From the IMG/VR virus record IMGVR_UViG_3300010331_000005: a stretch of DNA of 46,122 bases; one strand, given 5' to 3'. Positions 1 to 46,122 of the stretch are shown here, piece after piece. A program made the position numbers and the translations under genes. Source of the stretch: a virus. The notes below the pieces were generated by a model that saw nothing but the letters and a program-made list of their open reading frames with translations, was not told where the DNA came from and did no database searches. Each line of letters begins with the position of its first letter. Position 1 is the first letter of the stretch.

Positions 1-123
1 GAACAATTATAAGGAAAAGGGGGGTAATTGAATAATGAGTTTATTTGAAACTGCTACAAGGGAAAAGGCAAAATTAAGATTAGCTTTAACAGGACCTTCA
101 GGAGCAGGTAAAACATTGTCAGC
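1..123. repeat. Terminal overlap, copy 1
   Basis: Bases 1-123 (gaacaattataaggaaaagggggg...aacattgtcagc) are identical to 46000-46122. Confidence 0.95.
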
Positions 124-910
124 TTTATATATAGCTTTTGGAATGACAGGAGATTGGAGCAAAGTAGCTCTCATAGACACGGAACATAAGCGAGGCAAGT
201 TCTATGTTAATCGATCAGATTTAAATACAGGTGTGTTTATGTACGCAGAACTGACACCACCATATTCAGCTGAAAGATACAAAGATTATGTTATAGAAGG
301 CTGTAAGGTTGTTGGGGCAGATGGGGTTGTAGTTGTAGACAGCTTCTCTCATGCGTGGAATAACGAAGGCGGTGTTCTTGACTACAAAGATACTATTGCA
401 GCAAAGTCAGGGAAAAATTCTTATACGGCATGGAATGAAGCTGGAAAGGTACAAAACAGCTTAGTAAATACGATTTTGGCAGTTGATTGTCACACAATTG
501 TCACTATGCGCAGCAAGATGGAATATGTTATGGAGGAAAATGAGAAAGGCAAACAGCAGCCTGTGAAGGTAGGACTTGCGCCGATCCAACGTGAAGATAC
601 TGAATATGAGTTTGATATCGTGTTAGATATAGCACGATCTCATATCGCAGTAGCCTCAAAGGATACTACTTTCCTTGATAAGTTTGGCGCAATAATAACT
701 CCGGAATTAGGTAGTCAATTAAAAGCATGGCTTGATGATGGAGTTGACCCAGAGCGATGCGCTGACTGTGATTTGGTTATTAATGCTGCATTTGGTAAAA
801 CTTCTGCGGAAATTATTGCAGGGACGATTAAAGCATATAGCAGACAGTTGTGTATTAGTTGCGCAAGTAATGCAAAAGAGGCGTTAAAAACTAAGGAGGA
901 AGGAAAGTAG
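35..910 (+). CDS. Sak4-like RecA-fold AAA ATPase (AAA_24 type) for recombination and annealing
   Basis: Walker A LTGPSGAGKT near the N-terminus and Walker B-like VVVVDSFSH. SD aaaagggggg lies upstream. C-terminal CxxC...CxxC pair. Synteny with DUF669, helicase and primase genes. Confidence 0.7.
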   Translation: MSLFETATREKAKLRLALTGPSGAGKTLSALYIAFGMTGDWSKVALIDTEHKRGKFYVNRSDLNTGVFMYAELTPPYSAERYKDYVIEGCKVVGADGVVVVDSFSHAWNNEGGVLDYKDTIAAKSGKNSYTAWNEAGKVQNSLVNTILAVDCHTIVTMRSKMEYVMEENEKGKQQPVKVGLAPIQREDTEYEFDIVLDIARSHIAVASKDTTFLDKFGAIITPELGSQLKAWLDDGVDPERCADCDLVINAAFGKTSAEIIAGTIKAYSRQLCISCASNAKEALKTKEEGK

Positions 911-1141
911 ATGAAAATTATTGTTGTAAAGCAAAATAAAATGTCTGAATTAAGAATGAAAATGGGATTTAGCATGAGAGTATTGGCTGTCAAGGCAAAA
1001 TTAAACCCAGTGACTATATGTAATATTGAAAATGCTAAAAGCAATGCTAATCCCAAAACCGCCAAAATAATATGTGAAGTTCTCTCTGTAGATTTTGACG
1101 ATTTATTTGAAATCAAAGATTCTCCTAAAGAGGTGTCGTGA
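911..1141 (+). CDS. XRE-family helix-turn-helix protein
   Basis: HTH-like MSELRMKMGFSMRVLAVKAKLNPVTICNIENAKSN. SD aaggaggaagg precedes the ATG, which abuts the previous stop. Confidence 0.65.
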   Translation: MKIIVVKQNKMSELRMKMGFSMRVLAVKAKLNPVTICNIENAKSNANPKTAKIICEVLSVDFDDLFEIKDSPKEVS

Positions 1142-1142
1142 G

Positions 1143-2456
1143 ATGAACCTAAGGGAATATCAGACGACACTAATAAATGAAGTTAGACAAGCTTACATCG
1201 ATGGATTCAAACGACCATGCGTTGTACTACCCTGTGGAGGTGGCAAGTCTATAGCGGTTGCTGATATGGCAAAAAGAACAACAGACAAAGGAAATCGAGT
1301 ATTGTTTATTGTCCACAGGAAGGAACTTTGCGACCAGATAGAGGAAACTTTTAGAGCATATGGCGTAGATATGAAACTCTGCAGAATCGGAATGGTACAG
1401 ACAATTACAAGACGCCTTAAAAAAATGAAGGATCCTCAGTTAATTATTACTGATGAAAATCATCATTGTTTGGCCCAAAGCTATAAACGCATTTATGAAT
1501 ATTATCCTAATGCAAAATGTGTAGGTGTAACAGCAACTCCATGTAGGTTAAACGGTGGGGGACTTGGAGATGTAAACGATAAACTGATAATCGGTGTAAG
1601 TGCAAAGTATTTAATACAAAATAATTTCCTTGCATCTTATGACTACTACGCTCCATCAGTTGCGGACCTCACTGGATTACATGTAAAGGTTGGCGAGTAT
1701 GTCACCAAAGAAATTGAGGAAAAACTTATTAAAAAATCTATCTTTGGTGATGTAATTGGATATTACAGGCAGCTGGCAGATGGTAAACAAGCAATATGTT
1801 ATTGCGCTTCAATATCACATAGTGAGCAGATGGCAGCTAATTTTAAGGAGGCAGGTATATCAGCAGCACACATCGATGGCAGCACATTGAAAGTTGAAAG
1901 ACACAGAATTATTAAAGAGTTTAAGTCTGGGATGATAAAAATACTCTGTAATGTCGACCTGATATCAGAAGGATTTGACGTACCGGATTGTGAAGCTGCC
2001 ATCCTACTCAGACCAACAAAGAGCCTGACGCTATACATTCAACAGAGTATGAGATGTATGAGGTACAAACCCGGTAAGAAAGCAGTAATTATTGACCATG
2101 TAGGAAACTATGCAAGGTTCGGACTACCGGATCAGGACCGAGAGTGGACACTGGAAGCTAAAAAGAAGGGAGCAAAGAAAGAAGAAAACGAGGTTAAGGT
2201 GCGGCAATGTCCTGAATGTTTCTATACTCATGAACCAGCTCCTATATGTCCTAAATGCGGATTCGAATACCCGATAGCGAGTAGGACGCTAGAAGAAATT
2301 AGAGAGGCAAAGTTAGAACTGATAAATGAAATAGTGCTAGATTTTGAAACAGCTGACGATTGTCACACGATGGGTGAGTTGGTGGCATTCGCTAAAAAGA
2401 AAGGTTACAAGCCAGGTTATGCGTTTATGCAAGCGAAACGAAGGGGGATTATATGA
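1143..2456 (+). CDS. SF2 DEAD/DEAH-box helicase with C-terminal zinc ribbon
   Basis: Motif I LPCGGGKS, motif II ITDENHH, motif III GVTATP. C-terminal CPECF...CPKCG. Start moved to MNLREYQ (ATG 1143) from the track start at 1095. Confidence 0.8.
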   Translation: MNLREYQTTLINEVRQAYIDGFKRPCVVLPCGGGKSIAVADMAKRTTDKGNRVLFIVHRKELCDQIEETFRAYGVDMKLCRIGMVQTITRRLKKMKDPQLIITDENHHCLAQSYKRIYEYYPNAKCVGVTATPCRLNGGGLGDVNDKLIIGVSAKYLIQNNFLASYDYYAPSVADLTGLHVKVGEYVTKEIEEKLIKKSIFGDVIGYYRQLADGKQAICYCASISHSEQMAANFKEAGISAAHIDGSTLKVERHRIIKEFKSGMIKILCNVDLISEGFDVPDCEAAILLRPTKSLTLYIQQSMRCMRYKPGKKAVIIDHVGNYARFGLPDQDREWTLEAKKKGAKKEENEVKVRQCPECFYTHEPAPICPKCGFEYPIASRTLEEIREAKLELINEIVLDFETADDCHTMGELVAFAKKKGYKPGYAFMQAKRRGII

Positions 2457-2767
2457 GTGAAACAGATATTCAGAACGAGATAAGGCTAGCCCTCTCCGCT
2501 CATGGTGTAGTTCTTCGGATGAATACGGGAGTCTTTAAAACAGAAGATGGCCGCACAATTAGATGCGGTATCAAAGGAACTTCAGACTTGTTATTTATCG
2601 GAAATGGATATATTGCATTCATCGAAGTAAAGACACCACTGGGCAGAGCTAGTCCAGATCAGATAAATTTCGTGAAACAGATCCAGAAGTTAGGACACAA
2701 AGCAGGATTCGCAAGAAGCGTGAAAGAGGCGCTAAATATTATACTAGGAGGTAATACAAATGTTTGA
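2453..2767 (+). CDS. VRR-NUC domain nuclease
   Basis: TSDLLFI...IAFIEVKTPLGRASPDQINFVKQIQKLGHKAGFARSVKEA fits the PD-(D/E)xK VRR-NUC pattern. ATGA overlap with the helicase stop. Confidence 0.7.
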   Translation: MSETDIQNEIRLALSAHGVVLRMNTGVFKTEDGRTIRCGIKGTSDLLFIGNGYIAFIEVKTPLGRASPDQINFVKQIQKLGHKAGFARSVKEALNIILGGNTNV

Positions 2768-3281
2768 GGTTAAACATGAAGAGGCAAGTTCAGGCGGCGG
2801 AGTAATGCCAGTAGGTGAGTATGAGGTAATAGTAAAATCAGCTTTAGAGGATGTTTTTAAAAGTGGAACTATATATATTAACGTCCCGCTTATTGTAAGA
2901 AATGACATCGAACAGCCATATAAAAACGCAATTATTTGGCATTCAATATGTCAAGTAAAAGAGCCTAAGGATGCAGATAAAGCTTGCGGTGGTTTTAGTT
3001 CATTTGGAATACAGTCTATAAGCAAAGCAGCCAATTTACAGAATGGTAAGAAATACGCGGGTCTGAATGAGTGGTGCGAGGATTTGAAAGGGAAATTAAT
3101 TCGTGTCACTGTTAAACATGAGGAATTCAACGGAGGCACGCAGGTTAAAGTTAAATATACCAATGAGACCAAATATCCAACTTGTAATCATGTTTACAAA
3201 ACAGCAGCGGCTAATTCCTCTGCTCCATCCGCCAAAGGACAAGCACCTAAACCAGGTAGTCTTGATGAACTTCCATTTTAA
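2760..3281 (+). CDS. DUF669-like phage protein (putative ssDNA-binding partner of Sak4)
   Basis: N-terminal GGGVMPVGEYEVIV motif, size, and position inside the Sak4/helicase/primase module. SD aggagg. Confidence 0.5.
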   Translation: MFEVKHEEASSGGGVMPVGEYEVIVKSALEDVFKSGTIYINVPLIVRNDIEQPYKNAIIWHSICQVKEPKDADKACGGFSSFGIQSISKAANLQNGKKYAGLNEWCEDLKGKLIRVTVKHEEFNGGTQVKVKYTNETKYPTCNHVYKTAAANSSAPSAKGQAPKPGSLDELPF

Positions 3282-3346
3282 CGGGCTAGTTTACAAATAT
3301 GATACAAAATATGCAATGTATGTTTTGCATAAAGGTGGAATAAATT

Positions 3347-5623
3347 ATGTTTCCTGAAGAATTATTAAAACTAAATCAGTGGGTATGTTGGAAATCACTT
3401 CCCGATGAATCTAGGCCAGGTAAAATAAAAAAAATGCCTATAAATCCTCATACGGGTGGACAGGCTCAAAGCAATAATAATAGCACATGGGCGGATTATA
3501 AAACCGCCTATGCTGCTTCAAAACAACATAATGGTATAGGTTTCATGTTTGCAAATGGGTATTTTGGAGTAGACATTGATGGAGCTGAGGAAGCTATTCA
3601 ATCGTATAGAAATAACGATGAGGATAATATTGTTTATGAGTTTATCCACACTCTTGGGAGCTATTCTGAGTATTCAGTAAGCGGCAATGGAATCCATATT
3701 ATATGCAAAGGTAAACTTCCTAAGAATGGCCGTAGAAAAAAGAATGTTGAGATGTATGAGAACGGTAGATTTTTCGTGATGACGGGTACCATGGCCAGTG
3801 AGTATTGCGATATTACAGATTGCACTGAAACAATAAAGCCGCTGCATGAAAAGTATATCGGCGGTGGATCAGAGCCTACTACAGGAATAGTTAAAAATTC
3901 TACACTTAATTTATCGCAAACTGAAATAGTAAGAATTGCGTCCGTGTCCAAACAAGGGAGAATGTTTTCTGATTTATACAATGGAAACTGGGAATTGTAT
4001 TTTACTTCTCAAAGTGAAGCTGATATGAGTTTTTGTAATATGTTAGCGTTTTGGTGTGGCAGAGATGAAACTTTAATGGACTCAATCTTCAGGAGCAGCG
4101 GATTGATGAGAGATAAGTGGGGGCGTAAACAATCAGGAAGCACTTACGGAATAATTACAGTTAGTAAAGCATCCAAAGACTGCAGAAGTATCTATGAGGG
4201 AAAAGAAGAATATCAAATTACAATTGGTAAATCTGCAAATACTGCAGAACCAGTAAAAGATAAACTTTATACTTTTGATGATACCGGTAACGCTGAGAGG
4301 ATGTGCGACACATTTGGTAAAAAGATTCGTTACAGCTATATCGATAAAGAATTTTTATACTACGATGGCCGCAAATGGTGTTCGGATTCAACTGGAGCAG
4401 TTAAGAGAATGGTTGATGAAGTTATCGAAACAATGAAACATCAACTCAATATTTATATTCGTGATGCTGAAGATGAAGAAGAAATGGAGAAAAACTTTCT
4501 TAAACATGTTAAGGCAAGCAGGAGCAATAAATCAAAAAAAGCAATGATTAGCGAAACCGAACACAGGATCCCAATACTACCTAATCAACTGGATAATCAC
4601 TCAAATATGCTCAACACTCCAAACGGAATTATTAATTTAGTTTCAGGGGAGCTCCTGGCACACGATAATGAACAGATGCTTACAAAAATAACTTACACAG
4701 AATATACAGATAAAATAGATCATCCTCTATGGACTAATTTTTTAGACACTGTTTTTAAAAATGATAAAGAATTAATAAGATACATTCAGAAAGCAGTGGG
4801 TTATTCTCTCTCGGGTGATACATCGGAACAATGCGCTTTCTTCTGTTATGGCGATGGTAGAAATGGTAAATCAACGTTTCTGGATACTATCTCAGATATC
4901 CTTGGGGATTATGCCATCAATATTCAACCAGATACTATAATGGTCAAGAGACAGAGCGGAGGCGCCAACAGTGATATAGCTAGGTTAAGAGGTGCAAGAT
5001 TTGTAACAAGTGTAGAGCCTGAAGAGGGAATGAGATTGAATGAGGGACTTATTAAACAGTTAACTGGAGGAGATAGGGTTACCGCTCGGAAACTATATGG
5101 TAATGAATTTGAATTCAAGCCTGAATTTAAGCTATGGATGGGTACAAATCACAAACCAATTATTCGAGGAACTGATACAGGAATATGGAGAAGGGTGCGA
5201 TTAATACCATTTACGGTCCAAATATCTGAAAGTAAAGCGGACAAGATGTTAAAGCATAAACTCAGGCAAGAGTACCCAGCAATATTAAATTGGGCAACAG
5301 AAGGGTGTTTGCTGTGGAGGAGAGAAGGATTAAAACCTCCAGTAGCAGTTGAAGATGCCATTAAAGAGTACAGATCAGAGATGGATGTTATCAGTAGCTT
5401 TTTAGGTGAGTGTACTTCAGATAGTGGGAGTGAAAAAGCAAGTGAAGTTTACCAGGCTTATAAGAAATGGGCAGTTGAAAATAGTGAATATTTAATGAGT
5501 TCGACTAAATTTGGGATTGAGATGACTAAAAGAGTTGAAAAGATTCGGTGTAATAACGCAATATACTATAGAAATATTTCATTAAATAAGAGTTTTAAAC
5601 ATTATGAAGTAGGATTTATCTAA
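3347..5623 (+). CDS. Bifunctional primase-polymerase (AEP) plus D5/P4-type SF3 helicase
   Basis: AEP motifs GVDIDG, SGNGIHI and VEMYENGRFFVMTG. Walker A YGDGRNGKST and downstream FVTSVEPEEG. Confidence 0.85.
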   Translation: MFPEELLKLNQWVCWKSLPDESRPGKIKKMPINPHTGGQAQSNNNSTWADYKTAYAASKQHNGIGFMFANGYFGVDIDGAEEAIQSYRNNDEDNIVYEFIHTLGSYSEYSVSGNGIHIICKGKLPKNGRRKKNVEMYENGRFFVMTGTMASEYCDITDCTETIKPLHEKYIGGGSEPTTGIVKNSTLNLSQTEIVRIASVSKQGRMFSDLYNGNWELYFTSQSEADMSFCNMLAFWCGRDETLMDSIFRSSGLMRDKWGRKQSGSTYGIITVSKASKDCRSIYEGKEEYQITIGKSANTAEPVKDKLYTFDDTGNAERMCDTFGKKIRYSYIDKEFLYYDGRKWCSDSTGAVKRMVDEVIETMKHQLNIYIRDAEDEEEMEKNFLKHVKASRSNKSKKAMISETEHRIPILPNQLDNHSNMLNTPNGIINLVSGELLAHDNEQMLTKITYTEYTDKIDHPLWTNFLDTVFKNDKELIRYIQKAVGYSLSGDTSEQCAFFCYGDGRNGKSTFLDTISDILGDYAINIQPDTIMVKRQSGGANSDIARLRGARFVTSVEPEEGMRLNEGLIKQLTGGDRVTARKLYGNEFEFKPEFKLWMGTNHKPIIRGTDTGIWRRVRLIPFTVQISESKADKMLKHKLRQEYPAILNWATEGCLLWRREGLKPPVAVEDAIKEYRSEMDVISSFLGECTSDSGSEKASEVYQAYKKWAVENSEYLMSSTKFGIEMTKRVEKIRCNNAIYYRNISLNKSFKHYEVGFI

Positions 5624-5630
5624 AAAATCG

Positions 5631-5735
5631 TGTAGGGTGTGTTGGGTTTTGGCTGAAAAGCACCTTCTTTACTATATATATATATTATTTTGTTTTGCTA
5701 CTTTACTTTACTATAAAACTCTACACAACCCTACA
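5631..5735. promoter_or_regulatory. Candidate replication origin: 13-bp inverted repeats flanking an AT-rich (TA)n core
   Basis: tgtagggtgtgtt (5631-5643) and acacaaccctaca (5723-5735) pair 12/13 and bracket tatatatatatattatttt. Lies just downstream of the primase-helicase. Confidence 0.4.
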
Positions 5736-5771
5736 TAAAAAAGTATAAATAATAAGAAAGGATACTAATAA

Positions 5772-6014
5772 ATGGATATTATTGTTAAAATGCAGGAGTT
5801 TAATACATTAATTGACAGAAAGAACAAAGGTGAGATATTTCTAAACGATCCTGAGATACCGAATGAAGAAAAAATTAAGCATATCGATACTTACTTGAAA
5901 TTACAAAATAACATCGTTGAGCTCCAAGCAGTTATAAATGATTTAGGATACCAGATAACAGCAACGGATTTATGGTTTGGGATTGGAAGAGTAAAGGAAG
6001 AACGATGTTGCTAA
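5772..6014 (+). CDS. Hypothetical protein
   Basis: ORF with SD aaaggat upstream; no recognisable motif. Confidence 0.6.
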   Translation: MDIIVKMQEFNTLIDRKNKGEIFLNDPEIPNEEKIKHIDTYLKLQNNIVELQAVINDLGYQITATDLWFGIGRVKEERCC

Positions 6015-6160
6015 AATGCTGTGGAAATTGTAAGTTTTTTAAAAATGAAAAAGTAAGCGGGTATGGAAATTGTGATCTTACAAAGAAGCAGAAAAACTTA
6101 GGCAGTATTTGTATGGTCTGGAGAAAACAGAAAATTGATGAAACAAGAGAAAATAAATAA
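6005..6160 (+). CDS. Small Cys-rich protein (CGNC...GYGNC type)
   Basis: MLLKCCGNCKFFKNEKVSGYGNCDL. SD aaaggaag is 4 nt before ATG 6005. The track ORF 5972 start was rejected. Confidence 0.6.
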   Translation: MLLKCCGNCKFFKNEKVSGYGNCDLTKKQKNLGSICMVWRKQKIDETRENK

Positions 6161-6180
6161 TTAGAGAGAGGTTTAAGTGT

Positions 6181-7182
6181 ATGAAAGAAGAATTTATTGT
6201 CAGGGTATTAGGTAAAGCGTCAGGAGTTATAACTATTGAACAGGCACGTGAAATGAGAGACATAATGAGAATGGAATTGATAGGGTTCGATTTGAATAGA
6301 TCCTGCACTGCGCTTGCTGTGAAAAGCAACGTATACGAAAAAATAGCAATGTTTTTACACACAAAAGACCTATTGGGTCTATCAAAGTCTACGCTTGGCG
6401 GCTACAAGAGAAATTTAATATCCTTCGCAACTTCTCTTAATAAAAACATAGAAGATGCTACAGAAGAAGATATTAATAAATTCCTTTACATCAAAAAACG
6501 TCAGATGAAAGCATCGTCTCTGAACACTGTTATGACTGCTATTAGGACATTTGTTTCATGGCTTGCTTACAAAGGTTATATTGCAAAAAACATCATGTTC
6601 GACATCAAACCTATCAAAACACCTAAACGTGTACGTAAATGTTTGACCAAATCAGAACTGGAGCAGGTAAGGTACGCAGGTCGTAACATCCGTGATGATT
6701 GCATGATCGAAATATTTTACAGCACCGGCTGCCGCCTATCCGAGATTCAGGCTCTTAGTATTTCAGATTTGGACCTTACGAATGGGGACACGATGGTTAT
6801 TGGTAAAGGCGACAAGGAACGCAGAGTGTATTTAACGCCTAAATCCGTGCTACTTATCAAGGAATACTTATTAACTCGAAAAGATAGGAATGATGCATTG
6901 TTCGTAGGTCAAAGGGATGTAGACAAAATAAAATATAAACGTAATAGATTAGGGCATAGAGCTATACAAAGAGTATTCAGTGCTGTGGGCAAATTAGCAG
7001 GACTAAATAGGAGTTTATTTCCTCACCTAATGAGGCATACCTTCGCCACACACAGGTTGCAAGCTGGAACTGATCTATATACCATATCAGAACTTATGGG
7101 ACATTCGGATGTATCATCAACTCAGATTTATGCAGTAAATACAGTTGAATCTGCAAGACTGGCCCATGGGAAAGCTAGTTAA
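6181..7182 (+). CDS. XerC/XerD-like tyrosine recombinase (second recombinase of the element)
   Basis: Catalytic set readable: R (GCRLSE), K (GKGDKER), HxxR (HLMRHT), H (GHSD), Y (TQIYA). N-terminal SAM-like core-binding region. Confidence 0.85.
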   Translation: MKEEFIVRVLGKASGVITIEQAREMRDIMRMELIGFDLNRSCTALAVKSNVYEKIAMFLHTKDLLGLSKSTLGGYKRNLISFATSLNKNIEDATEEDINKFLYIKKRQMKASSLNTVMTAIRTFVSWLAYKGYIAKNIMFDIKPIKTPKRVRKCLTKSELEQVRYAGRNIRDDCMIEIFYSTGCRLSEIQALSISDLDLTNGDTMVIGKGDKERRVYLTPKSVLLIKEYLLTRKDRNDALFVGQRDVDKIKYKRNRLGHRAIQRVFSAVGKLAGLNRSLFPHLMRHTFATHRLQAGTDLYTISELMGHSDVSSTQIYAVNTVESARLAHGKAS

Positions 7183-7201
7183 TTAAAAAGGAGGTTGTTT
7201 T

Positions 7202-7456
7202 ATGGATGAAAACTGGTGTGCTCTGTGTCTAGCAATAATCAAATCCTTTACTCCAGAGCAATCATTTGAAGTGCTTAATAGAAAGCCAGGTATAAAGCAG
7301 AAACATAATAAAAGTATTACCAAACTTGATGTTGAGCAGATGATCCGATACAGAAAGACTAAAACCTATAAAGAAATTGGAGAAATGTTTGGTTTAAAAG
7401 ATACCGCTGTTTATAAAAGGATCAAGGATTATAAGGCAAAGCGAGTAGTGGCATAG
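7202..7456 (+). CDS. Small HTH protein (sigma-70 region-4/LuxR-like)
   Basis: KTYKEIGEMFGLKDTAVYKRIKDYK helix-turn-helix. SD aaaaggagg. Confidence 0.55.
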   Translation: MDENWCALCLAIIKSFTPEQSFEVLNRKPGIKQKHNKSITKLDVEQMIRYRKTKTYKEIGEMFGLKDTAVYKRIKDYKAKRVVA

Positions 7457-7479
7457 TGATTATTTTAGGAGGAACATAT

Positions 7480-7629
7480 ATGAAATGCCCAATGAAGTAT
7501 ATAAAAAATGTAGGGACATTTGGAGAATGTGAAGAAGATGCCTGTGCTTGGTGGGATGTAAATAACAAATGTTGCTCATTAAATTGTAAGTCCACCACAA
7601 ACGTAGATGCTAAATTAGTAATGACGTAA
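7480..7629 (+). CDS. Small Cys-rich protein (49 aa), below the ORF-track cutoff
   Basis: MKCPMKYIKNVGTFGECEEDACAWWDVNNKCCSLNC. SD ttaggagg is 8 nt upstream of the ATG. Confidence 0.65.
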   Translation: MKCPMKYIKNVGTFGECEEDACAWWDVNNKCCSLNCKSTTNVDAKLVMT

Positions 7630-7671
7630 AGACGATAGGACACGCAATATAAACAATGCGAAGGAGAATAT

Positions 7672-8040
7672 ATGGTTAATAAAATTAAAACCCTTGCTGA
7701 TGATGTAAGAAATATTGCAAGAAAAGCAATGTGTTCACCTATTTGGAGTGATGAAGTTAATAAATTAGATATAGCAGCAGGAGTTATAGAAGGACAGCAA
7801 CAAGAAATAGAGAGACTTAATACAGCATTATTTTTTATTAATGAATCGTCATATTATAAAGATATGCACAGAATCGCTCTTGAAGCAATTATTGAAAAAG
7901 ATGAAGCAGAGGAAAATGATGTTGCTTGTAATGAATGTAGTTACTGCATTGATAATGATTGCGACAATTCTAAAAGTAAAAGATATGGAGAATGTGTTGA
8001 CGGAACAGTTAGGGAATGTGCTTTTTTTGAGGAACGATAA
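7672..8040 (+). CDS. Hypothetical coiled-coil protein with C-terminal Cys cluster
   Basis: EGQQQEIERLN coiled segment. C-terminal CNECSYCIDNDCD...GECVDGTVRECAFF. SD gaaggag. Confidence 0.65.
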   Translation: MVNKIKTLADDVRNIARKAMCSPIWSDEVNKLDIAAGVIEGQQQEIERLNTALFFINESSYYKDMHRIALEAIIEKDEAEENDVACNECSYCIDNDCDNSKSKRYGECVDGTVRECAFFEER

Positions 8041-8103
8041 TTCGCAATATAAGGAGAAGGTGAATCACAGTGTCTTGAAATCATAGATAAAGGAGCGAGG
8101 AAT

Positions 8104-8337
8104 TTGAGTAAATATTATAAATGCATTAAAGAATTAGACTTACCTAAATGTGATGGTGATGGATTTGATACAGGGAAAGTTATGAGAGTTAAATTAAAGT
8201 CTGTTTGGAACACACCAGAAGAAGGATACGATTGCAGAATTATTGGTGGAGAAGTTAGATTGGAAAGTGACAAATATGGCTGGATAGAAATTTCCAATGA
8301 ATCACTTAAAGAGTGTTTCTTAGATGAAGGAGCGTGA
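8104..8337 (+). CDS. Hypothetical protein (TTG start)
   Basis: SD aaaggagcgagg precedes the TTG. Confidence 0.55.
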   Translation: MSKYYKCIKELDLPKCDGDGFDTGKVMRVKLKSVWNTPEEGYDCRIIGGEVRLESDKYGWIEISNESLKECFLDEGA

Positions 8338-8343
8338 GGAATA

Positions 8344-8739
8344 GTGGCAAGATTAAATATTGATCAAATTAAAAACTTAGAAGCTGTTTTGAAACTTACT
8401 AGAGTTCCGGGAGCAGTAGTAATAAATCAAATAGATGCTGATGATATATTTGAGACACTCGAAGCCCAGCAGCAGGAGTTAGACTTAAATGATGCTGTTA
8501 TATCTAAATTACAAAAAGAAAAAGATAAACTTATTGATATGTGGGATAGAACAAGTAACGCGTTAACTCAAGAAGTAGCTGAAAATGAATCAATCCTAGA
8601 TATGTTGAAAAAGCTGGAATGGTGTGTAATAGCAAAGTGGGGAGTAGATCGCAGATGCCCTATATGTATGGGGTTGAAATCAGAGGAACACGATTCAGAT
8701 TGTGAACTTTCAGTTATGTTAAAGAGGTGTGAAACATGA
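8344..8739 (+). CDS. Hypothetical coiled-coil protein with C-terminal CxxC (GTG start)
   Basis: SD gaaggagcgtgagg, nearly the same context as the previous gene. LEAQQQELDLN resembles the 7672 protein. CPICMG...DSDC. Confidence 0.6.
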   Translation: MARLNIDQIKNLEAVLKLTRVPGAVVINQIDADDIFETLEAQQQELDLNDAVISKLQKEKDKLIDMWDRTSNALTQEVAENESILDMLKKLEWCVIAKWGVDRRCPICMGLKSEEHDSDCELSVMLKRCET

Positions 8740-8870
8740 ATTATTGTGGAAATTGTGTATATTTTGAACTCGATGAAGGTGACGAAGATGGTTACTGTTG
8801 GTGTAAAAAGTTGAGTATGCCATGCAAAGCAGGTGCAAAAGGCTGTATGTATTTTAAAAATAAGGAATGA
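8736..8870 (+). CDS. Small Cys-rich protein (44 aa; CGNC...GYC type), below the ORF-track cutoff
   Basis: MNYCGNCVYFELDEGDEDGYCWCKKLSMPCKAGAKGCMYF. ATGA overlap with the previous stop. Confidence 0.6.
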   Translation: MNYCGNCVYFELDEGDEDGYCWCKKLSMPCKAGAKGCMYFKNKE

Positions 8871-9069
8871 GGCGATAGAATTTTAAATTATTCAGCAGTT
8901 AACATCATAGCAATATCCATAGTTGTATTCTGCCTGATATGGTCCGGTAGGCTGATATATAAATATTCAAAGCGTTATGAGCAGGTGGAATTCTTCTATT
9001 CGATTTGGTTGTGCTTTATATCACTTGTTTTAACAATAATTATATTTTAATCAAAAGGGGGCATATAAA

Positions 9070-9813
9070 GTGAATGTTAAGAAATGCACATGTTGTGAGA
9101 AGGAATTTCCTGCAACTACGGAATATTATTTCAGTCAATCAAAAGGGAAGTATGGCGTTGAAGCATGCTGTAAACAATGCCGTACTAAGAAAAGATTGAT
9201 TAATTATAAAGAAAACAAGAATGAAATATTAGCTACTGGCAAAAGATGGGTCGAAAATAATAAAGAACTAGTTAAAGAGAAAAGTAAAAAATCATATCAG
9301 AAAAATAAAGAGTTAATTCATCAAAAATATTTAGATAACAAGGTAAATATATCTGTCTTTAATAAGCAATATAGAGAAAAGAATAGAGATACACTTATAG
9401 AATATGCAAAGAATTGGAAAGAGAAAAACAAAGATAATTGGATGAAGTATTACAGTAAAAATAAAGACAAGGTTTCTATCAGAAGTGAAAAAAGACGTAA
9501 ATCGTATACTGAATCCCAAAATCCTTTAACCTATGAACAGTGGGAAAATTGCCTTATCTATTTTAATAATGAATGTGCATATTGTGGATCGTCATGTGTG
9601 TTAGAAAAGGAGCACTTTATCCCATTAACAAAAGGAGGAAGTTATTCAAAGGATAATATCATACCTGTTTGTAAGAGTTGTAATAGTAGTAAAAAGGATA
9701 CAGATTTTAATTCATGGTACCCAATGCAAAAAAATCACAGAGAAGATTTAAAAATAAGGATATTTGATTATCTGGGTAGCATGGATATTAGTAATTGCAA
9801 TAATCGTAGGTAA
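9070..9813 (+). CDS. HNH endonuclease with N-terminal zinc finger and Lys-rich repeat region
   Basis: C-terminal CAYCGSS...EKEHFIPLTKGGSYSKDNIIPVCKSCNSSK (HNH ββα-Me). GTG start after SD aaaggggg. Confidence 0.8.
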   Translation: MNVKKCTCCEKEFPATTEYYFSQSKGKYGVEACCKQCRTKKRLINYKENKNEILATGKRWVENNKELVKEKSKKSYQKNKELIHQKYLDNKVNISVFNKQYREKNRDTLIEYAKNWKEKNKDNWMKYYSKNKDKVSIRSEKRRKSYTESQNPLTYEQWENCLIYFNNECAYCGSSCVLEKEHFIPLTKGGSYSKDNIIPVCKSCNSSKKDTDFNSWYPMQKNHREDLKIRIFDYLGSMDISNCNNRR

Positions 9814-9838
9814 TAGATTTATATAAAGGAGGTCCAAA

Positions 9839-10591
9839 ATGTTAGTGATTGGGAACGTAGTTGAAGTATTTAAGAAAGCAAAATGTATAGGGGTAGCGAC
9901 TATATTTGCAATAAATAGTAATTTTATAACACTTGATTACGGAAAGTATAAAGCAACTATTTATAATATGGATTTGAGGCAGAGAGATTATATCCTGAAA
10001 AGTAATGGAGTAGAGATTAGTTTTAATCCTGTTACTGATGCTATGAAAGATGAAGCCATAAAATTAAAAAAAGATCTTGAAGAGTATCGACAAAATAGAG
10101 GCAAATCAAGTTATCAAAGTATGATGAAAATTAAAAATATAATTGAGGAGGACACAGAAATGTCAAAAATAAAAGTTACAGAGGAACAGTTAATAGAAGA
10201 ATTAAAGGTATTAGGATTTCATACAGCGAGTTATTCGGTAATTGCTAAGAAGTACGGTACTGATGCACATAGTGTTTCTTGCAAAGTGTCTAAATTGAAG
10301 TTAAGAGAGAAGATAGAAGTTAAAACTGAAAAGCCTGAAGTTAAAGTAAAAAAAGTAATAGCAGCTCCTGAGGTTGAAGCTAAAGAAATCATCCTTCCGA
10401 TACCTGCAGGTAAACCTCAGTCGAGTTTAAAACCTACGGCATTAAAAGATCTTGATAGCAAATTTGAATATTCTTTATTTACTGACGGAGTTCTCATTAA
10501 GACTGATACAGATAAAGTATTTTCCATTGACTATAGCATGATTGATGAATTCATTAAAGAGCTGCAGGAGATAAAACAATTAGCGGTTTAA
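9839..10591 (+). CDS. Hypothetical protein with internal HTH-like segment and a possible nested in-frame start at 10160
   Basis: SD aaaggagg at 9839. Internal tgaggagga-N7-ATG at 10160 opens MSKIKVTEEQLIEELKVLGF..., similar to the N-terminus of the 40087 protein. Confidence 0.6.
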   Translation: MLVIGNVVEVFKKAKCIGVATIFAINSNFITLDYGKYKATIYNMDLRQRDYILKSNGVEISFNPVTDAMKDEAIKLKKDLEEYRQNRGKSSYQSMMKIKNIIEEDTEMSKIKVTEEQLIEELKVLGFHTASYSVIAKKYGTDAHSVSCKVSKLKLREKIEVKTEKPEVKVKKVIAAPEVEAKEIILPIPAGKPQSSLKPTALKDLDSKFEYSLFTDGVLIKTDTDKVFSIDYSMIDEFIKELQEIKQLAV

Positions 10592-10623
10592 ATACATAAG
10601 ACAAACAATTAAAGGGGAACACA

Positions 10624-11106
10624 ATGAAAACAAATGAAGTGAGATGGAAGCTGCACAACTATTACACAGATATGAAAAAAATAGAACAGTTAAAAGATGA
10701 TCTAAAAGAGTATAGATTAATGGATGGCATTGGAGCACAAGTAATAAACGATATGCCTACAAGTCATTCAACAAGTTCTAGTGTTGAAAAGGCAGGAGAC
10801 AGGGTAGATTATGTTAGGGAAATGGAGAACGAACTAGATAGATTTATGAGAATAAAGAGGGCAATAGATGATATATATGGTTATTTAAAAGAGCCGCACC
10901 GGACAATCATTGAAATGAGGTACTTTATTATGCCTAAACCCCTAGACATAAGACAACAGAAATTCAATTGGCAAGAGATAGCGGATGAAGTGAAATATAG
11001 TGAGGCTTATTGCAAAGAGATTGATTGCAATGTCGTATTGCAAATACAAAACAGATTGCATGAAATATCCTACGTTTTACCTACACTTCTTTGTACTGTA
11101 TTGTAG
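10624..11106 (+). CDS. ArpU/RinA-like late-gene transcriptional activator
   Basis: About 160 aa, last gene before the packaging region. C-terminal sigma region-4-like IIEMRYF...WQEIADEVKYSEAYCKEI. Confidence 0.5.
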   Translation: MKTNEVRWKLHNYYTDMKKIEQLKDDLKEYRLMDGIGAQVINDMPTSHSTSSSVEKAGDRVDYVREMENELDRFMRIKRAIDDIYGYLKEPHRTIIEMRYFIMPKPLDIRQQKFNWQEIADEVKYSEAYCKEIDCNVVLQIQNRLHEISYVLPTLLCTVL

Positions 11107-11158
11107 TATACTAAAAGAGTAGATTTTTCACAAAATACATTTGATCTCATATAAAAAA

Positions 11159-11188
11159 GCCTTTGCAGATATCGCAGGGGCTTTTTTA
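11159..11188 (+). terminator. Rho-independent terminator after the late regulator
   Basis: gcctttgc-agatat-gcaggggc stem followed by tttttt. Confidence 0.7.
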
Positions 11189-11212
11189 TTGCTTATTTTT
11201 AGGGGTGAGTTT

Positions 11213-11350
11213 ATGTTTGTAATTCTCGGATACAGTTGGAGTGATCTACTGCAGAATGTTTTAATTATAATTAGTTTGCTATGCAGGGCTAACTTAAACG
11301 CAATAATTAATCATTCTATAGTAACCGGATATCCAAGCGGATATGTTTGA
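11213..11350 (+). CDS. Possible 45-aa hydrophobic peptide
   Basis: MFVILGYSWSDLLQNVLIIISLLC..., SD aggggtga, bracketed by two terminator hairpins. Weak support; the track start at 11141 would run through the terminator. Confidence 0.3.
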   Translation: MFVILGYSWSDLLQNVLIIISLLCRANLNAIINHSIVTGYPSGYV

Positions 11351-11397
11351 ATTAACCGGGTTGCTACGATACAGCAATACCAAATACAACTTAATTG

Positions 11398-11430
11398 AAA
11401 AGGCTACTTACTTGGGTAGCCTTTTATTTA
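11398..11430 (+). terminator. Terminator-like hairpin
   Basis: aaaaggctac / gtagcctttt form a 10-bp stem with an 8-nt loop, followed by atttat. Confidence 0.55.
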
Positions 11431-11431
11431 T

Positions 11432-11470
11432 GGCAGTGAAGGCGACATCAGTTCGATTCTGATAACTGCC
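11432..11470 (+). other. tRNA-like minihelix (acceptor stem plus canonical T-arm, no D or anticodon arms)
   Basis: ggcagt(g)-aaggcgac-ATCAG-TTCGATT-CTGAT-aactgcc. The T-loop GTTCGATTC is canonical, with a 6-bp acceptor-like stem. Confidence 0.4.
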
Positions 11471-11618
11471 TGATATTAACCCGGTATTGTATCGGGACAT
11501 TTGCATCATGAGTTAGGTCCTCTAATGTTATGTTGCAATAAGTATAACGGTGATTAAGTAAGCCATATCATACATGATGTGCTCTATGGCTTAGTATCAC
11601 AATAGAGGAGTGATGTGT

Positions 11619-11726
11619 ATGTGTAAAGGGTGTGTGTGGGCAACATGGTCAGGACTCAGGTGGTATTGTCCATTCGGTAAGTGTGTAAAGGATAAGATAA
11701 TTAAAAGAGGTGTTAAGAATGAATAA
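11619..11726 (+). CDS. Small Cys-rich protein (35 aa)
   Basis: MCKGCVWATWSGLRWYCPFGKC. SD gaggag is 8 nt upstream. Its stop overlaps the next ATG (aATGaaTAA). Confidence 0.5.
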   Translation: MCKGCVWATWSGLRWYCPFGKCVKDKIIKRGVKNE

Positions 11727-11958
11727 GCCACCACTAGGAATAATGCCGAGACACATACATGAATATCATAGGATGGTAGAGCTATCCAGAGCTATCCATG
11801 ATTATATAAACGAATACAGTGTTGTTAATGATATAGATGTATTAAAAGAATGGATTGAAGAGCTGTCTGAGTTAGCCAGCCGAGTTAAAAAGGTACTTCC
11901 GACGACCTGTAACCCTTGCGGTGCACTCGCGACCCGAGATACACAAAGTTTGATATGA
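11719..11958 (+). CDS. Hypothetical protein
   Basis: ATG 11719 preferred over the track GTG 11710 (SD aagagg). No motif recognised. Confidence 0.55.
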   Translation: MNKPPLGIMPRHIHEYHRMVELSRAIHDYINEYSVVNDIDVLKEWIEELSELASRVKKVLPTTCNPCGALATRDTQSLI

Positions 11959-12045
11959 AAATTCATAGGCACTTCCTTCCTGGAAATTGTTCAGAAGAGT
12001 GCTTTTTTATTGGAAAAGAATTAATAAATAATTGGTGGTGATGAA

Positions 12046-12582
12046 ATGGCTGCAAGCATAGATAACATAGACATTACAATCGTTAACAGTATCACATTGG
12101 CTGACCTATTCGGAATCACTGACAGAAGAGTACGTCAACTAGCTGACGAAGGCGTGTTTCAGTCTATTTCAAGAGGCAAATATGAGATGCGTGACTGCAT
12201 AAGAAAATATTGCGTTTATTTAAGAGCTGCAGCTGAATCTTGTACCGCAAAAACGGAAATCAAAATAAATTATGATACCGAAAAAGCGCTTCATGAAAAA
12301 GCTAAACGAGAAAAAGCAGAGCTTCAGCTTAAAGTAATGAAAGGTGACCTTCACAGATCAGAGGATATTGAGTTTGTGATGGTCGATATGATTGCGAAAG
12401 CCAAGACTAAATTGCTTGCGCTACCTTCAAAGTTGGCGCCAATGGTTTTAAATAGATCAGATATGAGTATGGTACAAGGGCTATTGCAAATGCAAGTTGA
12501 AGAGGCGCTTAATGAACTAGCAGACTACACTCCAGAGTTATTTATTAACGATGACGTATTGCAGGGTGATGATGATGATTAA
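12046..12582 (+). CDS. terS: Terminase small subunit, Nu1-like
   Basis: N-terminal winged-HTH ITLADLFGITDRRVRQLADEGV typical of Nu1. Immediately upstream of and overlapping the GpA-like large subunit. Confidence 0.7.
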   Translation: MAASIDNIDITIVNSITLADLFGITDRRVRQLADEGVFQSISRGKYEMRDCIRKYCVYLRAAAESCTAKTEIKINYDTEKALHEKAKREKAELQLKVMKGDLHRSEDIEFVMVDMIAKAKTKLLALPSKLAPMVLNRSDMSMVQGLLQMQVEEALNELADYTPELFINDDVLQGDDDD

Positions 12583-14428
12583 GTCCAGATCTAAAAGCAT
12601 AATGCTTAGTGTCTGGCAAACATGGGCGCCACCACCAAGTGTAACGGTAAGCGAATGGGCTGATAAATATAGAAAGCTTTCCCCTGAAGCTTCATCTTCT
12701 CCTGGACAATGGAGAACAGTAGATTATCAAAAAGCTGTATTGGATGCAGTAACAGATCCGGAGATTGAAAAAGTTGTACTAATGTGGAGCTCTCAGGTAG
12801 GGAAAACAGAACTAGAACTTAATATTGCTGGCTACTATATGCATCAGGACCCTTCACCAATAATGGTTGTTCTGCCAACAAAGGATCCATTAGCTAAAGA
12901 CTGGAGTCGTGACAGATTGGCTCCGATGATTAGAGATACAGAAGTACTTGCTGGAAAAGTAAGTGATCCTAAAATGCGTGACGGTGAAAACTCTACTTTG
13001 CATAAAAAGTTCCCAGGAGGATTAATTGTAATCACCGGTGCAAATGTTGCAGCGGATTTATCCTCAAGACCAATGAGAATATTGCTCTGTGATGAAGTTG
13101 ACCGCTTCCCTGCATCTGCAGGAACTGAAGGTGATCCTATTGCACTTGCCGAGAAAAGGCAAATAACATTTTGGAACTTTAAGCGAATTTATGTATCTAC
13201 TCCAACCGTAGAAGGTGCATCCAGAATTGAAGTTGATTATAAGAAGGGCACCCAAGAGAAATGGAAAAAAGAATGTCCTCATTGCGGTGCGTTTGTATTC
13301 TTTGATATTCATGGTATGAAATTTGATTATACTAAAGATGAACATGCAAACTACACAGTATCAAATATAAACTTTCAGTGCCCAGCATGTTTAGAATTAT
13401 TTGACGAAAGAACATGGAAGCAACAACCAGGAGAATGGGTACCTGATAATCCAAACATAAAAGGAACCAGAAGTTTTCACCTTAATGCGTTTTCTTCTCC
13501 CTGGTATAAGTGGGAACGAATCGTAAAAGAGTGGCTTGAATCTAAAAAAGATCCTCAAAAACTTAAGGTTGTTGTAAATACTCTTTTTGGTTTGCCATGG
13601 AAAGAAAAGCTTGATATTGATAGTGAAGATAAGTTTCTTGAACGCCGTGAACCCTATGAAGCTGAGTTACCCGAAGGAGTTCTTCTCCTCACCTGTGGAG
13701 TTGATACACAGGATGATAGACTTGAATATGAGATAGTTGGTTGGGGTAGAGAAAATGAAAGCTGGGGTATCGGATATGGTGTGGTTCTTGGAAAGCCAAA
13801 TGATAAAGAAACTTGGATAACCCTTGATGACAAATTATCTAAGATATATAAATTTGCTGACAACAAAGGAATCAAAATTGCCTGTACGTGTATTGACTCA
13901 GGCGGACATTTTACTACCGATGTTTATAAGTTTACAAAAAAGAATGAACACCGGCGAATTATTTCTGTAAAAGGAATGGGTGGTCCTAGTCTTCCGTTAA
14001 TACACAAGTTAAGTCGCAATAATAAAGAAAATGCAATGGTTGCTATCCTCGGAGTTGATGAAGGAAAGACAAGTATTATATCAGCTTTGAAAGTAAGGGA
14101 CATTGGTCCACGGTACTGCCATTATCCGGACGATGAAAACAGAGGATATGACCGCAATTACTTTAAAGGGCTACTTTCTGAACGACAAGTATTGATTAAA
14201 AAGAATGGAATAGCACAATATACATGGCAAAAGATAGCTGAACATGCTAGAAATGAAGCCTTTGATACCCGCAATTATGCTCAAGCAGCACTTCAATTGC
14301 TAAAACCTGACTTTGATGCAATCGAAAAACGGTTAAAATCAATGCCAGCAGGACAGAGTGCAGATATCTCATCTCAAACTCAAACAAAAAAGCGAACTGG
14401 TTGTGTGAAAAAAGGGATCGATGCTTAA
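12551..14428 (+). CDS. terL: Terminase large subunit, lambda GpA family
   Basis: WADKYRKLSPEASSSPGQWR, Walker A SSQVGKTE, Walker B ILLCDEVD. Zinc-ribbon-like CPHCG...CPAC. The start is uncertain (12551 or the 12566-12575 GTG/ATG run). Confidence 0.85.
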   Translation: MTYCRVMMMIKSRSKSIMLSVWQTWAPPPSVTVSEWADKYRKLSPEASSSPGQWRTVDYQKAVLDAVTDPEIEKVVLMWSSQVGKTELELNIAGYYMHQDPSPIMVVLPTKDPLAKDWSRDRLAPMIRDTEVLAGKVSDPKMRDGENSTLHKKFPGGLIVITGANVAADLSSRPMRILLCDEVDRFPASAGTEGDPIALAEKRQITFWNFKRIYVSTPTVEGASRIEVDYKKGTQEKWKKECPHCGAFVFFDIHGMKFDYTKDEHANYTVSNINFQCPACLELFDERTWKQQPGEWVPDNPNIKGTRSFHLNAFSSPWYKWERIVKEWLESKKDPQKLKVVVNTLFGLPWKEKLDIDSEDKFLERREPYEAELPEGVLLLTCGVDTQDDRLEYEIVGWGRENESWGIGYGVVLGKPNDKETWITLDDKLSKIYKFADNKGIKIACTCIDSGGHFTTDVYKFTKKNEHRRIISVKGMGGPSLPLIHKLSRNNKENAMVAILGVDEGKTSIISALKVRDIGPRYCHYPDDENRGYDRNYFKGLLSERQVLIKKNGIAQYTWQKIAEHARNEAFDTRNYAQAALQLLKPDFDAIEKRLKSMPAGQSADISSQTQTKKRTGCVKKGIDA

Positions 14429-14497
14429 TGAAAACCGTAAAATCAATACGGCTTTTTGTTATTTATAAAGATAATTTGATAGGGAGTTGGTGATTTT

Positions 14498-14734
14498 ATG
14501 GCAAGTGAACGTCTAACTCATACGCAAACTAGACTTCAAGCCTATTATGATGCAGAAATAGCAGTTTTAGCGGGGCAAGCCTACACGCTTGGCTCCCGTT
14601 CATTGACAAGGGCAGATTTGGTTGAGATTAAAAAAGGCATCAAAGAACTTGAAAATCTTGTTGAAGAATTGAAAGCAGTTGACGAAGGAAGAGGACACAG
14701 ACGCGCATTTAGAATAACAATAAGAGATTTGTGA
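14498..14734 (+). CDS. Head-tail joining protein, gpW-like
   Basis: 78 aa between terminase and portal. LQAYYDAEIAVLAGQAYTLGSRSLTRADLVEI matches the gpW pattern. Confidence 0.65.
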   Translation: MASERLTHTQTRLQAYYDAEIAVLAGQAYTLGSRSLTRADLVEIKKGIKELENLVEELKAVDEGRGHRRAFRITIRDL

Positions 14735-14753
14735 TTGGAGGAGGTGAAGATAA

Positions 14754-16355
14754 TTGAATATATTTGATAAGGTAGTGGGATATGTAAACCCAAAGGCAGG
14801 ATTAAAGAGAGAGGTTGCTAGAGCTCAATCAAATGCTGTTAGAAAATTTTCTAACTCTGGCTATTCTCAAAGCGGAGCAAGCCGAACAAAAAAGTCAATG
14901 GTAGGCTGGACTGCAGAAAGTAGAAGCCCACAGGATGACATTGATAATAATCTTAATTTACTTCGCCAACGTTCACGTGATTTGTATATGGGTTCACCTC
15001 TTGCAACATCGGCCATTAAAACCAATCGAACGAATGTTGTAGGTTCAGGATTAAAACTTAAAGCCCGTATTGATTTTGAATTTCTTGGGATTACCCGAGA
15101 GCAGGCGGATGCTTGGGAGATGAATACAGAACGAGAGTTTGGTTTATGGGCTGATTCAGTATGGTGTGATTCTCTTAGGTTGAATAACTTTTATGAGCTG
15201 CAACAAATAGCATTAATGTCTTGGCTTTTAAATGGTGATGGTTTTGCGCTGATAAAAAATAGTAATCCAACAAAATGGATGCCATATGGTTTAAGGCTTC
15301 ATTTATTTGAGGCTGATAGGGTAAGTAATCCTAATTCACAAGCATTGGATTTTGTAAGTAGCTTTATAAAGGCTGATAATGGTAATCGGATCATAAATGG
15401 TATAGAGATAGATAAAGATGGCGCCGTAGCTGCTTACTACGTTTGCAATCAATACCCTAATAGTAACATTTGTCAATTAACGAAGGAATGGAAAAGAGTT
15501 GAAGCTTTCGGAAAACAGACAGGTAATCCCAATATACTGCATTTGATGGAGCAGGAAAGATGTGAACAGTATAGAGGTATACCTTTTCTTGCACCTACAA
15601 TTGAATGTCTGAAACAGATTAGTCGTTACACTGAAGCAACATTAACAGCGGCAGTCATACAATCTTTTTACACAGCATTTATAACAACTGAAGCGCCTTC
15701 ATCTGATGATCCCTTTAATTCAACTATAGCAGATGATCAAAAAGTTGATTCGGCCGATGTAAATGCATATGAATTAGGAGCCGGAACTATAAACGTTATG
15801 AATCCTGGAGAAGCTGTAACCTTTGGGGACCCTTCACAACCAACCGCACAGTTCGATATATTCACAACTGCAATGGCCAAATATATTGGAGCAGCATTAG
15901 AAATTCCGTTTGAGTTATTAACTAAGTCTTTCATGGCCAGTTATTCAGCATCTAGGGCGGCACTTCTTGAAGCATGGAAGGCTTTCCGCATGCGTAGAAC
16001 ATGGTTTGCTACTGACTTTTGCCAACCGGTATATGAGATGTGGTTGTCAGAAGCAATTGCACGAGGGCGTATTACAGCAACTGGTTTCTTCAATGACGTA
16101 TCAATAAAAAAAGGTTGGTGCAAAGCTGATTGGAATGGACCTGCTCCTGGGATGATTGACCCGATGAAAGAAGTCCAAGCAGCTACATTGCGAGTTACAG
16201 AAGGTTATTCCACACACGAGCAAGAAACTATCGGGCTTACTGGCGGTGATTGGGATAAAAACATTATTCAGATTACAAGAGAAAATGAACTTTTGGCAAA
16301 AGCTAGGGTATCAATTCAACCAGTAATCCAAGGGGGAGGTAACAACAATGTCTAA
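14754..16355 (+). CDS. Portal protein, lambda family
   Basis: 533 aa, positioned after gpW. TTG start after ggaggaggtg. Confidence 0.8.
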   Translation: MNIFDKVVGYVNPKAGLKREVARAQSNAVRKFSNSGYSQSGASRTKKSMVGWTAESRSPQDDIDNNLNLLRQRSRDLYMGSPLATSAIKTNRTNVVGSGLKLKARIDFEFLGITREQADAWEMNTEREFGLWADSVWCDSLRLNNFYELQQIALMSWLLNGDGFALIKNSNPTKWMPYGLRLHLFEADRVSNPNSQALDFVSSFIKADNGNRIINGIEIDKDGAVAAYYVCNQYPNSNICQLTKEWKRVEAFGKQTGNPNILHLMEQERCEQYRGIPFLAPTIECLKQISRYTEATLTAAVIQSFYTAFITTEAPSSDDPFNSTIADDQKVDSADVNAYELGAGTINVMNPGEAVTFGDPSQPTAQFDIFTTAMAKYIGAALEIPFELLTKSFMASYSASRAALLEAWKAFRMRRTWFATDFCQPVYEMWLSEAIARGRITATGFFNDVSIKKGWCKADWNGPAPGMIDPMKEVQAATLRVTEGYSTHEQETIGLTGGDWDKNIIQITRENELLAKARVSIQPVIQGGGNNNV

Positions 16356-17466
16356 ATTTTGGAATTTTAAAAATGTATCTGAAACAGAAGGTGAATTAAC
16401 GTTATACGGAACCATAGCCGAGAGCTCATGGTGGGATGATGTTGTATCTTCAAAACAATTTGCTACAGATTTGAAAGCCTTGGGCAATGTAACTCAAATT
16501 ACTGTCAGGATTAATTCCGGTGGCGGAGATGTTTTTGCGGGTCATGCAATTTATGCTTTGCTTAAAGATCACCCAGCAAACGTTACTGTAAAAGTTGATG
16601 GAATTGCTGCATCTGCCGCAAGTGTTATTGCAATGGCAGGGAATGAAATAATAGTTCCTGCATCATCTTTTATGATGATACACAATCCTTCATCGATAGC
16701 ATATGGAGAAGCCAAAGACTTTACAAAAATGGCCACAACTCTTAATACCATCAAGGATGGTATTATAAGCGCATACATGGCCAAGACAGGCAAAGATAAA
16801 GAAGAAATATCAATACTGATGGACAACGAAACATGGATGACAGGAGAAGATGCCGTAAGAGAAGGGTTTGCGGATAAAGTTTCTTCCGATATTTCTGCGG
16901 AAAATGATCCAGTATTAAACGGAAATCTTCTTATCATAAATAATATCAGTCATGATCTTTCAAAGTTTAAAACAATCCCAAACTTAAACCATTTTTCACC
17001 TAGTGCACAGCAGGCCCAAGCTTCAAAGCCGCAGCCTGTCGCAAATATAAATAACGAAAAGGAAGGAGATACACATATGTTTAAAGACATAAACGAACTA
17101 AGAAATGCTTATCCCGACTTGGTTAAGCAGATAGAGGATGCAGCCAAAGAGGAAGGAACAAAAACTGAAAGAGCAAGAATTCAGGATATCGAAAAGATAT
17201 CGAAAAACTTGGATCCCAAATTGGTAAATGAGGCAAAGTTCGAAAAGCCTGTTGATGCAAAGGATTTGGCTTTCCAGGCATTACAGCAAGATAATGGCAA
17301 AGGCACAAAGTATCTTGCCGATGCAGAAGCTGATGCTAGTGCATCAGGAGCAGCTGGCGTTACTGCAGATCCATTAGTACAAAAAACTGATGAAGAAAAG
17401 CAAGCAGCTGAAAACAAAGCAGTAGATAATATTGCTGCAGGAGCAAATAAAAGGAGGGCAAGATAA
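16348..17466 (+). CDS. ClpP-type head maturation protease fused to a scaffold-like C-terminus
   Basis: INSGGGDVFAGHAIY, GIAASAASVIAMAG (Ser) and MMIHNP (His). Ala/Glu/Lys-rich helical C-terminal third. Confidence 0.8.
   Translation: MSKFWNFKNVSETEGELTLYGTIAESSWWDDVVSSKQFATDLKALGNVTQITVRINSGGGDVFAGHAIYALLKDHPANVTVKVDGIAASAASVIAMAGNEIIVPASSFMMIHNPSSIAYGEAKDFTKMATTLNTIKDGIISAYMAKTGKDKEEISILMDNETWMTGEDAVREGFADKVSSDISAENDPVLNGNLLIINNISHDLSKFKTIPNLNHFSPSAQQAQASKPQPVANINNEKEGDTHMFKDINELRNAYPDLVKQIEDAAKEEGTKTERARIQDIEKISKNLDPKLVNEAKFEKPVDAKDLAFQALQQDNGKGTKYLADAEADASASGAAGVTADPLVQKTDEEKQAAENKAVDNIAAGANKRRAR
17077..17466 (+). CDS. Nested in-frame scaffolding protein (lambda C/Nu3-like arrangement)
   Basis: Strong internal SD aaggaaggag is 8 nt before in-frame ATG 17077 (MFKDINELRNAY...). 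Confidence 0.5.
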   Translation: MFKDINELRNAYPDLVKQIEDAAKEEGTKTERARIQDIEKISKNLDPKLVNEAKFEKPVDAKDLAFQALQQDNGKGTKYLADAEADASASGAAGVTADPLVQKTDEEKQAAENKAVDNIAAGANKRRAR

Positions 17467-17837
17467 TGGCTGAAAACATTTCAATAGGTTCAACAACACC
17501 TGATAATCTTATTGTTGGGTGCAAAGTACCAATCCTAGTTAAAGGTCTTACTATCTTAGCAGGACAGGGTACTCTAGTTAGAGGCAGTGTAATTGGAATA
17601 ATTACTGCAAGTAATAAAGGTAAGCTCGTAGCAAAAGCTTCAGTCGATGGATCACAGGTAGCTAAGTTTATTTTGGCTGATGCTGTGGATACTACCGCTG
17701 ATGTTGTAGCACAATGCTATGAATCTGGAGAGTTCAATAGAAAAGCTTTGACATTTGCAGCTGCAAATACTGCAGCAGACCACGAAGATTCACTTAGGAA
17801 TTACGGTATATTCCTAAATGATAGTCTATCATATTAA
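17466..17837 (+). CDS. Head decoration protein, gpD-like
   Basis: 123 aa between the protease and the gpE-like capsid gene. TAATG overlap. Confidence 0.65.
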   Translation: MAENISIGSTTPDNLIVGCKVPILVKGLTILAGQGTLVRGSVIGIITASNKGKLVAKASVDGSQVAKFILADAVDTTADVVAQCYESGEFNRKALTFAAANTAADHEDSLRNYGIFLNDSLSY

Positions 17838-17858
17838 TTAGAGGGAGGATGAGACAAA

Positions 17859-18911
17859 ATGGCAAATCAGATTAATATTTATTCAACAAGAACCATGATG
17901 GCAGCCATCGAAAAGATGATGCCAGTTAGATCTTTTATTAGAGACACTTTCTTCAGTAGATCAGAAACTTACCTAACCGAAGATGTTGATGTAGACTTCA
18001 AAAAAGGCAAAAGAAAGATGGCCCCTTTTGTTGCTCCACGCGTAGGAGGAAAAGTTTTAGACAGACAGGGTTACAGAACGCAGTCTTACAAAACACCAAG
18101 AATTGCACCTGTTAGAATTTTAACCAAAGACGATTTAAACACTCGTTTAATGGGTGAAAATGTTTACAGTAAAACAACTCCTGCTGAAAGAGCAGCACAA
18201 ATACTTGGTAGAGATCTTGCAGAACTTGACGACTATATCTCTAGAAGAGAAGAATGGATGTGTCGTGAAGTACTTGTATCCGGTAAAGTAACTTGCAAAG
18301 GTTACATCGATGATACCACTGCTGTAACAATTGACCAGGTTGTTGATTATGGAATGACAAATAAAGAAACTTTGGCAGGTATTGCAAAGTGGGACGTTGC
18401 TACATCTACCAAGTACGCTGACATAAAGAGATGGAGACTGGCAATTGTAAAAGCTTCGGGAAGAGCTCCTAATGTTTGCTTAATGTCAAATGATGTTGCC
18501 GACCTTTTCATGAAAGATACTGACATCAGAGATTTGTTCAATAAATATAATATGACGGTTGGTAAAATTGAACCAAGAATTGTAGATGAAGCGGTTACAT
18601 ACATCGGAACACTTGTGGGTTTAGGTCTTGAAATATATACCTATGACGAATGGTTCCTTGATGATGCTGGAATTGAACAGCCTATGATGCCTACAAACAC
18701 TGTTATTCTTGCAAGAACAGACATGGCAAAAAGAATTTATGGCGCTGTTACTCAGATGGATGAATCTGGTGAGTTTATTACAATCGAAGGTGAAAGAGTA
18801 CCTAAAAAATGGTCTGACACTGAAAATGAAGTTAAGAAACTCAAAGTTACTTCAAGACCGCTGCCTGTACCAGAAGATATTGATGACTGGTATGTATCAG
18901 TAGTATATTAA
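17859..18911 (+). CDS. Major capsid protein, lambda gpE family
   Basis: 350 aa with N-terminal IYSTRTMMAAIEKMMPVRSFIRDTFF typical of the gpE family. Synteny supports it. Confidence 0.8.
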   Translation: MANQINIYSTRTMMAAIEKMMPVRSFIRDTFFSRSETYLTEDVDVDFKKGKRKMAPFVAPRVGGKVLDRQGYRTQSYKTPRIAPVRILTKDDLNTRLMGENVYSKTTPAERAAQILGRDLAELDDYISRREEWMCREVLVSGKVTCKGYIDDTTAVTIDQVVDYGMTNKETLAGIAKWDVATSTKYADIKRWRLAIVKASGRAPNVCLMSNDVADLFMKDTDIRDLFNKYNMTVGKIEPRIVDEAVTYIGTLVGLGLEIYTYDEWFLDDAGIEQPMMPTNTVILARTDMAKRIYGAVTQMDESGEFITIEGERVPKKWSDTENEVKKLKVTSRPLPVPEDIDDWYVSVVY

Positions 18912-18926
18912 GGAGTAGGTGATTAG

Positions 18927-19340
18927 ATGATTAAAGTTACAGTTGGGAAAATATACGATGGAGTAACAACCTACTCTGCCGGTGACACTATTCCAAGCCT
19001 ATCCAAAGAAGATGAGGATAGGCTTGTTAATAATGGCGTTGCTGAATACAGTGAAGAGGAAGCAGAAGAGGAATACGAAGAAACTCCCCCTCTAAAACTG
19101 GTTCCTGAAGGCAATGTTGAAAGTGTAAAAAAACACATTTTAACATTAGAAGACCAGGAGCTACTCAATGAAATGATTAACGAAGAGAAGGCAGGGCAAA
19201 AAAGAAAAACTTTAATTGAAGCCATTGAAAAAAGAATTGAAGAATTAAAAAAGGTTGAAGATGATGAAGATGGAACTCCTGCTGAATCTGATAACGACCT
19301 TAAAATAGACTTCAACATAGATGATGTGATGCCTACATGA
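18927..19340 (+). CDS. Acidic hypothetical protein, head-tail region
   Basis: Glu/Asp-rich ORF with SD aaggag. Confidence 0.6.
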   Translation: MIKVTVGKIYDGVTTYSAGDTIPSLSKEDEDRLVNNGVAEYSEEEAEEEYEETPPLKLVPEGNVESVKKHILTLEDQELLNEMINEEKAGQKRKTLIEAIEKRIEELKKVEDDEDGTPAESDNDLKIDFNIDDVMPT

Positions 19341-19654
19341 GCAAGTTAAAAGATTACTTTTCATCCGATTTAAATACTTTTGTTAATCAAGATGATTTTG
19401 CAGAAACACACACAATTGATAAAAGAGTATTAACAATAATTGTGGACAATGACAGGCTCATGCATCGAAGCAAGAAAGAATTTGATGGTATTAGTTTTGG
19501 CGAAATTTTATATTTTGTTAAAAAATCAGAATTTGGGGCTCGTGTTGAAGAAGGCACGCCCCAAATTTTTGATGGTCGGCAGATGTATGTGTTTAATATC
19601 CGGGAAGATAACGGAATGTATGAGATTATACTGACTCAGAACCGAGGTGGCTAG
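19337..19654 (+). CDS. Head-tail connector or adaptor candidate
   Basis: ATGA overlap with the upstream gene; called from position only. Confidence 0.5.
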   Translation: MSKLKDYFSSDLNTFVNQDDFAETHTIDKRVLTIIVDNDRLMHRSKKEFDGISFGEILYFVKKSEFGARVEEGTPQIFDGRQMYVFNIREDNGMYEIILTQNRGG

Positions 19655-19656
19655 GT

Positions 19657-20280
19657 ATGGCAACTAATGCTATTATAGTTGACACCAGTTCAATAAATAG
19701 ACTCACAATTGAACTCAGAGGGTTTGAGGGACAGGTAGAAGAAGCTACTTATCACGCTTTAAATCGTGCGGTGGATTATACTCTTACACAAGTTGGAAGA
19801 ATAGTAACAAAAGAATACGCCATCAAACAAAAAGATGTAAAGGAAAGCTTTAAAACAGGAATAAGAAAGCCGACCAGAACAAATTTAACCGCAAGCATTA
19901 CTTCTACTGGACATGTACTTTCTATAGCACACTTCCCACACACACCAACAACTCCTATTCGGGGGGGCGCTTCACGTAGTGTCAAGGTTCAAATTAAAAG
20001 ATCAGGTGGCAAGAAAGTAGTAAACACCTCACCCAAACCTTTTATAATGTCTACTGGAGCACGTGATCCTGACGGTGTACAGTTTAATGTTTTCAGGCGT
20101 GAAGGAAGAGGAAGAATGCCGGTTGTTGTTTTGAAGACACTATCTATTCCCCAAATGATTACAAGTTCAAATACTTCTGACCAAATTCAAGCTGCAGCAC
20201 AAGCAAAAATAGAGGAACGATTGCAGCATGAAATAATTAGAAGTATGACAGCTGCCAACACGAGGATTAACAGGAGGTAA
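19657..20280 (+). CDS. Head-tail completion protein (gpZ / HK97 gp10-like)
   Basis: ATYHALNRAVDYTLTQVGRIVTKEYAIKQKDVKE pattern and position. Confidence 0.4.
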   Translation: MATNAIIVDTSSINRLTIELRGFEGQVEEATYHALNRAVDYTLTQVGRIVTKEYAIKQKDVKESFKTGIRKPTRTNLTASITSTGHVLSIAHFPHTPTTPIRGGASRSVKVQIKRSGGKKVVNTSPKPFIMSTGARDPDGVQFNVFRREGRGRMPVVVLKTLSIPQMITSSNTSDQIQAAAQAKIEERLQHEIIRSMTAANTRINRR

Positions 20281-20281
20281 T

Positions 20282-20815
20282 ATGTCAACGATAAAAATTC
20301 TTGAAGCGTATGAACATTTCTTTAAGGAAAAAGTCACACCAACAATAAAACTTCAAAAGCCTTCTGACGATAATGTTGAAGATTATGAGCTTGTAAATCC
20401 TCAGGTGCATGTAGGATGGGTACCTCCTAAAGGGTATTTACCTGCAGGTATGGAATCAGCAATGCCTTGCTTAATTGTCGGAATGGATGATGCAAGTGAC
20501 GATGGCCAGTCAGCAGAAGTAAACATCAGAATCAGTGTTGCTGTTTATAGTCCAGGAATTCACGCTCCTAACAGCGACGAAAGCCTTAATTATACACCAG
20601 ATTTCAAAGGATATAACGATTTACTAAATTTAATTGACAGAACAGTAGATGAACTGTTAAGAAACCGAATAATTTATGGTGTTAGTACTGCGGAGTTACC
20701 CATTAAATGGGGGATGTATCAAGACCAACCTTATCCTTATTGGTATGGATACATAACTTTTACCGCTAGTAAAAATTCAAGTCAATTTACAAAAGGGATA
20801 AAAGAATTATTATAA
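20282..20815 (+). CDS. Tail completion or terminator protein candidate
   Basis: Lies immediately before the sheath gene. SD caggagg. Confidence 0.4.
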   Translation: MSTIKILEAYEHFFKEKVTPTIKLQKPSDDNVEDYELVNPQVHVGWVPPKGYLPAGMESAMPCLIVGMDDASDDGQSAEVNIRISVAVYSPGIHAPNSDESLNYTPDFKGYNDLLNLIDRTVDELLRNRIIYGVSTAELPIKWGMYQDQPYPYWYGYITFTASKNSSQFTKGIKELL

Positions 20816-20833
20816 AAAAGGAGGCGATTTGTA

Positions 20834-22282
20834 GTGTATAAACATGGAGCGTACGGAGAATTACAGCCAACACAGGATATAGTTACTCCTCAGGGATCTG
20901 GAACTTTACCTGTATATTTTGGTGTTCTTCCTGTGCATCAATTAGCAGATTATGCTGGGAAAATTAATCAACCTATTCTTGTACAAAGTTATGCGGATGC
21001 AGTACAGAAAGTAGGGTATAACGATAGTAACTGGACTGATTTTGATTTGTGTGAGGCAATTTATGCTCATTTTAAAAATAGTATTCAACCTATTGGGCCG
21101 ATTATTCTAGTAAACGTATTGGATCCCGATACAATGAAAGCAGCGGGTACGCCAGTAGTTGTCACGATGATAAACAGTCAGGGATATATTGCAAATGATA
21201 AGGTGATATTAAAAACGGTTGCAATTACGGGTAAAGTAAAGGGTACCGATTTCACCGCAGAATACACACCTGATGGCACAAAGGTATTAATTAAGGCATT
21301 AACAACAATGGTAGCACCTGTTACAGTAACTTTTGATGAAGTGAAACTTGATACCCTAACAAAAACAACAGTGATTGGTGGGGTTGACGTTTCAGGTGTA
21401 AAAACTGGTATATCAGTTGTTGATTATGTTTATCAAACATACAACATGGTACCAACAATCTTGGATGCACCAGGATGGAGTCATAATCCTGAGGTTGATG
21501 TCGCACTTAAAGCAGCCGGTCAAAAAATCAATGGGCATTGGTATGCATGGGTTAATAGCAATCTGATAACAGATAGTACTTGCGACACAATTACGAAGGC
21601 GAAAGCATTGAAAGTTACGAACAATTATTTAGGTTCGGGAGAAAGTCCTTGTTGGCCACTTGCTAAAAAGGGAAATAAGATATTCCATATATCCACACTT
21701 ACCACGGTTGCAATGCAGCAGGTAGATTACAACAATGACAACATACCTTATGAAACACCTTCCAACAAACCTGTTGATATAACCGGATTATGTTTGGCTG
21801 ATGGTACCGCAATTGTTTATGATCAAGTTCAAGCAAATGATCTAAACAGTCAGGGTATAAGAACTCTAACTTATTGGGGTGGGCGTTGGGTTTTATGGGG
21901 ATCCCATACCGGTGCATATTCTTTTGGTGCCGACATCGATCCAAGAGATAAATTTGATTGTAATGTCAGAATGCTTTATTACTTGTTGAACGAATTTCAG
22001 CTTAGGTATGGCGTTCAGGTTGATAGCAATTTTAACCGTGCAAGAATAGAAACAATATTGAATGATTTCCAAGAAAAGCTTGATACTTTGATGGTCAGAG
22101 GGGCATTGCTTTATGGTAAGATTTTGTTTACTGAAACAAGCAATCCGACTTCTGATATTGTTGAAGGCGATTTTGATTTTGATATTGCTACAACAACAAC
22201 TCCTCCTGGCAAGAGCATCACAGGGAAATTATCTTACACGACCAAAGGTTTAAGTACATTATTGGGGGGTGAACAGGCATGA
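20834..22282 (+). CDS. Contractile tail sheath protein
   Basis: N-terminal YKHGAYGELQPT typical of sheath proteins. 482 aa, followed by the tube gene. GTG start after aaggagg. Confidence 0.8.
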   Translation: MYKHGAYGELQPTQDIVTPQGSGTLPVYFGVLPVHQLADYAGKINQPILVQSYADAVQKVGYNDSNWTDFDLCEAIYAHFKNSIQPIGPIILVNVLDPDTMKAAGTPVVVTMINSQGYIANDKVILKTVAITGKVKGTDFTAEYTPDGTKVLIKALTTMVAPVTVTFDEVKLDTLTKTTVIGGVDVSGVKTGISVVDYVYQTYNMVPTILDAPGWSHNPEVDVALKAAGQKINGHWYAWVNSNLITDSTCDTITKAKALKVTNNYLGSGESPCWPLAKKGNKIFHISTLTTVAMQQVDYNNDNIPYETPSNKPVDITGLCLADGTAIVYDQVQANDLNSQGIRTLTYWGGRWVLWGSHTGAYSFGADIDPRDKFDCNVRMLYYLLNEFQLRYGVQVDSNFNRARIETILNDFQEKLDTLMVRGALLYGKILFTETSNPTSDIVEGDFDFDIATTTTPPGKSITGKLSYTTKGLSTLLGGEQA

Positions 22283-22788
22283 TTATATCAGGTAATGTTA
22301 TTGCACATAAAGTTGTTGTTGATGGAGTAGAAATTGATGACAATGTTTCATGCCAGCTTCCATCTATTGAGAACCAAACCGCTGAACTCAAAGGTGCAGG
22401 CATAATGGGAAGTATTGATTTACCTTCCACCGGGCAGATTGGACCTATGACTTTTGCAATGAGCTCAAGATCGATAAATAAAAAGTCTTCTCAACTTGCA
22501 AAGCCTGGGATACAGAATATTGAATTAAGATTTGTAAAAGATACTTTAAACGCTGACGGGCAGAAAGTGCCTGAAGGAACAAAAGTATACATTTCAGGTA
22601 TTATAAAAAAGATAGACCCGGGGAAAGTTGAATCGGCGGCAACAAATGATAGTTCGCACGAATTTGAGGTATTAAGATATAGGCAGGTTATCGAAGGTGT
22701 AGAAATATTACTAATTGATAAGCGCTCATATATTTATAAGGTCAATGGTGTGGATTACATGAAAAAAATCAGACAAACACTTGGCTAA
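22279..22788 (+). CDS. Tail tube protein (P2 FII-like)
   Basis: NVSCQLPSIENQTAELKGAGIMGSIDLPSTGQ matches the FII pattern. ATGA overlap with the sheath gene. Confidence 0.75.
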   Translation: MIISGNVIAHKVVVDGVEIDDNVSCQLPSIENQTAELKGAGIMGSIDLPSTGQIGPMTFAMSSRSINKKSSQLAKPGIQNIELRFVKDTLNADGQKVPEGTKVYISGIIKKIDPGKVESAATNDSSHEFEVLRYRQVIEGVEILLIDKRSYIYKVNGVDYMKKIRQTLG

Positions 22789-22804
22789 GAATGAAGAATC
22801 AGGC

Positions 22805-22840
22805 ATGGCAGCTCAATAATGGGCTGCCATTGTTATTTTA
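22805..22840 (+). terminator. Hairpin attenuator or partial terminator between tube and chaperone genes
   Basis: atggcagc-tcaataatgg-gctgccat forms an 8-bp stem, followed by tgttatttt. Confidence 0.45.
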
Positions 22841-22851
22841 GGAGGATTATA

Positions 22852-23175
22852 ATGCCAAAAATATTAAAGCTTAAAAATCCAATCATGATAGATGGCACTG
22901 AAGTAAAAGAAATTAAATATGATTTTGAAAATTTGACTGCAAAAGATATGATAGAAGCAGAAAAGATGATGCTTGGAAATGGTCAAATATCAATGACCTT
23001 GGAAGAAATGAATTATTCATGGCATATGTATCTCTTTGCTTCAACCGCCGCAAAGGAAAACACAGGCTCTAGTATCAATGACTATTTTAGAATGAAAGGT
23101 ATTGATGCTGTAAAAGCCAGAGCATTAGCAAGAAATTTTCTAATAGCTGCGGAGGATTTCGAGGAAAGTCTATAA
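22852..23175 (+). CDS. Tail assembly chaperone (zero-frame product)
   Basis: Start at MPKILKL (SD taggagg). Positioned between the tube and tape measure genes. Confidence 0.75.
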   Translation: MPKILKLKNPIMIDGTEVKEIKYDFENLTAKDMIEAEKMMLGNGQISMTLEEMNYSWHMYLFASTAAKENTGSSINDYFRMKGIDAVKARALARNFLIAAEDFEESL

Positions 23176-23333
23176 GAGCAGCGGCAATAGAAGTTGGTTT
23201 ATATACAAAAACACCTTTTATGAGTTATTTAAATATGACGGTTTTAGATTTTATTGAATATTACGATGACCTTAATAAGATAGATACAAGAGACAGAAAC
23301 AGAGCTGAAAGAAGGCAAGCTGAAAGAAGGTGA
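22852..23333 (+). CDS. Tail assembly chaperone, -1 frameshift extended product
   Basis: The -1 frame after the slip reads SNSCGGFRGKSIRAAAIEVGLYTKTPFMSYLNMTVLDFIEYYDDLNKIDTRDRNRAERRQAERR*. It ends 5 nt before the tape measure start. Confidence 0.65.
23133..23139 (+). promoter_or_regulatory. -1 programmed frameshift slippery heptamer A AAT TTT
   Basis: Zero-frame codons are aga AAT TTT cta. The -1 frame is open from 23106 to the TGA at 23331-23333. Confidence 0.7.
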
Positions 23334-23338
23334 ATTAA

Positions 23339-25147
23339 TTGGCTAGTCGAAGTGAATTAAGAGCTCTTATTGTTTTAGCAGGACGAGTTGATCCATCTTT
23401 GCAAGCAGCAATGATGAGAGCATCTAGAATGAATGGTAATTTTGCACAAAATACGCAAAGGTCTATTGGACAGACGTCAAAACTAGGCGGCGCAATAAAA
23501 ACGGCCTTAGCGGGAGCAGCAAGAGTTGCCGCTATAGGCGCAGGAGCAATCGCAGCCGGAATATCTTTAGTTGGAGCAAGAGGAATCAAACTTGCATCTG
23601 ATTTAACTGAAGTTCAGAATGTTGTGGATGTAACCTTTGGTCCCGCTGGTGCAAGTCAAATTAATGACTGGTCACAAAAGGCTCTTAAGTCTTACGGGTT
23701 ATCTGAATTAGCCGCAAAACAGTACAATGGTACTCTTGGAGCTATGATGAAGAGTAGTGGACTGGCAGGAAACAATGTTGTTAAAATGTCTGAAAATCTT
23801 ACTGGTTTATCTGGTGATTTATCATCCTTCTATAATATATCTCAAGATGATGCTTTTGAAAAAATCAAAGCCGGTATTGCCGGAGAGACTGAACCACTAA
23901 GAGCACTTGGAATAAATATGAGCGTTGCAAACCTAGAAGCTTATGCACTTGCCAAAGGAATTAAGACGTCTTATCAAAACATGGACCAGGCTTCTCAGAC
24001 TTCATTAAGATATGCGTATTTGATGGACAAATCCAAGGATGCCCAAGGAGACTTTGCAAGAACACAAGGCGGTTTTGCAAATCAAACCAGATTATTGACA
24101 ACTAATTTCAACCAGTTAGCAGCAAAAGTGATGACTGCAGCTTTGCCAGCATTAACAAAACTTTTGCAAATTGGCAATGGTTTCATGGAAAAGATTATGG
24201 GTAATCCTGAATTGATGAAAAAGTTTCAAGGTATTATATCGACTGTATTTGATAAGATAGGTTCAGCGTTACCAACAATAATGAACCTTGCACAGCAGTT
24301 TATTCCTGTACTAGGTGATATATTTACTATGTCCTCAAAGACATCCATTCTTCCGATGATACTGGAACTGGTGAAAGAGTTAGCGCCAGTAATATTGAGC
24401 ACTTTGAAACAAATATTACCTACACTATCAAGCTTGTTTGGGTTGCTAGCTCAAACAGCTGTTTCACTAATTCCAATGATTACTCAATTAGTAACTGCGT
24501 TGCTGCCTCTAATACCACCAATTTTGAATATAATAATGGCTGTATTGACACCATTAATACCTGTTTTGATGCAGATTGTTCAAGCATTATTCCCACCATT
24601 GTTGCAAATAATAATGTCTTTACTACCATTGATTCAATCACTCGCTCCTATTTTAGGATATCTAGCAGGTATTATAGGTGGAGTTCTAGTCCTTGCGCTT
24701 AAGTCAATTATGCCAATGATAACGGATTTTGCAGATTTAATATCTACGGTTGTTGGAGGCATTGGAAAAGTACTTGGCGGTATAGGAAAGTTTCTTGGTC
24801 TTGGTGGAAAAAGTGTTGACCTTCAAGCTAATTTAACAGCAGGAACTATACCAAAGTTTGCGTTGGGAGGTATCGCAACCAGTCCATCGATATTCGGTGA
24901 TGCTGGTCCTGAAATGGCAATACCATTACAACGAACACCTAGAAGTTTCGGATTGCTAAATCAAGCAGCACAGATGTTAGGTGGGGGTAACAAGGCACAA
25001 AGTAATGGCGTAATGATAACATATGCTCCTGTGATTTACGGTGGAAATAAAGCAGAAATAAGCCAAGCATTAGAAGAAGATAAATATCGATTCTATTCGA
25101 TGATGGAAGAATTTTTTGCAGAAAAGGAGAGGATGGCGTTTGGATAA
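23339..25147 (+). CDS. Tail tape measure protein
   Basis: 602 aa, Ala/Gly-rich N-terminus, long hydrophobic Leu/Pro/Ile repeat core. TTG start after gaaggtga. Confidence 0.85.
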   Translation: MASRSELRALIVLAGRVDPSLQAAMMRASRMNGNFAQNTQRSIGQTSKLGGAIKTALAGAARVAAIGAGAIAAGISLVGARGIKLASDLTEVQNVVDVTFGPAGASQINDWSQKALKSYGLSELAAKQYNGTLGAMMKSSGLAGNNVVKMSENLTGLSGDLSSFYNISQDDAFEKIKAGIAGETEPLRALGINMSVANLEAYALAKGIKTSYQNMDQASQTSLRYAYLMDKSKDAQGDFARTQGGFANQTRLLTTNFNQLAAKVMTAALPALTKLLQIGNGFMEKIMGNPELMKKFQGIISTVFDKIGSALPTIMNLAQQFIPVLGDIFTMSSKTSILPMILELVKELAPVILSTLKQILPTLSSLFGLLAQTAVSLIPMITQLVTALLPLIPPILNIIMAVLTPLIPVLMQIVQALFPPLLQIIMSLLPLIQSLAPILGYLAGIIGGVLVLALKSIMPMITDFADLISTVVGGIGKVLGGIGKFLGLGGKSVDLQANLTAGTIPKFALGGIATSPSIFGDAGPEMAIPLQRTPRSFGLLNQAAQMLGGGNKAQSNGVMITYAPVIYGGNKAEISQALEEDKYRFYSMMEEFFAEKERMAFG

Positions 25148-25346
25148 TTTTCAGTATGTAACAATGCAAGGTGATACTTTTGATATGCTTGCGCTTGATG
25201 TTTATAATGATGAAGCTAAAGCTTCTTTAATTATTCAGGCAAATCCTCAGTATGCAGATGTTTTGATTTTTGATGCGGGTGTAGTTCTGACAATACCTTT
25301 AATTACAGCACAAGCAGCTATTACATTACCCCCATGGATGAGGTGA
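25116..25346 (+). CDS. Tail protein X-like (LysM-type)
   Basis: YVTMQGDTFDMLALDVYNDEAKASLIIQANPQYADVLIFDAGVVLTIP. True start possibly TTG 25140 or ATG 25164. Confidence 0.6.
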   Translation: MQKRRGWRLDNFQYVTMQGDTFDMLALDVYNDEAKASLIIQANPQYADVLIFDAGVVLTIPLITAQAAITLPPWMR

Positions 25347-25350
25347 CACT

Positions 25351-26259
25351 ATGCAATTAATATATGAAGGTAAAGATATAACAGGGGTTGTTGATATACA
25401 AAGCGCTGATATCGTAGGTAATGCGGGAGGAAACTCTGATAGTCTTGATATAAGATTTAATGATACAAAAGGGATATGGAGCAGGTGGAAACCTCAAAAA
25501 AACCATACACTACAATTTACGTCAAATGGTTTAACATCTGGCCTCATGTATGTTGATGAAATTAAGCAGCAACGTGGTATTTTTACAATTCGTGCTTTGT
25601 CGATACCTCAAAAAGCTAAAACGGAAAATACAAAAGCGTGGGAAAATGTTAGGTTTTTAGAATTCGCGCAGGAGATGGCCACAAAAAATGGTTTTACTCT
25701 TAAAACTTACGGTATCGAAAATAATCTCTATAAGCGAATTGACCAGTACGAAAAAGCAGACTTTGAATTTCTTGATTCCAGATGTAAACTGGAAGGATGT
25801 ATTTTAAAACTATTTAATAAAAATGCAATAATTTATAAAGAAAAATACATGGAAGATCAGGCATATGTAAAAACAATTTATATTGATCAGTTTGATGGCC
25901 CATTTGAATTTACAAGCAAATCTACAGGGATTTATGGGTCAAGCAGACTTTCGTACAACGATATAAAGTATGAATACAATCCTGGCCTTTTAGGTCCAAT
26001 GTTAAAAATTACCGATGTAACTGTGGACAATCTCGCAGAAGCTGAACGGTACACTAAAAACTTGCTAAGATTAGAAAACAAGACTGAGAATACCGGATAT
26101 TTCACAATTAATATTGACGTATCAATCTCTGCAGGCAGTACGATTAATGTATCAGGAGTAGGAATGGCTGATGGCAGATATATAATTACGCAATCAGTTC
26201 ATAAAATTGTTAGCAAAAAAACATTTTTAAGAGTGAGGAAGCCTTTAGGAGGTTATTAA
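25351..26259 (+). CDS. Tail/baseplate hub protein (gpD / XkdQ-like)
   Basis: Position after the tape measure and X-like genes; N-terminal MQLIYEGKDITG pattern. Confidence 0.45.
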   Translation: MQLIYEGKDITGVVDIQSADIVGNAGGNSDSLDIRFNDTKGIWSRWKPQKNHTLQFTSNGLTSGLMYVDEIKQQRGIFTIRALSIPQKAKTENTKAWENVRFLEFAQEMATKNGFTLKTYGIENNLYKRIDQYEKADFEFLDSRCKLEGCILKLFNKNAIIYKEKYMEDQAYVKTIYIDQFDGPFEFTSKSTGIYGSSRLSYNDIKYEYNPGLLGPMLKITDVTVDNLAEAERYTKNLLRLENKTENTGYFTINIDVSISAGSTINVSGVGMADGRYIITQSVHKIVSKKTFLRVRKPLGGY

Positions 26260-26451
26260 ATGAGTTTAAAAGGTATTGTTTCCACAGTCGAATCAGAAGG
26301 AGCACGAGTTACTTTCATCGATAGAGAAAATTGTGTGTCTCCTGTACTTAAAATCGCAGCACATATTTCACTTCTGGCTGTTGGTGATAATGTGGCTGTT
26401 TTATTTTTTTCTGATAGTATGACTGATGGCCTTATTATAGCGAAATTTTAG
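26260..26451 (+). CDS. Small OB-fold spike or plug-like protein (gpV N-terminal-like)
   Basis: GIVSTVE...ARVTF...VGDNVAVLFFSDSMTDGLII resembles the gpV/gp45 OB segment. Confidence 0.4.
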   Translation: MSLKGIVSTVESEGARVTFIDRENCVSPVLKIAAHISLLAVGDNVAVLFFSDSMTDGLIIAKF

Positions 26452-26462
26452 GATGTGATTAA

Positions 26463-27065
26463 ATGCAATTAGCTTCATTTGGCAAAAAAGTATTCTTGGT
26501 TAGTTCAAATAGAATATATACTCTTTCTGATTTTCAATACAGTTCTTCCTTGGACACTGAAAAACAAGACACAAGCGGGAATAAGTCCACATCAACAGGA
26601 AAGAAGCTTTCAAAATATAATAAGCCCTCCACATATGTAAAAGGTGCTGGACTAAACTCTTTAAGCTTTAAAATTGCACTTAATATTAATTTAGGAGTAA
26701 ATCCACGAAACGAAATTGAAAGTTGGGAAGATATCAAGGATGCTGCTATTGCTAATGCTTTTATTCTAGGGAAAAAAGCATTAGGTTATTATAAGTGGTT
26801 GTTGATAGATATCCAAGTCGGAGGTACTGTTATTGATGGCAAAGGCAATATGCTGCAGGCTGAATTGTCCTTGAAGTTTGATGAATACGTTCGTCCTGGT
26901 ACTATTCCAACTACAACAAAAACTTCAACTTCAACGGCTGCAGCTTCAAAGGGTAGTATTTCTATTTCAGACGCTCTCATAAATTCAGTAGATAAGTCTG
27001 AACAGAAAAGAGTAAACCCCAATATCCCTATGGGAGCAAGAAGGGCAATGGAATACGAAGAATAG
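26463..27065 (+). CDS. Tail protein, gpU-like fold candidate
   Basis: FGKKVFLVSSNRIYTLSDF...GAGLNSLSFKIAL...ESWEDIKD pattern. Weak assignment. Confidence 0.35.
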   Translation: MQLASFGKKVFLVSSNRIYTLSDFQYSSSLDTEKQDTSGNKSTSTGKKLSKYNKPSTYVKGAGLNSLSFKIALNINLGVNPRNEIESWEDIKDAAIANAFILGKKALGYYKWLLIDIQVGGTVIDGKGNMLQAELSLKFDEYVRPGTIPTTTKTSTSTAAASKGSISISDALINSVDKSEQKRVNPNIPMGARRAMEYEE

Positions 27066-27068
27066 GAG

Positions 27069-27383
27069 ATGATCTCATTGGAATATTTTATAGATACCGG
27101 ACAACCACATAATATAAATTGGTCAGCTTCTGATGAACAAAGGATAATTCAAAATGTACAAAATCTTATAAATACATGGAAATATGAGGTTGCTTATAAT
27201 CGAGTTATGGGAATGGATCCAACTTTATTAGACCAACCATTAGATATTGCCGTTGCAATGTATACATCTGAGGTGTTTAGATTAGTTTCTGATTATGAGC
27301 CAAGAGCCAAAGTTACTGAGGTTGGATTCAGTGGGATTGATGATGACGGAAATATGCAATTTAAGGTGGTGTTAGAAATATGA
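27069..27383 (+). CDS. Baseplate wedge protein (gpW/gp25-like)
   Basis: IIQNVQNLINTWKYEVAYNRVMGMD...SDYEPRAKV. The start may instead be TTG 27078. Confidence 0.6.
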   Translation: MISLEYFIDTGQPHNINWSASDEQRIIQNVQNLINTWKYEVAYNRVMGMDPTLLDQPLDIAVAMYTSEVFRLVSDYEPRAKVTEVGFSGIDDDGNMQFKVVLEI

Positions 27384-28486
27384 GCGACATACAATTTATT
27401 ACTGTAGATGCAGACCAGATACAGAGGGAATTAATAAATGGGTTTGAAACTGCATTACAAGAAACATTATATCCTGCGGATGAACGTAGGATATTTTTGA
27501 ATCAGCAATTACCTGTGATTGTCGGATTAAAGAATGAAATAAATGAAAATGCAAAGCAAAATTTATTGAGGTATGCTTCAGGGGATATTTTAGCAGCTCT
27601 TGGAGAGTTCTTTGATGTAGTGAGAATACCAGCACAAAAGGCTAAAACGACTTTTAGATTTACCTTATCATCTGTGCAGATAAGTGATACTCCTATTCTA
27701 TCTGGACGAAGAGCGACTCCAGATGGATCACTATACTTTGCAACGGTTATGGATATTATTATACCTGCAGGTCAGATAACAGGTGATGTAATTGCAGAGG
27801 CTACAGAGGGCGGAGAAAAATATAATAACTTTGTACCTGGTCAGATAAAGACACTTGTTGACCCTATTGCATATGTGGTAAGTGTAGAAAACATAAATAC
27901 GAGTTCAGGTGGATCTGATTTAGAACTTGATGATAATTTCAGGGAAAGAATTAGACAAGCTCCTGAGAGTTATAGTGTTGCAGGACCTGAAGGAGCATAT
28001 ATTTATTGGGCAAAGACTGCTAATAGCGAAATATCTGATGTATCTGTATCAAGTCCTTCACCAGGGGTGGTTAGAATTGTTCCGCTTTTATCAGGAGGAG
28101 GGATACCAACGCAGGATATTCTTGATGAAGTATTGGCTATCGTAAGTGCTAAAGACAAAAGACCATTAACTGATATGGTGCAGGTAGCAGCTCCTACTCA
28201 GGTAACCTATAATATTGAGTTTACTTATTACATTTCATCTGCCCGCTTAACTGAGGTACCTTTTATTAGGGATGCTATTGAAGGTACTAAGGGAGTTGTT
28301 CAGCAGTTTATACAATGGCAGCATGAAAAGCTTGGCAGAGCAATAAACCCGGATGAACTAAGGTATAGGTTGATTTATATAGGTGCAAGCCGAATAGTAT
28401 TAAATTCTCCTGTATATGAACTCGTGGATCTCGATAAGGTTGCAAAAGAGGGAACCATTAATATTATTTTTGGAGGAGTTGAATAG
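27380..28486 (+). CDS. Baseplate J-like protein
   Basis: 368 aa following the gp25-like gene. ATGA overlap. Confidence 0.7.
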   Translation: MSDIQFITVDADQIQRELINGFETALQETLYPADERRIFLNQQLPVIVGLKNEINENAKQNLLRYASGDILAALGEFFDVVRIPAQKAKTTFRFTLSSVQISDTPILSGRRATPDGSLYFATVMDIIIPAGQITGDVIAEATEGGEKYNNFVPGQIKTLVDPIAYVVSVENINTSSGGSDLELDDNFRERIRQAPESYSVAGPEGAYIYWAKTANSEISDVSVSSPSPGVVRIVPLLSGGGIPTQDILDEVLAIVSAKDKRPLTDMVQVAAPTQVTYNIEFTYYISSARLTEVPFIRDAIEGTKGVVQQFIQWQHEKLGRAINPDELRYRLIYIGASRIVLNSPVYELVDLDKVAKEGTINIIFGGVE

Positions 28487-28487
28487 C

Positions 28488-29012
28488 ATGGACCTAAGTA
28501 ATGTTAGCTTGTTAAGTCTACAGACAAAACTCATGCAGATGGATTCAACTACAAAAGCTTTTTGTGCTACGCTTGGTCCTCAGTTTCAACAACTTTCTAC
28601 TGAAATAATATCTTGTTTAATTTATTCGAGAATTGATGTTCTGGAAGATCAGATTTTGGATGAGTTAGCCTGGCAAATGCATGTAGATTTCTATGATACC
28701 GACTTAACGGTGGATAAGAAGAGATTACTTATAAAAAACTCATTAAAGTGGCATAAGACTAAAGGTACTCCTGCAGCGGTAAATGAAGTAATAAATACGG
28801 TATTTAACACAGGGGAAGTAAAAGAATGGTTCGAATATGGGGGAGACCCTTATACCTTTAGGGTTGTTATTGAAAATGAGATTATAGAAATTCCAAAAAT
28901 ATACGAACTTTCAAATGCAATAAATTCTGTGAAAAATATGCGGTCACATCTAGAATGTTATTACGGATATTTTATATGTGGCACATTTGATTGCGGTCAA
29001 TATCAATATTAG
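28488..29012 (+). CDS. Tail protein I-like (P2 gpI / XkdU-like)
   Basis: LDELAWQMHVDFYDTDLTVDKKRLLIKNSLKWHKTKGTPAAVNEVI. Start ATG 28488 after tggaggag, not the track start 28416. Confidence 0.65.
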   Translation: MDLSNVSLLSLQTKLMQMDSTTKAFCATLGPQFQQLSTEIISCLIYSRIDVLEDQILDELAWQMHVDFYDTDLTVDKKRLLIKNSLKWHKTKGTPAAVNEVINTVFNTGEVKEWFEYGGDPYTFRVVIENEIIEIPKIYELSNAINSVKNMRSHLECYYGYFICGTFDCGQYQY

Positions 29013-29025
29013 GGGAGGTTTTTAA

Positions 29026-30942
29026 ATGTCTTTAGTGAATTATATAAAAACACAATGGCAAAATAGAATAGTAAGTCCACAGGGCCAGATAGTCCAGAAT
29101 GGAACTCCGGTTGATGAAAATATTATGAATAAAATGGAACAAGGAATATATGATGTAACAGCTGCATCTATTGCATATCAGGCTAAAAGTACGCAACAAA
29201 TAAATGATTTAAATAGTGGTAAAGTTGATAAGGTCTTAGGTAAAGGATTATCTGCAAATGACTATACTAATACAGATAAAACAGAAGTTTTAAAAGTAGT
29301 AAATAAAGCTGACATAACATATGTAGATACAAAAGTCGCAGCGGTTAACCGAAGTGTAAAAGGTACATATGCAACATTGCTAGCATTGACAACTGCATTG
29401 CCATCAGGAGATACAGGAAATTATGTAGTTACAGTAGATGGTCATGTATATACTTGGAATAGTTCTTCATGGGTTGATACTGGTATACAATATCAAAGCA
29501 CAGGCATTGCAGACGGGAGTGTAACTACAGTAAAACAAGATGTTAGGGCAAGATATCAATACCCTTTTTCTAAAAGTGCAACACTATATAGTAATGCTTC
29601 ATTTAATGCTTTGCATGATGCAATTATTGATGTAAAACTATATAATGCAGATACAACTCAAAAATATTATATTCGTAGAATTTTAGTAGATTTTTATGCT
29701 ACCCATTATTATTTAATTGTCATTACAAGGGTTTCGGATGGTGTTGATGTTTGTCAACTTCAAGCAGACCAATATACCCCTCCTATTAGTGGAGTAACTA
29801 CTGTAAGATGTGGTGATTTTGTTGGCTCTGGAATGTTTGCTGATGTTACAATTAATTGGTCAAAATTAGCAAATGGTGCTGAATATATTATGACAAATGC
29901 TCAATCGGATTTAGATGTTAAAACTTTGATTAATTCAGCAGAAGATAAAAATGCAAATGATATTTTATTGAGTGATTATACAACATCTTATCCATTTTCT
30001 ACTATTGGTAGTGCATGGTATTGGGTAAGTTTTAAAAAAACATTTAAAGATATAAAACTTTATGGTGCAAACCATGTTAAACATTATTATATTCAAAGAC
30101 TTTGGAGAAGCAATGGAGGAACGTATTATATACTTGTAAGAGAAGTTGAAAGTGATGCTATAGTTTGCAGATTTTATAATTTATCTTATACAGAACCAAC
30201 AGGAGTAACAAGAGTATCACTCGAAGAACAAAATACTTCAGGAATAACTGGAGAGGTATTAATTGATTGGACACAGTTAATTTTAGGCAACGATTATGTT
30301 TTAACCTCCGTAGGAACTACAATAGATTTGACAACTTACTACATTGAAAATGATTTGCGTAGATGGTCGCATAAAAACTGGATGGCAATAGGTGACAGTA
30401 TAACATTTAGAAATCAATATCAAAAATATGTTCAAGGTATTTGTGGATTTGGTAGTGTAACAACTAGAGCAACATCAGGCATTCCTTTAAAAGTAATGGA
30501 TGATGGATTAGCATGGAATGACCTTGCATTAATTGATGTTGTGACTGTATTTGCACCAGCTAATGATTTTGGAAGTAGTACCGTACTTGGGACAATAAAT
30601 GATGCTAAAACTGTTGATAGTTTTTATGGAAATATGAAAGCAGTTATTGAAAATATATTAACTATAAAGCCTTGGATAAGACTAGCATTTATAACAACAA
30701 CATATATAGGAACAGCAGGATATGGATTTTTAGTTAATTCCGCAGGATGTACATTAAAACAATACACAGAAGCAATGAAGCAAGTTTGCGAATTATACAA
30801 TGTACCTATTTTAGATTTACAAACTACAAGTGGTTTAAATGCTATTACTCTTGCTAATTTTTCCGATGATAGTTTGCATCCTAATGCAATAGGTATGGCT
30901 TTAATAGGTAAAATGATAGGTAATTTTTTAAACACACTATAA
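29026..30942 (+). CDS. Tail fibre / receptor-binding protein with tandem duplicated domain and C-terminal SGNH (GDSL) hydrolase
   Basis: AIGDSIT (block I), APANDFG (block III), DDSLHPN (block V). Two ~115-aa repeats, each beginning YPFS. Confidence 0.75.
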   Translation: MSLVNYIKTQWQNRIVSPQGQIVQNGTPVDENIMNKMEQGIYDVTAASIAYQAKSTQQINDLNSGKVDKVLGKGLSANDYTNTDKTEVLKVVNKADITYVDTKVAAVNRSVKGTYATLLALTTALPSGDTGNYVVTVDGHVYTWNSSSWVDTGIQYQSTGIADGSVTTVKQDVRARYQYPFSKSATLYSNASFNALHDAIIDVKLYNADTTQKYYIRRILVDFYATHYYLIVITRVSDGVDVCQLQADQYTPPISGVTTVRCGDFVGSGMFADVTINWSKLANGAEYIMTNAQSDLDVKTLINSAEDKNANDILLSDYTTSYPFSTIGSAWYWVSFKKTFKDIKLYGANHVKHYYIQRLWRSNGGTYYILVREVESDAIVCRFYNLSYTEPTGVTRVSLEEQNTSGITGEVLIDWTQLILGNDYVLTSVGTTIDLTTYYIENDLRRWSHKNWMAIGDSITFRNQYQKYVQGICGFGSVTTRATSGIPLKVMDDGLAWNDLALIDVVTVFAPANDFGSSTVLGTINDAKTVDSFYGNMKAVIENILTIKPWIRLAFITTTYIGTAGYGFLVNSAGCTLKQYTEAMKQVCELYNVPILDLQTTSGLNAITLANFSDDSLHPNAIGMALIGKMIGNFLNTL

Positions 30943-30972
30943 GACGCATTAGGATTATAACATGAAGTACAG

Positions 30973-30999
30973 GAGGGTGAGAAATCACTCTCTTTTTTT
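30973..30999 (+). terminator. Rho-independent terminator after the tail fibre gene
   Basis: gagggtga-GAAA-tcactctc (8 bp, GNRA loop) followed by ttttttt. Confidence 0.8.
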
Positions 31000-31038
31000 A
31001 CGAAATTATATTTAATAAAAAGAGAGGGAGTTGAGGAA

Positions 31039-31332
31039 ATGACTGTAAATGTAGTTATTTTAATCGGCTTAATTGCCACAATCTGCTCAATTGTTTTTGG
31101 ATACTTAGGGTATAGTAATGGAACAAAAAAAGAAAACGTGGCCGAGGGCACAGAAAGCGGAGCGCTAAAAGCTGATACTGAGTACATAAAACGCAGAATT
31201 GATGATGTGCTGCTAGAACAACGAGACACAAATAAAACTCTAAACGCTCACGCTGAGAGGTTAGCAAGGGTTGAAGAATCAGCACAATCAGCACATAAAA
31301 GAATTGATGAATTAAAAAAGGGAGCTGATTAA
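31039..31332 (+). CDS. XhlA-like membrane protein (N-terminal TM plus coiled coil), lysis-associated
   Basis: VVILIGLIATICSIVFGYLGY is a TM segment, then a helical Glu/Arg-rich tail. Directly upstream of the endolysin. Confidence 0.5.
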   Translation: MTVNVVILIGLIATICSIVFGYLGYSNGTKKENVAEGTESGALKADTEYIKRRIDDVLLEQRDTNKTLNAHAERLARVEESAQSAHKRIDELKKGAD

Positions 31333-32499
31333 ATGTTAGGAACAAACGGTTATAAGAAATTGAGGTGTTTGGGATCTGATGTCCACACCTTTGAATGCAG
31401 CAAATCACAGAATGAAGTAATTTATGTTCAAGGTGTAAAAGGTAAATTAGAAACACTAGCAGATATGGTTAAAGCTTATCCGGATGCAATTATGGCGTGC
31501 AATGGTCCATTTTTTAATTTTGATGCTAGCAGCGAGGACTGTATCCGGTGGAGTAAATATGCTACAACGGTTTCCTATACAAAGGATAGTAAATTGCTCT
31601 TTCTATATGGTGCAAAATTAACACAAACTCAAAGAAATAAGTATGAAGCAGATGCAAGATGGACAGCAGGATTAGGAGCTACATTGGTACGCAATGGAGT
31701 TAAAGATATTATAAAAACTACGGCAGGAGAACCTGATAGTCGTGCAGCAAGAACGATACTTATGCGTACAAAAGATGGTTCATTCATGTTTGCGGCAGTG
31801 CAAGGAAAAATGAAAGCATGCGCAGGACTCAAAGCAATGGCTACAATTAGTCCCTTCAACAAAGGTATGAACGCAGAAGAAGCAGCTGCCTTTTCCATAT
31901 ATGCTAAAGCAGAGCAATCCGCATTTTGTGATGGCGGCGGATCCAGTATAATGATAATAAAAATTAATGGGAAATGGGTGACAGTAAACAAACCTACTGA
32001 TGGGAGCTCCCGGCATATCGGTGGTTGTTTTATTGTCTTAAAAAAAAACGCTGATACCCTGTTCATAGAAAAAATAGCACCTGGAGCTGTTGCATCATTT
32101 GCCAAGGATCAAGTGCTTCCTTCCATTACAATTGCACAAGCAATACTCGAATCTGCTAAGGGCTTGTCTAAACTTGCTTTAGAATGCAATAATTTGTTTG
32201 GTATCAAGTGGACTATGGGATGTGGGCATGAGGGTAAATTATACCCAACTAAAGAATATGTTAACGGTAAAATGATTACGGTTAACGCTTATTTTCGCAA
32301 GTATGATTCATATGCTGAAAGTATTGCAGACCACAGTCAGTTGTTACAGAACACGCGATACAAGCCTGTTCTTGCTTCAAAAGAGTACAAGTCTGCTTGC
32401 AAACAAATACAAGCTTGTGGCTATGCAACGGATCCCGAATATAGCCAACTACTGATCAATACGATCGAAAAATACAAATTAAATTTATTTGATATTTAA
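31333..32499 (+). CDS. Endolysin: N-terminal phosphodiester-glycosidase (NAGPA)-like domain plus C-terminal glucosaminidase
   Basis: CNGPFFNF, AARTILMRTKDGSFMF and FCDGGGSS (NAGPA-like). ITIAQAILESAKG...NNLFGIKW...YFRKYDSY...GYATDPEY (glucosaminidase). Confidence 0.7.
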   Translation: MLGTNGYKKLRCLGSDVHTFECSKSQNEVIYVQGVKGKLETLADMVKAYPDAIMACNGPFFNFDASSEDCIRWSKYATTVSYTKDSKLLFLYGAKLTQTQRNKYEADARWTAGLGATLVRNGVKDIIKTTAGEPDSRAARTILMRTKDGSFMFAAVQGKMKACAGLKAMATISPFNKGMNAEEAAAFSIYAKAEQSAFCDGGGSSIMIIKINGKWVTVNKPTDGSSRHIGGCFIVLKKNADTLFIEKIAPGAVASFAKDQVLPSITIAQAILESAKGLSKLALECNNLFGIKWTMGCGHEGKLYPTKEYVNGKMITVNAYFRKYDSYAESIADHSQLLQNTRYKPVLASKEYKSACKQIQACGYATDPEYSQLLINTIEKYKLNLFDI

Positions 32500-32528
32500 A
32501 ATAAAATAAAAAGGAATGGTGATGTAAT

Positions 32529-32873
32529 ATGTTAGATTCATACATAATTGTCGGAATGGTCATGGTCTTAGTTGGGGTTGTAAAGACCTTCAGCCTGTTT
32601 ACTAGCATTAGGGGTAAACTGCTTATCCCACTGCTCGTTTTTGCCATAGCAGGTGCGCTGAATGTTCTCAATGCATTTGTATTTGGAGGAACTATTCTTC
32701 AGGCACTGAAAGATGGTTTTGTCCTTGGAGCTGCTGCAGGTGGAATTTATTCAATGGGCAAAGCAGCCATGAACATTAAATATGAAACGGTTGAACTTTT
32801 ACCAACGGATCCCTATGTAAAAGCTAATTCTGTGGAAGCTAAACAAACAGAGCAGAACAATAACTGTATATAA
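32529..32873 (+). CDS. Holin (three predicted TM segments)
   Basis: Hydrophobic segments IIVGMVMVLVGVV, LLIPLLVFAIAGALNVLNAFVF and VLGAAAGGIY, with a charged C-terminus. Confidence 0.65.
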   Translation: MLDSYIIVGMVMVLVGVVKTFSLFTSIRGKLLIPLLVFAIAGALNVLNAFVFGGTILQALKDGFVLGAAAGGIYSMGKAAMNIKYETVELLPTDPYVKANSVEAKQTEQNNNCI

Positions 32874-32890
32874 AGTTCCTCCTATACTTA

Positions 32891-32932
32891 AGCCCTCGTT
32901 TCCTTAACTGGATGCGAGGGCTATATTTTTTT
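32891..32932 (+). terminator. Rho-independent terminator ending the late/lysis operon
   Basis: agccctcg...cgagggct stem followed by atattttttt. Confidence 0.8.
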
Positions 32933-33086
32933 GCCCAAAAGAAATTATAATTTAATGCTAAAATATCGGTATGCTTTAAATATCATGCAAAAATATTAAT
33001 AAAAATGTAAAACTTGTTTTGCAGACATAAATTATGGGAAATTATATTAATACATGGCAATATTATATAATTAACAAAAGAAAATA

Positions 33087-33140
33087 CGTTTAATTACACA
33101 TATTTAAGAAAATATATGTAATTAAACGAAATAATTCGTT
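33087..33140. repeat. Operator-like inverted repeats upstream of the GNAT-module promoter
   Basis: cgtttaattaca (33087-33098) pairs with tgtaattaaacg (33117-33128), 12/12. Overlapping palindrome aacgaa-ataa-ttcgtt (33125-33140). Confidence 0.6.
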
Positions 33141-33159
33141 ATATTTCGTCAAATAAGGT

Positions 33160-33189
33160 TTGACAATACTTGCCAAGGAGTGTTAATAT
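33160..33189 (+). promoter_or_regulatory. Near-consensus sigma-A promoter with extended -10
   Basis: TTGACA (33160-65), 18-nt spacer, TGtTAATAT (33181-89). Confidence 0.65.
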
Positions 33190-33256
33190 TATGGTACATA
33201 ATGGATTTACAGAAGAAAATGAAGAACTAAAAATGTGTGAGGGAGGGTATGATATT

Positions 33257-33391
33257 ATGGCAGTTTCAGTAAAATCATCGCCTATAATTACCGGGGCGGC
33301 AGCAAAAAAAATATTTGAAATGATTAAAAATCCAACTGACAAAACAGCGCTTTTTAAAGAATGCGCAGAATTGGCAAAAATCTTCAACTAA
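33257..33391 (+). CDS. 44-aa partner protein of the GNAT (putative minimal antitoxin)
   Basis: MAVSVKSSPIITGAAAKKIFEMIKNPTDKTALFKECAELAKIFN. SD gagggaggg is 9 nt upstream. The track start 33170 lies upstream of the predicted transcription start. Confidence 0.5.
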   Translation: MAVSVKSSPIITGAAAKKIFEMIKNPTDKTALFKECAELAKIFN

Positions 33392-33403
33392 GTAAACACT
33401 AGG

Positions 33404-33976
33404 ATGCGTGACTCATTTATGCTAAAAATAAGGGACATTGAATTATCTGATTTACCAAAGATTAAAAAATTTAAATGTAGTGATTCTAAAATGGATTATT
33501 TTCTAATTAAGGAAGCATATTATTATCATGTAATAGGTGAAGGAATTACAAAATTAGTTGTAGATGTGGAAAACAATGAAATTGTAGGATATTTTACTTT
33601 GAAGTGTGATTCAATGAAAGTTTTCGACATTGAAATGAGTACAGAACCAGAGTATATTCCATGCATAGAACTATCACGTATAGCTATTGCTAATCATTGG
33701 CAGAATGGCGTTAGGGGGTACCATCTAGGTACACATTTAATGGGACATATTTTAAACTTAATACAAACCCAAATTTCTACGGTTATTGGGTGTAAATTTA
33801 TTACTCTTCATGCTGCAATGGATAGAGTTAAATGGTATAATAAAAGATTCTCGTTTATTGAAGTGGAAGACGAAAAAACTATTGGGAAAGATGATACAGT
33901 TTATATGTGTTTAGATATTACAGATAAAAGCAAAGCAGATGAATTTTCCAAATTCGTAAGTTTTCACAAAAAATAA
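33404..33976 (+). CDS. GNAT-fold acetyltransferase of the TacT/AtaT/KacT toxin type
   Basis: KKFKCSDSKMDYFLIKEA, VGYFTLKCDSMKV, ELSRIAIANHWQNGVRGYHLGTHLMGHIL (acetyl-CoA loop) and ITLHAAMDRVKWYNKRFSFIEV. Confidence 0.6.
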   Translation: MRDSFMLKIRDIELSDLPKIKKFKCSDSKMDYFLIKEAYYYHVIGEGITKLVVDVENNEIVGYFTLKCDSMKVFDIEMSTEPEYIPCIELSRIAIANHWQNGVRGYHLGTHLMGHILNLIQTQISTVIGCKFITLHAAMDRVKWYNKRFSFIEVEDEKTIGKDDTVYMCLDITDKSKADEFSKFVSFHKK

Positions 33977-34000
33977 AGCTTCAAAGCTTTATTTTTTTTT
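33973..34000 (+). terminator. Terminator after the GNAT gene
   Basis: ataaagc-ttcaaa-gctttat followed by a run of nine T. Confidence 0.7.
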
Positions 34001-34006
34001 GCTTTT

Positions 34007-34174
34007 TTAGCTATTGATTTTAACAATATTTTCTTCCGCACTTTCTTCATGAGTTATCACTTCTACTTGACTATCCTCTTTCGACATCCAAGCATGAAAA
34101 CCTTCATGATGCTTATAGCTATATTGCATCTGATAGAGAGAATAGCCTTTTTCAATCAAAGCTAATTTTAGCAT
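34007..34174 (-). CDS. Possible 55-aa ORF (or the distal piece of a decayed gene)
   Basis: MLKLALIEKGYSLYQMQYSYKHHEGFHAWMSKEDSQVEVITHEESAEENIVKINS. Weak SD. An upstream fragment in another frame reads LLNRLLNENKITIEQYEQHIKLKLEFLNE. Confidence 0.3.
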   Translation of the reverse strand: MLKLALIEKGYSLYQMQYSYKHHEGFHAWMSKEDSQVEVITHEESAEENIVKINS

Positions 34175-34341
34175 TTCCCACATTACAATAGAATCTATTA
34201 TTTTTACACTCGTTCAAAAACTCCAATTTTAATTTAATGTGCTGTTCATATTGTTCTATGGTAATTTTATTTTCATTCAGGAGCCTATTAAGTAAAATTA
34301 TAATCTTTTCACAATTTCTTCCATAACGCACCCCTATAAAT

Positions 34342-34512
34342 TTAATAAGGTGATAATATCATGATAGTATAATAATGTAAATAGATTATAATAGTGGGAA
34401 TTGTTACATTTTTAATTTCGTCTACATTTAATGTTACCCAATCATAAACTTTTGGTACTCTAATACATTCATTAGTTGGATCTCCTGTGGCTCGTGTCGA
34501 AAAATTAGACAT
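34342..34512 (-). pseudogene. Truncated gene remnant (56 codons)
   Basis: Good SD aaaggaag and a plausible N-terminus MSNFSTRATGDPTNECIRVPKVYDWVTLNVDEIKNVTIP. It then runs into AT-rich nonsense (TIIIYLHYYTIMILSPY*). Confidence 0.35.
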
Positions 34513-34631
34513 AATTTTAAACTTCCTTTCATAATTGAATTGTTTAATTAATATAGTATATGTTACATAAAGTAATCTGTTAACATAAATAATATTATTT
34601 TACATATATATTTTGGTAGTAATTAAATAAA

Positions 34632-34730
34632 TTATGACAGCTAAAACAGCTAAACCGCAAACTTTTCTTTTTCTTATATATACTTCTCTATTTACAATAC
34701 TTATACTTTTAGCTGTTTTAGCTGTCATAA
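34632..34730. repeat. Perfect 23-bp inverted repeat with 53-nt spacer; each arm is a tandem ACAGCTAAA 9-mer
   Basis: ttatgACAGCTAAAACAGCTAAA (34632-54) is the exact reverse complement of tttagctgttttagctgtcataa (34708-30). Confidence 0.9.
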
Positions 34731-34767
34731 AAGAATATATATATAATAGCATTGTATAAATGTATTA

Positions 34768-34796
34768 TTGTATACAAGTATTCCACATGATATAAT
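34768..34796 (+). promoter_or_regulatory. Sigma-A promoter with perfect extended -10
   Basis: TTGTAT (34768-73), 17-nt spacer, TGaTATAAT (34788-96). The -35 sits in the palindrome ttgtatacaa. Confidence 0.6.
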
Positions 34797-34822
34797 AATT
34801 ACAAATAAATTAAACGGAGGCA

Positions 34823-35089
34823 ATGATTATGGATAAATTAAAAGAAAAAGATGGACTTACCAAAGAAATACCTGAAAGAGTGGAAAGCCCCTATGCAATC
34901 AAAGATATTTTTGGGCTTGAAAGTCCTTTTGGACTTGAAGATTGTGAGTTAAACGAGGTGGAAATAAACCTAGTTAAACAGGTTATTGAACCATTATCAC
35001 TCTGTAGTGTAGCAGGCGCAATCCATATACTTGATTTAGCAAAAAAAGTGATACCAGGATGCACACAACTACACTCAAAGTACATATAA
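34823..35089 (+). CDS. Hypothetical protein (accessory island)
   Basis: SD acggagg; no motif recognised. Confidence 0.55.
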   Translation: MIMDKLKEKDGLTKEIPERVESPYAIKDIFGLESPFGLEDCELNEVEINLVKQVIEPLSLCSVAGAIHILDLAKKVIPGCTQLHSKYI

Positions 35090-35090
35090 C

Positions 35091-35285
35091 TTAGATGCCT
35101 TTGCTCATAAGACCACTCTTATGTACAGTTATGGTTTTAGTAGAAACAGGATTAATAAGATGGTTAAATTCTTTCAAGGCATCTTTGTACAGGTTTAAAA
35201 AATCTTCGTGCGTAGTGGCACTAGAAAGTTTGCCTGTATTACATATGTAGGATATGGCAAGTTTATGGATCAATTCTTTAGACAA
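35091..35285 (-). CDS. Hypothetical 64-aa protein, convergent with 34823..35089
   Basis: TTG start after gggaggtg (MSKELIHKLAISY...). The track ATG 35318 lacks an SD. The two stop codons are 1 nt apart. Confidence 0.5.
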   Translation of the reverse strand: MSKELIHKLAISYICNTGKLSSATTHEDFLNLYKDALKEFNHLINPVSTKTITVHKSGLMSKGI

Positions 35286-35405
35286 TAGAAACACCTCCCT
35301 TCTAAGGAAGTTTAACACATATTTTTACATATGGACACGAATAAAAGTATTATTATGTAAAGTTATGGTGTATGATAATGGTAAAATAAACAGGAGGTAA
35401 TTCTG

Positions 35406-35930
35406 ATGATAGAAATAATTAAAAAGAAACCTATTTATAAAAAGGTTTGGTTTTGGATAATTGCATTATTTTTTTTAATTAGTGTTATTAGTGCTGTAAC
35501 AGGAGATGAAAATAGTTCAAATACAGTATCTAATAATATGAATACAATTCAAGAAGCTAAGTCTCAATCCGCATCTACGGTTGCTCCAACACCTAAACCA
35601 ACACTTTCACCTGCTGAAATAGCTAAAAAAGCTGAAGATGATAAAATAAATGCTGAGGTGCAAAAAGTTACTGATCATAAGATATGGGTTGATGCTTTAT
35701 TTAGTCCGTGGGATGGAAGTTGTAAAGAATTAGTTAAACTAATCAAAGATAACATGAATGATCCTGATAGTTTCAAACATGTTGATACAAGGTTTACTAA
35801 TAATAAAGATGATAGCGTTACTATTATTATGAAATATAGGGGAAAGAATTCATTTGGTGGTGTTGTTACCGAATATGTTGAAGCAAAAGCTGATTATAAA
35901 ACGAATATGATATCAATTGTTTCTCAATAA
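35406..35930 (+). CDS. Membrane-anchored or secreted protein (candidate superinfection exclusion)
   Basis: N-terminal TM VWFWIIALFFLISVISAV, Ser/Thr/Pro linker, then a C-terminal globular domain NDPDSFKHV...YRGKNSFGGVV. Confidence 0.6.
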   Translation: MIEIIKKKPIYKKVWFWIIALFFLISVISAVTGDENSSNTVSNNMNTIQEAKSQSASTVAPTPKPTLSPAEIAKKAEDDKINAEVQKVTDHKIWVDALFSPWDGSCKELVKLIKDNMNDPDSFKHVDTRFTNNKDDSVTIIMKYRGKNSFGGVVTEYVEAKADYKTNMISIVSQ

Positions 35931-35946
35931 TAATAATTAAAACAAG

Positions 35947-35982
35947 AGCCTCTCCTGAACCCATCGGAGGGGCTTATTTTTT
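35947..35982. terminator. Bidirectional terminator between convergent genes
   Basis: gcctctcc...ggaggggc stem flanked by an A-run and a T-run. Confidence 0.65.
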
Positions 35983-36186
35983 ATCGTCTGGTATGTATTC
36001 AATCAATTCATCAAGTCTACACCCAAGAACTTCACACATCTTATTTAAATGATCTAAATTTACATGTTTAATAAATTCATGATAATATGCATTTACTGTG
36101 CCTGGTCTTATACCTGTTTTCTTTACTATATATAATTGAGTCAACTTTTTACGTCCGAGTATTTCGGATAAATAAATTTTAATCAT
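35974..36186 (-). CDS. XRE-family HTH regulator
   Basis: LSEILGRKKLTQLYIVKKTGIRPGTVNAYY...LNKMCEVLGCRLDELIEY. SD aggagg. Confidence 0.75.
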   Translation of the reverse strand: MIKIYLSEILGRKKLTQLYIVKKTGIRPGTVNAYYHEFIKHVNLDHLNKMCEVLGCRLDELIEYIPDDKK

Positions 36187-36344
36187 GGGTATATCCTCCT
36201 ATAGGATAGGAAGATTGTACCATAGTTATATCATAATTCGCTGTATTAGTACTAATCATGTAGACATTCTACGTATCAGGTAGTATTATTTAAATAAATC
36301 TACATTATGTAAATCATTAGTAAAGGAGGCAAATGTTGAATAAT

Positions 36345-36360
36345 GTCGAATGGTGTCGAA
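36345..36360 (+). repeat. Direct repeat GTCGAATGGTGTCGAA, copy 1
   Basis: Identical 16-mer at 38878-38893. Contains two TGTCGAA/GTCGAA units 10 bp apart. Confidence 0.85.
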
Positions 36361-36448
36361 AGAAATATTTATCTTGATTTACAGTTTAACGAAGCATATA
36401 ATAACTATACGAACGTATGTTCTATTTGCAGTAAAAGGAGAATATTAA

Positions 36449-36669
36449 TGGGCAAATCAGAAAAAGAATTCATAATGGATAAGTGCGAAGAAATAACAAC
36501 AGCATGCCATGAATATCAAGAGTTGAATATCAAAATTTTAGAAGAAGAAAATGACATAAGAAAAATGCTAGGCAAAGAAGGTTTAAGCAGCTTTATTAGA
36601 TATGAGAGTTTAATAATTGAACAACTTACCCTTGCAAAGTATATTATATATATAGGTGCTTCAGATTAG
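36449..36669 (+). CDS. Hypothetical helical protein (73 aa; alternative 108-aa form from ATG 36343)
   Basis: SD aaaaggag is 8 nt before ATG 36449. ATG 36343 is in frame but poorly spaced from its SD. Confidence 0.5.
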
Positions 36670-36684
36670 CAAGTGGTCGCAAAT

Positions 36685-36724
36685 TTGTACCTAAAATAAA
36701 CCTAATACCTAAAATGTACCTAAT
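36685..36724 (+). repeat. Arm-type integrase-binding repeats, P arm (TGTACCTAA)
   Basis: TTGTACCTAAA (36685-95) and ATGTACCTAAT (36714-24), plus degenerate aaacctaat / atacctaaa between them. Confidence 0.6.
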
Positions 36725-36841
36725 ATTTATTACTATTTAGTTTACATAACAACGTGGTTCCATTTGAAACCGTTATTTGTAACCCTAATAGATTAAACAT
36801 TGTTAACTACTATTATAGTTGCATATAATTAAGGAGTAATA

Positions 36842-36887
36842 CTTGGGGTGCAGGGGGTCGCAAGTTCAAATCTTGTCACTCTGACCA
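36842..36887 (+). other. attP core: 3' part of a tRNA gene (anticodon loop to CCA), probably tRNA-Pro
   Basis: cttGGGgt-gcagg-gggtc-GCAAG-TTCAAAT-CTTGT-cactctg-a-cca. Canonical T-arm; implied C1:G72 plus A73. No matching 5' half is present. Confidence 0.65.
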
Positions 36888-36893
36888 TTGAAA

Positions 36894-36932
36894 TAAGCGA
36901 CTTGCAGAGAATTGTAAGTCGCTTATATTTTG
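36894..36932. terminator. Terminator carried with the tRNA 3' fragment; also ends the integrase transcript
   Basis: aagcgactt...aagtcgctt stem followed by atatttt. Confidence 0.65.
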
Positions 36933-36936
36933 CAAT

Positions 36937-36958
36937 TTGTACCTAATTTGTACCTAAT
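36937..36958 (+). repeat. Arm-type integrase-binding repeats, P' arm (tandem TTGTACCTAAT x2)
   Basis: Exact tandem 11-mers at 36937-47 and 36948-58, in the same orientation as the P-arm copies. Confidence 0.7.
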
Positions 36959-36977
36959 ATTTTAAAACGTAATATTC

Positions 36978-38207
36978 TTAAACTTTCCTTTTCTTTTGAA
37001 ACAACTGTATAACTTTTCCTTCTTTTTTTTCTTCTATTTTATCCATTTCATTATCTAGATCATTAAATGCTTGATCAATTTTACTAGCAACTTTTTGAGT
37101 ATCAGACAACATAGTTCCATATATATCTTCAGTTGTTGTAGATTCGTCATGTCCTAAAGCTTCTTGCAATTCTGATCTAGTTAATAACCCTTTAGACATA
37201 TAAACGAAAGTATGTCTAAACATATGTGGAGTTACATGTATATTGGCTTTTAAATTAATTCTATCTATTGCACTATTAAAACTATCCGGTTTTAATAAAG
37301 TGCCTTTTTCAGATGGGAATATTAAGTCTATTTTTTTAAGATCTTCATTAAACAATATTGGATTTGTTTCATTGATTAACATTTCTTTTTGCATATTCAA
37401 ATAATAGATAGCTCTATCTGATAAAGGAACATAATGCAACTCTGCGGATTTTGTATCTCCAATGCCTGATGCACTATTTGATTCATCAATTGTAATTCTT
37501 TTATCTTTAAAGTCGATATCTGACCATTTAAGAGCTAGAAGCTCACCTCTGCGAAGTCCAGTTACTAGTAAAAATCTCATTGCCCAATACCAGCGTGTTT
37601 TTTTTGCATACTCGAATAGTATTTTTAACTCTGATGTTTTGAGTGTCTTTCTTGGCTTGGCTTGTTTGTTTGGTATCTCTATTTTGCAAACTGGATTTTC
37701 AGCTATAACTTTATCGTCAACTGCTTTTGTAAATGCAATGTTCATAACTTTTCTAACGTGTTTCATTGTCCAGGTGCTTAACTTTTCACCGGAATCGTAT
37801 GTTTCCCATTCCTTTGTTTCTTTATTTTTCCTTCTGACTTGTTTAGTTTTCTTATTCATTTCAGCTATTATTTGTTGAATATCGTACTTTTTTATACTTG
37901 ATAGTTTCTTTTTTCCTATTTCAGGTTTAATATGTTGCTCCCATAAATATTTATATTGCTCGTAAGTTGCTGGTTTTTTTAATGGTTCTACATATATATT
38001 AAGCCATTTTTCAAACCAATCAGCAACAGTTATTTTTACTTTAATTATTGGAAGTCCAGCAACATCTTTAATTTTCTCTTGCAACTCTTTTGGTGTCCTG
38101 GCTGTAATTTGGCGCAGATCACCATCAATCATTTGTTTCCATTTAATACGTCCATCTTTTAGTTTGGTATAACTTCCTTGGCCATTAGGATTTTTTTGTT
38201 TAGGCAT
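36978..38207 (-). CDS. int: Tyrosine integrase
   Basis: GLRRGELLAL (R), HMFRHTF (HxxR), LGHDES (H), EDIYGTM (Y). Start MPKQKNPNGQG after aaggagg, not the track start 38330. Confidence 0.9.
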   Translation of the reverse strand: MPKQKNPNGQGSYTKLKDGRIKWKQMIDGDLRQITARTPKELQEKIKDVAGLPIIKVKITVADWFEKWLNIYVEPLKKPATYEQYKYLWEQHIKPEIGKKKLSSIKKYDIQQIIAEMNKKTKQVRRKNKETKEWETYDSGEKLSTWTMKHVRKVMNIAFTKAVDDKVIAENPVCKIEIPNKQAKPRKTLKTSELKILFEYAKKTRWYWAMRFLLVTGLRRGELLALKWSDIDFKDKRITIDESNSASGIGDTKSAELHYVPLSDRAIYYLNMQKEMLINETNPILFNEDLKKIDLIFPSEKGTLLKPDSFNSAIDRINLKANIHVTPHMFRHTFVYMSKGLLTRSELQEALGHDESTTTEDIYGTMLSDTQKVASKIDQAFNDLDNEMDKIEEKKEGKVIQLFQKKRKV

Positions 38208-38211
38208 AGTG

Positions 38212-38442
38212 TTACCTCCTTGTCGGTGTTGGATCATCGGTTGCTCCAATGAGATAATCGCATGAAACTTGAAAATAATCAGCAAATATTTTACATGTAT
38301 AAATATCCGGTACCCTCTTACAGTGTTCATAGTTGGAGAGAGAGCTGTGGCCTATACCTAACTCTGTTGCCAGCTGTCTTAACCCCATACCTTTATCTTC
38401 TCTTAAACCTCTTACTCTGTTTGCGAAAATTTCACTAGCCAT
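38212..38442 (-). CDS. CI-like XRE-family repressor
   Basis: FANRVRGLREDKGMGLRQLATELGIGHSSLSNYEH. Divergent from the cro-like gene and co-oriented with int, 5 nt upstream of it. Confidence 0.8.
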   Translation of the reverse strand: MASEIFANRVRGLREDKGMGLRQLATELGIGHSSLSNYEHCKRVPDIYTCKIFADYFQVSCDYLIGATDDPTPTRR

Positions 38443-38491
38443 ATTGTTGCTCCTGTTTCTATAAGTTTATTTGTTGTTTACATTTGAGAAC

Positions 38492-38520
38492 ATTATATTA
38501 TATAGTTAAAGTTAACGCAA
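38492..38520 (-). promoter_or_regulatory. Repressor promoter (minus strand)
   Basis: On the minus strand: TTGCGT (plus 38515-20), 17-nt spacer, TATAAT (plus 38492-97). Confidence 0.5.
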
Positions 38521-38550
38521 ACATTATTTAATATTTATTTAAAAAAAGTA

Positions 38551-38597
38551 TTGACATATTGCGACAAGTTTTATACAATGGTCGCAAATGAGAACAC
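38551..38597 (+). promoter_or_regulatory. Early rightward promoter with operator half-sites
   Basis: TTGACA (38551-56), 17-nt spacer, TACAAT (38574-79). TTGCGAC (38560-65) and GTCGCAA (38581-87) are inverted around the -10, followed by aaTGAGAACA. Confidence 0.65.
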
Positions 38598-38623
38598 AAC
38601 ATTTCAAAAAGGAGGTGGTAAGC

Positions 38624-38866
38624 GTGATTAAAAAATTCCATCGTATAAGAGAATTAAAAGCTAAATACGGAATAACTGATTTTGAAATGTCTAAGGTAAT
38701 ATGTTGCTCAACAGTGTCTATGTCAAATAAAATCAATGGTGCAAGACCTTTTAATATTGAAGAAGCACTTCGTATAATCTTATTCTTTGAAAACAAAGGT
38801 GAACAAATAACATTTAAGGAGCTTTTTTTTAATGAAGTGGTCTCAAATGAGAACATATCGGCATAA
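38624..38866 (+). CDS. Cro-like HTH regulator
   Basis: GTG start after aaaggaggtg. IRELKAKYGITDFEMSKVICCSTVSMSNKINGARPF. Confidence 0.7.
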   Translation: MIKKFHRIRELKAKYGITDFEMSKVICCSTVSMSNKINGARPFNIEEALRIILFFENKGEQITFKELFFNEVVSNENISA

Positions 38867-38877
38867 GTTCACAAGAA

Positions 38878-38893
38878 GTCGAATGGTGTCGAA
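38878..38893 (+). repeat. Direct repeat GTCGAATGGTGTCGAA, copy 2
   Basis: Identical to 36345-36360; lies 12 nt after the cro-like stop. Confidence 0.85.
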
Positions 38894-38966
38894 CGATTTA
38901 TTTTAGAAATTGCTACAAAATGTACCTTGATAACTAAATAAATCTTAAAAAGAAAGGAGAAGCAAA

Positions 38967-39095
38967 ATGCAAAACGAAGACGAGTTTAATACCAAAATAG
39001 ATCGCCAGAATAAAGTAATTTTCAGTTACTTGGCAACTATCACAATTAGTGTAGTAACAACCTTAATCATGCTAAAACTTGTTGGCGCTATTTAA
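38967..39095 (+). CDS. Small membrane protein (42 aa), below the ORF-track cutoff
   Basis: MQNEDEFNTKIDRQNKVIFSYLATITISVVTTLIMLKLVGAI. SD aaaggag is 7 nt upstream. Confidence 0.55.
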   Translation: MQNEDEFNTKIDRQNKVIFSYLATITISVVTTLIMLKLVGAI

Positions 39096-39435
39096 AAAAT
39101 CCCTTTACCCAAAGAGCTATAAGAGTAGTGGTAATAGAAACCAAAATAGGTGTTAATATACTTTTAAAAATGAATTGCTTAAATTTAATCCATATAAATT
39201 CCCTACGATTAACAGATTCGTAAGGAATGGATATGTTATAGATTTCATCGATACCACCTTCACATACTAGTAACTTTATATCGTGGAGATGCCAAAGAGA
39301 TTCATTGATTAAATTAATAGGCATTTTAGGTAAAAGCGGTACAAGCAGCTCAGACCCATTAACAAAATTTATTTTATTTCTAGCTTTAATAACAGCCTTT
39401 AGAACCTTTTTAGATTTACGATCAAGAAATACCAT
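39088..39435 (-). CDS. Membrane-anchored hypothetical protein, stand-alone minus-strand gene
   Basis: C-terminal TM SILTPILVSITTTLIALWV. SD gaggtga. Minus-strand extended -10 TGaTATAAT (plus 39455-63). Confidence 0.6.
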   Translation of the reverse strand: MVFLDRKSKKVLKAVIKARNKINFVNGSELLVPLLPKMPINLINESLWHLHDIKLLVCEGGIDEIYNISIPYESVNRREFIWIKFKQFIFKSILTPILVSITTTLIALWVKGFFK

Positions 39436-39485
39436 TACAAATCACCTCAATTACATTATATCACAGGAGGTATAAAGGAGTAACA

Positions 39486-40070
39486 ATGCAAAATTTAATT
39501 AAAATTAAAAACACAGAAATTCAAATCAAAGAGTACCAAGGTAAGAGGGTTTGCACGTTAAAAGATATAGACATTTGTCACCAAAGACCAGAAGGAACTG
39601 CAAGGCACGCATTCAATCGTAATAAAAAGCGCTTTAACGATGGAGAAGATTACTTAGGACGTAATACGACCGAAGCAAAAACGGAGTTTGGAATAACAGC
39701 TCCTTCAGGGTTAATCTTGATAACTGAAAGCGGATACATGATGCTAGCAAAAGTTTTTGATGATGACCTATCTTGGGAAGTCCAACGCCAACTGGTAAAC
39801 AATTACTTCCGCAAGCCTGCACCCAAAAAAACCATGCTAGAAGAGTTAAACACAAAACTTGTCATAGGCCTAAAAAATGCAGATGCTTGCAAAGATAACA
39901 AAAAAGCTTTTCGTACCGCGATGTTAGAAAATGGCAAGACGTACAGACTGTGGCTTAAACAGGAAAAGGAATGGTTAACGTTCATCGGATTTGTTAAGAA
40001 GGAAATAAACTCTCACAAGCAGCAAGCAGAAAGCACGCTAAGCATTCAAGAATATGCAGTAAAAATTTAA
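39486..40070 (+). CDS. ORF6N/KilA-N-type antirepressor-like protein
   Basis: VCTLKDIDICHQRPEGTARHAFNRNKKRFNDGEDY...ILITESGYMMLAKVFDDDLSWEVQRQLVNNYF. Confidence 0.6.
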   Translation: MQNLIKIKNTEIQIKEYQGKRVCTLKDIDICHQRPEGTARHAFNRNKKRFNDGEDYLGRNTTEAKTEFGITAPSGLILITESGYMMLAKVFDDDLSWEVQRQLVNNYFRKPAPKKTMLEELNTKLVIGLKNADACKDNKKAFRTAMLENGKTYRLWLKQEKEWLTFIGFVKKEINSHKQQAESTLSIQEYAVKI

Positions 40071-40086
40071 GAAAGGAGCTCGTTCC

Positions 40087-40386
40087 ATGGCCAAGAGAAT
40101 AACAGATGACCAGTTAATAGAAGAAGTAAAACGCATTGGGTACGACAAGGCAGCGCAGTACGATATCGCAAAGAGATATAACTTATCAGTAAGTAGAGTT
40201 AATTCCCGGATATCTGAATTAAAGATTCAAGATAAAGCGCCTGATCCCACAGAACATGAAACGAGGGTGCAAGAGAATTATAAGGTCCATATTTTAAAAA
40301 GTTTTTTGGACAAGCTTGGGATTGATGCGGGAACTTATGTAAATGTAACCCTAGAAAATGACAGGCTGATTATTCAGAAAGTGTAG
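40087..40386 (+). CDS. DNA-binding protein: N-terminal HTH-like segment plus C-terminal AbrB/SpoVT-like segment
   Basis: DQLIEEVKRIGYDKAAQYDIAKRYNLSVSRVNSRISELK. C-terminal LDKLGIDAGTYVNVTLENDRLIIQKV. Confidence 0.5.
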   Translation: MAKRITDDQLIEEVKRIGYDKAAQYDIAKRYNLSVSRVNSRISELKIQDKAPDPTEHETRVQENYKVHILKSFLDKLGIDAGTYVNVTLENDRLIIQKV

Positions 40387-40404
40387 AAAGGAGAGTGAGA
40401 AGAA

Positions 40405-40671
40405 ATGTATGCAACAAAGAAAAACGAAAAAATTGCCAGACAAATTATTAATCTGCTGGCAGAAGAAAAAGTTTCACTGGATGATGCTGGACAAATTTTA
40501 ATATATGCAAAATTTGCAATTTCCGAAACATCCACAGTGCAAGCTGTTAGTGAAAAATTATTTAATGTTGAAGTGGAAGAAAAAGGAGCTGCCCTGAAAG
40601 TACCAGTTTCAGAACAGCCAAAAGAAATATTTGCAAAAACAATAATTGATGGAACATTACTTCTTAAGTGA
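40405..40671 (+). CDS. Hypothetical protein
   Basis: SD gaaaggagag; no motif recognised. Confidence 0.55.
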   Translation: MYATKKNEKIARQIINLLAEEKVSLDDAGQILIYAKFAISETSTVQAVSEKLFNVEVEEKGAALKVPVSEQPKEIFAKTIIDGTLLLK

Positions 40672-40875
40672 TTCACATCTCAAATAAATACATTTACAGT
40701 CGGAACATCCGTATAAATCAACAGGAAGCCCACTTGTAGGATTGAAAGCAGGAGGAGTTTGAGTTGTATCAACTGTAGTTAGAATATAGGATGTTGTTCC
40801 CACTGGCGGTGTTACTTTCCCTATGTTAGGACCGCTACAAAAAGGACATTTCGGTTTGTTTACTATAATATCCAT
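40657..40875 (-). CDS. Zinc-ribbon protein (72 aa), stand-alone minus-strand gene
   Basis: MDIIVNKPKCPFCSG...GCSDCKC. SD gggaggtga. Minus-strand promoter TTGTGG, 17-nt spacer including TG, TAAAAT (plus 40898-40926). Confidence 0.6.
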   Translation of the reverse strand: MDIIVNKPKCPFCSGPNIGKVTPPVGTTSYILTTVDTTQTPPAFNPTSGLPVDLYGCSDCKCIYLRCESLKK

Positions 40876-40941
40876 AAAATCACCTCCCTTCGACAATATT
40901 TTACCATAAGGGAGAAAATACCACAAGAAAGGCGGTGCAAT

Positions 40942-41079
40942 ATGAAACTATTTTTAACCGTAATCCTAGTAATTTTTATTATAGTGGTTCTCCTGAGTAT
41001 ATTTGCAATTATGAAACTTAGTAGTATTTGCAGCAGACAGGAAGAACAGGAAAGATTGGAGGACAACGAGATATGTTAG
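40942..41079 (+). CDS. Small membrane protein (45 aa), below the ORF-track cutoff
   Basis: MKLFLTVILVIFIIVVLLSIFAIM then a charged tail. SD aaaggcgg. Confidence 0.5.
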   Translation: MKLFLTVILVIFIIVVLLSIFAIMKLSSICSRQEEQERLEDNEIC

Positions 41080-41441
41080 AGAATGATTTACCATTCTGGA
41101 AAGAAAGATTAGCAACTGAAATGGACCGATTAACGAAATTATACATTTTCAGTAAAGGTGTAGAACATAGTGGCACGATGGATTGTAAAAGAGAAATTAA
41201 AAGACTCAGTGCCAAAATAACAGAACCGGTTGAATCCATGTCACTAGAAATAGAATCGTTAAAAGCTAAGTTAGAAAAAGCCAAGATATTATTGAGGGAA
41301 TATGAAATCTGCATCTGCTGCGTAAATGATTCTAAGCTAAAAATTGAGCAGCTTCCAAAAGATCATCCTTGTAATTTATGTCGGCTGAGCAATATAAACG
41401 GATTGAACTGGAAGTTTAACGAGGAGCTGCTAGAATCATGA
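41073..41441 (+). CDS. Coiled-coil protein with C-terminal Cys cluster
   Basis: Start MLENDLPFW after ggagg, overlapping the previous stop. CICC...CNLC. Confidence 0.6.
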   Translation: MLENDLPFWKERLATEMDRLTKLYIFSKGVEHSGTMDCKREIKRLSAKITEPVESMSLEIESLKAKLEKAKILLREYEICICCVNDSKLKIEQLPKDHPCNLCRLSNINGLNWKFNEELLES

Positions 41442-41470
41442 ACCGTAAATGAAAGGAGATAACTAAGCCA

Positions 41471-43204
41471 ATGAGTGAATGCATCGATTGCTCTGATAAG
41501 AAGATTTCACGAACATACAGCTGCATTTTTGCAATGGCTTGGGAATATGAAGATGGAACAAACAGTTGCGGATTAGCAGGAACAAACATGGACTGTCACT
41601 GGTGCGAAAAGTACCTGGAACAAAAAACTAGACGTGAAGATGAAAACTGTAAGCTTGCCAGAATGGTTGGATATTCAGATAATCCATCAACTCCATATGA
41701 ACGGCATTGTGTAGATGAAATTATATATCCAGATGGTAGTTTTGCATGGTGGGAAGTAGGAGTTGATATGTTTAACAGTCTCCAAGAAGCAATACAGAAC
41801 GGATACACAATGGATTTTGAATGGCAGAAGGAGGAAAAGAATAAAGTGAATAACGAAATTGAAAGGAGCAAAAACATGATTCAAAATATTGATATTACAA
41901 AGATTCATTCCCATTATAATAATCCTCGTAAGAATCTCGGTGACCTTACCGAATTAGCACAAAGTATAAAAAATAGTGGGATATTACAAAACCTAACAGT
42001 AGTTCCTTGGTTTTCTCAAATCACAGGTGTCGGCGCTGATAGTCCAAAACAACAGGAGGAAATGGGATACATCGCTGTTATTGGTCACCGTCGTCTTGCA
42101 GCTGCAAAACTCGCAGGATTGACAGAAGTACCATGTTCAATATCAAATATGGACCTTCGTCAACAAGTTGGTACAATGCTACTCGAGAATATGCAGAGGA
42201 GCGACCTGACTATCTATGAGCAAGCTCAAGGGATTCAAATGATGATGGACCTTGGTGATACTGTTGGTGATATCTCCAGTAAAACTGGATTCTCATATAC
42301 AACTGTAAGCCGTAGAGTAAAGCTTCTTGAATTTGATAGTGATAAATTCCGCAAATCAGTTGAAAGAGGCGGGACTTTGATGGATTATGCTGAGCTGGAA
42401 AAAATTCATGATGTTGAATTACGAAATAAGGTACTTGAAAAAATCGGTACACCTAATTTTAAATGGGAATTACAAAGCGCTATCGATAAGGAAAAAAGTG
42501 AAGTAAGATTGGCATTAATAATTACTGAACTGAAGAAATTCGCAACACAAGTAGAAGATACAAAAGGACTGCAATATGTCAAAAACTACTATAATTCTAA
42601 GCCGGAAGATATTACTGAACCTGACGACACTGATACTAAAGAATATTTTTTCAAAGTATCAAATTATGGTTCTATTGACTTATACAAGAAAACAGAGATA
42701 TCAGAAAAGACCTTTAATAGTTACGTATCTGATGAAAAACAGAAAGAACTTAGAGAGAACCAAGCTGCTCTTGAAGAAATATCCAAACAAGCATATCAGA
42801 TCAGACGTTCCTTTATTCTTGATTATTCTAGCACTCGAGCTAAAAAGTGTATAAGCATAATCATTGAATATTTATTAAGAGGTATGTTAGATGGAAGTTA
42901 TGATCTTGATTATGATGACTTCTCTGAAGCTCTCAATATAAAGATTGAAGAAGATGCAGAATGGAAATTCGATGATTTTGCCCCTAAAATTACTGCTCAG
43001 CCAGAACAACACTTACTTATTGCAACCTATTTAGCAATTGAGTCGAAGAGAGAACATTATTATAACTGGAATAACCAACATTACAACAATGAAAATTTAA
43101 ATATGGTTTATGATTTCCTCGAAAAACTTGGATATGAAATGTCAGAAGAAGAACAGTCACTCCGCGATGGTACGCACAAGCTATTTCAAATTACTAATAC
43201 TTGA
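41471..43204 (+). CDS. ParB/Srx-domain protein with Cys-rich N-terminal extension; possible nested start at 41877
   Basis: IDITKIHSHYNNPRK...LAQSIKNSGILQNLTVVP...IAVIGHRRLAAAKLAGLTEVPC (ParB N-terminal domain with GHRR). Internal gaaaggag-N7-ATG at 41877. Confidence 0.75.
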   Translation: MSECIDCSDKKISRTYSCIFAMAWEYEDGTNSCGLAGTNMDCHWCEKYLEQKTRREDENCKLARMVGYSDNPSTPYERHCVDEIIYPDGSFAWWEVGVDMFNSLQEAIQNGYTMDFEWQKEEKNKVNNEIERSKNMIQNIDITKIHSHYNNPRKNLGDLTELAQSIKNSGILQNLTVVPWFSQITGVGADSPKQQEEMGYIAVIGHRRLAAAKLAGLTEVPCSISNMDLRQQVGTMLLENMQRSDLTIYEQAQGIQMMMDLGDTVGDISSKTGFSYTTVSRRVKLLEFDSDKFRKSVERGGTLMDYAELEKIHDVELRNKVLEKIGTPNFKWELQSAIDKEKSEVRLALIITELKKFATQVEDTKGLQYVKNYYNSKPEDITEPDDTDTKEYFFKVSNYGSIDLYKKTEISEKTFNSYVSDEKQKELRENQAALEEISKQAYQIRRSFILDYSSTRAKKCISIIIEYLLRGMLDGSYDLDYDDFSEALNIKIEEDAEWKFDDFAPKITAQPEQHLLIATYLAIESKREHYYNWNNQHYNNENLNMVYDFLEKLGYEMSEEEQSLRDGTHKLFQITNT

Positions 43205-43222
43205 AAGGAGGCGAATAAGAAA

Positions 43223-43369
43223 ATGGCAAAAGTTTCATGTGGTTGGGATAATTGCATGTACAACGCAGGTGGTATATGCATCAGCTTAGGTGAAATAGAT
43301 TTACAATCTGTTATTGATGAAGACACAAACAAGGAATATCTACAGTGTACTACCTATGAAAAATTATGA
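43223..43369 (+). CDS. DUF1540-like small Cys-rich protein (48 aa)
   Basis: MAKVSCGWDNCMYNAGGICISLGEIDL...QCTTYE. SD aaaggagg. Confidence 0.55.
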   Translation: MAKVSCGWDNCMYNAGGICISLGEIDLQSVIDEDTNKEYLQCTTYEKL

Positions 43370-43446
43370 GGAGGTTGTGAAAATGTTAATTGTATCTGAT
43401 ATCTATGAAACACCAAGGCCGCCGCTATGGTGGATGGTGAAAGCTA

Positions 43447-43617
43447 ATGAGTGAAACAACAGTACGTATTAGTCAAGAACTGGACATGTTATTTAATCAG
43501 TTTGAAAAATGTCAGACAGTTAAAGGAGCAGATTTAGTCGGAAAAGCAATAGTAAGTAAGCGTAAGGAATTATATAGTGCGCTAGATAAAGAAGAAGACA
43601 CTCGCCAAAGTGTCTAA
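43447..43617 (+). CDS. Hypothetical 56-aa protein, below the ORF-track cutoff
   Basis: MSETTVRISQELDMLFNQFEKCQ... is an open frame, but no clear SD was seen. Confidence 0.4.
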   Translation: MSETTVRISQELDMLFNQFEKCQTVKGADLVGKAIVSKRKELYSALDKEEDTRQSV

Positions 43618-43667
43618 ATGAAAATGTGTAGCTTCATAATATCATGAAGCAGAAGGGTTGGTCAAGA

Positions 43668-44525
43668 ATGATAGGTAAGAATATCAAAAAAGCGTTAAAC
43701 GCTAAAATAGAAGATTGGTTAAAAAATATCGATGATGCATCAATCGTAAAAGTTTTAAGAGAAAACATCATTATTACAGGTGGATCCATTGTCTCAATGC
43801 TGAATAGTGAAGAACCTAATGATTATGATGTGTATTTCAGAACTAAAGAAGGATGTTTGCAAGTAGCTAAATATTACGCTGATATATTCAATAAGACGCA
43901 TGAAAAATGTGTTGAGATAAAACTTGAGGGAGAAAGGATCCAGTGTTTTATTAGAAGTAAAGGCATTGCTGCAGAGGAAAACGAAACTGGTATTACAGAT
44001 GAAACAGAACCCTTTGTTATATCTCCGACAATTGATGATGAAAAGCCCAAATACCGTCCAGTGTTCTTTTCAACTAATGCAATTTCACTATCAGACAAAA
44101 TACAGTTAGTTATCAGATTTTATGGTTCTCCTGAAGAGATACATATGAATTATGATTTTGTCCATTGTACTTGCTGCTATTCATTCTTTGATAATAAATT
44201 GGACTTGCCTTCAAGAGCTTTGGAATCAATTATAAACAAGGAACTTTATTACACAGGCTCAAGATATCCGGTATGCTCCATAATCCGTACTAGAAAGTTT
44301 GTTTCTAGAGGTTGGACTATCAACGCAGGTCAGTATTTAAAAATGTGTTTGCAAGTCAGCGAATTAGATTTGAAAGATTTCAAGGTATTTAAAGACCAAC
44401 TTGCAGGTGTTGATAGTGCTTATTTTAATGTAGCTATAGCTGCCATAGAAGATAAGAAAGAAAAGAATCCAGAGTTTGCGGTAGACAATACTTATTTATT
44501 TGAAGTTATAAACAGAATATTTTAA
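43668..44525 (+). CDS. Hypothetical protein with Pol-beta-type nucleotidyltransferase-like motif
   Basis: ITGGSIVSMLNSEEPNDYDVYF fits hG[GS]-x11-DhDh. Start at 43668 or 43644. Confidence 0.6.
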   Translation: MIGKNIKKALNAKIEDWLKNIDDASIVKVLRENIIITGGSIVSMLNSEEPNDYDVYFRTKEGCLQVAKYYADIFNKTHEKCVEIKLEGERIQCFIRSKGIAAEENETGITDETEPFVISPTIDDEKPKYRPVFFSTNAISLSDKIQLVIRFYGSPEEIHMNYDFVHCTCCYSFFDNKLDLPSRALESIINKELYYTGSRYPVCSIIRTRKFVSRGWTINAGQYLKMCLQVSELDLKDFKVFKDQLAGVDSAYFNVAIAAIEDKKEKNPEFAVDNTYLFEVINRIF

Positions 44526-44538
44526 AGGGGGAATTTAA

Positions 44539-46011
44539 TTGAAAATATCATTTTTAAAACTAAAAAATTGTTTAGGAGTTAAGGAATTAGAATTCAAACC
44601 AGGTGAGATTACTTTAATTGAAGGTGAAGAAGGACAGGGCAAAACATCAATACTGGAATCTATACAAAGATTCTTCTATAACAAGTCAGAACGTCAGGTG
44701 TTTGTTAATTCAGATGCTGAAAAAGCTGAAACATATCTTGACTTGGATGATGGAACCACGATGAAAAAGTATGTAAATAAAGATGGCAAGACTACCACTA
44801 CAACAATTGATAAAGGTGGTATGTCACCAAATAAGCCTGAGGACTTTTTGAAAGGATTAGTAAGCGAGAGACAACTTAATCCAATTAGTTTGATTCAGAT
44901 GGAGGACAAGGACCTGACAGCTTTGATTTTATCTCTTATGCCTATAAAGGTAACCAAAGAAGATTTACAGGCATGGCTTCAAGAGATTCCACTAGGTGTT
45001 GACTGTGGAAAACATGGTTTGCAAGTGTGCAAGGAAGTTGAGAAGTATTATTTTGATGCCAGGACGGATTTGAACCGTAAGATTAAAGATCTCTCCGGTG
45101 AAATAAAAACAGCGATAACAAAACTACCTGAAAATTATAATGCTGATGAATGGCGTAATGTTTCTCTTCAGGAAAAATATGAAGCTATCAGCAATGCTAA
45201 TAAAGATAACGCTGCTCGCATTAATAATCAGACAATAGTTGATAGAGCAAACGACAAAGTTGAAGCATTCCGTAGCAGCTGCAAAATTGATATTGCCGAA
45301 GCTAAGAGATTAAACGAAGAAGGTAAGCTATCTACCAATGCCAGCATTACCAATTTAGAAGTTCAAATAGCGTTATTAAAATTGAATCTTGAGCAGGCAG
45401 ACAGTAAATGCGTAGAAAGCGTTGCTGATATTACAGAATCGTACAAGAAGTTGGCCAACAATGTAACTGATGAGAGTAAATTGGCTGAAACATATCTAGC
45501 AGAAAATACAGTTATTGACATTGCGCCTCTCGAAGCAGCACATAAAGAAGCTGAAACAATGAAATCTTATGTCAGAACAGCTGATGATCTTAAAGTTAAA
45601 GAAACGGATTTTGCTGCAAAAGAAATAAAAGCTAAGGATTATAAAAATAAAATTGAGTATATGAGGACTAAACCTCAGATGCTTCTGGCTAAGGCAGAGA
45701 TGCCCATTGAAGGACTTGCAGTAGATAGCCAAGGTTTTATTACAATAAACGAAAGACCAATTATAAGCCTTTCAGGTGGAGAAAGAATCAAATTCGTAAT
45801 GAATATTGTTAGGGCAACAGCTGGAGAATTAAAAATTATTCTTATCGATGGATTTGAGAAGCTTTCACCAAAGGGACAAATGGAATTTATCAATGAATGC
45901 TCTGGTGATGGGTTCCAATATATTATCACGAAAGTTACAGATGGAGAAATGAGAATTACAAGTATTCAAGATGGTAAAAAGATAGATGCTTTGACAGGTG
46001 AACAATTATAA
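44539..46011 (+). CDS. SMC/Rad50/RecF-like ABC ATPase (recombination)
   Basis: N-terminal Walker A EGEEGQGKTS, long coiled-coil middle, C-terminal signature LSGGERIKF and Walker B IILIDGFEKL. TTG start after aaaggggg. Confidence 0.75.
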   Translation: MKISFLKLKNCLGVKELEFKPGEITLIEGEEGQGKTSILESIQRFFYNKSERQVFVNSDAEKAETYLDLDDGTTMKKYVNKDGKTTTTTIDKGGMSPNKPEDFLKGLVSERQLNPISLIQMEDKDLTALILSLMPIKVTKEDLQAWLQEIPLGVDCGKHGLQVCKEVEKYYFDARTDLNRKIKDLSGEIKTAITKLPENYNADEWRNVSLQEKYEAISNANKDNAARINNQTIVDRANDKVEAFRSSCKIDIAEAKRLNEEGKLSTNASITNLEVQIALLKLNLEQADSKCVESVADITESYKKLANNVTDESKLAETYLAENTVIDIAPLEAAHKEAETMKSYVRTADDLKVKETDFAAKEIKAKDYKNKIEYMRTKPQMLLAKAEMPIEGLAVDSQGFITINERPIISLSGGERIKFVMNIVRATAGELKIILIDGFEKLSPKGQMEFINECSGDGFQYIITKVTDGEMRITSIQDGKKIDALTGEQL

Positions 46012-46122
46012 GGAAAAGGGGGGTAATTGAATAATGAGTTTATTTGAAACTGCTACAAGGGAAAAGGCAAAATTAAGATTAGCTTTAACAGGACCTTCAG
46101 GAGCAGGTAAAACATTGTCAGC
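46000..46122. repeat. Terminal overlap, copy 2 (duplicates the end of the SMC-like gene and the start of the Sak4-like gene)
   Basis: Identical to bases 1-123, read directly. Confidence 0.95.

Follow-up and report, generated by a model that had tools for sequence, protein, structure and literature searches.

A GNAT protein of the tRNA-acetylating-toxin type and a small putative antitoxin form an insulated cassette in a temperate Firmicute phage

The window analysed here is a stretch of viral DNA of 46,122 nucleotides. It carries a two-gene cassette at roughly 33160-34000, with terminators on both sides, in what is a 46-kb temperate Firmicute phage. The second gene encodes a GNAT acetyltransferase that is closest to the aminoacyl-tRNA-acetylating toxins, and the first encodes a small partner without a ribbon-helix-helix (RHH) domain. 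Judged from their sequences, the two would be a lysogen-expressed GNAT toxin and a minimal antitoxin that does not bind DNA, a reading to which we give a slightly better than even chance.

The cassette lies between the holin terminator on its left and the integrase module on its right, and the order of the neighbours is endolysin, holin, cassette, Sie-like gene, regulators, integrase. The left boundary is an intrinsic plus-strand terminator at 32891-32932 (arms 32891-32903 and 32910-32922, dG -22.8, followed by T7). It stands after a holin-like gene of 114 aa that has a PHROG holin match, and a 388-aa gene matches an endolysin. The right boundary is a bidirectional terminator at 33970-34000, made up of an A-tract, a hairpin and T9 (dG -10.6). 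This is the terminator that had been predicted 3’ of the GNAT gene, and minus-strand ORFs from the right side converge on it. Only two ORFs lie between these terminators. The terminator folds and the neighbour-gene matches confirm the original prediction of an insulated two-gene unit between lysis and lysogeny genes, and all the sequence features it listed were found where it had placed them. GC-rich terminators also occur 3’ of the GNAT gene in five related loci (L001, L008, L010, L012 and L013). The GC content of the cassette is 30.6% (versus 35.6%). Apart from one sub-threshold chance match, an Rfam scan of 32800-34300 returned nothing. On balance, the cassette looks like a prophage accessory (moron) unit with a toxin-antitoxin-like pair.

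The GNAT gene runs from 33404 to 33976 on the plus strand and encodes 190 aa; another gene caller uses an alternative ATG at 33419, which gives 185 aa. Scans of the product against Pfam, NCBIfam and PADLOC gave no match, even at E<=10, and an alignment of the family found no relatives in the IMG/VR and GTDB genomes. There is a match to PHROG 1758, an acetyltransferase (1.9e-23). The family profile matches 14 PDB sequences at E<1, and all of these are GNAT toxins of toxin-antitoxin (TA) systems. The best are AtaT2 (7f37, 1.3e-11), GmvT (9ilr, 5e-9) and TacT (2.5e-7), with AtaT and KacT also present. The AlphaFold2 (AF2) model has a pLDDT of 74 and was built from an alignment of only 9 sequences. 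With this model, Foldseek ranks 1-32 are taken by ItaT, AtaT2, AtaT, KacT, TacT1-3 and GmvT, with E from 1.8e-11 to 1.9e-8, TM from 0.61 to 0.77 and TMt from 0.67 to 0.77. A match to a housekeeping or antibiotic acetyltransferase, which would have spoken against a toxin, did not occur.

The motifs on which the toxin assignment was first based align with the equivalent motifs of the toxins. The N-terminal F-x-C-[GS]...L-x-x-[FW]-L, here FKCSDSKMDYFL, aligns with FCCSDHGMNEWL in AtaT2 and FDCGNEVLSNWL in GmvT. The acetyl-CoA loop SRIAI...G-x-x-LG aligns with GRLAI...GKGLG, with a 4-residue insertion. The residues of both motifs are invariant across the GNAT family. The predicted TacT/AtaT/KacT type therefore stands: by profile and predicted fold, the protein is closest to TacT, AtaT, KacT, ItaT and GmvT, and to nothing else. 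These toxins acetylate the alpha-amino group of aminoacyl-tRNA, which leads to translation arrest. The GNAT appears to be a divergent member of their clade, and on that basis it would be toxic and have a tRNA target.

One feature fits less neatly. The catalytic tyrosine is Y145 in KacT and Y144 in AtaT. The GNAT family has an invariant W-Y (Y140 in the 185-aa form) which lies one residue before KacT Y145 and the FY of AtaT2, as seen in two HMMER alignments checked by column. In one member of the family, P0009, a one-residue deletion brings back the canonical spacing. Because of the one-residue offset, the catalytic register remains ambiguous.

This ambiguity leaves room for a GNAT that is no longer a toxin and instead acetylates, for instance, a small molecule or some protein made by the host or the phage, with the partner as its substrate, adaptor or allosteric regulator. 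The missing toxin or defence model match in Pfam, NCBIfam and PADLOC fits such an enzyme, as do the invariant partner lysines K28 and K40; TacT is known to acetylate TacA, its own antitoxin (PMC5449658). The possibility has been raised before by Bikmetov et al. 2022 (PMC9177977), for TA-like GNATs with short, non-DNA-binding upstream ORFs that fall outside their ‘true TA clade’ and perhaps have other functions. We consider it unlikely here. All close structural and sequence neighbours of the GNAT are tRNA-acetylating toxins, and the way in which the two genes are distributed also speaks against it.

The small gene is found directly upstream of the GNAT gene, in the same orientation, in all 12 distinct GNAT loci (the window, L001, L002, L004, L008, L009, L010, L012, L013, L021, L026 and L030). 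The genes are separated by 3-27 nt (12 nt in the window, counted from the 44-codon ORF) or overlap by 16 nt. Conservation of the small ORF next to GNAT homologues had been named as a check on the original prediction, and it was found throughout this set. The pairing is kept over deep divergence, as in L021 (partner E 6.5e-13, GNAT 3e-20). Among these loci no GNAT homologue occurs without the partner, while relatives of the partner do exist without a GNAT, some of them in phages. In L026, a Peptococcaceae MAG, an IS3-type element splits the GNAT at profile position 33 and has left the partner intact. Both observations argue against a non-toxic enzyme.

Scans of the IMG/VR and GTDB genomes with the partner alignment found six loci only (L025-L030), and the partner core has no match among the INPHARED phages. 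In one phage, a stand-alone relative sits between the terminase and portal genes. Another relative is the only protein gene within an array of 22 tRNA genes. A third, P0081, is fused to a PTH2 peptidyl-tRNA hydrolase (PF01981, 4.5e-17). Pth is able to detoxify acetylated aminoacyl-tRNA (PMC4942678, PMC9241777). From their sequence contexts, the fusion and the tRNA-array member seem to be independent pointers to tRNA, which again counts against the non-toxic enzyme.

The partner gene can be modelled in two ways. Public gene-caller annotation (P0010) has a 66-aa protein at 33191-33391 on the plus strand, with the Shine-Dalgarno (SD) sequence AAGGAG at 33175-33180. The shorter model, at 33257-33391 on the same strand, is a conserved 44-aa core that starts at ATG 33257, with the SD sequence GGGAGGG at 33241-33247 and 9-nt spacing. 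The original prediction had proposed a 44-codon ORF with a strong SD. This part holds well, in that the ORF is exactly the conserved core and an SD precedes the core start in 14 of 14 loci, including L026, where the start is TTG. On the other side, gene callers favour the 66-aa model.

Conservation of the partner family begins at the Met of the 44-codon core, and this is also where natural relatives of 46-54 aa start. Synonymous differences far exceed non-synonymous ones only from the core start onward (11-18 versus 4-7 codon differences in the core), a pattern that by sequence comparison marks the core as being under purifying selection. The N-terminal extension is open in frame 0 in 9 of 9 loci, versus 1-6 stops in the other frames. 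It is poorly conserved, lacks a substitution pattern biased towards synonymous changes, and is disordered in the AF2 model. The -10 box TAATAT of the promoter-like element discussed below falls between the SD AAGGAG and the ATG of the 66-aa ORF.

The extension could also be seen as a leader peptide. In several loci it reads [DE]E[LI]K-x-x-x-GG, and the pattern E-L-K-x-x-x-G-G resembles the double-glycine leader consensus. The 66-aa ORF would then be a bacteriocin-like precursor, and the GNAT a modifying or immunity enzyme. Some neighbours suit this: L004-L007 adjoin a LytTR response regulator and a histidine kinase, and L010 adjoins a SPASM-domain protein. It is nevertheless highly improbable, and the leader reading was rejected. 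Many members have other residues in place of GG (LEVDV, EELEI, KVKR), at least 16 relatives lack a leader altogether, and none of the called genes in the 20-kb stretch around the pair has a recorded C39-peptidase or other transporter domain. A stretch of 40 nt around the internal ATG shows no variation, even at third positions, and GGAGG or GGAGGTG is kept before the core start even where the encoded residues are not GG. By its substitution pattern this stretch behaves like a ribosome-binding site, and not like a leader under protein selection.

The partner family has 67 representative clusters at E<1e-3 and shares the motif M-A-V-S-x-K-x-x-P-[VI]-x-x-G-x-x-A-x-K...NP. AF2 gives the partner an extended segment, then helices at 35-46 and 52-64, so that the order of elements in the core is extended segment, helix, NP turn, helix. 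The partner had no match in Pfam, NCBIfam or PADLOC, even at E<=10, and 26 members of the family showed no RHH, DUF1778 or other Pfam family at that threshold. Against PDB sequences there was a chance match only, with none to TacA, AtaR or KacA, and Foldseek found no match to the partner model. The upstream ORF is thus without an RHH, as had been predicted: it has no RHH or DUF1778 profile match and no match in the PDB.

It had also been proposed that the ORF looks at most like the C-terminal, toxin-binding segment of the DUF1778 antitoxins. This agrees with the sole resemblance that can be detected, a weak one: hhalign pairs partner residues 32-57 with AtaR 55-80 at E 0.012-0.03, with a probability of only 1.6-3.6%. 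No part of the partner aligned to AtaR residues 1-54. The partner-DUF1778 score is 16.1, versus 9.0 +/- 1.7 (maximum 14.9) in 200 column shuffles, although this control overstates significance because column shuffling also destroys helical periodicity. In the AF2 model, the order of secondary structure is compatible with the C-terminal segment of DUF1778 antitoxins. AtaR 55-80 lies within the 44-88 peptide crystallised with AtaT (6gtq), and AtaR neutralises AtaT via its disordered C-terminal region (PMC7758455). By sequence, the partner is probably a minimal antitoxin without a DNA-binding domain that keeps the GNAT in check.

Could the core itself be a very small RHH protein? It has the size of one, and its modelled order of strand, helix, helix is right. 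The DNA-reading strands of RHH proteins such as Arc and CopG alternate hydrophobic and polar residues, as does A-V-S-V-K, in which S26 and K28 are invariant. The 44-aa core would then form a minimal RHH-like dimer that binds DNA, a compact repressor and antitoxin in one, with the promoter region or the palindromes as its operator. This is improbable. The searches described above yielded no Pfam RHH family in the 26 members and no PDB or Foldseek match, and what hhalign pairs with the core is the non-RHH half of DUF1778. Orphan copies of the partner moreover occur in contexts without a matching promoter. The DNA upstream of the pair offers something on both sides.

A sigma-70-type promoter-like element lies at 33160-33189 on the plus strand, composed of TTGACA (33160-33165), 18 nt, TG (33181-33182) and TAATAT (33184-33189). 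The near-consensus promoter of the original prediction is present as described, scoring 10/12 with the TG extension. Such matches are not commoner than chance in the window, where 12 were found versus 11.1 expected from shuffles. In 11 of 12 related loci, however, the architecture TTGnnn-N13-15-TGnTAnnnT precedes the small gene, versus 0.3-6% of dinucleotide shuffles per locus. The element stands above chance because of this conservation, and 33160-33189 would on this evidence work as a promoter.

Further upstream is an AT-rich inverted repeat at 33087-33128, which is terminator-like on the minus strand. Its 19-nt arms (33087-33105 and 33110-33128) are 95% complementary, with one mismatch, a 4-nt loop and a dG of -15.6. 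The 12-bp perfect inverted repeat noticed earlier is real, and nested in this larger one. The 6-4-6 palindrome AACGAA-ATAA-TTCGTT was likewise present, as read from the sequence, at 33125-33140. Neither has a counterpart in 8 related loci, and a search of the DNA upstream of the pair in those 8 loci turned up neither an operator nor an inverted repeat that is conserved. The palindromes are specific to the window, therefore nothing supports reading them as an operator. The suggestion that another factor reads them was not borne out, and they were dropped as part of the module. The lack of an inverted repeat conserved across loci also weighs against an RHH-like core, while L008 does have a perfect 18-bp palindrome across its -35 box.

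No third, DNA-binding gene, as a three-component TA system would have, is present between the two terminators. The closest HTH genes are about 2 kb off, on the opposite strand. With bounding terminators and what appears to be its own conserved promoter-like element, the cassette could be expressed in a lysogen. The GNAT would acetylate aminoacyl-tRNA, and translation would stop. The 44-aa core would attach to the GNAT and occlude the acetyl-CoA/tRNA site, in the manner of the disordered DUF1778 C-terminus. Lacking a ribbon-helix-helix, the partner would leave its own promoter unrepressed. Transcription of the cassette may be constitutive, with control exerted via the stability or synthesis of the partner. 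In the lysogen, the pair might stabilise the prophage, or halt translation once the supply of partner fails, for example upon superinfection.

The closest known systems are the type II GNAT/DUF1778 TA systems TacAT, AtaRT, AtaRT2, KacAT, ItaRT and GmvAT. Their toxins are nearest to this GNAT in fold and motifs, and the gene order is alike, with the small gene first and tightly linked. The elements of the partner core follow one another as they do in the neutralising C-terminus of AtaR (extended segment, helix, NP(P) turn, helix), although the alignment is weak. DUF1778 antitoxins however carry an RHH and PF08681, and the partner has neither and is about half their size; conditional-cooperativity autoregulation is therefore not expected. 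The Pfam and NCBIfam GNAT models also miss this GNAT.

In omega-epsilon-zeta modules the antitoxin lacks a DNA-binding domain, and a separate repressor gene, omega, is part of the operon. Their antitoxin is purely neutralising, as is proposed here, but the present cassette has only two genes between its terminators. T4 Dmd is a phage-encoded orphan antitoxin. The likeness lies in the stand-alone partner relatives in a phage and a tRNA array; there is no sequence relationship, and a neutralising role for these orphans is hypothetical. The hosts here are Firmicutes and their phages, unlike the usual hosts of GNAT toxins, which are reported to be almost absent from Firmicutes (PMC9177977). The TA-like loci of Bikmetov et al. 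are likewise bicistronic, with a toxin-related GNAT and a short ORF without a predictable DNA-binding domain. Those short ORFs were called ‘divergent’ and their function left open, whereas the short ORF here belongs to a coherent family with a fixed motif. DUF4065-GNAT (VcaAT) shows that a GNAT toxin can be paired with a non-DUF1778 partner (PMC9177977). Its DUF4065 is a large unrelated protein, and the partner has no DUF4065 match.

Work on the tRNA-acetylating GNAT toxins has dealt almost entirely with GNAT-DUF1778 pairs on chromosomes or plasmids of Proteobacteria and mycobacteria. These pairs are regulated by their RHH antitoxins, and have been discussed chiefly for persistence. If the proposed reading is right, a phage-borne Firmicute lineage would show that a neutralising peptide alone makes a viable, mobile module. 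The ‘TA-like’ GNAT loci for which Bikmetov et al. had no explanation would also gain a well-defined family of partners. An inhibitor of such toxins that is only 44 aa long would make a handy tool.

In a broader proposal, tRNA-acetylating GNAT toxins would have a portable neutraliser in the ~45-aa M-A-V-S-x-K...NP protein. This protein would then serve as the cognate antitoxin in lysogen modules, and as a stand-alone anti-defence factor among structural genes, in tRNA arrays and in the PTH2 fusion, where the PTH2 part would also repair acetylated aminoacyl-tRNA. Separately, a 66-aa and a 44-aa isoform made from the two in-frame starts could differ in stability and so set the trigger. All of this is tentative, and we rather doubt it. 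The orphan copies, the tRNA-array copy and the fusion do lead to the hypothesis of a conflict centred on aminoacyl-tRNA acetylation. Were the proposal true, Firmicutes would have in their GNAT toxins a genuine weapon against phages or between phages, and phages would have a counter-measure to match.

Finally, the GNAT and partner genes share a reading frame in 7 of 10 loci. This was considered as a sign of a read-through fusion and set aside: the pattern fails in L012 and L021, the stops vary (TAA, TAG, TGA) and few lineages are involved. The shared frame is a curiosity.

The cassette at about 33160-34000 ends in the gene for a GNAT acetyltransferase (33404-33976, or 33419-33976 from an alternative start). 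Scans of this protein against Pfam, NCBIfam and PADLOC give no match even at E<=10; it matches PHROG 1758 ('acetyltransferase') at 1.9e-23. Homologues are rare: a search of 5.8 billion proteins gives only eight others (52-77% identity). The profile built from all nine has 14 matches at E<1 among PDB sequences, and all are type II GNAT toxins. These include AtaT2 (7f37, 1.3e-11), GmvT (9ilr), TacT1 and TacT (7ak8, 5fvj), TacT (7f36), AtaT, TacT2 (7ak7), KacT and TacT3 (6g96). An AlphaFold model, built from only 9 sequences (pLDDT 74, pTM 0.71), was used for a Foldseek search, where ranks 1-32 are exclusively ItaT, AtaT2, AtaT, KacT, TacT1-3 and GmvT. Below these, and not before rank 33, come general N-acetyltransferases, whose TM-scores are lower. 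The motifs that led the original prediction to propose a toxin do align with the corresponding toxin motifs. The register of the catalytic tyrosine is a soft spot, as the invariant W-Y of the family aligns one residue off KacT Y145.

At every GNAT homologue locus examined, a small gene lies directly upstream on the same strand, which is the conservation that had been expected of a genuine partner. The paired loci, in other genomes or contigs, are L001, L002/3, L004-7, L008, L009, L010/11, L012, L013, L030 and the distant pair L021/22, which the family profiles match at E 6.5e-13 (partner) and 3e-20 (GNAT). In L001 and L009 the pair sits just after a phage endolysin, and in L002 near an integrase; others of the loci are in non-phage contexts. 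The two genes therefore travel together as a cassette, and most loci have a terminator after the GNAT gene.

In 7 of 10 loci, partner and GNAT lie in the same reading frame (window 33191-33976; L001, L002, L004, L008, L009, L010, L013). Their spacers are 3, 6, 9 or 12/27 nt, and the stop codons vary. L012 and L021 depart from this pattern.

The partner gene has two possible starts. The 44-codon ORF (33257-33391) has GGGAGGG 9 nt upstream, and the 66-aa model of the gene callers (33191-33391) has AAGGAG 10 nt before the ATG. Across loci, gene callers give 63-78 aa. In the family-wide alignment, conservation starts exactly at the shorter form's Met (M23 of the 66-aa form), and M23, V25, S26, K28, P31, G35, A38, K40 and P48 are invariant or nearly so. 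By exhaustive profile search (E<1e-3) the family comprises 67 representative clusters, and at least 16 of these are proteins of 43-99 aa that begin at this Met. A Shine-Dalgarno (SD) sequence precedes the internal start in 14 of 14 loci. In L010 it is kept in the DNA (GGAGGTGAT) even though the residues read LEVDV, and in L026 the start is a TTG, after AAGGAGGTG.

Four loci of equal length can be compared codon by codon. The core has 11-18 synonymous versus 4-7 non-synonymous differences, the N-terminal extension 0-1 versus 4-9. The 40 nt that surround the internal ATG do not vary, third positions included; this is, judging by sequence, the signature of a translation-initiation region. For the longer form, frame 0 of the extension lacks stops in 9 of 9 loci, where other frames have 1-6, and lineages differ in length by whole codons. 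The extension is modelled as disordered. From these patterns we conclude that the 44-aa core is the partner's functional unit, with either start possible in this phage. Many members probably make an isoform with the N-terminal extension as well.

A possible role for this partner comes from comparison with the DUF1778 antitoxins. AtaR is reported to neutralise AtaT via its disordered C-terminal region (PMC7758455). The original prediction held that the partner lacks the ribbon-helix-helix (RHH) domain of these antitoxins and resembles at most their C-terminal, toxin-binding segment. AlphaFold gives the partner an extended segment (23-34) and two helices (35-46 and 52-64) with a conserved N-P turn in between. 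No Pfam family was found in 26 members, and the partner has no match among PDB sequences or by Foldseek. For a profile comparison that tests the C-terminal idea, the AtaR, KacA and TacA3 sequences were taken from PDB. The one best-scoring local alignment is between partner 32-57 (IITGAAAKKIFEMIKNPTDKTALFKE) and AtaR 55-80 (ILNEESWTRVMDALSNPPSPGEKLKR), within the 44-88 peptide that was crystallised on AtaT (6gtq). It has an E of 0.012-0.03, and scores 16.1 versus 9.0 +/- 1.7 (maximum 14.9) in 200 column shuffles. Nothing aligns with the RHH half of AtaR. The absence of an RHH is thus borne out; the weak alignment is suggestive, not proof, of a resemblance to the toxin-neutralising segment of AtaR.

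No GNAT homologue was seen that lacks the partner, but the partner does occur where there is no GNAT. A 50-aa orphan homologue (P0025) lies between large terminase and portal of a different phage (L015-L017, L025, L028, L029; about 2950-3150), among tiny cysteine-rich ORFs and with no GNAT within 3 kb. In a Thermoanaerobacteraceae MAG (L018:836-3974, NCBI JAAZIP010000018.1), 22 tRNA genes form an array in which a 48-aa homologue (P0028, 3001-3147) is the sole gene for a protein, an arrangement also found in L019, L020 and L027. In a Peptococcaceae MAG (L026:3153-5177, JAAYUV010000003.1), the GNAT is interrupted at profile position 33 by an IS3-type element of ~1.4 kb, whose OrfA/OrfB lie on the opposite strand; the upstream partner is intact.

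The partner core also occurs within a larger protein, at residues 97-138 of P0081 (305 aa, from a single 1710-nt JGI/ENA contig; E 2.3e-5 versus 1.8 billion proteins). Its N-terminus is zinc-ribbon-like and its C-terminus is a PTH2 peptidyl-tRNA hydrolase domain (PF01981, 4.5e-17). The effect of TacT is undone by Pth, which hydrolyses acetylated aminoacyl-tRNA (PMC4942678, PMC9241777).

The layout recurs around more distant phage GNATs. In Acinetobacter phage YMC/09/02/B1251, a 49-aa ORF lies 15 nt upstream of the acetyltransferase. In Bacteroides phage BS-TP1, the motif MARPIKNTPVLYGKDAERF is in an ORF that overlaps the acetyltransferase, beside the integrase. This ORF, gp121 (L024:1008-1511, PQ571274.1), is annotated at 167 aa and has the motif only in its last ~70 residues; the true gene may start at the internal Met of this motif, directly before acetyltransferase gp120. 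The orphans, the split GNAT, the PTH2 fusion and these layouts are circumstantial evidence, and fit a toxin with an essential neutraliser and a biology tied to tRNA.

We lean slightly towards reading the cassette as a toxin-antitoxin (TA) module with a minimal antitoxin. Identity and conservation hold as originally predicted; the function is what we infer. By analogy, it would work like a GNAT/DUF1778 type II TA. It differs in its partner, which has neither RHH nor PF08681; the cassette is therefore not classed with those systems. Most likely it is one of the uncharacterised TA-like GNAT loci with short upstream ORFs of Bikmetov et al. (PMC9177977), who noted that GNAT toxin homologues are almost absent from Firmicutes. 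In their account these short ORFs have no DNA-binding domain, and the GNATs fall outside the 'true TA clade' and may serve other functions. The present analysis adds a family for the short ORF, one that can be defined and whose orphan and fused members are informative.

All predicted flanking elements are present. These are a strong terminator after the holin gene (32891-32932, dG -22.8), an inverted repeat (33087-33128, 19-nt arms with one mismatch), a 6-4-6 palindrome (33125-33140), a candidate promoter TTGACA-18-TG-T-TAATAT (33160-33189) and an A-tract/hairpin/T9 terminator 3' of the GNAT ORF. The 285-nt intergenic region with the inverted repeat (32874-33159) is very AT-rich (24.5% GC), and by score the repeat is a terminator-like hairpin on the minus strand. 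Repeat and palindrome are window-specific, with no counterpart in any related cassette, and no conserved operator was found upstream in the related loci.

Within the window alone, promoter-like matches are no better than chance (12 versus 11.1 in shuffles). The same architecture (TTGnnn, 17-18 nt, TGnTAnnnT, 0-2 nt, 'long' ATG) occurs in 10 related loci, each match being expected in just 0.3-6% of dinucleotide shuffles, for a pattern defined after the sequences had been seen. L030 has a similar element further upstream. Since the TGAT part coincides with the canonical Gram-positive SD (GGAGGTGAT), it is chiefly the conserved -35 TTG, at its fixed distance, that counts as independent evidence. 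The predicted -10 lies between SD and ATG of the 66-aa model. This means that, at standard -10-to-TSS spacing, transcripts from this promoter should begin near 33196 and have the coding sequence of the 44-aa product only. In L001 and L008 there is a second, stronger promoter-like element ~45 nt further upstream, whose transcripts would also cover the long start.

The 46,122-bp window is a contig from a JGI metagenome, with near-identical copies in JGI 3300022561, Logan and ENA. An exact 123-nt direct repeat at its ends (1-123 and 46000-46122) has two explanations: real terminal redundancy, or an overlap in the assembly of a circular or circularly permuted genome. Tail and baseplate proteins are P2-type. 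The cassette has a lower GC content than the window (30.6% vs 35.6%). To its left are the endolysin (31333-32499), whose relatives are almost all from phages of Firmicutes, and a holin-like protein (32529-32873). To its right are a superinfection-exclusion-like membrane protein (35406-35930, plus strand), a tyrosine integrase (36978-38207, minus strand), HTH regulators and a repressor-like HTH protein. The cassette therefore has the classical location of a moron in a temperate Firmicute phage, lying between lysis and lysogeny genes as had been proposed. The product of 35406-35930 has 174 aa and a membrane segment at its N-terminus; it is matched by PHROG superinfection-exclusion (Sie-like) families at 4.7e-8 and 7.1e-8, and its gene would be a second candidate lysogen-protective gene of the same accessory region.

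Three small minus-strand ORFs (58, 56 and 50 aa; 34007-34752) converge on the cassette terminator, the first two without PHROG match. Further along, at 41471-43204 on the plus strand, a 577-aa protein has a ParB_N domain, with an ORF6N-domain protein encoded upstream, according to the precomputed Pfam list of an identical contig.
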